DNA of 64,000 nt from Octopus vulgaris (Eukaryota), in assembly GCA_951406725.2 (NCBI GenBank), contig OX597820.1, forward strand, positions 63,922,001-63,986,000, in the 5' to 3' direction. Of the stretch, positions 1-64,000 are shown in pieces (position 1 is the first letter of the stretch; every line of letters starts with the position of its first letter). The translations under genes were made by a program, and so were the position numbers. The notes beneath the pieces were generated by a model. It saw only the letters and a program-made list of their open reading frames with translations, did no database searches and was not told the DNA's origin.

Positions 1-774
1 TCAAGATAGAGGGTGATAATGAAGAACTTTTACGAAATAACATAGAAATTTCACAAAATAAAAAGGAAACTGCTTCACCTGATCTGCTACCAGATAATCC
101 TTCGATTCACACCTAATTGATCTAATGAAAAGCATGGACACGCTAGATAGCGTTCTCCTGAATACTCTTAAAAACATGGGTTGGGCATAGATGGAAAGTC
201 TTTCATCATGTTTCAACACAGTAACACGATCTATTAGAAAGAGCAGCTAACTTTTTAAATCACACCTTAAATAGAAGGAAGGACACATTAGATATTGTTG
301 TCATAAATACTTATAAACATAAGGGGTGACCACGAATGGAAAGTCTTGCATCAGAGTTCAATACAGACAAATAGGAGCAGGAACCAAACTCCGCTTTCAA
401 TCACACCTAAATGATATACAAAAGAAAGAAAATGTGCTTTAGATACTGCAACCCTTAATACTCATAAAATTAGGAAATGCTCGTAGGTAGAATGTCGTCC
501 GTCATAATATCACAACAGCAACTTTGACACAGTAAAGTGCATGTGACTGTCGGTTGAACATTTGTCGAAGAACTTTCGTTAAAAGAAAAAGACAAAAATC
601 AAAATCAAGATTAAAGAACGACTTGTTCTCTAATTGCTTGATATTTCAATTTATCAAATTGAAAAGCGCTGAAATGTATTTTCAATTTTTAAATAAATTA
701 AGGACAACACATTAGAGAACGCATTAAAAAATTAATAAGAAGATATGGAAATTTTACTGACTGGAAAATACAGT

Positions 775-840
775 TGTTATTGTACTTATTATTATTATTA
801 TTATTATTGTTGTTGTTGTTGTTGTCGTTGTTGTTGTTGT

Positions 841-894
<54 letters not shown>

Positions 895-903
895 TGTTGT
901 TGT

Positions 904-936
<33 letters not shown>
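775..936. repeat. Compound trinucleotide microsatellite (TTA/TTG/CTG/TAG)
   Basis: Directly visible; explains the poly-L/N/T/A ORFs at 698-1030. Confidence 0.95.
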
Positions 937-937
<1 letters not shown>

Positions 938-1071
938 TTGTTTTCGGTTGCTAAAGCTATTTGGAATGTCATTAGTCATAGAAAACCATGAAAACAGTAA
1001 ATAAATAAATAAGTAAATATAGTGAAGCACGACACCATATATTTGCGAGTGAAGGTGTCTCTATGCTTGTG

Positions 1072-1104
<33 letters not shown>

Positions 1105-1508
1105 TCCGTACATGCTTGTATAAAGGTGATATCTAGATACGCTTTCCAATTTGAAACATGGTCTATGAGATGGTCCCAAAATTAACGACACAATCGAATT
1201 TAACAGCCTGAATCGATGTGTTATTTAAAACTGACACTTGTTAGTTCACACGCTGGCTTTTTGCTTGTTTGACCTAAATTTCGCTATCACAAACGAACAC
1301 ATACACCTGCACACACAAAATTACACATCTTCATACATGCAGGCACTTACACACACACAGGCACACACACACACACACACACATACGCATATATACAGGC
1401 TCTTAGATGTTTTGGTACACTCAATGACAATTGTGTACATATACGTTCTGATATGAATATATAAATATATACACGCATCTATCAATCAATCTATCTATCT
1501 ATCAGTCC

Positions 1509-1583
<75 letters not shown>

Positions 1584-1609
1584 AATCTATCTATCTATCT
1601 GCTTGTTCT

Positions 1610-1644
1610 ATCTGTGTGCAGCCCTGTGTGGCTAATAAAGAAAC
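1610..1644 (+). mobile_element. Extreme 3' end of L1/Tx1-like LINE
   Basis: ATCTGTGTGCAGCCCTGTGTGGCTAATAAAGAAAC is almost identical to the terminus of the LINE at 34462-35200 read on the minus strand. Confidence 0.7.
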
Positions 1645-1685
1645 ATATCTGCTTATCTATCTGTTTATCTATCCATCCATCCATG

Positions 1686-1746
<61 letters not shown>

Positions 1747-1889
1747 GTCTATCCATCTTTCTATCTATTTGTTTGTCTGTCTGTCTGTCAGTTTGTCTGT
1801 CTGTCTGTCTGGCTGGCTGGTTGGCTGGCCGGCTGGCTGTCTGCTTGTCTATCTGTCAATATCTATCTGTCTATCTATATTTTTATACA

Positions 1890-2037
1890 CCACACAACCC
1901 ACAGATCCCTATTGATCGAACGTTTTTTTTTCTTTGTGTCCCACCCATCCCGACTCGAAAAGAAAAAACTCTACATTGTATTTCGTCCATTTTTATTCTG
2001 CGTTTAGCCCTGTGTGGCCACAATAAAATGTTAAAAG
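1890..2037 (+). mobile_element. 3' UTR fragment of a related L1/Tx1-like LINE
   Basis: GATCCCTATTGATCG..T-run, AAAAGAAAAAACTCTACATTGTA and AGCCCTGTGTGGCC..AATAAA are collinear with the 3' UTR at 34462-34690 (-). Confidence 0.65.
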
Positions 2038-2063
2038 TTATCTATCTATCCATCCATTCATCG

Positions 2064-2167
<104 letters not shown>

Positions 2168-2575
2168 GTCTGTCTGTCTGCCTGCCTATTGTGACACACG
2201 GCAGCAGACACATGCAAACATACATTGTTCATTCCTTTTTTATTTTTTCAATCTTTCACCATATTAGGTCGCCGAATTAAGTGTTAATTCGAGACGAAAC
2301 GATCCTTGTATATATTCCAGTTAGCATGCAATTCGCCGTGGTAATAAATTGAGTCAGTAGAGCAAAAATCAACCGTAACGAGACTACTCTGGTTATTACT
2401 TTGCTGTTTTCAAAAGGTGTCTATAAAACTGACACGCTGGAGAATTGCGACTGTTTCTCTAAGTAATCGTGTAGAAATGAAAAGTGGCTTGCTCGCTGCC
2501 GTCTTCAGGCATTCATTTAGGAAGTATTGAATATTCTGATACGCAATGGAGTTTAAAGTTTCCGTGATACTGGTG

Positions 2576-3171
2576 GTAGTAAGAATACGCCGTGAACGAG
2601 GTGTAGCAGGAATACACCGTGAACGAGGTGTAGTAAGAATACACCGTGAACAAGGTGTAGTGGGAATACACCGTGAACGAAGTGTAGTAGGTATACACCG
2701 TGAACGAAGTGTAGTTGGAATATACCGTGAACGAGGTGTAGTAAGAATACACCGTGAACGATGGGTAGTAGGAATACACCGTGAACGAGGTGTAGTAAGA
2801 ATACACTGCGAACGTGGTGTAATGGGAATACACCTTGAACGAGTTGTAGTAGGAATGCACCGTGAAAGAGGTGTCGTAAAAACACACCGTGAACGAAGTG
2901 TAGAAGGAATGCACCATGAACGAGGTGTAGTAGGAATACACAGTAAACGAGGTGTAGTAAAAGTACAGCGTGAACGATGTGTAGTAGGAATACAGCATGA
3001 ATGAGGTTTTGTGGGAATACACCGTGAATTAGGTGTAGTGAAAATACACCCTGAACGATGTGCGGTGGGAATACACCTTGAACGAGGTGTAGTAAGAATA
3101 CACTATGAAAGAGGTGTAGTGGGAATACACCGTGAACGAGGTGTAGTGGGAATACACCATGAACGAGGTGT
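2576..3171. repeat. 27-bp minisatellite, about 22 units (GAATACACCGTGAACGAGGTGTAGTAG)
   Basis: Unit is directly visible; gives IHRERGVVG and YSYYTSFTV repeats in the ORF track. Confidence 0.95.
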
Positions 3172-3289
3172 CATTAGTGTTACATTCGTGAGCAGTGCGT
3201 TGGTTTAGTGATGGGCATATGTAGGTTCGTGATAACATGGATGACTCATACGAACAATAATATATGCACGGGAGAGTTGCGGTTTGGCT

Positions 3290-3570
3290 CTCTGTCGATG
3301 GGTGTTTCAGTTGAATCAATCTACGTAACAGCCTGCTCGTGAAGTTAACGTGCAAGTGGCTGAGTATTCCACAAACACGCATACATTAAAGAGAGATTCA
3401 ACGTGACACAGAATGTGATGAGGCTGACTCATTGAATTACAGGCACAACATATTGTTGCCAACTGAGTGAAATGAAGTATATTGCGCAAGGACATAACAC
3501 TCCATGGGGATACTGATCCGAATACCCTAGCTTCTAAGTCACACCCCTTCACAAGAGACATCACAGGAGA
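3290..3570 (-). mobile_element. Degenerate tRNA-derived SINE (family C, CORE-like)
   Basis: Similar to 42570-42890 and to the reverse complement of 54017-54316. Confidence 0.65.
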
Positions 3571-6089
3571 AACCCAACTTTTTAGGGACCTTATCCTATT
3601 GTTGTGTGTCAGAGCAATGTTGGTTTTTACGTATTTGTCTTTATGGAAGCCGTATCGGTAGTCATTAAGGAAGGTGACGCACAATAGTTCTTGTAAAACG
3701 CTGTGGTTGATATCTATCCTTAGGATTACTGGAATTTTGTGCAATAGGATGTTCTTTGTTAGAATCATCAGAGTTGTGGCTCGTCATATGGATGTGACAC
3801 ACTGTGTTATGTTTCCAGTTATTGGAATATATTTAAAAACAAAAAACAAAATTGAGAGCGAGAGGGAGAGAGAGAGAAAGATAGAGAGAGACAGACAGAC
3901 AGAGACAAACAGATAAACAGACATAGATTAACAGTAAATCATGTGGCGAGGACAGATGCTTTGAGATGCATTGTTTGAGGCTTGAGCTTAAGATATATTG
4001 TTGACTTAAGTGATATTACTGGTCTGAAGAGATGGAAATATTTTCGTATTTGCCCGTTAAGTGATTCATAGTGACTAACAGAGTTGAAAAGCATGCAAGG
4101 TATTCCTCGGGTGATGGGGTGTGCAGTAACTTTGGCTGTAATGTCTACAATGTCCATTGTCAGCGCCCGTGAAATTTGTCAGTATCTATCTGACAGCATA
4201 ACAGTCACCGACAGAATTTGACTTTTGAGCGTTAACTTTTGTTGTATCGCCAGTGACGGTATATGAAGTACCAAAGATAACCGTCTCACAATAAGCAACG
4301 TAACAAGAGTTGGTTATATTATGTTAACCTTTCGCACAATTACGATCCAGTTCTCCAACGCAGAATCAATAACGAGACTAACGCTCTCACTTGTAGACCT
4401 CAACTGTTTACTGGTTCACCTATTTAAAAGAAGTGTCCAGTCCACTGACAGTCACGTGCGGGGATGTCAGCTCACTCCACAACAGATTTATAAGCCTTAA
4501 ATTAGTTGTTTATTTTTGTTTGTGACTCATTTTTGTGTGTGACTATTCTTTGTGTTTTTTTTATTTTGCCGGGTCCTGCGGTACCCATCCATCATTTACC
4601 CTCTAATTTTGTGGTCTAGAAAAATTTTACCACCAATAAAATCGTGTTCATTGTTGCTTGATATTGCTTGATGCATCAATTACAATTCCTCCTTGCTGTA
4701 GGTGTTTAATTGACCAGCGTGAATGCGTGGTACATCTATGAAAAATATTAAAGCTATAATTTACGACTTCCATACATCCAAGCGAATATATAAATCACTT
4801 TGTTTATTTGTAAAATGATCATTTATTAATAAGTGTTGTATTTTTTAATATTTGTGTAGTATATTATTAGTGTCAATTTACTATAAGAAAGCAGTAACAT
4901 ACGCAAACATAATTTCTACCTGAAAATGTCTGATCTGGAAGGTTAGAAATTTCGACTTCCATTCTAGGAACATTATTGCTTCTCTCCGAATCCAAAATTT
5001 CAAAGAACTCTTAACCTTTTTATGAATATATAAAAATTATATTATAGAAACATCAGAACACACTCAAGTTTCCAACAAATTAAACACAAACACATACGTA
5101 CACACATACATACACATATATGTACTCACACACACATGCGAGTGTATATGTATGTAATTATGTATGTAGGCAGATATATGTATAGTATACACACACATTC
5201 ACTCACGCATCCACATAGAATGTATATTCGTAAAACTGTTACCCTGACCGACTTCTGCTGAAAAATCCACAAAGAAGCATAAAAACATATATAGCCTGAC
5301 ATGAATTATACAGCGCAATTTGATGGGTGGGCGAAATTGGTTCCGAACTGAAAAGGCAGATGGCTTTAATTGAAAAATGCTGATAGCGCACTCAGATTAT
5401 CTTGAACCTGTCACCACGTTGTACAAATCATACTAAGGTGACGTCACTCACCTCTTTTAGTTATGCTTGTGATGACATATTTCACGTTTCAAGATGGCTG
5501 AATCAGGAATCATGATTCGGGTAAACTGATATGCATTCACAAGACTGCTCTTTTTTCTGTATCATGAGGATTGAACGAAGACTCACACTATTGCGGTATA
5601 GTCAAGATATATTGGGTGTGTATGTGTGTGTTTGTACGTGTGTGTGTGTGTGTGTGCCTGTGCCTGTGTGTGTGCCTGCGTGTATGTGTGCGTGTTGAGG
5701 GGAGAGAGTGTGAAGGCTGAAAAAAGGGTACATATGTCTGGGAAGGAATAGAGAGATTGATGCGAGGAGTTGATGTGTAACGATAACTGAGTGGAGTATA
5801 TATATATATATGTGTGTGTGTACGTGTGCGTGAGTGCGTGGTATGCACGCACGCTCGCATCGTCATGTGTGTGTCTGTGCATGTGCGCGCGAATGTGTGT
5901 GCGTGTATGTCTAAATTAAATATATATTCGTACAATCACACACACACACACATAAGTATGAATGAATATATATATATACGTACTTGCATAGATACATACA
6001 CACACATATGTAGGTATATTATTTTAGAAACTGAAGGTTTATATCGCGATATATGTCAGAATGTAGTATGATTGCTAGATAGATAAATC

Positions 6090-6167
<78 letters not shown>

Positions 6168-8869
6168 GATAGAGAGAGATGGGGGAGAGAAAGGGAAAGT
6201 CAGACTGACAGACGTGCAGACATGAATTTGTAAGATAAACTGAGAGAATCATATATAAGCGTGAAAACAACAGATAACTGTTCTGTCTCCTTCTTTTGAA
6301 TCTGTTTGTTATCATCTCCATAAATATTTTGGTAGTTCCTCTTCTGATTCTAGTAATTTTATGGAAGTCAGCCCTGTGTGGGCCCTCAATTTTGCAACAA
6401 ATTAACAAGACACTTTAAAATAATGATATCTTCCAGTGCACTACGCTCGCTGATCATCTAAGGAAAGATACGAAAATACTGAAAGTCAATGGCTACCTGG
6501 TAATACAAATGGCACAGTTTATATCCGCCGCAAATGTTACACAGACATTTTATATCACTACAAGGAACAGAATTTTCTAAGATACATAGTCGTATTAACA
6601 ATGCAGAACACTGCATCAAAATCATCAGGAAGGCATTTACTCATTCACTCAACCCAGATAATGAATTTAAAAAAACAGATACACATATATATGGATACAG
6701 CATGAAAACCACACTGGGTCACCGGGCTCTATGCTAGGACGCAAACCGTCATTATTAATTTCAGATGGAATGGAAGTTTCACTTTCTCATTAACCTCAAC
6801 ATAACCAAATTCATAATTTCCAATATAAGAATTTACAGAATGAAAGGTGATTTTGGTATAACTAGAACAGTAAATTTGTGAGGCCAAGTAATAATTTCCA
6901 ACACTGGCTTTGTGATTATATAAACAACAACGGGCATACGGAAATAGATTTGACAGTGAAGTGAATACAGCATACCCACGCTGTGACACAGCTTTCCTTA
7001 CGCTTCATCTGTGACGGATTGTGGTGTATGTTCCTCACTTTGGTGATGGCTGAGTATAATTTAATTACAAGAAAAGATTTGTGGGTGGAACTTAGTCACT
7101 TGGTCAACTATGTCAGCCTTGTATAATTCCTTTATCAGAACTAAAATGGAGTTTTAGGACATTGCACCATCAACAACAACGACACTACATCTGATATCAT
7201 CAATATTAACTTCACCCAACTCCAAAATGATCCAAAACGGGACCAGAACTTGCGTTTGGATAACGTAGCCCTTTCGACAATATTTCAGAAAGAATGGAGT
7301 GTTTCGGCTGGAACGTCAGGTACAGGTATTTTTTTTTTAGCTCACTCAATAATCTGAAGGGAGAGAAACAGCATCAGCTACAAAAACAACCAAAACAACA
7401 CCAACAAAAACAGAAATTATCATAGCAGCAACAAATTAAAGTAGCAATGACCACAAGGATACCACTATCAATATCCGACCGCTGATAATATAGCTTCACC
7501 AAAACTAGGATTAGCATAACACACATAACCACCAGCATGGCCCCCAAAATTACAACCACCGCCAACATCACCACCACCTTCCAGCGATAACAAAAACTGC
7601 AACGAAGATGACTATACTTGGCTGCATGTGCTGCTGAAAATAGCATTAAAGATTCCTTAAATCGCAGCTTAACATATTAAAGAAGGGACACGTAGTTCTA
7701 AATATATAAAGGGGCGATATGATTCGGGCTGATCAAGAATAGTAACACACAAAACAGACATTGAGTAGCAAGAACAATATCAAGACGGACCTATGAGACA
7801 ACATTTTGCATTGTCAGTCAATATGCTAAAATAGTAGCCAGATCTCCTAGAAATTGTCTTAGAATAAATGGGTACAATACTAGACAGCGTCGCCTAGCTA
7901 ATGAACCTACGAGATGTCCCAGTCGAAAGACACCTGTTGTTGTTTTCTTGTAGTTTGTATTCGTATTTGTGTACCATGTTCTCCATTTTACGTCTTTTTG
8001 TGTAACATGTTCTCTGTTTTTTGTTTTTGTTACCGTACACATTCGCTAGCTTTCTTACAAAGGGGTCTAATGTTCTTAGCTTGGACTTCTTTGGGAGCAA
8101 CCAGATCGAACTCTCTAAAATGTAACTGCCTGAAACAGTCGTGACTTCTGGGACTCGACAGAGGAAAGAAGGCCACGAATGACCCGTCTTTTTTTTGCCT
8201 GTCCTCCTAATTGCAGTTTCTCTTGTCCGCCTTGCATCGTCTCTCTGTCCGAATGTTTTATTGTATTCTATTGCGTTTTTTTTTATCCATTTTATATTTA
8301 TATACTACTTTAGTAATATGATTGCCCATTCAGAACTGACAAAGGGGTAGCCGAACAACAAGAACAACAACAACAGCAACAACAACAAAAAAAACTAGCC
8401 CCTACTTTCATTATACGACTATCTAATGAGTCGATCTGACAATGGAGCTTTCGGTAGTTCCAGTTTGTCAGTAATACGCATGAAATATTTTGCCAACTGA
8501 GTAAAATGAAGCATATTGGGCAAGGACATAACATGCCCTAGGAATAGTGATCCGAATGCTCTAGCCACGAAGTCATGCCCCTTAACAAGAGTCATCGATA
8601 TGACTTTAAAATGGAAGGCCGTATTAAACAAGATAATTTGGGGTTTGCAAATTATCAGAAGTGAAAGGCTTTTGATGAAATTTCTCCACAAGCACTTACT
8701 TGTGGTTAATGTTTTCAAGTCCAAATCACAGGACATAAAAAAATTATCACCAAGGAGGGACGCATTTAACTGAATATCATCAAAACAAAACGTTAAGGAA
8801 GAAATAAATGCATGATGGTCACGGATGGAATATTTCATAAATGGTCTCTTTAATCAGAGATAATTAAAA

Positions 8870-8876
8870 AACAATA

Positions 8877-8920
<44 letters not shown>

Positions 8921-8994
8921 ACTTACTACTGCTGCTGCTGCTCCTCCTGCTGCTGCTCCTCCTGCTGCTGCTACTACTAGTACTACTACTACTG

Positions 8995-9025
<31 letters not shown>

Positions 9026-9091
9026 AACTACTACAACTTCAGCCACTGCTACTACTTCTGCTACTACTACACACTACAACCACCACCGCTG

Positions 9092-9156
<65 letters not shown>

Positions 9157-9200
9157 GCTACTACTACTACTACTACTACTTCTACTACTATTACTACTAT

Positions 9201-9242
<42 letters not shown>

Positions 9243-9650
9243 GACTACTATTACTACTACTACTATTATTACTACTATTACTACTATTACTACTACTATT
9301 TTCACAGTCACTGTCACCACCACTGCCACAACAATGATCGCTACCACCACCAATACCATTACCGTCACCAACATCATCATCGTAATCATCACCTACTCAA
9401 CAACAAGCACCATCACCAGCATTACCATCTCCCCACCAGCAGCAGCACCATCATCACTATCACCACTATCACTACCACCACCACCACCACAACAACAACA
9501 ACAACATTCATCATCGGCACTAGAACAGTCTCACCACCACCACCACCTTCACCACCACTACAGTAACCTCACCAACACCACCACCATTAATATAACCAGC
9601 ATCCTCAGAAACATCATCATCACCAACGCAACCACCACAACCTTCTTGAC
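8870..9650. repeat. (CTA)n/(CAC)n/(CAT)n low-complexity region
   Basis: Directly visible trinucleotide runs. Confidence 0.9.
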
Positions 9651-10118
9651 TATTATAGTCAACACATCTAGAATTTCTACAAGCGAGAGCACCCTACATA
9701 CCCATCAAACCCACTTCTCCCCGTCCCTCTACCTTCTCATCAACCATCAGACGCTGTCTGTCTGACATGAGGTTTAAATGAAACCATATGTGTGAAGTTC
9801 AACATATGCTTCAGAAGGAAGGCGAAGGGCTGCTAGGAGGGATTGTTTGTGTTTGTATCTATAAACACTGTATATTAATGATGTTAGTACAGAAAGTCAC
9901 ATGACATATGACGGAGTATTATTTGCCGATCCTTGTGAATGGTATATGTAACTTTATATGCACGCATACACAAGCACAAACACGCGCATACACATACACG
10001 CACACACACACACACACATATATATACTGACAATCACACATATGCACCTACGAACATTTGCATGCATGTACGTATGTGTGTAGTTAGGCTTACATATAGC
10101 TATCTATCTATCAATCAC

Positions 10119-10187
<69 letters not shown>

Positions 10188-10188
10188 A

Positions 10189-10243
<55 letters not shown>

Positions 10244-10639
10244 ATATCTATCTATCTGTCTATCTGTCTGTCTGTCTGTCTGTCTGTTTCTCCGTCTGTC
10301 TATCTATCTGTCTATATTTATATGCGTGTGTGTGTATCTATGCACACATGCAAAATATAAACATAAGTCTTTAAATATCTTTACCTTTCAACTGTAAATG
10401 TTTTAAAGAGCCTCGCTATGACAAAATTTGGATAAGATATGTAGACAGATATAACGGATTTGTTCAGTGCTCGTTTCTCTGTCTGTATGGTGACTGAAGG
10501 ATACATATACTCCTATATACATTCCTACTTACAGACATATATTCTTACAAACACGGCAAGCGCGCATGTAACCACATGCCGACGCTGACCCCCTCCTTGA
10601 TGTGTTTGGTCGAGCAACTCCTCCTTCGAGTAATTATTG

Positions 10640-10885
10640 AATTATGATCTTTCTTCCGAACCGGTAAATTATAGGTATGTAGACGAACCAATATAGGTTC
10701 TCAAACGATGGTATAAAATGAACACACAGACATGCAGCAAGATGCTTTCGGTTTCCGTCTACCAAGTCTAGCCACAAGAACTTGGTCGACTCGAGGCTAC
10801 AGTGGAAGACATTTGACGTAGGTGCTGCGCAGGGATACTGACCCTAAGGCCCACATGTTTGGGAAGTAAATCTCACAACCACGCT
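10640..10885 (-). mobile_element. Degenerate SINE, family A
   Basis: Matches the reverse complement of 43420-43797 (GTTTCCGTCTACCAA, CGAGGCTACAGTGGAAGACA). Confidence 0.65.
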
Positions 10886-11038
10886 TTCGTCTACAAATAA
10901 ACACACACACACAAAAAAAACACACACACATTCACTCAAAAACACACACACACACACAGTGTCAGAAGTATTTACATATGTACATATACATATACAATCA
11001 TTATTGCTTTTCAATTAATTTTATTATCATCATCATCA

Positions 11039-11082
<44 letters not shown>

Positions 11083-11086
11083 GTTC

Positions 11087-11115
11087 AAGGCGGCGAGCTA
11101 GAAGAATCGTTAGAA

Positions 11116-11190
<75 letters not shown>

Positions 11191-11437
11191 TAAGGCGGCG
11201 AACTGAGAGAATCGTTAGCGCGTTGGACGAAATGGTTAGCGGTATTTCGCCCGTCGCTATGTTCTGCGTTCAAATTCTGCCGGGGTCGACTTTGCCTTTC
11301 AAGCTATCGGAGTCGATAAATTAAGTACCAGCGAATCACTGGGGTCGAACTAATCGACTAGGTCCCTCCCCACAAATTTCAGGCCTTGCCTCTTGTAAAA
11401 GGCATTATAATCACCATTATCATCATCATCATCATCA

Positions 11438-11485
<48 letters not shown>

Positions 11486-11705
11486 CTCTTATTATTAAGG
11501 CGACAATGTCTCAGAATCGTTAGTACGCTGGACGAAGTGCTTAGCAGCTTTTCGCATTCCTTTACATTTTAAGTTCAAATTCCGCATAGGTCGACTTTGC
11601 CTTCCATCTTTTCGAGGTCGATAAGTACCAGTTCAGTATTGTAGTCACTGTAATCAGCTATCTCCCTCCCACAAAATTCAGGCTTTGTGTCCCTAGTAGA
11701 AATGT
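11087..11705 (+). mobile_element. Cluster of family B tRNA-derived SINEs in (TTA)n: head fragment 11087-11113, copies 11192-11405 and 11497-11705
   Basis: AAGGCGGCGAGCTGG head, GTTCAAATT B-box-like motif and GTCGACTTTGCCTTTCATCC..GGTCGATAA..AAGTACCAG central domain. Confidence 0.8.
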
Positions 11706-12133
11706 TAATAAGTATTATCGTTTCTCCTTGTTAAAAATTTATAGCATACCAACAAAACAAGCTTACGCCCAGAATTTGATATTTATATCTGTTTAGCGTG
11801 ACATATTTGACGGTAGTCAGTTCGTTTTATTTTTTTCAAATAGGTACTTGTTAATGTAGCTATAATTAATTTTCAAGTATTCATTTATTAAGCACCTTTA
11901 TTGATAAATTTCATTTATTCAAATTAGCGACGATGTAAATAATAAATATAAGCTTACACTTTATCTACTGACACACATGCGCAGTGACATACGTATGCAT
12001 AATAGATACATAGACATATATATACAAAAGTATGTATGGTTGTAATACATATACACATACATGCATACATACATCAATAGATACATATCTATATATATGA
12101 ATACATACATGCATAAATAATAAATAATAAACG

Positions 12134-12207
<74 letters not shown>

Positions 12208-12526
12208 GTGTATTCATGCATATATGGGTACAGGACGTTACCAACGGTGCAAATAACATGAAATACGTAAACAACGAAAAAAAATAACAACGAGAAAAAA
12301 ATGGAAAACAAGTCAGGTAAACAAAAAATGAGGACTCTTCATCAGTTGTCAGCTATCTATCTACTCCTCATTTTGAGCAATGAACGACAATATGAATCTT
12401 CCAAGACAGTTGCACCCCAAAATTCTTATATAAAATTTGGGACTTATGCATACATTCATGAATGCATGCATATATACATTAAGACATACATATAAACATA
12501 TATACGTACATACATACATACATACA

Positions 12527-12558
<32 letters not shown>

Positions 12559-12599
12559 GATATTTATGAATGTTTGTGTGCATGGGTGTGTGTTATTTT

Positions 12600-12804
12600 T
12601 GTGTGTGTGCGTGCGTTAGTGTCTTTGTGTCTGAGTTTGTCTCGCACGACGGTTTGTCAATCGCTGTTGTTTAGTGTATGTCCTCTTAAAGTAGCGGTTC
12701 GGTAAAAGTAACGGATAGAATAAGTACTAGCTTCCTTAGAAAAATGTAATTATCAGGGGCCAATTTTTTCCACTAAAGCCTTTCAGGGTTGAAACAAGTA
12801 AAAG

Positions 12805-12844
<40 letters not shown>

Positions 12845-12990
12845 TTACGCTTAAAGTAGCGGTTCGGTAGTGACCGATAGAATAAGTATTAGCTTCTTTC
12901 GAAAAATATAATTACCAGGGGCCAATTTCTTCCACTAAAACCTTTCAAAGTTGAAACAAGTAAAAGATATACACAAACACACATTTACGC
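12600..12990 (+). mobile_element. Family A SINE 3' half with local tandem duplication (12686-12850 / 12851-12990)
   Basis: TAGCGGTTCGG..GATAGAATAAGTA..TGAAACAAGTAAAAGA occurs twice with shared flanks. Confidence 0.75.
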
Positions 12991-14290
12991 ACATAGATAC
13001 ATTGGCAGTCAGTATTAGGAGACTCGATCGGTTTCCACTATGGATAGCAAGGATTTTTCGAGCTACTAAACAACAATCTCCTAGAATATAAGTACAAATG
13101 ATTGAATGTTCACAAAGAGACGATCCATATTAGATTAACATCCGGGGAGAATCGTCTAAAAGACTAAATTCGTTGAATTACAGGCACATCCTATAAGCTT
13201 CTATACACTCCTTTAATGAACCCAATAAACAAAGTTCTGATCGACCTGCGAATACTATAAAAGACACATGTGCTAAATTTTCAAAAGCATGAAATTGGTC
13301 ATGTATAAGTTGTTGTAATCTTGTCAGATATGTGTATGATTGTAAGCATAGATATGTGCGTGAGAGTCTATGCACACGCCCACTCATTTAAACAACAGTT
13401 GACACTGTGTAATGCCGTTGTTCTTGTTTTGCTTTTTTTTTTTAAGTATTTATGTTCTTTATAATATTTAAGTACAAAGAAACAACAAAAAAGAGATGAA
13501 AAAGGAAAGGAAAAAATTTAGGTGGGTTGTAAAGCAGAAGGAGAGGGAGGGTGATGGGTTACATATCGTAGAACAATTAATGTACCTCTGAGAATATTAA
13601 CCGTGAGCGATACCATTAATCCTTTCGGGGTCGAAAAAATTAGTACGAGTTGAGCTTTGAGATAGATCTAATCAATTTATCTCTTCCAGAAATTGCTAGC
13701 TCTGTGCCAAATTTTGAAAACAATATTAACCGTCAACTCATTCCAGCAACAATTTATGACCCATGTCATTACATGAATGTATAACGTTTCGAGCATGGCT
13801 GTTTGTCAGAAAGACGAGAGACGAGAGGTTCCGAGGAGGAAAAAAATTCCAAGCATACACTCGCACACACACACATACATATGTATCGTCTTAAATTACG
13901 TTTATTCACTTTCGTATGTTCACTTTGTATTGCTTTGTATTCTCCGCAAAATTCGCGGGCACCGTCAGAAAGGGAAATTCTAAGTCTTATCATCGAAGAT
14001 GCGAAACTGAGTAAAACCATATGGTCGATAACTGATGAAGAATTAGGGACCGTCTGTGTCTGTCTCCTGTCCGGTTCTAGATTCAGTATACATTGTACGT
14101 TTGCTTACCAAGTCAGTGTATACTTATAATACATTTTAAAATTTTATTAAGTAACGGAACACAACGCACCAGGACTTTATTAACAGTAAGTTATATATGT
14201 GTGTGTATCATTTTAATCGAACGTGGTTGGAAGGCAAATTACCTGCCAAAGAGCCACTTCTAAGTCTATATATATATATATATATATATA

Positions 14291-14357
<67 letters not shown>

Positions 14358-14563
14358 ATATATATATATGTATGTATATATATACATGCATTATATCCAT
14401 GTATGTCACAACGGGCAAAATGCTTATGTAGTAATTCAAATGCAGTTAAGGTCGACTTTGACTTTTATCCTCCCTCGAGGGTGGCTAAAATAAACACCAG
14501 TTGAGTACTGGAGGTCGATGTGCCAAAATTTCAAACCAATATTAACATACATACATACATACA

Positions 14564-14597
<34 letters not shown>

Positions 14598-14606
14598 CAT
14601 ACATAC

Positions 14607-14655
<49 letters not shown>

Positions 14656-16077
14656 TATACGTACGTACGTACGCACATGCATACATACATACATACGTAC
14701 ATACGTACATACATACATGTATATACGCGAGTGTGTATGTGTGAGTGTGTGTATATGTATATGTATTTGTATATGTATACATAGACACACGTGAACATTT
14801 ATAGATATACGTACGTGTCAGAGGGGGTGTATATATGATTAAATATGACTATGTAAACATCCGTCTCTTTCTCTTTCTCTCTCTCTCTCTCTCTCTTTCC
14901 TCTCTCTCTCTTTCTTCCTCTCTCTCTCTCTCTCTCTCCCTCTCTGTGTGTATGTGTATGTGTATGTTTATGCTTGTGTATAAGCATGTGTGTCAGAATG
15001 TCTACACATTCACATCCGATGTTGAAGGTTAGAGTTAGCTATTTATTTAGATGTTTATTTAACACCATAACAACTCTCCTTCTGCCCCCCCCCTCTACCA
15101 CATACTTTAGTCATTTAACTTTATGCTTTTTCTCTATCATTCTCTCATTTCTCTCGCCTTTCCCTTCCTCTATTTATCTCTCATTCGCCGTCTCTTAGCT
15201 ACCAGTCTTGCATCTGTACGTTTCCGAGCCTGTGCGTGTGCGTGTGTGTGAGTAGTAAAAGCGTGTGTGTGTGCACAGGTGTATTAATGCGTGTATGTGT
15301 TTATCAATGCGTGTTTGTGTAAGCATTTCTATGTTCCTATTCATTGATGTGAATACGCCATTTTCCATTCTCTCACTTCCATCTCTCTCTCTCTCTCTTT
15401 CTCTGTTTCTGTCTCTGTCTCTGTCTGTCTGTCTGTCTCTCTCTCTCTTTCTTTGTGCCTATCTGTTTGTCTTTGTCTCTCTGCCCCCCCCCCCGTCTCT
15501 CTCTCAAACCGTCCGTCTTAAAATTTATAGCTGTGTATTTACATATTATGCCCGTCTTTAGGTTCTGAGTTGAAACTCCGCCGAGTTTGATTTTGCACAG
15601 GGTTCGGTAGAATAGACTTACTCCGTTCTCCGAAATTGTTCGCCTTGAACCAACGTTTTAAATCAATGTGTGTACATATTTATTGTAAGTCGAATGGTTT
15701 GTATGGCTTTCTGACGAATCATTCATTACGTTCCATGATTGATTCGACTACGCGTCAAGAAAATCCACGGCCTTTCGAACAGTAATTCTAATTCAAACAA
15801 TGATCTTTATTACGCAATCTTTCACAGACATTCCACCGACCTGTTAGGTCCGAGGTATGAGTTCGAGGTATACTGAGCCACAATACTTTACGGAGTTAGT
15901 CATAACGTTGAGTGAATAGCATAAAGATACATTCAGGAAACCTTTGCAAGAAACTCCATAAGTACCTCCTATTTATTAAATTTCACTACACAAACACACC
16001 CAACTGTATACTAACCTCCCATACACACAAGTGTGTATATAATCATGAATACAGAACGAATCGTATTTATGTATGTA

Positions 16078-16273
16078 TCATCATCATCATCGTTTAACGT
16101 ACGCTTTCCGTGTTGGTATGGGTTGGATGATTTGACTGAGGATTGGCGGCACCAGGCTCCAATCTGATCTGGCAGAGTTTCTACAGCTGGATACCCTTCC
16201 TAAAGCCACCCACCCTGATAGTGTAGTGGGTGCTTTTACGTGCCACCGGCACGAGGGCCAGTCAAGCAGTACT
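16078..16273 (-). mobile_element. 3' part of a SINE/LINE with (GAT)n tail
   Basis: Minus strand reads AGGAAGGGTATCCAGCTGTAGAAA...GTACGTTAAACGATGATGATG, a typical invertebrate SINE body plus RTE-like tail. Confidence 0.6.
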
Positions 16274-16456
16274 ACACACACACAATATACAATACATTAT
16301 ATAAATATGTAATAAACAATGTATTTCTCGAAATTCTTCAAAATGATATTTATGTCTACTAATCATACGTGAGGAATTACCTTGGTGGTTAAACAGAAAA
16401 GTGTTATACAATGACAGTTAAAAAAATTTCTCATATTTACTCATGCTTTCCTAATA

Positions 16457-16620
16457 CGACGGGCTTTTTCAACTTGCTTCTAACAATTCCATTCACAAAG
16501 CTTTGGTTGGCCCGAGGCTATAGGAGAAGACACTTGCTCAAGACGCCAGGTAGTGGGACTGAAGCCGGGACCAGATGGTTGGGAAGCAAGCTTGTGACCA
16601 CACATCTACGCTTGCGCCTA
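16457..16620 (-). mobile_element. Family A SINE 5' half
   Basis: GGCCCGAGGCTATAGGAGAAGACACTTGCTCAAG..GGGACTGAA matches the other copies. Confidence 0.75.
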
Positions 16621-16647
16621 CATATACATATACATACATACATACAT

Positions 16648-16776
<129 letters not shown>

Positions 16777-17305
16777 CACACACATACGCATACATATACC
16801 GGTATATATGTACCTGAAATGTCACATTCAAATATTTGACTGCTGCACACGCTGTCTTCATTCGGTCGTCTGTAGTGTGTAAATATTTCAAGGTGTAGAT
16901 TATGAAGTAGTTTCGGTAAATGTGGTTTTAATTGATTTACGCTACTGTATGTAAAAGCATATGTGACTGAATGGATACAGATGATAATTGCTGAAGCCTT
17001 ATATACCAGCATACTGATGTCATATAGCGAATGTTTATTTGACTTCCAATATATATATATATAGGCATGTGTGTGTGTGTGTGTGTTAGTGTATATATAC
17101 ATACATACATATATATATACTGTGATACAGCATGGATGTCGCAGCAGATATTATCATTATCACATGGGTTTGTGAGTAGTTCTCAAACATTAGACCAGTG
17201 AACCTAGACTTCACTTACAATAAGCATACCTTGTGTCCTGACCAAAGCTAATTATATGATTTACAGTAGTGTATATATCTTAGTATGTGCGTCTGTGTAT
17301 GTATG

Positions 17306-17398
<93 letters not shown>

Positions 17399-17421
17399 AC
17401 AATGATAAATCTCAGCAACAC

Positions 17422-17458
<37 letters not shown>

Positions 17459-17489
17459 TATACATATATATGGATGTTTGTGTATATGC

Positions 17490-17737
17490 TTGTGTGCGTG
17501 TGCATGTGTGATTTATTATCCCCCACCACCTCCTGACGAACTTTGTTGTCCTGTTTCCGCCTCCGTAACCTAACGGTTCGGCCTTAGGAATGCAGGTAAC
17601 TAGTCCTAGATCGAAACAAAAACAAAAAAAAATACAGAATAAGTACTGTGGTCGAGTCGTCACGACCAAAATTCTTTCTGACCGTGCCCCTAGTGTGGCC
17701 ACATTTTAATGACTGAAGCCAGTGAAAGAATAAGAGA
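17490..17737 (+). mobile_element. Family A SINE 3' half
   Basis: CCGTAACCTAACGGTTCGG...GTGGCCAC..AATGACTGAAGCCAGTGAAAGA. Confidence 0.6.
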
Positions 17738-17803
17738 ATACTTGAAAAATGTATGTATGTATGTATGTATGTATGTATGTATGTATGTATGTATGTATGT
17801 ATG

Positions 17804-17844
<41 letters not shown>

Positions 17845-17854
17845 GTCTATCTAT

Positions 17855-17937
<83 letters not shown>

Positions 17938-18850
17938 CCAGGTTGGATTTCAACACCATCTTCACTCTTTATTTGATACATCTCGCTAACCTCGACTTTC
18001 ATTTCTCTGTGTAGAATATTATGCAGCAACAAAATCCCTAAATATCTATACCCACTACCGTTGGGTTCACGCACGGGTTCTCTCCTGATGGTAACCGCAG
18101 TCCTCTGCAGGATGCTTTCTTCCCTTATTTCATATGAAGTACTGAGCATTTGGTAATCCCTAATTGTATACCGATGTCCCTACCACACTTCTGGACTCTT
18201 TTGGTTAAGGAGTCTATCTGTCTTTCAGGTTTCCCAAACAATTTCAGAACATCCATAAACAGAAGATGGTTCAATGATTGGTCATTCTTCCAACATGGGT
18301 AAACCATCTTAACCCTCCCAAGTGTCATTCTTATGTGTTTTAGTGCAATTAGAAATAGTAACGGAGAAAACGAGTCACCTTAGAAGATGCTCCTTTTAAT
18401 ATTAACTTCTCCAAGGAATACATTACTTGAGTAAAATTTGGTTTTCCACTCTTTCATGCTATGCATCAGAAAATTTGTGATCTCAGCAACCCCAAACATC
18501 TGCAAGCTTTGAACGATCCAATAATGAGGCATCATATCATATGCCTTCTGAAAGTCAAACCAAGCTATATACATGTTTGTAGAAGAGCAGCTGATCCTTG
18601 GTAAGAACTCTTCCTACATCATTTTTGTTCCCGAGGTAGTATTTCTTCCTGTGCCAGGAAAGTGTATGTCTTTGCCACACATATTCATATGAGTATCGTT
18701 CAGATTATTATTAGGCATACTATGGGACGGTAGTTTCCCCACAATATTCCCCTTTCTTCTATCTTTCATTATAAGTGTTGTCCTCCGTGTCACCATCCAC
18801 GCGGAACTGTGCATTTATCGACACACTCATTCAATTTGTTTGCTAGCCTT
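17938..18850 (-). pseudogene. R4/Dong-clade non-LTR retrotransposon RT remnant (copy B)
   Basis: Frameshifted motifs WMVT.RTTLIMKD, AWFDFQKAYD..PH.WI, IKRSIF*GDSFSPLLF, HLLFMDVLKLF, G..LGITKC, YRYLGIL. Confidence 0.85.
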
Positions 18851-21100
18851 TCATTTATTCCCAGGTATTTGTAAGTTTGTTCCTGCTCGAGTTCTTTCAT
18901 GACTGTGTCAACAACAGATACCACTGAATGTGAGGTCTTCAATTTCTCTATCTGGAAAGTGGCCTTGGCATATTTATCAAGACCAAATTCATCACTAAAT
19001 GCTTTCACAGAACTTATTAGCCCTTCAATCGCATTATCGTCTTTGCCATAGAGTTTCAAGTCATCCATATAAAATAGACGAATTATTTTATTGTAGTCAA
19101 TATTATATCCATACCCTGTTCTGTTCAGTTCACTTGTAAGGGATATTGTGGCTATGCAACAAACTAAAGGTGAATGTGAGACACCTTGGAAAGTGCAGCA
19201 GTTGATATTAATAACCTTTGTGATCAGTACTCCATTAGGGAGGTACATTTGGAGATTCATATTCCACACGGACTTATTGTGTTTCAGGAAGTTTTAAACC
19301 ACAGGAGAAATTCTGAAGATATCCAGTGATTTCAAGATCCATAAATGTGGTATGCTGTCAAACGCCTTTTCATAATCCATGCAGAACTGAGATTTCTGCG
19401 TTTGTTATGACAGCTCATCAAGGACCATGCGACTGATTAAGAATGGGTCTTTGCATTCATATGAGCCTTCATAGTAACTTTTTTGTTCAGTGGGGGAAAA
19501 TATCGTTTTGTTCTATAAATTTGTGTGTTTACTCCACGAGGTTGGATATTAAATTTTATACGTGGTAGATAGACATGTTATGGGCCGATAGTTTTGGGGA
19601 AATTTGGTTTCATTATTCTTCGGGTGTAGATAAGTAATACCTCTAGCTAACTAATCGTATTTTCGTAGGATCTCTCATAATTTCATTGAATAACTGAACT
19701 AGTTTATCGTGTGCGCACGGGAGCGATGCGAGCAAGAGATTTTATCATTATCGGGGGATTTCAACTCTATGAGCCTTCATGAGAGTCATCCTTAGCTCTG
19801 CTATTGTGATGTCTTTCCATACTTATTCTGGTAAGTTTTGGTAAGATCCTTCAGTGCGTTTAATCCAGTCTGCATTATCACTGCAGATATTTTCCAAAGG
19901 TTTTCAGTTTCAATGGGAGTGGCGTCTTCAACTTTTTTCTCTTTCCCTATATCTTTGTAGAATTTTTTTCGTATTGGATGTGAACAGCTTATTATGCTTG
20001 TAAAACTTCCCTTCTGAAATTTTCGCATTCATTGAGTTTTTGCTTTGGACTTTTTGTGGCAGTTCTTCTCTTGGTGAGAATATGTTTTCTCTTCCTCTTT
20101 CTTCCTCTTCGGAATTTTACTTCGTTTTCACAGATTAGTTAGTTCAATATTGATATTTCGTCTCTTATTATTTCAATCTCCTTTCCAATTTTACTTTTCT
20201 AGTTTGGAATTATTCTCAGGTTTGCATTTGTTTGTTTTTCCGGAGGCATACAACCGGTTTCAATTGTCTTATCAGCTGCGTAAGTAATTTCGTCTAATTC
20301 AGTGAGATCTAGTTTTAGTTCTTGTATAATTTCTTTTGTTACATAGTTTCTAATTTTAATTTCTTTTCTATTTTGGATTGTATTTGAGAGTTTATGCAGT
20401 GCTTCTCTATCATGCATATTAGCTTGTCTTACAACAGCAAACGTATATAAGATTGTCTGCTTCATTTCTCTCATAGACTCTATGTTCTTCAGTAAATATA
20501 TAGTATTCAAATATTGTTTCTTTAACACATTCCTTGCTATCTTTATCAGGTTCATTACAACTTATTTCTTCGGACGTTTGCGTGTTCTGGTCAGATGCGA
20601 TTCGTGGGGAGTCGTTCTCTTCGTCTGGTTCTCCATTTCCTTTTCGTCTTATATCTAGGTCATTTTCCGTTACGTGATTGATCGCGGTTATTTCACTATC
20701 CTTCCTAATATTTGCTAACACGCTTTCGTCCAAATATAATCTGCTGTTTTGATTTTGTGTTCTTTATACTGCATAAGATTATGCGGTGAGTTTCTTTTGC
20801 GATGGCCCGCCTAATGCATTCCAATATGCGTATATTACCTCTCTATACTCTTCTCGGGTCCATTTGATTCTCTTCCCTTTTCTTTCTGTTGTGGGTGTAA
20901 TGGCCGACATGGAGGGCTCGGGTTGGGGCAGCTCCCGTTCAAATGACTATCTAGGTTCTTATTTAGAGGAGAGCTTGTGCTAGTGGATAACTTTTCGACC
21001 GCAGGCTGGGTTTTCTCCAGGGGGATGCACTACCAGATTAACCACAAGACAAGTGAATGTTCCGAAGTTACTGTTGGAGAGGCGTCTTACACACTATATC
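18851..21100 (-). pseudogene. R4/Dong-clade non-LTR retrotransposon, N-terminus through RT (copy A)
   Basis: N-terminal RIKWTREEYREVIYAYW..LANIRK, then YRPITCL, DYEKAFDSIPH, FQGVSHSPL, LFYMDDLKLY, FGLDK, YKYLGINE; many stops and frameshifts; 5' boundary approximate. Confidence 0.88.
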
Positions 21101-21369
21101 CATCGCGTGCAGCATGCTGGTCATAATACCAGCAATAATGACAAAGCTTACTTTAAGAAAATGATTACCTTCTACAAGTAATGATATTTTATGGTATTAT
21201 GAGTGAGTAGTTTTCCTGTTTCGCATTCCTTGCCTTGCACAAACATCCTTGACACAATCTAGGATCAGTTTCCCGTCCCCTAAACTCTTTCGTGCAGTTA
21301 AATAATAAAGAAAGATATAAATTGCAAGAGGTATTTCTACTTATATAAAAAGCGTGGAGTGCCAGCGAA

Positions 21370-22160
21370 ACTATCTAGCATAATGGTGCATCAGTTTGTT
21401 TTCTTCTTGACGGTTAATCGTCACGGTGACAAATTTCCAACGAGTTTGTCTCACACTGGCGATGAATGACATATGGAACATCAGTTGTTTTTTGTCATCA
21501 TTCATGATGTAGCTGACGTAGTAAGACACAATAAACATCTGCTTTCTTTTCGGTCTTCCAGATATTTCTGCAAGATAGCAATTCACCCCTTGATACAAAG
21601 GTGATATCTGTTGATAAAAAGGGAGCATTATTCCTTCGTTTCATTGCTTTCATTTCTTGCAGATGAAGCTGTAGGGTATTTACTTATAAACAGCTTTAGC
21701 GTTGAATCTAATATCAGTAGGCGATACGCCAAAACCAGCCATCACGTTAAAGTGTATAAATTTCAATGTATTGCTTTCAAAAGCGTTTTTCATCATTCTG
21801 TTATTGCTGAATGTGACATAACTTGAAGCTTATCTTCAGCTCGTTCCACACGATATGAGGCAACATTCATTAAAATAGATATTCTCACAGTTGATACTGA
21901 AAAGCATTCAATGACATATTTTATCAGGCTTTGATTCATCGACAGAAGATATTGCTCAAACGCTTGGTAGGCAAAACATTCCTCAGATATTATAAATAGT
22001 GAATCATCCTTCATTATTTAAGCCCAAACATTTATTGAGATGTAAGAGATTACTTAGATCACTCTTACTGTACGCAATATGTCATTCAAAGTGAAATATT
22101 AAAAACTGATATGTTGCATTATTATACATTATCTACCCTTGTAATCATTTGTGCAACACT
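21370..22160 (-). pseudogene. Highly decayed hAT (Buster/ZBED5-like) transposase remnant
   Basis: ASYRV..AE..SH motif and YVSYI...LMF segment; CAGTGTTGCACAA resembles a Charlie-type TIR. Weak. Confidence 0.4.
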
Positions 22161-22414
22161 GCGAAAAATGCACATTACCATGAATTTTTGATCAAAATTT
22201 AGACTTCAAAATCGAGGAGTTTATTATCAATGACTTTAACATTGTGTGAGTGGTGGGATGTGTCGATCGCCAAAGGGCAGCCCCTCTATACAGTTATGTT
22301 TACTGTAGTCGAAGCAATGACAGGTTCAAGAAAAGAGAATAGCAATTTCGCTTTACAAGACGTGGCTGCCAAAACGTACGCTACACCACTGAGGTTTATA
22401 TATCGCTATAATTT

Positions 22415-23015
22415 TGTGGTGACAGAATCGGTAGAGCATAATTATTTAGCGATATATTTTTCGCCTCTTAACTTTCTGTGCTCAAATTCCACTGAAGTTC
22501 ACTGCGAGCTGCCATCCATTTGAGACGGATAATATTAAGCACCAGTCAAGAGGTGGGTCGACATAATCGACCAAGCCACTACTTTCAAAACTTAAGGCTG
22601 TGTGAGTGCTTTACAAACATCTATTATTATTATTCAACTTGCGATGAAAGTAAACAAAGTTTGCTTTAGAAGCGTTGAGATGTATTGAAAGATACAGAAA
22701 TAATTTATTCTGAAACGCAAGATAATGCTATTACAATAGCATGTACAGGATTAACTATCCATATATTGCAGAAAATTTCGTTAGCAGCTAGCCATGAGAT
22801 TATTTTTAATACTACTGAAGGCATTGAACTGACAAAATGCTCAGCACACCGAATAAAATACTTAGCGGAATTTCATCCGTCCTTACGTTCTGAGTTCAAA
22901 TGCCGCCTTTGTCTTTTGTCCTTTTGGCGTCGATAAGATAAGTACCGGTTGATCACATTTCTATGTAATCGAAAGATCTTCTCTCAAAATTGCAGGCATG
23001 TGCCTATAATAGAAA
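22415..23015 (+). mobile_element. Two decayed family B SINEs (about 22415-22625 and 22822-23015)
   Basis: CTGAGTTCAAAT, GTCGATAAGATAAGTACC and AAATTGCAGGC..GTGCC motifs. Confidence 0.6.
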
Positions 23016-23476
23016 TGATACTGATGTTGTTGCTACTGTTGCTACTGTTGTTGGTTGGTGGTGGTGGAGTAGGCATTGTTTACTAGTAGTTTCCTGAAGA
23101 ATTATTTCTAGATGCATTGAGTTTTTACCAAACTTACCTCCACATAGAACATTTCTAAAGTTTGAGGTGAAGAGAACGAGAGTTTTATATATACCCAAGT
23201 AGAGAAAATGCGCGTACATTTAATTTATGTTAAGCTTCCGGTATGTTTTTATGATTCGGTTCCTATATATTACTTCATTCTTGGCGCAATATATATGTAT
23301 TTGTGCATGTGATAGTGTGTGGATGTATGTTCGTATATGCACTGAAACGTACGTTTGGAGAAAACGACCACTTTTTATACAGTCTTGTCGCTGGAGTGAT
23401 TTAAACATGAATTAGACAAACACGAACAGATATAATAGTTCACACACACACACATAGATGTATGCATAGGTGTGTA

Positions 23477-23511
<35 letters not shown>

Positions 23512-23747
23512 GTTTAATTATTTGTTGTGCAAGATTTTTTATGTGAAGTCGTGTGTTGAAACAAAGGACCACTGATGCGGTCACAGGAATGTGACGAAAG
23601 AACTCTGGCCGAAATAAGATTAAGATTAATGTAAAAAATAAATAACACTGAAGCAAAATAACACCAAATATATAGTCCGTGTGTTTTTATTGGCTAAACT
23701 GGCAATATGACCATTCCGAAATATAACAATATATATATATATATAAG

Positions 23748-24010
23748 ATGGAGTTGAACACGACGTATGAGCCTTTAGTTTTTGTCGAACGACCTGACAC
23801 AAGTGGTTTGTTTATAGTGATGACATATATGTGCCGTACATTAACTCACTCATTCCATCAAAGTGACGTTGCCGGAACAGGTGTACGGTGTACCATTCAT
23901 CAGAAATCAAAGTGATCGAATGGCAATGTTAGATGAAAGTCTAGGAATTGAAACCGCAATCTCGCGATCGTAAGTGCATCATCCTAACCGCAGTGTCATG
24001 CGTCCTCACT
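23748..24010 (-). mobile_element. tRNA-headed SINE
   Basis: Minus strand GTGAGGACGCATGACACTGCGGTTAGG..GCGGTTTCAATTCCTAGAC resembles the heads at 63596 and 63837. Confidence 0.6.
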
Positions 24011-24011
24011 A

Positions 24012-24095
<84 letters not shown>

Positions 24096-24290
24096 TGTGT
24101 GTATGTGTGTATGAATTTATTTCTATATAAAAATGTATATATGTACATATATATACACATATATACATATATGTAGCTTCTAAGTGAAAGGAAAGGCAGC
24201 AGGTCCTTTGTCTATCTCCTTCAAGGAGATTTCAGGCAAAATTATACTAATGTGCCCATCTATTTTAATTTAATTATATTCTGTGTCTTT

Positions 24291-24378
24291 GTGCAGCTAA
24301 GGATGTCTCAGCATTTAAATTGATATAATTTATTGCATTGTTCAATTATATGGCGTTGCGTGAATCGATCGTACTGCA
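24291..24378 (+). ncRNA. Degenerate hammerhead-like motif in a Penelope-type remnant
   Basis: TGCAG-CTAAGGA-TG...-GAAT-CGATCG-TA-CTGCA: stem I intact, two core mutations. Confidence 0.45.
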
Positions 24379-24558
24379 TTACCTCTGGATGTCCTTGTTG
24401 CTTATTTTGATTCTAATCACCTTATTTTGAAATTGCATGGATAATACCGTATTAAATTCTGGTGCCTCAACTTAAGTACCATATTCATCAGAATCTAAAT
24501 TTTTGTTGAACTTATATGTGTATATATATACATATATATACCTATATGTATATGTGTA

Positions 24559-24629
<71 letters not shown>

Positions 24630-24639
24630 GTATGTATAT

Positions 24640-25029
<390 letters not shown>

Positions 25030-25074
25030 ATAATGATAATATAATTGTATCTTATTTTGGCATGCTCGGAGAGC

Positions 25075-25790
25075 GATGATTGTGGCTGACAGGCGGAAAC
25101 TTTAAAGGAAAAATCGAATATCAAGATCAAACCATCAGGACGGATTAGTTGACGGCAAATATTGATTAGACTAAGTCATGGAGCAAATTCAGAACTTGTA
25201 TGGAGGGAAATGAAGAATTAACAATATCTTGAGTGATTGCAGTAAAATAGCGCACAGAGAGTATAAATGCAGGCCTAACAAGATAGGTTAAACCGTTAAA
25301 TAATATATTGGGATTTTAACCGAGTGTATGGGTTCATACTAACGGGAAATTAATAAGAACACGAACTAGATGCTGTAATAAAGAATACGAATTACATAAC
25401 GACTGACCTTTATTCTAAAGCACTAGAACCGGATATGATTAGAGAGGACAAAATAAATAAACAGCGTAAAATCATACACTTGTCAATGCCATTTGATATT
25501 AGAGTGGCTAGCAAATGAATTGAAATAATTGAGAAATATCAGCCAAAAAGTTGAAGAAATCGTGGAGGACCAAGATGACAATTATCCCGATGATAATTGG
25601 TAACCTCGCACAACACCCAAACTGTAACCTAAAATGCTGAAAGATGGTGGAATCGAGACATCCATCGTCAACCTGCAAACAATCGCAATATTTTGGTCTG
25701 TAAGAATCCTAAGAAAGATGATTAAGATTTGAGGAGACTTGTTGTCTATAAACTTTATGATAACCCTGCTACCAAATATAGTTAGTAATG
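25075..25790 (+). pseudogene. R4-type C-terminal zinc-knuckle/restriction-like endonuclease remnant
   Basis: Decayed WL..G, QDQTIRT, TD....PD, MPFDIRVASK*IEIIEKY, LQTIAI...RILRK. Confidence 0.65.
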
Positions 25791-25881
25791 TTATGATGAT
25801 GAGAATAATAGCAATAATGCCTATAGATTTATGTATGTATGTATGTATGTATGTATGTATGTATGTATGTATGTATGTATG

Positions 25882-25929
<48 letters not shown>

Positions 25930-26036
25930 ATACATGCACATATATAATCAGGAGAGAAGTATGCCCATTAATCCGCATTTTTCTCTTTATATCTCACAAT
26001 GAGAGTGGAGAGGAAAGAAAGGTAGTGAGATAAGCA

Positions 26037-26078
<42 letters not shown>

Positions 26079-26253
26079 AAGAGAGAGCGAATGAGAAGGA
26101 GAGAGTAGAAGGAAGAGAGATATAGACGGCGGAATATATGAAAACACGGTGAGTTTTGCGTACACGTGGACAAACAACAATAACATAGAGAGAAATACAG
26201 AGATTAAATTATTGCCGATTTCAACAAACAAGAAAAACATTGGCGCCAAATTC

Positions 26254-26353
26254 NNNNNNNNNNNNNNNNNNNNNNNNNNNNNNNNNNNNNNNNNNNNNNN
26301 NNNNNNNNNNNNNNNNNNNNNNNNNNNNNNNNNNNNNNNNNNNNNNNNNNNNN
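26254..26353. other. Assembly gap (100 N) with TTGGCGCCAAATTC duplicated on both sides
   Basis: Directly visible. Confidence 0.98.
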
Positions 26354-27074
26354 TTGGCGCCAAATTCTTCTTTGGCCATTCAATTTATCCCTGTTCCACG
26401 GCCAACATAGTCTCGTTACATCAGCTACTTACGCGCATGACGCACAAAGAAATATACAGATCCAACGCAAATATACACGCAATGAGATATGTAATATCAA
26501 ATACAGTGTTATATATGTGAGGAGATGCAGTTTCCAAATACACACACTCCAAAATACGTAAATATGAACGCATACAAGAATAAGTGATAGACGTATGTAG
26601 ATATATTTACTGTCGCTCCACAATACGTGTTGATTGATACGCAAGTATCCTTATGTAGGTATGAGTGTATACGTGTGTATGCATGAGTGTGTTGTGTGCG
26701 TATATATTTATATGCATGTATATACTGTACAAATTCCCATACATACTTAGATTCATACATGCAATCATATATATATATATATATATATATACAATATGTT
26801 ACATTACTCGGTAGTCAAGATAAAACTCTGAGTTTCAGATGCCGAAGTGGAAATCCACAACACCATCTCTTCGGTTATCTGGCTATTTGAAAACGTTATG
26901 AAAAAATACCGTTAAAAATGAAGGGAAATTACTCTGTTATAACTCTGCTTTGCCTGCGTACTTATACATCGCTCGCATTTTTCGTCATAAAAATTATATA
27001 AAAATACATAAAAATATATAAAAATATATAAAAATATATAAAATCTTCTTGGGACATAACACAGAAAGCATGTT

Positions 27075-27788
27075 CTATCCGTTTTCTTTAGGGGACCAAA
27101 AACGTAACAGAAATTTAGTCACATGTGGGCATGATCCGAAAAGTTCTGTCCTTGTATTTAGACATGTGGTAGGGTCTAAGCTGCTTTTCCAGATAAGCCA
27201 TCTCTCCATGTCGCATAAACCGCACCTTCCGCTGCCGTTAGTATAGGGCTTACATCTGGCCAAAATCTTCCATTGTATGTTATAATCGACACCTTTATCT
27301 CTTAAAGACCAAATATGATTGGATAATTGTGTCGCTTTTCTTTGTTCCAGTGCCTAAAGCTCCAAGTGTGGTTATTGAACCTGGCCTTGAAATTACCCTC
27401 TGCCAGGCCCACGTATTTCTTCGTCAAAACGGTGTCTTTAGTGGTTATAGAGTTTACGGTAGCTTCATATATGATGGTCTTGGACATGCAAGCTCCATTT
27501 AGCGGGCACAATTCTTTATTCCTGCATGAACAGCTGTTTTCTTCTTGTGTTTTTTGTATGTTATGATTGATTATGTTTTTAAAAATTGGTAGTTGAACTA
27601 AAACTAATTTTTAAATTGTGTCTATTGAAGAGTTTCCTATAAGCATGGTTAACTGGAAAATGTCTATCTATCAGTGCTAGGAAATATTTACCTATATTGA
27701 AGGCCACCTCGGGTGAGTAAGGGGGCGTAAAGCAGATGACCTTTTTATTTCTATTATTCCTTTTCCTTATTGTTGGGCTGGTAAACAT
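27075..27788 (-). pseudogene. Frameshifted copy of the Penelope GIY-YIG region
   Basis: Three consecutive ORFs (27579-27788, 27302-27511, 27075-27263) reproduce the plus-strand protein with one +1 and one -1 indel. Confidence 0.9.
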
Positions 27789-28449
27789 CTGGTTTACGCC
27801 CCCTTACTCACCCGAGGTGGCCTTCAATATAGGTAAATATTTCCTAGCACTGATAGATAGACATTTTCCAGTTAACCATGCTTATAGGAAACTCTTCAAT
27901 AGACACAATTTAAAAATTAGTTTTAGTTCAACTACCAATTTTAAAAACATAATCAATCATAACATACATAAAACACAAGAAGAAAACAGCTGTTCATGCA
28001 GGAATAAAGAATTGTGCCCGCTAAATGGAGCTTGCATGTCCAAGACCATCATATATGAAGCTACCGTAAACTCTATAACCACTAAAGACACCGTTTTGAC
28101 GAAGAAATACGTGGGCCTGACAGAGGGTAATTTCAAGGCCAGGTTCAATAACCACACTTTGAGCTTTAGGCACTGGAACAAAAGAAAAGCGACACAATTA
28201 TCCAATCATATTTGGTCTTTAAGAGATAAAGGTGTCGATTATAACATACAATGGAAGATTTTGGCCAGATGTAAGCCCTATACTAACGGCAGCGGAAGGT
28301 GCGGTTTATGCGACATGGAGAGATGGCTTATCTGGAAAAGCAGCTTAGACCCTACCACATGTCTAAATACAAGGACAGAACTTTTCGGATCATGCCCACA
28401 TGTGACTAAATTTCTGTTACGTTTTTGGTCCCCTAAAGAAAACGGATAG
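27736..28449 (+). CDS. Penelope-like element C-terminal linker plus GIY-YIG endonuclease (237 aa, RT missing)
   Basis: IWFTPPYS..NIG..FL, CSCRNKELCPLNGAC, IIY...KYVG.T..FKARFNNH, CGLC..E, LNTRTE...CPH. Most consistent with the Hydra clade as I recall it. Confidence 0.85.
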   Translation: MTFLFLLFLFLIVGLVNIWFTPPYSPEVAFNIGKYFLALIDRHFPVNHAYRKLFNRHNLKISFSSTTNFKNIINHNIHKTQEENSCSCRNKELCPLNGACMSKTIIYEATVNSITTKDTVLTKKYVGLTEGNFKARFNNHTLSFRHWNKRKATQLSNHIWSLRDKGVDYNIQWKILARCKPYTNGSGRCGLCDMERWLIWKSSLDPTTCLNTRTELFGSCPHVTKFLLRFWSPKENG

Positions 28450-28643
28450 AACATGCTTTCTGTGTTATGTCCCAAGAAGATTTTATATATTTTTATATAT
28501 TTTTATATATTTTTATGTATTTTTATATAATTTTTATGACGAAAAATGCGAGCGATGTATAAGTACGCAGGCAAAGCAGAGTTATAACAGAGTAATTTCC
28601 CTTCATTTTTAACGGTATTTTTTCATAACGTTTTCAAATAGCC

Positions 28644-28706
28644 AGATAACCGAAGAGATGGTGTTGTGGATTTCCACTTCGGCATCTGAAACTCAGAGTT
28701 TTATCT
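28644..28706 (+). ncRNA. Type I hammerhead-like ribozyme motif (variant core); mirror copy 26818-26880 (-)
   Basis: AGATAA-CCGAAGA-GATG..GTGG/CCAC..CATC-T-GAAAC-TCAGA-GTT-TTATCT. Confidence 0.6.
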
Positions 28707-29001
28707 TGACTACCGAGTAATGTAACATATTGTATAGATAAATTTCCTCTATTTACATAATATTGAGGTCTCTTTCTTTCTTTTGTTATCTTACCGTTTT
28801 ATCAATATATATATATATATATATATATATAAGTATATATATATATGTGTGTATATAGATACATATATACATGCATATATACATATATGTATGTATATAT
28901 ATATATGTGTGTATCTATATTTATATGCGTATATATATATGTATTTGTGTGTGTATATATATGCATATATATATATATGTATATGTGTGTGTGTGCATAT
29001 A

Positions 29002-29060
<59 letters not shown>

Positions 29061-29685
29061 GCATATATATCTCACGCATACATATCTATCACTGTGTGTG
29101 CCTACACTTCTTGATAGGTTAACATGAGCGCGCTTACACACACAATGTTAGACACGCATGCAAATTTTCATTAGTATAAGAGCTGTATATTCCCTTGATC
29201 CCATTTACGATGCGTTCTCATAATTTCTGCATGATTTCTCCTGCGGTCAATGTTGAGGCGCACTGCATGGCTTTCTTGGTATCGCAATGCTGTTTAAATT
29301 GCTATGCCGATACTTTCTACTATCAAGCTCTTTCTGTCTTTTGTTCTTTCTCTCTCTAAGTCGCTCTTTACTTAGCTAACAAACAAGATCTTTCTACTCA
29401 CACAAGACCTTTCCATCTACACAAGGCCTTTCTACTCATAATTTTTTTCTCACTTAAGTTAATCACCGAACGCATCAAACAGACACTTCGTATTCTCACT
29501 GCCTGCTACATTTACTCTTCACGCACCTAAGCATATGCCTTTTTCTTCCACCATTACACGTGTGTTTTGTCTTTATTCCATTATATTTTGTACTATACTA
29601 ACGTTCCAGTCGCACATTTTGTTCTGTACCGTTTGATACGTCTGCATGTTATCGCGGCTATTCTCAGATATATATATATATATAT

Positions 29686-29917
29686 GTTTCTTTACTGCCC
29701 ACTAGGGGCTAAACATAGAGGGGACAAACAAGGACAGACAAAGGGATTAAGTCGATTACATCGACTCCAGTGCGAAACTGGTACTTTATTTATCGACCCC
29801 GAAAGGATGAAAGGCAAAGTCGACCTCGGCAGAATTTGAACTCAGAACGTTACGGCAGACGAAATACGGCTACGCATTTCGCCCGGCGTGCTAACGTTTC
29901 TTCCAGCTCGCCGCCTT
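29686..29917 (-). mobile_element. Full-length family B SINE with Tx1-like tail, within (TA)n
   Basis: Head AAGGCGGCGAGCTGG, central GTCGACTTTGCCTTTCATCCTTTCGGGGTCGATAAA, tail TTTAGCCCCTAGTGGGCAGTAAAGAAAC. Confidence 0.88.
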
Positions 29918-30769
29918 CATATATATATATATATGACTAGCAGACACCGTGCCGTCAAAAATGACGGCTAGGTGTAGATTTTTTATATACAAATAGGGAT
30001 GGTAAATCAATTTAATACACTTGTTAATGTTATCTAATCGTTGTCTTTTGAGAAGTGGCGTCGAACATCGTTTGTTACTGAAAGAAACCTGGTTCAGATA
30101 TACAAACATTCAGATACTTCCTTTGTACACGCACACACATATACTCACACAGAATTGAAACGCTGTTTGATTTTTCTTTTGAGCGTGGAATGTTTACCAT
30201 CCCACTTCAATTGTACACACACAAACAGTCACACACCTCCCTTTTTCACAGAGTCGAAACGTTCTCGTTGCCAGTTTCCTATCATCCTTCCTTCCTTCCT
30301 TCCTTCCTTCCGTCCTTCCATCCTTCTCTATTCATCTACCACCCGTTCCTTTCTCATTCATGTGTTGTGACGGAGAAAAACACAAGATTATTATTATAGT
30401 TGATCGTTGTTGACATCTTTAGCGAGAATAGTTTTGTCCTAAGACGTCGAAACGACGAAAATACTTTGTTGGACAGTTGTATTATCTTTTATCATGTCTG
30501 TTACATATTTTCATCATTTGTGTAAAATTACTCCGCACATACACACACATTCACACACACACTCATACGCACGCACACTCATGCATGTGCGTGGGTTTGC
30601 GTGTCTGTGTGTGTATAGATTCTTTCAGTCCTTAAATAGTTCGTTTCGGGAATATAGTTCCTTTTAACATATTAACACTTTAAAAAAAAACTGTTCACAT
30701 TTCCATTATAAAGTACTTGTATGATGAGAACTTCTATGTATCTTTTTTACTACAACATAAATGAAATGA

Positions 30770-30851
<82 letters not shown>

Positions 30852-30875
30852 ATATATGTATGTATGTATATAGGA

Positions 30876-31029
30876 AGTGTTGTAAGTAGCTTGCTTACCA
30901 ACCCCATGGTTCCAGGTTCATTACCACTGCGTGGCACCTTGGGCAAGTGTCTTCTACTATAGCCTCGGGCCGACAAAACCTTGTGGGTGGATTTGGTAGG
31001 CGGAAACTGAAAGAAGCCCGTCGTATATA

Positions 31030-31092
<63 letters not shown>

Positions 31093-31307
31093 GTGTATGT
31101 GTTTGTGCTTGTTCCTCCAACATCGGTTGACAACCGAAGGTGGTGTGTTTATGTCCCCGTAACTTAGCGGCTCGGCAAAAAAGACCGATAGAATAAGTAC
31201 TAGGCTTACAAGGAATAAATCCTGGGGTCAATTTGCTCGAATAAAGGCGGTGCTTCAGCATGGCCATAGTGAAATGACTGAAACAAGTAAAAGTGAGTAA
31301 AGAGAGT
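30876..31307 (+). mobile_element. Family A SINE (tRNA head, CORE-like domain, internal (TA)n/(TG)n, RTE-like tail)
   Basis: GGCACCTTGGGCAAGTGTCTT core and AAGGCGGTGCT.CAGCATGGCC..AATGACTGAAACAAGTAAAAG tail; many copies in the window. Confidence 0.88.
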
Positions 31308-32022
31308 GTATACCCATGTAGTTTTTAGTGAACTGTACTGACTTCGAATTATGTGTCTTCGTGTGTATTTCTGTACTTCTGAAAGGCACTATCTATACTC
31401 CGAGATATTTAAAGTAAATGTCAATTTATTATGGTGTAGTGAAGCTAATATGTGGATTTACTCTAACCACAACACCATCGGAAAAGAAAATGAACTTTTA
31501 AACCTGCTCGTACTTTTATCACAATGAGTTCGTAACCAAACTGCCAACCATAGGTGAAATTAGTAATTGTCTCGCCATAAACTGAAAGTTGGAAAATGTG
31601 ACTCTATTGGAAATACATTCATGAAACGCAAAACTGACGGATTTTTCTCGTATCTTCAATAATACGATGGTGAAAGGGCAACATCCAAAACGTCGTGTGT
31701 AGTGATTGAATCCAACAAAAATGTAATCGGTGAAGTGATTGATGGTGCCATATCCCACGTAACCTTCTTTTTATAACGGGAAGCTTAGATAACTGAGAAT
31801 ATTTTACTGTTATTTCATGTGGTTTGGGCTACCAAATTCAGACTCACCGCTCACTTTCTCACACCCAGTTACCACATGTACACGTTGTTTTAGAATCCGA
31901 ATGACGGGATATGATATTAAATAAAATTCCAGTAATATTTACGTTTAATTAACCACTTTATTACACAGTTACACCCACACACACGTACGCAAACCAGCAA
32001 GTATATATGTATATGCGCGTAT

Positions 32023-32058
<36 letters not shown>

Positions 32059-32076
32059 ATGTATACACACACACAC

Positions 32077-32142
<66 letters not shown>

Positions 32143-33004
32143 TGGTGCATGTATGTTTGTGTCTATGTTCATACATACAAGCACGAACACACACATATCT
32201 GTAACTATGTATATATGTATATATATATATATATATATATACACACAAACATATTTATATCCATCTGTTTATGTGTGTCCGCGTTAGTGTGTATTTTTGT
32301 GTGTATGTGAGTGTGTGTCTGTGTACCTGCGTGTGTGTAATAGACAATATTTTCATCGCTTATACTGATAATATCTTTAAATACATTCAATACAGCGACC
32401 ACTTGGTCTTGGACAAAATGTCACGGGATGCTAAAGTAAACACCAAGTCATTTAACTTTCCTATTAACACCGTTTAATTAAAAATAAATGAAAGACCAAT
32501 AAACTATCATTTATGACTAATCAAAACAGAAGTTGCTTAAGTAAATAATATATTACAGCAACCGAGGAATCCGTGTCAATTGACTTTCGAAAAAAAATTT
32601 ATTCATTAAGTGAGTAATAATTTAATTACTATAATTAATTCGTATAGATTTCACTTGAAACTTACATAATTTTATTCGTGTGAACAGGAGTGAATAATAA
32701 AATATATAAATAAATAGATAAATAAATAAATAAATAGATAAAATGTAGGTGGCGTTTTTTCAAATTATATTTTGACAAGTTTTTCTTCAGCAAGGCACTG
32801 AATGATTCATGAAGCTGTATTTTTGTAACTAAGATAGATTTACCTGAAACTACAACTTTAAATTCTCTTTTCACTTTGATTACAGTTTCCACACTCCAAT
32901 AGCAATTTAGGAAAGATGAAGTATAGTGCCGTTCCTTATGTTTTATCCTTTGTATCTAGGACTAAAATAAAATGGAATTTTTAGCTGCCAAATTCTGCAC
33001 CCAC

Positions 33005-33056
<52 letters not shown>

Positions 33057-33112
33057 AACATATACTCACGCACACACACACACACCTGTATATATATTCA
33101 TTTATTCGTTAA

Positions 33113-33343
33113 TTTGTTTTAGTAATTTTGAGTACGGCCATGCTGGAGTGCCGCCTTTAGTCGAACATATCGACCCAACGACTTATTCGTTGTAAGCGTA
33201 GTACTTATTCTACCCGTGTCTGTTGCCGAACCGCTAAGTTACGGGGACGTAAACATACCAACATCGGTTGTTAAGTGATGGTCGGAGGGACAAAAACAGA
33301 CACACAAACATACACACACACACACGCACACACACACGAAGAA

Positions 33344-33378
<35 letters not shown>

Positions 33379-33522
33379 CGACGGGCTTCTTTCAGTTCCC
33401 GTCTACCAAATCTAATCCCAAGGAGGCTATAGTAGAAGTCAATCGCCCAAGGTGCCACAGTGGGACTGAACCCGCAACCATGTGGTTAGAAAGCAAGCTT
33501 CTTACCATATAGACACGCTGCG

Positions 33523-33525
<3 letters not shown>
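33113..33525 (-). mobile_element. Family A SINE
   Basis: Reverse complement matches 30876-31307. Confidence 0.85.
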
Positions 33526-33570
<45 letters not shown>

Positions 33571-33588
33571 TAGATGGATAGATAGATT

Positions 33589-33657
<69 letters not shown>

Positions 33658-33982
33658 GTATGAGTAATGTTATTGCATTAAGTTAGTGATATATTACTTC
33701 TCTGCAATATAATGCAATAAAGTGCATACGCTCTTGGTACGCTCAGTGTAGGTTTCCAAGCGACCGTAATGCTGAAACGTCTGTAGGAGTAAATAATATA
33801 GTGGTCTGTATCTCTTATTTTCTCCTACATTCGCTCTGTATCTCATAACTAGTAATAATATTAAGTAAAGTATTTACTCTACAACTATGCAGGTGGCAAT
33901 ATTGGAATATAATAACCTATGTGGAGCATTAAGTTAACAGCAACAGTTGCACATTTCTATGTACACAGGAGATATGCTATGT

Positions 33983-34013
<31 letters not shown>

Positions 34014-34072
34014 GTGAAACTAATCCGTTAGAAAATCTCAGTTCGAGATAGAAGCAATATACGAGCCAAAAA

Positions 34073-34281
34073 GTATTGTTTATGGTCACTTTAATGTGAC
34101 TGTCCTCTAAGAGACGACGATACTGCTATTAAACCCCATGTATACATCTCCTGCTTGCAATAAATATCGAGTGTGAGAAACGGTCTGAATAAACCAGCTG
34201 GAGGAGATGTCTTCCTGGGGTTAAATGGTAGTGTCGTCGTCTTTTAGAAGATAGCCACAGTTAAATGGCCGTAAAAAATAC
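34073..34281. mobile_element. MITE-like foldback with ~80-bp imperfect inverted arms
   Basis: CTAAGAGACGACGATACT..AACCCCA..ACATCTCCT pairs with AGGAGATGT..TGGGGTT..AGTGTCGTCGTCTTTTAG. Confidence 0.65.
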
Positions 34282-34344
34282 CCCCACACACTCACACACA
34301 CATGTATGTGTGTTTAAATACATATATGTATATATGTATATATA

Positions 34345-34461
<117 letters not shown>

Positions 34462-35200
34462 GTTTCTTTATTGGCCACGCAGGGCTGCACACAGATGGGA
34501 CAAATTACAAGGTAGAACTTTTCTTTTGGGGGGAAAAAAATTAAAAAAACCCAAAAAAAGTGGCGTAGGTTTTCGATCTAAAGGGATCGTAAAAGGGAAA
34601 AGAAAAAGAAAAAAAGGAGAAGAAACAAAAGAAAAGAAAAAGGAAAAAAGAAGAAAAAAGAGGAAAAAAAAACGATCAATAAGGATCGTGTATCGCAGTG
34701 TCATGATGTACGGTGTAAAGGGGGAAGCAGATAAGGTTTATCCGTGGGAAGAAAAGCCAACGAAAAAGACCACGGTAACCTCGGTCAATATTGTTATATG
34801 TTACCACATTTGTTTGCAAGTGGGTAATCCTCTGTTTTCAATTACTGGGTTCATAGGATTATGCTCAAGGTGGCTTCGTCATTCATACGTGCCATCCTTG
34901 CTACATTCACCCATCTTTTTTTAAAACATTCGCTGGACAAAACTTGCCTCTCTACTCTCACTTTCCTTTTCAAGTGGTACTTGAAGAAGTTGATGAGAGA
35001 TTGACCAGAGAGGAAAGTGTTTGTCTACAATCCTTTTAGACGTGTCCACCAGATACATTATTTCGCCATAGCCACAAGTATGATGAAAATAGCTCTTCCT
35101 TCCCGTTTGAAGGAAGGAGGCGTGACAATATTGACGATAGACTCAGCTGATAAACCGACTCGTCCCAAACGTGACAGCAGTTGTTCGACATAAGCCCCCA
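34462..35200 (-). mobile_element. 5'-truncated L1/Tx1-like LINE: ORF2 C-terminus (35200-34851, with internal stops) plus 3' UTR
   Basis: AYVEQLL..LSAESIV..LVAMAK*CIWWTRLKG..F.YHLKRKVRVER..F.KRW resembles Tx1 ORF2 ends; U-rich UTR; ends AATAAAGAAAC then (TATC)n. Confidence 0.75.
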
Positions 35201-35628
35201 TATGTGTGTGTATGCGTGTGCTTGTGTGCGTGTGTCTGTGTAAGTGTGTGCATGTTTTGCTTGTTTGTGTCGGAATCTGAGTGTGTGTGAGTGCAAGAGA
35301 CCCGTGTTGAAGTTTCCAAAGATCAAATCCCATTTGAAATGAACAAGATCTGAAGACCACGATGGCAGGTACTCACTATCCAAAAATGAATTCCAGGTAG
35401 GGTCCCGCCAATGGAATCGATCCTATATAAAATCTTTGGCTTGAGAAGTAGACTACTTCGAAGGAGATTAAATGCCAATTTTATGTGTTGTAGTTATATT
35501 TTTATAGCACCAGTCCTGAATCTTTTAGATGAACCTCCTATCAACAATACGTGTCTGTGTGTGTGCGTTTGTGAGAATGTATGTACATATAGATCTATAT
35601 ACATATATAGAGAGAGATTTGTATACAA

Positions 35629-35683
<55 letters not shown>

Positions 35684-36574
35684 TTAACTAGAGGATCTAT
35701 TAACCTCTTAAAGGGATGGTTACACCAAAGAAAGCACTGGTTCAATACTTAATATTTTAGGGAAACAAAATTTCCCTAAATCAATAGACGTATATTAGGC
35801 ATATAATCTGTATTTAATTAATAAAAAAAAAAAGAAAATGGAGAGTTGAAAGTAAATAATAATTGATAATTTGATAGTCAATGTTTACCGGGAAGTGGAA
35901 TAGCAACAATTTCTAACATTTAGCGGCTTCCAGATAGAGTGTGTGGAAGAGAGACAGTGAAAGAGATTGAAGGAGAGGAAGAGAGATAAAGACAGGGAGA
36001 GACAGAGAGAAAACTACCCCGCAAATCATGATTTACATCAATAAAAAAACTGCAGATATTGATATTATTTCCCCGGCCCGGCGTCCTGCACCGATTCTCT
36101 GCTTGCAGTGTGGACCCCGCTAAACTCAATTTGTGGTGTCAAAACTTCTTAAAATATGTACTGCTTAAATTTGCTCGCAAAATATCAATTCCATTTCCGT
36201 ATTCTAAATATTAATACAAAATTACTGAAGACAGTAGATACCAAATTTATGATTTTAGTAAAAGCCAATTATACATGTGGCGGATTTATTAAAAATCTTA
36301 CCATACGTCTTCTGTATATGCGTTTGTTTATATATATAATCACGTGTGTGAAATTGTGTGTGAAATTGCATAAGTGTGTGTGTATGCGTTTGCGTTAGTA
36401 CGTGTAACAGTGGTTTCCAAATGTTGTGTCTCTTCTATTGTATCGGAAAACAACGAAATTTTAAACGTATAATTACATGCTTTAAGGAAGCCATACTAAT
36501 GCCTGAGTCTCTCGAAAATCATATAATTTATAATTAAACATTCCTGGTTAATGAATCTATATCTGTCATCTTTT

Positions 36575-36745
36575 ATTTATTTTTGGTCAATGGACTGTGG
36601 CCATGCTGGTGCAATACCCTAAAGGGTTTTGTCGAATAAACCACCACTGGTTATTTATTTGTAAGTCTGTTACTTATTCTATTGTCTCTTTGGCAAACCA
36701 TTAACTTTCGGAGATCAAAGACACCTGCATCGGTTGTCAAATATG
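36575..36745 (-). mobile_element. Family A SINE 3' part
   Basis: GACTGTGGCCATGCTGG..TACTTATTCTAT..CATCGGTTGTCAA. Confidence 0.7.
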
Positions 36746-36834
36746 GTGGTGGTAGTTGTGGTGCAATAAATACATATACAGAGAATCACTTATGAATACG
36801 CAACACACATGCACACGCGTATCTCTCTCTCTCA

Positions 36835-36884
<50 letters not shown>

Positions 36885-36951
36885 AATAATATATATATAT
36901 AGATATAGATATATGCATATATACATACGTATATTAACTTACCTACTTATA

Positions 36952-36984
<33 letters not shown>

Positions 36985-36993
36985 ATATATATG

Positions 36994-37027
<34 letters not shown>

Positions 37028-37254
37028 TGTATGTATGTATGTATGTATGTATGTATGTATGTGTGTATGTATATACATAAGCACATAGCGGTGCAGGACA
37101 TCACAGAACGTAAGCAACATGAAATACGAAATAAGAAACCATGGAATACGAACTTTTTTGCGAACAATGAACGAAACAAATGGTAAACAAAACAAGCAAC
37201 ACAAAGAATGTCCTTTCATCAGTTATCGATTGTTTTTCTACTCCGTATATATTT

Positions 37255-37316
<62 letters not shown>

Positions 37317-37324
37317 TATCTTTC

Positions 37325-37485
37325 ATACTGTAACTGTTTCAGCCGTTAGACTTCGACCAGGCTGGGGTACCGCCTTCCAGTTTTAGTAAAATGAATCGAC
37401 CTCAGTTCCTTTTTCTAAAACCTGGTATTTATTCTATCGGCCTCTTTTACCAAACCACTAAGTTGCGGGGACTCAAACTCACCAT
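37325..37485 (-). mobile_element. Family A SINE 3' part
   Basis: CTGTTTCAGCC..ACCGCCTT..TTATTCTATCGG..CTAAGTTGCGGGGAC. Confidence 0.65.
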
Positions 37486-37863
37486 CCCCTCCTCACCGTA
37501 GTGTCAGAGCTATGCCGTCGGGAACTTCGGTTCCTGGTAGGGCCACCCAAGGCGGATTTGCTTGACACCGAGTGGTATTAGGGGCACAAACCGGCTCTGG
37601 TGCAAATCCTCGGAGTGTCTGTTTCGGCAACTGGCGGCTTCTCGGTCGTTCTGTCCCTGCGTCTGTGGACAATCTGCAGCAAACAGGATGTCTATACATG
37701 CGGGATTGTTGGGGACCGCTTGTGAAATTCATATTCCCACGAAACTTCTTCCACCGCCATGGCTCGAGATGCCTCGAGGGTGGTAGAAGAAGCCGGCTCA
37801 ACCCGCCCAGGGTAAATGTCGCCACAAGTACAAGTAAGTAGTACACAAAAACACACACAAACA

Positions 37864-37931
<68 letters not shown>

Positions 37932-37933
<2 letters not shown>

Positions 37934-38705
37934 ATTATTATAGATATAGGGTAAAAAATTATTAATTTATAATTAATAAATTTCACCAAGTAGTTTCAGT
38001 ATGGAAAGGAACCATATTCGGTAAAAACTTATACGAGAAGTTTTATATATTATTTATAGCAATAATTAAGGGTTTAGCAACGAGTTGCTTGACCACATAC
38101 TGAAACCCCTTAATTATTGTTATAATTATATATAAAACTTCTTGTATAGGTTTTTACCGAATAATGTTCCTTTCCATACCGAAACTACTTGGTGAAATTT
38201 ATTAATTATAAATTAATAATTTTTTACCCTATATCTATAATAATTATTTTACTCCCTGATAACAGGAAAAGCTGCGGATCTATTTTCTGCAGTACTATCT
38301 CGTGACGCACATGGTGTAGGAATTGGTGGGAAATATGAATTTCACACGTCTGTATAAATTCGGATATGCTAACTACCTCGTGTGATGTTCTGATGTTCTG
38401 ATGTCGCTTGGTCAGAAATGTAAAGGGTAAGTTTTCTAGCATTTTTCAATTTATAACTATCGGAATATTATGTTGATAAGGAAACGAGTTTTATAACTCT
38501 AATCCAGAAACGCGTCCATAATTAACCGAAGACTGTTTGATTTCATTATTTTCCTTCTTTTTGCCTGTGTGAGTTACAGAGAGGGTTGTCTGTGGAGTCA
38601 TATTTTGTAGCGAAAAGAAATAGCGGCATTTTGCCTGCTATTTCTAAATTTTTCGGTATGTGGTTAAGCAACTCGTTGCTAAACCCTTAATTATTGTTAT
38701 AATTG
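37932..38705. mobile_element. Penelope-type remnant: palindrome 37932-38247, decayed hammerhead 38467-38522, third partial repeat 38650-38702
   Basis: ~145-bp inverted arms; TATG-TTGATAA-GGA..TCC-A-GAAACGCGTC-CATA; flanked by (TA)n. Confidence 0.7.
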
Positions 38706-38718
38706 CATATATATATAG

Positions 38719-38838
<120 letters not shown>

Positions 38839-38859
38839 ATACACATACATATATATATA

Positions 38860-39076
38860 CACAACGGGCTTCTTTCAGAGAAGACTTCTTTCAGGGACAC
38901 GACGTCAAAGATGACGGGTTGTCTTCCGGTTTCCGCCAGCCAAATCTACATACGAGGCTTTGCATGGCAGGGATTATAATAGAAAGCAGTTGCCCAGGGC
39001 ACCATGCAGTGGGACTGAACATCGAACAACGTAGTTGAGAATTAAGCTTCTTACCACACAGAGAAACATGCGCCTA
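38860..39076 (-). mobile_element. Family A SINE 5' half
   Basis: ACGGGCTTCTTTCAG..TTGCCCAGGGCACCATGCAGTGGGACTGAAC. Confidence 0.65.
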
Positions 39077-41596
39077 ATGCATATTTGTATCGGCCCTAAA
39101 TATGGTAGTACATTTTTAACTAGAAACATCTTTTTACCGCTACTAGAATAGCATATGTATGTAATTACGTATTTACAGGTATGTATGCATGTATGTGCAT
39201 ACCAAGACTGTATGTTTGTTTCTGTATAATTGCATATCTACTTTACATTCAAATACGTTTTATATGTAAATTCATATTGTTAAGCTTGTTAAATTTTCTT
39301 TTTGTGTTATAGTTGAAGTTGATAGTTTCAAATTTCACGTTATGACTTTGCTCGCAAAACCATCCAATTCTGATACTTTAATATTACATAAATATTTTTT
39401 ATACACTTGTATTTATTACATTCTGTAATTTGTTTTACGACTACACTAGATTTGTTTTGGCATTTTATGTATATCCGAAAGTTTTTTTTTTTTTTCAAAT
39501 TTCTTAGATGATTATGAAAACATCATCTTCTGTAAACATCTAAGAATATATGTCTTGTCAGATTGTTACCTGTAATGAAAAAAATATGTCTTACTTTTAT
39601 GATATACGTTTATGATGATGTTATGCTAATTGTTGTTGTGAAAGTTACTGAAGTGATTGTTACTGACTGTTGTAATTGCTGCCGTTGTTTTTGCTGTTGT
39701 TTGATTCCTGATTAGTCCTAATCAAATATACTTGTTTTCAAAAGCATTTCAGCCATGATCATCACGTCTTATTTTCAAACATATCTAAAATTACATGTCG
39801 TATTTCTTTCCTTCTAAGATTCTAGGGTGAAATTCAAATGGGCTTATTTAGCTGCTATTTCATGCAGGTTTTATGACTGCACAGTTGCTTCCCTTATAAA
39901 CTCGAATTTTCTATGATATAATTAAGGCTGTTTGTTCTTAAGTCTCCCTAAAGTCGATTGTAGTAGTTATCCACAATCAATTAAGACAGTAAGTCTAATC
40001 ACCTATCCATGGGTGCATTTTAATTAGGAACATAAAGCGTTGTCATTCCATTTATTTTGCGTTCGTATGATAAGTATTGATTTATCAATGTTTGCACCAG
40101 AGAAAGCCTGACGAGAAGGAAAAGAAAAATAAGAGCAAGATAACTAAATGGGTCCTCAGGCCCTTTTAACGTTCGTTCTATTGTTTCAACATGAAAACTG
40201 TTGCATCTATAAAACTCTATATGTGCGTTTATATTTTTGTTTGAGGCAAATGGAAATGGCGGCGATCCAATGTTGTTTACGCGTCGTTCTTTTGAATTAC
40301 GGAAAGATGTCTTGTCACGACAAATGAGATTTAGTTACTTTTTTAATGCATTTGATTGCTTTTATTTTTCTTCTTGTAATTTTAAGTTTCTCTCTCTCCC
40401 ACCATTCTCTATCCTTCTATCTGTCCTTCTCTTGTTTAAATTTCTTGTGTTTTAATCTTTTGTATAGCTAAGAAATTTGTTTCTTTGTTTTTCATGATTA
40501 TAATTTTGAACTCTTTATTCAATAGTCTTCATTATTTTCAGTTTACTCTGTTTGTTTGTTTTACTCTTCTGTCGTTCTAATAGCAATTTTATTAACATTT
40601 TACATATTTCCGCGCTATATTTTCTTTTATTCCTCTATGATATTTTCAGTCCGCTTCTGGTATTTTTATATTATTAAATTCTAAAATACTAATCCAAGAA
40701 TGAATCAATAAAAGATAAACGCAACAAAAGAAAGAATATAATATCATGTAAAAGTGTTAATTTATATTGTTTATAACAAGCATTTTGGAGTAGGAGGGAA
40801 AATGAAAAGGTAATAAAGTACACAATTCAATATCACTTTACTGTTTTGGTGACTTAAGTTACACCGCAAATGTCAAATACTAAATATGATATTTTATAAA
40901 GAAATAAATAACTTGGACACGTTATCCCGCAAGGAAACAATAGTTAAGTTCGTGTTAGCATACAGATTGCAGTGAACACTAAATCATTACTTTCACAAGC
41001 GAAATTTACTTTATGCTTTGCTGATGAGATAGTAATAAGCCTGAAATATATTCAGATGAGTCTCACTGTCGTGATTAAATATTTCAACTAATATTGCCGT
41101 CTTAAATAAGTGATAAGTTTGATAAGCGATTTTAAAGTATGGTGTAGGATAACTCCGACTCACAACGTTCTGGCACAAAGTTCTCCAAAGACAAATTTGC
41201 CTGTCAACATTTTAAGTGTTGACAAAAATATATCAACCAAGGACGGTGTTCTGACAATAACGCGCACGACAACACTGATGATAGAATTCATTGACTCTAC
41301 GACGGGGGTCCTTTCCCTTAGATAACATCAATGATATTAAGTGGGAAAGATTGTATGCATGGACAGTTGCTACTCTCACTTCAAAACAACTGTTACCAGC
41401 CTCCGCATGGTTACCATCATTTCTGACTGATGAGTTCCCATTTAGAAGAATACCTGAAATGTTGGAAACGTTGGAAATATTAGCCATATAGAAGTCTATA
41501 TCTATCCCTATTCATAACTGCTTTTTGTTTCCTTAACCTTGCCCCTTTATCCATTTCGTAATCTATTTTTCTTATATCATTATTATTTCTAGCTAA

Positions 41597-41800
41597 AAGG
41601 CGACGAGCTGGCCAAGTCGTTAGTACGCTGGATAGAATGCATAGCAGCCTTTCATCCGTCTTTATGTTCTGAAGTCAAATTCCACCGAGGTTTAATTTGC
41701 CTTTCATTCTTTCGGGGTTGATAAAATAAGTGCTAGTTGAAAACTGGGGTTGATGTGGTCGACTCGTCCCCTACCCTTGCGGCAAAATTTGAAACCATTA
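41597..41800 (+). mobile_element. Family B SINE
   Basis: AAGGCGACGAGCTGG head and TTTGCCTTTCATTCTTTCGGGGTTGATAAAATAAGT domain. Confidence 0.8.
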
Positions 41801-42402
41801 CTATTACTAGTAAGCATTTTAATTCAACTTCCATTAAACAAGTTAGCATCATGCGAAAGTAAGTTTAGTACAAATATTTCCTAATTTTACCTCACACACT
41901 CGCTGAAATAATTTTAAATTTGATTGGTTATTGTGTTATATTATTTTCTCCTCGTTGCATAAACGAATATAATTATTTCTTGTTAATATTTTAATGGCCC
42001 CCTGAATTATGCTAACTTTCATAATTATTATTATATATTCATTATTATAATGCTAGTAGAAAAAGTACTTATTATATTTCGAGTAGAAAACGTCATTATT
42101 TAAACTCTAAAAATTGAGTTAGTGAGAACTTGAAAAACAGACAGCATCTTCAACAAATGTATTTTAAATGTGAAGCTACACAGCACAACTGGTTACTTAG
42201 AGTGATATTTTATAGAAACTGCTGGCTGATCAGATGGCTATATCGCACATTTGGAAGATTTGGGAGATGCTATCAAACGTACTAGCATAGATACAAGTGG
42301 GAAAATGGAGGACTGGACAGAAAATTAGGTCTGGTTTAGAACGTCGAAACTAAATGCAGAGGAGCCGACACTAATTAGCATCTCACATACCCACCTTCGG
42401 AC

Positions 42403-42450
<48 letters not shown>

Positions 42451-42503
42451 GTAGGTAGGTAGGTAGGTAGGTAGGTAGGTAGGTAGGTAGGTAGGTAGGT
42501 AGG

Positions 42504-42565
<62 letters not shown>

Positions 42566-42569
42566 TGAA

Positions 42570-42890
42570 GGAGCACACCGTCGGTTATGACGGCGAGGTT
42601 TTCCAGTTGATACGATCAACGGAACAGCTTGCTCATGAAATTAACGTGGAAGTCGCCGAGCACATCAGAGACATATGTACCCTTAACATAATTTTCAGGG
42701 AGATTCAGCATGACACAGATTGTGATACGGCTGGCCTTTTGAAATACAGGTACTACTCATTTTTGCCAGCTGAGTGGACTGGAGCAACGAGAAATAAAGT
42801 GTCTTGCACAAGGACACAATGCGTCGCCGGGAATTGAACTCACGTCCTTACAATCGTGAGCCGAATGTCCTAACCACTAAGCCACACACC
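42570..42890 (-). mobile_element. Family C SINE
   Basis: Reverse complement of 54017-54316. Confidence 0.85.
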
Positions 42891-43419
42891 TACACACACA
42901 CAAGTACAATGCACATACCCAAATGCATTAGCCTATACGTGTATTATGGAGCTATTTTTATGGCCTATCTCTTATGTCACATTTTTGTGGATAAAAATTG
43001 ATTACATTTCATGCTTTATATTTAACAGGTCACAGATTGTAGTTCATCCATTTGATATCCCGATTCAAAATGTTGTGTACAGACGACACTGAGCTTGTTT
43101 AGTGTTGTTCATCCCATGCGGTGTCATTTTGGAGAGCAACTTTTGAAAGCCACTTTTGTGAGTGACACATTTTATAGCTCGCTTCGTAGATAAACCTTTA
43201 TATTGGAGGGAGTCCTCCCTTCATTCAAACATCTCCACTTTGTGGGTTGACTATATAACTGAACACACCCTTTATCGAGTTGATTTTGCCTTTTGGTTAA
43301 TACTCCTTTTGATCACACAGTAGTCATGGGATCACTTCGATAGGAAAGCCTGCCTTAATTTACATTCTGTGCATCTATATAATTGGTGCAAATGTCTTAT
43401 TTTAGCTTTGAAGGAGTGG

Positions 43420-43797
43420 ATGTGTACGGTAAGTAGCTTGCTTACCAACCACATGGTTCCGGGTTCAGCCCCACTGCGTGGCACCTTGGGCCGACCAAGG
43501 CCTTGTGAGTGGATTTGGTAGACAGAAACTGAAAGAAGCCCGTCGTATATATGTACATATGTATTTGTATGTGTGTGTATATGTGTGTGTCTATGTTTGT
43601 ACCCCCAACATCGCTTGACAACCGATGCTGGTGTGTTTAAGTCCCCGTAACTTAGCGGTTTGGCAAAAGAGACCGATAGAACAAGTAGTAGGCTTAGAAA
43701 GAATAAGTTCTGGGGTCGATTCGATCGACTAAAGGCGGTGCTCCAGCATGGCCACATGACTGAAACAAGTAAAAGAGTAAAAGAATAAAGAGTAAAG
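43420..43797 (+). mobile_element. Family A SINE
   Basis: Collinear with 30876-31307, with a small deletion in the core. Confidence 0.88.
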
Positions 43798-44269
43798 TGT
43801 ATAACTTATTCCAATAGAACACTTAAAACCGATCCTCTTTTCGTGGGAACTTTTAACGAGCTATTTTGCACTCTGCGTATTGTAAGGAATATCGTGCTCA
43901 CTTTGCATGCAGACGGTTCTGCTCACAGATTATCGGCGTCGATTTCGTTGCCTCCTCAGTACAAGTCTACTGCAACTAACCAGCTACGAAATGACAACAT
44001 CACCATCAAGTCACTGAAAAAGTTCCTACACGGTCAATCGTTTTGGTAGAAGAAAAACAGTCCAATCATCCTAAGATCACACAGAAAGGCTTATTAATGT
44101 TAGGATAAAGAGTTGTAGAGAAACAGCCAAAAAGGCATGGATGTTACATATTTGCACATGGATCAGCTAGACTGGGAATTAATTCATGCCGAAACCACAT
44201 CAGAAACAATACATCCGTTCACATTATATAATACATATCGAGCTACAAAAGTAATGATAATAACTAAAA

Positions 44270-44900
44270 ATAATGAACTAAGACGGCATAACATTAAACA
44301 ATGAAAATGGGCAAAAGTGTAAAAGAATTTGTGTACCTTGGTACTCCTAAAACCAATTTCTTCAATGTTACTCGTGATATCAAGAGAACAACTGACACAT
44401 CAAGGAATGCCACGATATCACTGCAGAACATATGGAATAATAAGATCATCTTACAAGCAAATAGAAATGATTCCTTAATTCATTGATATTCAACACTGCA
44501 ATTTATGGAGCTGAATGCTAGATTATAAACAAAATGATGGATAAATAGAAAATCAAAGCATTTGAACAATGGTGTTTAGACACATTTTTAGACACATTTC
44601 CAGAATAAGCTGGACGGATAAAAGTATTAGTGAGTGGGTAAGATAAAGTGAGTGAGTGGGTAAGATAAAATGTCAGGCAAGACAGTTAAATACTATCAGG
44701 AAAACAAAATCGTGTTTCACCAGCAATATATCTAGAAGAGAAGTCCTTGACAAATTTCGCTTAAGAGATGCGGCACATGGCAAAAGAAAAGACGAAACTA
44801 AATTTACCGATAACTCCAAAGAAACTAGTAGCAGAAGTTTTGCAGAACTGCGCAGATTTGCACAGGACTGGCAATGGTGGAAGTCTGCGGTAACTTAGTT
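44270..44900 (+). pseudogene. RTE-clade LINE ORF 3' remnant
   Basis: VKEFVYLG, IYGAEC*, IKAFEQWC, RISWTDK and AQDWQWW motifs across frames. Confidence 0.7.
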
Positions 44901-44969
44901 ATTTGACCCTTCCGTTCAAAGAGGGAAAAGAAAACAATCATCACTCTAGCTATAGTACATAGTAACCTA

Positions 44970-45193
44970 TTTGTTTTACTACCCACAAGGGGCTAAACGC
45001 AGAGAGGACAAACAAGGATAGACGAACGGATTAAGTCGATTATATCGACCTCAGTGCGTAACTGGAACTTATTTAATCGACCTCGAAAGGATGAAAGGCA
45101 AAGTCAACCTCGGCGGAATTTGAACTCAGAACGTAACGGCAGACAAAATACCGCAAAGCATTTTGTCCGGCGTGCTAACGATTCTGCCAGCTT
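44970..45193 (-). mobile_element. Family B SINE with Tx1-like tail
   Basis: Collinear with 29686-29917; tail CTGCGTTTAGCCCCTTGTGGGTAGTAAAAC. Confidence 0.85.
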
Positions 45194-45944
45194 AAGAAAA
45201 CATATTCTAATAAACCTATAACCACCTTAAAATCACTGAAAACCACAGCTTGAAATCTAATCATAAAAAGGCTAGATGGTCCCAGTTGGAAGCTCTTCGA
45301 TCAGAACCTTATACAATGAAAGGTGATGTTAAATTAATAGAAACGTTAGCGCGGCAGGTGAAATACTTAACTGTATTTCGTCCGTCTTTACGCTTTTGGG
45401 TTCAAATTTCGCCGAGGGCGACTTTGACGTACAGATTATTTCATTAAACGGCGGTGCATCAGCATGGCCGCAGCTCTAAGCTGGAACTAGAAAGAGAGAA
45501 TTTAAGAATTTAGGAAATTTATCTTTTGATAATACAGCTGCAAATAAAATATACCTACAAAGCAATAATAAACAGAAGACTGGAAGGTCACGGCTGGAGC
45601 TTATTTGTTTATAGGTTTAATTCGTAAAATGGTAAAAACATGACGGCCGCAAATATAAAAGTATGAATCAGGTGGTACACCAAACAAGAGCTGGATTTTT
45701 CCATATTCTTTCAATTTACAATTTAAGTTTCGAAAATGCGAAGCGCTACTTGGGAATTCTCCACAAATGGTAAAATAAAATTTTCAAAGTAGAAAATGAA
45801 AAAATATAATATGTATAATGCAATTTAAAATCACCTGCAGAACTGTCTGCAAATTGCTCCTGCTTACTGCAGAGTTTTATTATTTTCATTCATACATTCA
45901 TTCATAATTTGTGTACATGTATGTGTATGTGTACGTATGTATGC

Positions 45945-45994
<50 letters not shown>

Positions 45995-46331
45995 GTATGT
46001 ATCTACATATATAAACACATACATAGCTACATATATATAATTGTATTTATATACGTGTATATATATATATGTATGTATGTATATGCATACATACATTCAT
46101 GTATTCATGTCAATGCGTATGTGTGCAGGTGAATACATGTAGGTTGCATATACAATCACATATCTGCATATACATGCACACACATATATATAAAGATGCG
46201 TACATTGATGTATGTATATCGACACTTATATACAAGGATATATTCATATATATATAAATATTCATGCATCATATTTATATATATATATATATATGTATAT
46301 ACATACCTTAAGTGTGAGTGTTCATATATAC

Positions 46332-46381
<50 letters not shown>

Positions 46382-46702
46382 GTATATAAAAATCTAGATA
46401 CACATATGTACACAAAACCACCTGCATGCCAGCCTCTCACAGCGCTCCACACGCACACCTCACATACAAATCTTGCACACATATACACTAAAAGAGATCT
46501 CAGATCTCTATACTGTTTTCCGTCATAGTTGCAGTTCATTCACTCTATTATGAATGCTGTGGATTATTTCATACAATTTTGCAGTTATTTTTTCTTTTAT
46601 TTTATGTAACATTTTTCATTCAATATTTTCCTTTCAGTTTCTTGTATCCAAAATTCTAGTTTGATCTCTGAAATCATTTATTTAACTAGCTATCAATCTC
46701 TC

Positions 46703-46766
<64 letters not shown>

Positions 46767-46810
46767 GATACACTTTCTTTATTATACTTTTCAGCTTTTT
46801 AATTGTATCA

Positions 46811-46874
<64 letters not shown>

Positions 46875-46965
46875 CTTCGAAAGATCGGGTGTTGTCAAAA
46901 TAATGTAAGCATTATCCGCTTGAGTTCAAACTAAGACAAAGTTATAAATATTTTTTCTTGCTACA

Positions 46966-47462
<497 letters not shown>

Positions 47463-47469
47463 ACTTACA

Positions 47470-48100
47470 AGTCCTGAAATTTCAGTGGCGCAGGCTACTT
47501 GATTTCATCGACCCCCTTTTTCGACTGGCATTTATTTTATCGATCCTGAAAACAAAACGAAATGAAGTCAAAAATCACGTCGGTAGTATGCAGACTCAGA
47601 ACATAAAGCCGCAAAGAAATACCGCTAAGCACTTTGCCTGGTGCGCTAAAGATACTGCTCCCTAGATAAGGTTTTTTAAATTCGTTTCAAATACTAGGGC
47701 AAGGCCAGCAATTTTTAAGAATAGGGGTCTAGTCTATTACATCGTACCCAGTACACAACATTCATTTTACTATTCCGAAAAATCCCCGACAGAATCGAAC
47801 TCTTAATCTAAAGCTAGAAGTATTGCTATTTATCAGTGTCTTCGCGGTGGTAGCGATTTTGCAGCCTTAGACATAGCTATAGCTATAACTAATAATTTTT
47901 ACTATCGACACATGGCCTGAAATTTTTGTTGCTGGTCGACGACGAAGACCCCAGTGCTGGACTGATACTTATGTTATTGACTTCCATAAGTGTGAAATGA
48001 AAAGTCGATCTCGACGGAATTTGAACTCAGATCGTACAGCTGCAAGAAATGGTTAAGCACTTTGTCAGGAGCGCTAACGATTCCTCCAGCTCGTCGCATT
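47470..48100 (-). mobile_element. Three tandem decayed family B SINEs
   Basis: Repeated GGCCAGCAATTT/GGCCTGAAATTT..CCCCAGT..AACTCAGA..GCTAACGATT modules. Confidence 0.7.
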
Positions 48101-48480
48101 AACAAAGATAATAACATGTATGATATTAAATAAAAGAAAATGACAAACGTGGGTTCAAGTCCAACGGATAGTCTTGGATTGTTTCTGCATCCTAGGCGTT
48201 TTGTGACGCAATACTCTACAAGCTGTGATTAATAGCTTTTACCTGCTTCGAGTGCTACACCATTAAAAAATGGTGTGCTTCATATCTCACAACGTTTCGG
48301 AATTTTTATATATACGAAAAGCATATTTTTTTGAAATAGCTCTGACTTGAGTATTACGTTCAAATTATTCTTCAAAATTTTCGTCTCATGATATTTAGTT
48401 GTATCCTATTCCGAGACGAGAGAATTATTATTTTATTCAATTTTACTAAAAGCAGAATAAATATGAGTATCTGCCTGTGT

Positions 48481-48561
<81 letters not shown>

Positions 48562-49660
48562 ATATGTGTTGGCCAATTCAATTAGCATATGTGTGCGCAA
48601 TCTCACGTGTATGAGTACATATATATACATGCATATATACATATATGTATGAATATATATGTATATACCTATATGCATAAATATCTGTATACACACAAGC
48701 ACATGTGTATGATTATATATATGTATGTAAGTATGTGTGCATGTATGTATGTATTCATAACTAATATTTATTGAGATATTGTTTTATTAGTTTGAGTTAA
48801 AATATGAAAAATTCACTGACTGGCTCTCCAATCTCAAAGCAATTTTTTTAAAGCAATATTCTACATGCTCACATACATATATACAACGCATTGACATACA
48901 CACACGTACATATGTATACACATGCATATACTTACATACCTGCGTGAACGCATAAATACCATTCCTATCACAAAAAATTTAATTTTGGTGATTTGGAACT
49001 TTGGGAATTCTTGTAAAGATCTGACTATAATGTCTGTGTTTGAACGTCAGAATGAAATAATCAAATGTTAAGTTTATGAGAAGCAAAACCAAAGATTGAA
49101 AAACCTGACGAACAGATGATCCTATACATCGGTTTACTTCAATTTCTTTCATGACAATCTAATTTCACATTCTACTTTTGTAATAGCGTTTCAAAAATCG
49201 CAACAAGCATTTCATCAAAGGTGGCCAATTACTTATCTGCTTATATGATAAAAGTGAACGAAACTAAGCATATAATTGAAAACAGCTCTACTAAATGTGA
49301 TGTTGAAGTGATTGCATGTATATGGAGAGGATGGTCGGTAAGATTCTCACATCAAATAGATAATGTAGAATGAGTGGTTATGAGAACTGAATGAACTCGT
49401 TGATTAAGGTGATACATAAATAAACGAGCGCTGGCGCTAATGCAGAGGATTGAATATATCTTTAATATGCAGCAACATATTGCAGAGGATTGAATATATA
49501 TTTAATATGCAGCAACAGTAACTGCTGGAGACAGCGCAATCTTCCACTCAAAATTATGCTACTAGACCTATATATCTCGTGTCATTCACCTAAGTTTCGC
49601 AAATCCGCTTTCTCGCGCAGAATGAACATGTACAACATGTGCACATATAATGTATACACA

Positions 49661-49774
<114 letters not shown>

Positions 49775-49872
49775 CAGGATAATCCTTTTTAATATCTAAT
49801 CTGTTTCATTTCACTTATTTGATGAAATTTATAGAATTTTGTTTAATAAGTTAAGTCTTATATTGATCATTT

Positions 49873-49951
<79 letters not shown>

Positions 49952-49956
<5 letters not shown>

Positions 49957-50170
49957 ATCCAAACATGAAAGCACGAAAAAACACAACGCGAGGACGTGGA
50001 ACAAATATAGTTTTATTGGACGCTCAGGAAAGAATGAAAGAAGGAGGTTTTAACGTTTCGAGCGGAGCTCTTCGTCGGAAACATAGGAGAAGGAAAGTTC
50101 CAGAGAAGGGAAGACAGAAAAAATCGCCAACCGTACACACGCGGTCACATTTTGAGTGTGACCGCGTGAA
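49952..50170 (-). mobile_element. Penelope-type pseudo-LTR remnant with minimal hammerhead-like motif (50047-50082) and 12-bp hairpin (50137-50168)
   Basis: Minus strand CCGACGA-AGAGC-TCC-GCTC-GAAACGTT; CACGCGGTCACA/TGTGACCGCGTG; flanked by (TA)n. Decayed relative at about 13780-13812. Confidence 0.6.
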
Positions 50171-50849
50171 TATATATATATACATTTATAATTCAGGGCA
50201 TCTACGAGATACCGCCATATTGAAAATAGCAGCCCACATCTGACTCTAAAACCACCTTAAATCTTCATACAGCACATGGAGGAAAAACAAAAAGACAAAA
50301 TAAAACCAGCAAAAAATTACTGGATAATTCCAGATCCCGGATTTCTGACTTTGTATTAAGAAATGCTTTGCCTCCTCAATGGAATACACACAGAAAGTAA
50401 CATAAATACACATAAATATAAATATCACATACGAATACTTACATGTACAACTGTATATATCTATCTGGAAAGAGGGAGAGAGAGAGGTGGGGAGAAGGGA
50501 GATAGAGAATATAAAGGGTTTTGTACTCTATCGATTAGGTACGCTGTATAAGTGGTATAATTGGTCATCCGTTTGGTTCTGAGTTCTAAGTTCCCAGTTA
50601 GCAAGTATATATTAGAAGAAAACGGATAACAAGAACACAGCAAGTGTCACATGTCATTTAGAATATTTATTTAGAGTAAAGTGAATTTGAAGTAATTAAT
50701 TAATTAGTTACGTTGCTAACTTGTGGAAAGGGATGACGATGTACTGTCTATGGACAAGTTAATGTTTAGAGTGATATTAGGGGATTGGCTCGTATTATTA
50801 TTATTATTATTGTTGTTGTTGTTGTTATTATTCTTATTATTATTATTAC

Positions 50850-52420
50850 TAATATAATGTCTTTGCACAAATTCTAACGCTGGTGATATACTCCGGTGTC
50901 AGATGTTCACTACAGTGCTGTTTCCTCCAAGTGCTCCACCCTTATTGCAACCCAGGGCCCCGACAATTGTTGGTTCTACTACCTCCTCGTTCATCGACCA
51001 GAACTGCTTAACCTCCCAAGCTAACCTGTCATATCTATCGAAATTTCGCTCTTCTTTATCGCATACCTGTTGTCAGGTGGGCATACCATATCTATGATCC
51101 AGCATCGTTTGCTTTCTTTCACAATTAAGACTGTGTCTGGTTACTTTTTTCTCTATCTCAAGGTCACAGTGAATCATAAAATCCCGTAGGATCTTTGAAT
51201 TATCCTTTTCAATGTTACCTTCGGGTTTATGCTCGTACCACATTTTTGCTCTGTCAAGTCCATACTTGCTGCAAAGTGTCCAATGGACAATCCTTGCTAT
51301 GCTGTCAGGAAGTCTCGTATAATTCTTCTGGGCTAATGGCGTATACTGACTGGTAATATATCATACGGTTTCACCATATTTTCCACAAATTCTACGCTTG
51401 TCACTTTCGGAATTGTTATTTATTTTGCATTTGATGTAATTGGCTCTTAATGCTTGTTCTTGGGCAGCACAGATTAGAGCCTCTGTTTCTGGTTTTAAAT
51501 TACTTTTAGCTGTTTTCTTCTGCTATAATGCTGTGTTCGCATCCATTCAGTGCTCTTTACCCACTTTTTCTTGGTACATACAGTCTGTCTGTGTCACTTT
51601 TCGAGAAAAAAAAAAGCAATGAAACATGAAGAACTAGTAATTTCAGATAGAGAAGTGAAGGAAATCAGCAAAAAGGGCAACTGGTAAGCCCAGGGTATTT
51701 CAGTATTTCATTCACATTTTTCGTTTCTTGGTTGTTTCCACCGATCCACCTTTTTAAGGTTGCAATTCATGCCGCTATCTCCTGTTGCCTTGCATTTATC
51801 TGTCGTAGATGGCATTTTGCCAATCTGTCATGTCGCCATTAGTTTTATTGTCTTCTTCAAGACCATCTATATGTCTCTCATAGAGCAAGCTATCACTGTT
51901 CCTTTCCTGTAGTCTATTAGAGATTTCACCTCTGTTTTCTGCTATGAGATTACTTTTATCAGTAAGAACTGTATTTCCACCGTTTCCTCTGATGCTGTTA
52001 TCTAATTATCGTTTTTTGACAACTTCGAGCTCTACATCTATGAACCATTGATTTTTTTATTATTACTCTATCTTGATCACATAATCTCTGTTCCGTGAGT
52101 TGAAAGAATCCTCTTTCTCGCCATTGATCATATATACGTTGTCGGTATCCCCTAATGTGAACACCATTTTCGTCTACAGGGTTGCTCAGGCAGTAACGAC
52201 AGGCTGGAGATGGACTAGTGTCTCTGAGCCTGATGGGTGCAACACTGTTACCATCAAGGTCTTAAGTTTCATTGCAACCGTTATTCACAATATTTTGATT
52301 TTCCATTGTCACTCATATGAAGTAGCGATTATCAGGTTGCACAATTACCATTGTTTTTATTGTGACTTCACCATTAGAGGTATCATCAATCAGGAAATGG
52401 GGAGATTCCAAACACCTTCT
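50850..52420 (-). mobile_element. Internally deleted R4/Dong-type element: N-terminus plus zinc-knuckle/RLE, no RT
   Basis: RGYRQRIYDQWRERGFFQLTEQRLCDQ (about 52170-52070); LKPETEALICAAQEQALR..IVHWTLC..WYEHKPE..KILRDF..PD..IIDMVCP (about 51500-51075); (TAA)n on both sides. Confidence 0.85.
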
Positions 52421-52425
52421 TTCAC

Positions 52426-52553
<128 letters not shown>

Positions 52554-52758
52554 TCAGCATTAGAAGTAATAGTGCTATTAGTATTAATATTCGTTTGAGT
52601 CATACTCTGTTCTTCCTCGGAAGCGGGGATATTTGCATTCTAGTTTATACTGATTATAGAGCTACGGTTACGGGTATGGTACATGCTATCATGGTCGGTG
52701 TTAGTGTTGTCGCTCCATTGACCTATGCTATGATTATATGTATTTAAGTAGTAGGAAT

Positions 52759-52856
52759 GGTGCTAGGACAATTCCTCCCCAATTATTTCGTCGTCGGTCA
52801 ATTCGTCGTTGATCAATTCATCCTCAGGTCAATTCGTCGCTGGCTAATTCGTCCCA
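52759..52856 (+). repeat. Five ~15-bp spaced GG(A/T)CAATTCGTC motifs, likely structured MULE terminal repeat
   Basis: GGACAATTCCTCC, GGTCAATTCGTCG, GATCAATTCATCC, GGTCAATTCGTCG, GGCTAATTCGTCC upstream of the FLYWCH ORF. Confidence 0.65.
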
Positions 52857-52954
52857 AAATACTCTTAAATGTGACTTTCGGGTGCAAGTTTAGAACAATC
52901 ACTTTAGAATTCAAATTGTCGTTGTAGAATCTTTAGACATTTTTTCCCTTTTTA

Positions 52955-52991
<37 letters not shown>

Positions 52992-53106
52992 ACTCTCTCT
53001 TTCTCTCTCTCTTTTTCTCTCTCTTATGTATCTGCGCTGAACAATTTAAGAACAAAGATTTCCAAGCAAATCGAATTAAATTTATTCAAGACGCCTACCT
53101 ATCATC

Positions 53107-53600
53107 ATGATCGTAACTTCAGAGAAAGGAAAAATCAAAGTGGTCGATCAAGAAAATTATATATACACAAAAAATAAGCAGCATGCAGATGTATTGAAGA
53201 TATACTGGAGGTGTGAAAATCGTGAGTGCAAGGCGAGACTTCATACAAATGAAAATTATAAAGAGCTGAAGAAGATTAGGATCCATAATCACGCTTCAAC
53301 TGCTGCAGTGTTAAATGCAAGGATAATAGTTTCAAATATCAAAGTAAAGTCTATTTCATCTCGTGATGCTCCTCGCTCAGATATCGCTAGTGAAGTTCAG
53401 AATTTAAACGACTGTACGTTGTCGCAAATACCTCCGTTTGCACAGCTTAGTATGAATTTTAGCCGTTAGAGTCAAGCTGATTCCAACTATCCTGCTACCC
53501 CACCTACAAATGTTGGCTTTTCCATTCCAAGTGGATACTCTTAATTTGACAATGATGAAATGTTTTTACAGTTTGACAACAGCCAGAGACGATCAGCTAT
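53107..53600 (+). pseudogene. FLYWCH-domain Mutator-like (Phantom-type) transposase 5' fragment
   Basis: SEKGK..YIY....YWRC....CKARL..HNH; continues in frame past stops to EMFLQFD, then truncated by microsatellite. Confidence 0.8.
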
Positions 53601-53984
53601 TAGGTGGTACAGAACTATATTTATATATATATATATATATACAGAGAGAGAGGGGCAGAGAGAGGGAGAGGGAGAGGAAGAGAGACGGAGAGAGAGGGAG
53701 GGGGAGAGAGAGATGAAGTAGGTACAATGAAAGAAGAGAAGTGACAAAGATTTTAATGAGCAGTTACAATAGTTAAGAGATACAATAGTAAAATGCAAAG
53801 ATTTAGCACTACAGTGGCAAGGGGGGGGGAGTAGGTGACAGTTACATCCACATTCAGTATGTACGTGTGAGTATGAGTGTGTGTGTGTGTGCGTGTTGTG
53901 TGTTTGCATGTGCGTGTGAGTGTGCGGACGCATTTGTTTTTACGTGTGGTCTAGGTTTCACTCTGTTTCACACTAATCACATAC

Positions 53985-54016
<32 letters not shown>

Positions 54017-54017
<1 letters not shown>

Positions 54018-54316
54018 AAGGCGTATGGCTTAGTGGTTAGGGCACTCGTCTCACGATTGTAAGGTCGTGAGTTCGATTCCCAGCGACGCGTTGTGTCCTT
54101 GAGCAAGACACTTTATTTCACGTTGCTCCAGTCCACTCAGCTAGCAGAAATGAGTTGTACCTGTATTTCAAAAAGCCGGCCTTGTCACACTCTGTGTGAT
54201 GCTGAATCTCCCTGAGAACTACGTTAGGGGTACGCGTGTCTGTGAATTACTCAGTCACTTGCACGTTAATTTCACGAGGAAGCTGTTCCGTTGATTGTAA
54301 CCGACGGAGTGCTCCT
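54017..54316 (+). mobile_element. Family C tRNA-derived CORE-like SINE
   Basis: A box TGGCTTAGTGG, B box GTTCGATTCC, GTGTCCTTGAGCAAGACACTT core. Confidence 0.88.
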
Positions 54317-54323
54317 ATGTATG

Positions 54324-54380
<57 letters not shown>

Positions 54381-54387
<7 letters not shown>

Positions 54388-55811
54388 TAAATTAGAGATA
54401 AAACCACTACTAGGCAAATCAAACAGTGGAAATCATAAGCCAATACATAGAAATAAAATTCATTAAAAAATATATAAAAAATATAAAATATAAAATATAG
54501 AAATCCAATTAAAATATTTAAATTAAAGTTAAAATTTTTAAAAACATTTTTAAATTAATAATTAAAACTTATAACTGATAAATATATATATATATTTATT
54601 ATTATTTTATTCAATTATTTATTTATTTATTTTTATTTATTTACATTTTTTATTTTTTTAAATATTTTTAATATTTTTATATTTTCATATTTATTTATGA
54701 TTATTTCTTTAAGTACTTTAAAGATAAGATTTTTGAAAGTTATTATTTAGCCAAAGAGATAAAGATAGTACATTTACTATAGTGTTCGTTTAAGATAGTT
54801 TGTTTGTATTTTTGAAATTAGCTATTTCATCTTTAAATATGAAAACTTAATTTATTGGGTCTTTAGTATATGTGCATATATTTATTTATAGAGATTATTT
54901 AGATCTTAAATATATTCATATACATATATATATTTTCATTGATAATTTATATATTATTTAAATTTTATATTTTAATAATATGAAAAAACATTTTTTTTTG
55001 TTTTTGTAAAATATTTATGTAATTAGATATTGACTATTACTGATATTAGATTATTGGTGTGTTTCTTACCTTAAAAATTAATACTTAAAAATTAAAATTA
55101 ATATTTAACATTATAATCGTTGTTTTGACATAATCATAATCGTTAAGTTTCTAGTTTGATAATAGAGTTTTTTATAAGAAAATTTATTATATTATTTATT
55201 TCTTAAAAAATATTGTTTAAATATTTTTGATTATTTATTAAAATATTACAATTAACCTGAAGATTTACTGTAACCATAACTCGAATTATTAATTGAATTT
55301 AAATTATTGCTATTCGAATTGGTTACGGGCATGAAACGATCGTAGTGTTTTTACTATTTATCTTTTTAAACTATTAATACTTTTTGATAGTTTATAAAAA
55401 AAAATTTTTAATAAATATAAAAATATAAAAATATAAAAAATATAAAAATTTTAAAATATATAAAAAATAAAAGAATATAAATAAAAGAATAAAAGAACAA
55501 ATAATTAAATAAAATAACGATAAAAATATATATATATTTATAATTTATAAGTTTAAATTATTAATTTAAATAATTAAAAAAAAATTTTAACTTTCATTTA
55601 AATATTTTAATTGGATTTTTCTATTTCCTATTTGCTATTTTTGATATATTTTAAAATTAATTTTATTTCTATGTATTGGCTTATGATTTTCACTGTTTGA
55701 TGTGCCTAGTAGTGGTTTTATCTCTAATTTAATATAATATATATTTATACTATAGAATTAGATTATATCCTAAATCTAATTTTTCCCTGTAAGTTTGGAT
55801 TTACTCCCTAA

Positions 55812-55812
<1 letters not shown>
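54381..55812. mobile_element. Extremely AT-rich Penelope-type palindrome with hammerhead motif at 55254-55349
   Basis: Arms about 54381-54690 and 55410-55738; CTGAAGA..GTAACC/GGTTAC..GAAACGATCGTA; 74-bp 3' extension; microsatellite flanks. Confidence 0.7.
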
Positions 55813-55897
<85 letters not shown>

Positions 55898-56419
55898 AAG
55901 CATTGGAATTGACTACATTTTGGTCATCTGCTTTAGAATTATACTAACAAATTTCAGTTGATCCATGAATAAGAATTATCGCATTGAAACCTTCCAGAAA
56001 ATCAAGATTCATACACACTCACACAAAAAATCACAATAGCCGCAAATAAAATTATATCAACAAATAAATATAAAACAAAATATTACTCTTTCTTATGTTG
56101 CTTTGTCACGAAAAATATGTATTTTATTCTATATTTTCTTTCAGAAATACTACATTAATTTACATAATTATTCTAATAGATTTGTTTTTCTGATAAAATT
56201 TGTTTCTAATAATTATTACAGCACTTATGAGAATACGTTTCCTGTCTGAAGTTAATAGAACAAACTTCTAAAACAGACAGCTAATTTGTAACTTCGTCGA
56301 ATAGATGTACTGCCGCGCAAACTTTCAGCTGCGTAGGTACAAATCTCTAAAATATATGTATTCCCAGTGTATGTATATATACAGGTGTGAGTGTGTGTAT
56401 TTTAATGTATCTATGTATG

Positions 56420-56845
56420 TATGATTCCCTTCTGTTTTTTATTATTTGAATACCTCCTCTTAAGATGGAACTGGTTTCCTACAGATAAAATGGTCCATTG
56501 TTGGAATGTAGGTAACGAGAACAATGTTACATTTTAAACCCGAGAAAAGTGTTGCAGTGTTTTACCGTTATGATAATATATTGCTTTTATAAAGAGCGCG
56601 ATAGTTGGTAGATTCTTTTTTCTAAAAATTCAAAGCTTATCCAGACTGACAGATAGGTATCTACTTAGGAAACCAACTGCTCCAATTATTTCTGGTGTAA
56701 ATGTAAATTTGTAAGCTGGATGTGCTTGTATGTCATTGTTCAGTTTTATTTCAAGCTTTATTGCCAATAGAGAAAGGGCTGGTTTCTAACCTAGATCCAA
56801 GGCTCCTTCATTGGAATTTCAACATCAACAGCAGGGTAATTTTCT
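56420..56845 (-). mobile_element. RLE-type non-LTR 3' end(s) in (CATA)n
   Basis: HPAYKFTFTPEIIGAVG...TVKHCNTFLGF* followed by UTR with GAAACCAG..AATAA; a second similar UTR end lies upstream. Confidence 0.5.
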
Positions 56846-57390
56846 ATGTATGTATGTATATATGTATGTAGGTATTAATGTGTATGTAGGTATGTATGTA
56901 TATGTACAGATCTGTATGTTTTTTTTTACGTATGCATTCTTATATATATAGTTGCATATCTAGACATGCTCATAAATATTTAAATGATAAACTTGTTCCC
57001 CTGGGTTAAGCGCGTCTGATTTTGAAAGTCCCAATATTTATTATCACCCTAAGAAACAACTCTGATTATATGTCCAAGTGCATCGCATAATGATATATGA
57101 AGAAAACTACGAAGGTGTTGCTAAAACCTTCCTTACTTTGGATTAAAAATTCATACAGGTAGATCATCCTGACTCACACACTTATTGCAGCCGTCCTTCT
57201 GTTGTTCTAGGCCCTGTAAAAGAACTTGAAAGGCTAGGCCTCGAGCCAGACTTTTCATGATACACTTAAAATTTACATTTGACCACGCCTGAAAATTTCA
57301 GTAAGCTTACACATGTACCTGTGTATGTGTGTGTGTGTGTGTGTGCGTGAGTGTGTGTGCGTATACGTGTGGGCGTATGTGTGTGTGTGT

Positions 57391-57457
<67 letters not shown>

Positions 57458-57748
57458 GTGTTGGTTGTACTCAGTGACCAGGCAAAATTCAATGAGATAA
57501 AATTGCTCATTTGATGAAACAACCGGAAGTACATAGCCAGAAATTCTGAGCGAGACTCATGCCCCACTCAGGCAAAACGTACAATGTTGGGAGTGAAATG
57601 CTTGTGATTCTAAGATAACTGCAGACGAGGGGAAAGTCTTACAGCATTGCGTTGAACTTAGATGAGCTTCAATAATTTTGAATGGATTCTGCAGTTTCTA
57701 CGTGGGGCGAGGCAACTCCAATATTTATTTCGCACGTGTGTGTTTGTA

Positions 57749-57801
<53 letters not shown>

Positions 57802-58082
57802 CTGCGTGCTTGTATACGTTACTCTGTACATTTGTGTCCATTGAATTTATTTGTTGCTCCTGTGATTTCATCATCTAATCTTATCGCATTTGATATATTT
57901 CTTTTACTAAATCTTTAATATTTGTCCAATATAATTGACTCTGAATGAAGGAACATGATATATTAGCTGTGTGGATTGCCTGGACTCAACTTTTTCAATA
58001 ATTCATTCGTCAGAGCAGGGGACCTAACACTTTACTGTACTAAATAAACGTTCAGCACGTTTGCATTCTATACTACTTTTTA

Positions 58083-58198
<116 letters not shown>

Positions 58199-58930
58199 GT
58201 ATATATACATATATATATACATATATACATATATATATATATACATATATATATATACATATATATATACATATATATACATATATATATATACATATAT
58301 ATATGTATATATATACATATATAGATATATATATCAAAACGGCGGTGCATCAGCATGGCCGCAGCTCTGAGTTGAAACTAAAAAGAAAGATATATATATA
58401 TATATTAAACATGCATATGTATGTATGTATGTATACGTATATCAACAGTTAAGGACAATGCAATATCATAAAGGTAGCATTTAATCGTCAATAAATGCCA
58501 AAGCACCCACATTGCAAGAAATAAGAGATTAGAATATATTTTAATACTGTAAGAAAAGCACAGTTTATATGCACTGACAGGGGAGGTAACTACCCCGTGC
58601 CCGTCTCTAAAATCAAAACTCGAGACCTAGTTTCCTCTATTCTGTAGGCATCGTCTGTAGTGACTACTCCAACGGTCGAACTTTCGGCCAATTCCGTCTG
58701 CCAGTATATATATTTTTACCATAAAGATTTATGGTTGATTTAGCCAAATGTTAGTATGTATACTAAAAATTAATATAAATAGCTAGGTGCAATGTAATAG
58801 ATTAAGGAAAAACTTAATCGTCACTAAGTAAGACTAAGTGTACCAAAGCACCTACTTTGATAGAAAGAAGAGTTTAAAGATCTCTTAAGGCTGTACGAAG
58901 AGCGTAATACACAAACACACACACATACAC

Positions 58931-59006
<76 letters not shown>

Positions 59007-61647
59007 TAGAGACAGTCTTGAGGTGGTTACCTCCCCTCTCCGTTTTTCGAACCGTATAGAACGATTTAGAGAGAGATGGCTGCTATTTCTAGCAGTTGAG
59101 ATAGCCCGTTAATTTTCTTACTGCTACCGGCCTAAACAGTTGAATTTAATGACAGATTCGTTACCTTTTGCTTTGAGTGTAATGATAATAATTGATTTTC
59201 CGAAGTTACTCCCCTTGCGTGATACATTACGTTGAAAAAAAACAACGCTTGGTTATTCTCGCGTGTCTAGAAGTTTCTTTAAAACGAAACATTACATGAG
59301 ATGAAATAGACTCTGAGCATTAACTTACACTAGTATTGGTAAAACCAGTTTTCCTTCCATAAGGCCATGATGAATTAGGAAATCAGATGGTAATTTAGTT
59401 TTTTCATGCTCTAGTTTACTTCTGAGAGGCACGATCGTTTTTCTTTTACAATTTTTCTGATTTTTTTTCTTTTTTTTCTTTTTTGCTATTATTTCATAAA
59501 GATAGTTATTTGTTCGCAAGATTTTTCTATTGATCCAGGTTTATTGATTTTATTATAGTCAGTTATTTTCCTATTTCCTTTATTGATTCTGTTAAGTGTT
59601 CCTCGATGTTTACTCCGCTTATTTTCTTATGATGTGTTTGTCTTCATTCTCTTTATAATTACGTATGTACCATCGAGATTACATTTTTCTTTTGACTATT
59701 TGCTTGTTAGTTAGGTCATGTTTGATTAATAAACCTCATTCTGGATTTCTATTACATTCTCCTGTCTCTATATTTGCTTGACTGAGGGGAATTGTCATTT
59801 TCATATATGGTCGCTTCGGTTTTGTAATTTGTAAGGTTCACCAACTAAATGTGGTCCTTGAATTCATGTTATTTCCTTTGTATTTGCGAGAGCTGAGATA
59901 CTTTGAGGGAACTATGTTCTGTTTTGCTCCTTTCATTGATTTCTAGGATTTTTTCCGTTTTATGTATTTGATCAAAACTTGCGTTTTATTATCGCTGTGT
60001 ATTGTTTTTACGAGTTTACATTTTGCTTTTCAATTTCTGTACCACTGATATATTTTTATGGTTTATTTATTATAAATATGCATTTCTATCACTAATGTGT
60101 TCCAATCTAGTTTCTTACATCTTCATTTATTTCTTCTCCAGATCTTGTGCGTCTATTTTATGGTACTAGCGCGTGTTAGTCTGTGTTTAGTATGTGCATC
60201 ATATTTCTAGATGTTGTTTTTAGCCGTTTGTTTCTTTGCAATTACTGCTTTCTTTATTTTTTATACGTTATTTATATATTCACATTTTTTTTTGCTGGAC
60301 GCTAGCATTAGGAAAAACGCATCTTTGTAGATTGTTAACCTTTTGACCGAACAGCGCTTCTAAAGCGCCTGTTGTCTCATGTGCTACGTAGCGTGATCGC
60401 ATTAAACCCGCGTTTCGGCGTTCCTCATAAATGATGGCCCGCCGGGCATTGATTTTATAGCTCTTTGTATTTTGCTTCATGGTTCATATGATATGCTGCG
60501 TTCGTTCTGATTTAAGTTGGTTCCTGTTGCTTTCTCTATGTAGCTTGTTCTTATTTATTTGTTGCGGTTGATCGTTGGTATTTATTTTGTAAACAATACA
60601 TTTTTGTGCGTAATCAATACAAGAACATGTAAACTCAGTTCTTATTTATTTATTTTGTATCACAATTTATGAATAAAGAGCCGTTGGTTACAGGTTTTAT
60701 CAAACTCAGCAATCACTGGTTCACTGCCTTTCTGGTGATGAGAGAAAGACAAAGGAGTGATTACAATTCAGCGGACATCATTCAGAGAATACCGGTTTTT
60801 TAACGGTGCTTACATGTGTACATGGCAAACAGAAAAATAGCTACATAACCAAGCACACGTGCGCATACACTCACACGCAAACACACACACACGCGCACAC
60901 ATACACACACACACACAGACAACGGACTACTATAAGGTTTCTCTATTCCAAATTTCTTTCTCATTGTCATTGGTTAACCCCTTGTAATGGGGTACATGGT
61001 TGCCCAAGCAGCCGCCAATTGTGATCGAACTAAGCAACCTCATTGTTATTTAGCAATCAATCAAGGTTTGCGAACACAAACGAAAGAAGCTGAAGATGAG
61101 GCAGAGAAACATACGTGCCTACGTCTTAACTGAACCATCATCATCATCCTCCTCCTCCTCCTCATCATCATCATCATCATTATCATCATCATCATTATTG
61201 CTGTAGTTGCTGCAGGTGGTGCTGCTACAACTGCCATTGTTTTGTACGGGCGGTGACTTTGCAGAAACGTTACCATGCCGGGCGAAATGCTTAGCCGCAT
61301 TTATTCGGCAGCTTTATGTTCGAATACTAAGGTAGCAGAACTCAACTTTGCTTTAATTCTTTGAAGGTTTTTAAAAAATAGTACCAGTTGAGCACTGGGG
61401 TTGATGGAAACAACATACCTCACCGCTATAATAACTTGCAATGGAAGGTAAAATTTACAACTATTACCGCCGCCAACACCACCACCAGCACCACCAGCAT
61501 CACCGACCCCCCCCATCATCATCATCAGCAGCATCATTATCATCATCATCATCATCATCATCTTCATCACCATCATCTAGTGGAGCTTGCTCGGAAAATG
61601 TATTTCGATTGGTAATTTTTTTAATCTATGATCGCAGTCCCTATAAA

Positions 61648-61874
61648 CCAGTGTTTTTACCTATGGACCCATTCGATTCCTGTTTTACTTGGGTGGACCC
61701 TAATAGTCATTCGATGTTTAAAAAAAAAACTATTATATCTTTATAATTAAGTACTCTTAGGGGTTGTATAAAAGCAATTGTTACAATACTTTTTGTATTA
61801 TTGCAGATAAATTTTTACAACAAAATATTATGTGGAACTCCAAGGGACCCATGAACTCCGGTTGAGAACCGTTG
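61648..61874. mobile_element. Decayed hAT/Charlie-like MITE
   Basis: CAGTGTTTTT... and ...GGTTGAGAACCGTTG ends with internal GGACCC motifs. Confidence 0.5.
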
Positions 61875-62585
61875 CTATAGACGATTGCAGGGCCAGTCAA
61901 ACTGACAGGTTTCCGAGACATAACCGCCATCATCATGTTTTCGATTTTATTGTTTGCTTTATGTGAGCTTTTCCAAGTCTCACTCTCAGACCTCGAGAAA
62001 CAAGAGAGACGTTTTACAGTGGGTGTTACTTATTAGTAACAATGGCATATTCTGATTGAAATTAGACGAAGAACTGAAAACTTCATTGAGAGAGCGTTAT
62101 AATATTTGAGATTGTAAAACATTTTAAAAGAATAAAATGTTCTAATGGTGACTGTGGTTTTCTTAATGTGTGAATTTTAGACACATTTTTTAAAAATATG
62201 GGCTGTACCCACTTATTTGCTTCTTTTGATATTCCTGAATTTTGGTTTTTCCATGCTTGCAGAAAAGTTAAATCACCCTATCAATAATGTTCTTTTAACA
62301 GGCTTCTAATCTTACGTTTGCTATATTCGCACCATCTTCATCCTACGTTTACCATCCTCTCGCTTCATGCATTTTGTTTACAGCTGCTTTTGAATGACTC
62401 TGTAAATGAACAGCCATTGTGTTAATGGCCTACCAATGAATACAGTACGTTTCCCTGCCCTATGTGTCAGAAATGCACTCGACAAGAAATTGAAACTGAA
62501 TTGAAAAAAATATGTTAATGAAAACAACAACAGCAGCAGCAACAACAACAACAACAATAACAATAATAATAACAATAATAATAAC

Positions 62586-62635
<50 letters not shown>

Positions 62636-63192
62636 TAAAAATAATAATGATAATAATAATAATAACAATAATAATAATAATAAAAGTTTCATACATATGC
62701 ATTAATATATCTCCCTGCATATAGATAATGTAAGAATTCCGTAGCTTAATTCTTTGTCTTTTTTTCTTACCTTTTTCTGTTGGTTGCATTGGACATACAT
62801 TACATAGCTAAATTGCATAAATATTGACTTCTTACGGATTCTGTAGAAAATTTCAGCAAAAAATTTGCTTAATTTGTGAAAGTTGTTTGGAACCAAATTT
62901 AATTGGTAGCTGACCTGAATGTATAGAGGCGAAGCAATATCACTCATAAACCTATCATTGTGTGAGACAACAGATAAAATATCTGTTCAAACTACCTCCA
63001 TTCATAACCTTCTCTCTTAGATTAAAGTCGTATTAAGTAATGTGCAAGAAAGCAGGAATGGTTTACGAAATATTGCCACATAAACATTCATTTCAAGACT
63101 TCTGGATAACATCATTTGAAATAAAAACAAAACAGCTGGTAAACAGTAAACCATAACATAATTTATCTGTTCATAGGCAGTGAGCGAGCAAG

Positions 63193-63287
<95 letters not shown>

Positions 63288-63595
63288 AACACATACAGAT
63301 AGATAGATAGAGAACGAGAGAGAGAGAGAAAGAGAGGGAGAGGAAGAGAGAAGGAGAGAATGCGTTCCATCAAGATAATGTTTACCTCCATACAAATTGT
63401 TTGATGAGTTTTTCACTGGGATATTATTTAACAAAGGCGCCACTCCCTAAATGACCATCCGGTCAATGTTACACCGTCTCACAATCAATTGACCACTAAA
63501 ACGGACTTCACTGAGTAAAACCGTAAAATTATCTTCAACAAGAATATAACAATAAAAAATAAAAAAAACACGCCGTTCAGAACAACATCAACGGA

Positions 63596-64000
63596 AGTGG
63601 AGGCGCAATGGCCTAGTGGTTAGGGCAGCGGACTTGCGGTCGGAGGATCGCGGTTTCGATTCCCAGACCGGGCGTTGTGTGTGTTTATTGAGCGAAAAAC
63701 ACCTAAAAGCTCCACGAGGCTCCGGCAGGAGGTGGTGATCCCTGCTGTACTCTTTCACCACTCTAAAAGGCGGTGCTCCAGCATGGCCGCAGTCAAATGA
63801 CTGAAACAAGTACAAAAAAAAAAAAAAAAAAAAAAAGTGGAGGCGCAATGGACAAATTGTTAGGGCAGCGGACTCGCGGTCGTAAGAACGCGGTTTCGAT
63901 TCCTAGACTGGGCATTGTGAGTGTTTTTTGAGCAAAAACATCTAAGCTCCGTGGTGAACTCCGCTGTACTCTTTCACCACAACTTTCTCTCACTCTTTCA
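63596..64000 (+). mobile_element. Tandem pair of tRNA-derived SINEs (family D) separated by a family A tail and poly(A)
   Basis: GTGGAGGCGCAATGG..TTAGGGCAGCGGACT..GGTTTCGATTCC occurs at about 63597 and 63837. Confidence 0.85.

What the first reader, a model, noticed from the sequence alone, without database searches (positions are those of the whole stretch)
26788..28804. Young 1.95-kb palindrome of head-to-head Penelope endonuclease copies
Seen: 951-bp arms, 47-bp spacer, about six differences by eye (four substitutions, two single-base indels), no RT, inserted in (TA)n, with CATCTG/CAGATG homology at the inversion point. Known: Penelope-like elements form inverted 5'-truncated insertions. 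Inference: a fold-back or template-switch product whose read-through transcript would form ~950 bp of dsRNA, a source of siRNA or substrate for ADAR editing against its own family.
Basis: partly seen in the sequence, partly recalled or inferred. Interest (0 to 1): 0.7.

Follow-up and report, generated by a model that had tools for sequence, protein, structure and literature searches.

The report
Ordinary two-armed Penelope retrotransposon insertion
This 2-kb DNA palindrome is a truncated insertion of a young jumping gene whose copies sit head to head at two thirds of sampled sites, likely because both cut target strands copy one RNA, and any silencing role for it is untested.

Summary
The palindrome is real: 951-bp arms, 4 substitutions, 2 one-base indels. 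It is two 5'-truncated copies of a young 2,590-bp Penelope-like element (708-aa RT plus endonuclease ORF, Hydra-clade motifs) in (TA)n. Corrections: the 47-bp 'spacer' is 44 bp of element plus AAA; CATCTG is only the inner arm end, not junction microhomology; the right arm has a 71-bp tail. The form is the family default. The genome has 1,299 tailed and 1,036 tail-less exact ends; 66 of 99 unselected loci are head-to-head with one end of each kind, and 17 of 99 have stems of 900 bp or more. Arms share alleles (28 of 30 loci at one site), so they come from one source. Either arm can reach further 5', which argues against simple fold-back. Best model (inferred): both nicked target strands prime reverse transcription on one RNA at two fixed sites, as in vitro work on another Penelope-like element suggests. 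Transcription, siRNA and editing of this locus are untested; 280 genomic segments show no A-to-G excess. The architecture is published, and this scan noted the same pairing on other DNA.

The parts
26767..26791 (.). Left (TA)n target; the last TATA is shared with the element end
26788..27782 (-). Left arm: 5'-truncated copy, reference 1524-2519, ending at the tail-less site; endonuclease frame broken by two one-base indels
27739..27782 (-). Unpaired inner 44 nt of the left arm (most of the 'spacer'); element sequence 1524-1567
27783..27785 (.). Head-to-head junction: 3 non-element bases (AAA), no microhomology
27786..28807 (+). Right arm: 5'-truncated copy, reference 1568-2590, ending at the tailed site
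27787..28449 (+). Last 220 codons of the element ORF: CxCx5C linker, GIY-YIG endonuclease, CxxC and CxH motifs
   Evidence: (Pfam GIY-YIG E=0.022, below the curated cut-off)
28644..28706 (+). Hammerhead-like motif in the pLTR, laid out like the Hydra-1_oBim motif but with core CCGAAGAG (U4C); activity untested
   Evidence: no hammerhead hit in Rfam; not the lowest-energy fold
26818..26880 (-). Mirror copy of the hammerhead-like motif in the left arm
   Evidence: outer 553 bp of the arms identical
28737..28807 (+). 71-nt tail between the two recurrent 3' ends; right arm only
28805..28831 (.). Right (TA)n target

Best explanation
This is a non-coding, 5'-truncated insertion of a young Hydra-type Penelope-like retrotransposon, likely made when both nicked strands of a (TA)n target primed reverse transcription on one element RNA. 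Shown: two arms of the same family, one ending at the tailed site (reference 2590) and one at the tail-less site (2519-2523), joined head to head by 3 extra bases. Inferred: the element's RT-endonuclease protein, probably a dimer, nicks both strands; one 3' end starts at each of the two fixed sites, 67-71 nt apart; both cDNAs stop near the same point (here 1568 and 1524) and are joined by end joining. The palindrome is likely a by-product with no selected function at this locus. A read-through transcript would form a hairpin, as would hundreds of sister loci.
For: End polarity: 66 of 99 unselected C1 loci anchored on a tailed end have an inverted arm that ends at the tail-less site; 31 have no inverted arm of 22 nt or more, 2 are other. 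No tailed-tailed and no tailless-tailless pair among 100 + 69 exact ends; of 18 unpaired tail-less ends fetched, 5 had a tailed inverted partner and 13 none of 25 nt or more. One source: arms agree at site 2162 in 28 of 30 loci (0.64 expected), 2244 in 33 of 33, 2138 in 30 of 30, 1536 in 13 of 13; 81 of 92 minor-allele observations shared against a permutation mean of 10%. Two products: the tail-less arm reaches further 5' in 25 of 66, the tailed arm in 27, within 10 nt in 14; in 5 of 66 the tailed arm stops at 2525-2548, just short of the second site, so the arms do not overlap. In vitro, the anole Poseidon protein cleaves and extends both strands, starts at two adjacent internal sites that bound the tail, and is predicted to be a dimer (PMC11167929). 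Both ends here read ...TATA...GATA or ...CAATA and could pair with a (TA)n primer (sequence; inference).
Against: Near-equal inner ends are in excess (8 of 38 long-armed loci within 50 nt, 2.0 expected, p=0.0005), which fold-back predicts equally well. The allele counts are not independent: four older-subfamily loci give 58 of the 81 shared observations. Shared alleles could also come from two RNAs of one source locus or from later conversion between arms. L070, L156 and L048 differ between arms at diagnostic sites. L040 in the similarity-selected set is tailed at both ends (1 of 35). In vitro the start site did not differ between strands and had no homology to the target. No insertion intermediate was observed here.
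Confidence: 0.6

Rival explanations
1. Fold-back or self-priming: one cDNA stops, its 3' end primes on itself or switches to the new strand, and the hairpin is opened off-centre or trimmed later.
For: Excess of near-symmetric junctions (29 of 66 overall, 7.8 expected); arms share 22 locus-private substitutions; proposed for head-to-head Penelope repeats in PMC3846280 (passages).
Against: A copy of the tailed arm cannot hold sequence further 5' than that arm (25 of 66 loci, and this one, by 44 nt); a copy of the tail-less arm cannot hold the tail; 5 loci have non-overlapping arms; no microhomology at this junction. It needs a second deletion step at many loci.
Confidence: 0.25
2. Two RNA molecules from the same source copy, one per RT subunit, each primed at one target strand.
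For: Explains polarity, either-arm-longer and most allele sharing; L070, L156 and L048 have discordant diagnostic sites.
Against: Does not explain correlated stop points at internal sites (8 of 38 against 2.0) or tailed arms that stop just before the second start site.
Confidence: 0.1
3. The locus is an assembly or read fold-back artefact near a gap.
For: Gap 434 bp away. No listed contig spans the centre (32 of 15,594 pieces shown). Differences cluster near the centre, and near-symmetric loci carry more indels (18 in 8,426 against 17 in 24,840 bases), which suggests consensus errors.
Against: The mirror stops at the family's tail-less site and the flanks differ; the centre is asymmetric; the same form recurs at 66 of 99 loci. 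Contigs of three DNA or unlabelled runs from three studies hold other head-to-head joints of this family, and single-copy contigs cover 26360-26753 at depth 31-46.
Confidence: 0.03
4. This locus is a functional hairpin-RNA source that silences or edits its own family.
For: A transcript would pair over 965 bp (predicted -1732 kcal/mol; trivial for any such palindrome). Rotifer Penelope copies give small RNAs (PMC3846280 passages).
Against: Hundreds of loci have equal stems. Rare A>G and T>C rates in genomic copies are equal (4.5 and 4.3 per 10,000) and none of 280 segments is A>G-rich; this tests only edits that were re-inserted, not transcripts. The ORF scan found no host exon near it (44 of 109 ORFs scanned; short exons would be missed).
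Confidence: 0.07

Closest known systems
Hydra clade of C-terminal EN+ Penelope-like elements (Craig et al. 2021, PMC8557442); nearest named family Hydra-1_Obim, 2,507 bp, (TA)n
   Same: Under 3 kb, one ORF, RWK, DKT, CxCx5C, CxxC and CxH, no CCHH, (TA)n target; same hammerhead layout with a 4-bp stem III and 1-nt loop. The RT part resembles Hydra-1_Obim by eye only.
   Different: Clear pLTR tandems here (146 exact junctions), whereas Hydra-1_Obim is listed as 'no pLTR'; hammerhead core CCGAAGAG against CTGAAGAG; no identity or tree computed against named members.
Inverted, 5'-truncated PLE insertions with a one-sided tail (PMC3846280; PMC8557442 Fig. 2 legend)
   Same: Head-to-head arms, tail at one end, partial tandems, microsatellite target.
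   Different: Tail is 67-71 nt, not 30-40; arms here are about 1 kb and include coding sequence; strict one-tailed, one-tail-less pairing is counted here.
Poseidon of Anolis carolinensis in vitro (Frangieh et al. 2024, PMC11167929)
   Same: Two internal RT start sites that bound the tail; both strands nicked and extended; AT-rich target.
   Different: Other clade; its start sites lie inside the ORF start and lack target homology, here they lie in the 3' UTR and end in TA-like bases.
L1 twin priming (recalled, from no call)
   Same: Works like it: both target strands prime on one RNA and the cDNAs join head to head.
   Different: The second site is fixed and the arms usually overlap, giving a duplication; not an L1.

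Membership tests
Hydra-clade PLE | Single ORF, RT with C-terminal GIY-YIG endonuclease, element under 3 kb | tested here: met
   2,590-bp unit, 708-aa ORF with YKDD and C-terminal endonuclease. Pfam support is weak: GIY-YIG E=0.022 on the window protein, no hit on the full ORF.
Hydra-clade PLE | RWK and DKT motifs | tested here: met
   RWK at 46, DKT at 123 of P0002; in 91 and 119 of 120 homologues
Hydra-clade PLE | CxCx5C linker; CxxC and CxH around the conserved E and N | tested here: met
   C566-C568-C574, C669xxC672, E675, N691, C700-P-H702; 119, 118 and 118 of 120 homologues
Hydra-clade PLE | No CCHH motif, no Cx2-5CxxC finger | tested here: met
   No Cys between IIY (585-587) and YVG (605-607); no Cx2-5CxxC match in the query
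Hydra-clade PLE | Insertion in (TA)n | tested here: met
   Both flanks here and most flanks of 35 loci not chosen for flank
Hydra-clade PLE | Canonical hammerhead ribozyme in the pLTR | tested here: inconclusive
   Motif with U4C and an uncertain stem II register; variable base at N7 (8 of 203 segments); no Rfam hammerhead hit; lowest-energy fold differs
Hydra-clade PLE | RT or endonuclease tree placement with named members | not tested
EN+ PLE insertion architecture | pLTR partial tandems, inverted 5'-truncated copy, one-sided tail | tested here: met
EN+ PLE insertion architecture | Target-site duplication | not testable with these tools
   Target is pure (TA)n and no empty allele was available
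Hairpin-RNA (siRNA or ADAR substrate) locus | Read-through transcription, small RNAs or A-to-I edits from this locus | not testable with these tools
   Only contigs were served; no run on record as RNA

The most novel reading that the evidence does not exclude
Penelope-like elements of this clade insert by a polar two-site twin priming: one protein dimer on one RNA uses one fixed start site per target strand, so most insertions are born as palindromes, and the family thereby seeds hundreds of long hairpin-RNA loci that trigger its own silencing.
Probability: 0.25. Interest if true: 0.6.

Novelty: new member of a known kind. Interest (0 to 1): 0.3.

Why it matters
The locus itself is ordinary debris. 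The family is useful: over 1,000 very young insertions give counts that bear on an open question, how Penelope-like elements make inverted repeats. They link the two in vitro start sites to a strict one-tail-per-insertion rule and give clear predictions for marked-RNA assays. Searches for 'Penelope' with 'twin priming' (3 papers, listing only, none on this by title) and 'Penelope-like', 'head-to-head', 'pLTR' (1 paper) found no such count in the held library, which lacks most subscription papers.

Tried and rejected
No RNA holder listed for the stretch; no evidence either way. Run X13, only guessed to be RNA, holds family sequence and has no cover on the unique left flank; not used as evidence. 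Reads were laid on 26360-28830 only, as contigs, so the centre junction, the right flank junction and an empty allele stay untested. Rfam gave only AT-repeat miRNA look-alikes far below their thresholds. Pfam found nothing on the full ORF. The place look-up of earlier notes was empty. Rejected: foreign spacer, junction microhomology, dating by arm differences, a link to the gap. Rows dropped: L097 (same locus as L096) from 100 to 99; the leftmost piece of L098 (a separate, other-subfamily insertion 70 nt away); L084 and L098 from the allele test (58 pairs); four loci of the first set that repeat C1 loci; one of 19 unpaired tail-less ends, which lies inside L076; L040, L045, L059, L070 from the difference-position count. 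The 66 of 99 is a lower bound: L079 shows an inverted arm at relaxed identity. The exact end patterns select young copies, and the census covers C1 bases 1-210 Mb only.

Full report
Observation. The inverted repeat is present. Arms 26788-27738 and 27786-28736 differ by 4 substitutions and 2 one-base indels, all in the inner 400 bp; the outer 553 bp are identical. Both sides abut (TA)n. A 100-N gap lies 434 bp to the left.

The family. The right arm has 1,621 candidates in the 2.8-Gb genome, the best 40 at 99-100% identity. Longer stretches show a 2,590-bp unit with a 708-aa ORF, found in perfect tandems; I used one real copy, L048:5914-8503, as reference. The protein has RWK, DKT, YKDD, CxCx5C, CxxC and CxH and lacks CCHH, and these motifs hold in most of 120 unnamed homologues at 40-52% identity. 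They match the Hydra clade as described in section 11 of PMC8557442. The nearest named family is Hydra-1_Obim (by eye, no tree).

Anatomy. In reference coordinates the locus is [2519<1524] AAA [1568>2590]. The 'spacer' is the left arm's extra 44 nt plus 3 bases, and the right arm has a 71-nt tail. CATCTG is the start of the right arm, not an overlap. Neither arm has the RT core; the left arm's endonuclease frame is broken. Each arm has a hammerhead-like motif laid out like that of Hydra-1_oBim but with C at position 4; Rfam does not detect it and it is not the lowest-energy fold.

How common. Exact patterns find 1,299 tailed ends, 1,036 tail-less ends and 146 tandem junctions (reversed controls 0). 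I fetched the first 100 tailed ends on C1, 99 distinct loci. Of these 66 have an inverted arm that ends at the tail-less site, 31 have none of 22 nt or more, 2 are other; 24 have stems of 500 bp or more, 17 of 900 or more, and 4 have stems over 800 bp with inner ends within 50 nt. Scaled up, that is about 220 (134-339) and 50 (14-130) loci. L035 is longer and tighter than this one (1.8-kb arms, 10-nt offset). In the similarity-selected set 27 of 35 have one end of each kind and 1 is tailed at both. Published work describes this form: inverted 5'-truncated copy and a tail at one end (PMC3846280 passages; PMC8557442 passages).

Mechanism. Arms of one locus share alleles: 28 of 30, 17 of 18, 33 of 33, 30 of 30 and 13 of 13 loci at five sites; 15 of 19 informative loci share a minor allele and 4 do not. 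Both arms therefore come from one source, though conversion after insertion cannot be excluded and four loci dominate the pooled count. Either arm can reach further 5' (25, 27, 14 tied), and in 5 loci the tailed arm stops just short of the second end site. A fold-back copy cannot contain sequence its template lacks, so pure fold-back needs an extra deletion in at least 25 of 66 loci and here. Inner ends are closer than chance (8 of 38 against 2.0), which fits a shared RNA end and also fits fold-back. In vitro, an anole Penelope-like protein nicks and extends both strands and starts at two internal sites that bound the tail (PMC11167929, parts 1-2 of 4 read). I infer twin priming on one RNA followed by end joining (0.6), with fold-back plus trimming the main rival (0.25). 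Inner ends cluster at 2400-2439 (40 of 174), just before the hammerhead-like motif, likely an RNA 5' end; 4 of 17 upstream pLTRs start at 2490-2500, shortly after the predicted cleavage site at 2483, a weak hint only.

Artefact. Canonical ends, different flanks and an asymmetric centre argue that the locus is real. Contigs of runs from three studies hold other head-to-head joints of the family and cover the left flank at single-copy depth, but no listed piece spans this centre. Some arm differences may be consensus errors.

RNA role. A transcript would form a 965-bp stem, but transcription could not be tested. Genomic copies show no A>G excess over T>C and none of 280 segments from 149 stretches is A>G-rich; exact-pattern anchoring could miss heavily edited copies. 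Any silencing trigger would be a family property, not special to this site.

Earlier notes. After recording my reading, I found that this scan had reached the same architecture and one-RNA model on other DNA, including elsewhere in this genome. These are unreviewed notes and add no support.

Papers seen: PMC3846280 passages; PMC8557442 passages, section 11 and supplement rows; PMC4209133 part 1 of 4 and passages; PMC11167929 parts 1-2 of 4; all others as search listings only. Supplement figures S2, S7 and S8 of PMC8557442 were seen only in part and bear on the clade call.

Verdict. Real, correctly identified, ordinary for its family. New member of a known kind; interest 0.3, for the family-level counts and not for this locus.

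Noticed in passing
window 27736-28449 +: The junction puts an ATG and a hydrophobic stretch from the antisense left arm in frame with the endonuclease domain, a 237-codon chimeric ORF; likely chance.
   Followed up: no
window 26240-26367: The same 14 bases stand on both sides of the 100-N gap, so the two contig ends probably overlap and little or nothing is missing.
   Followed up: partly
L071, L072, L082, L091, L120, L126, L127, L142, L143, L146, L150, L160: About 270-bp mini-palindromes whose arms both start at reference 2412-2426, each with a different junction, so they arose independently.
   Followed up: partly
L049 / G000:C1:57.21-57.22 Mb and G000:C3:37.226-37.238 Mb: Arrays of three or more full 2,590-bp units with an inverted block; suggests a multimeric or circular RNA template.
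   Followed up: no
L140 and L048: Where tandem copies differ, the inverted arm shares a private base with the upstream copy in L140 and with the downstream copy in L048.
   Followed up: no
window 37931-38247: A second, AT-rich 317-bp palindrome, 88% self-complementary, unrelated to this family by BLAST; possibly a MITE or an older stub.
   Followed up: no
window 17934-20763 -: Decayed non-LTR retrotransposon fragments with RVT_1 matches (best E=6.7e-07).
   Followed up: no
window 53080-53466 +: ORF with a FLYWCH zinc finger (E=5e-09), probably from a DNA transposon.
   Followed up: no
window 30773-31286 and 33114-33624: Older inverted pair of a dispersed repeat, 74% alike, with further copies at 43.4 and 47.0 kb.
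   Followed up: no
window 2541-3174: Tandem repeat array with offsets in multiples of 27 bp, about 82% alike.
   Followed up: no
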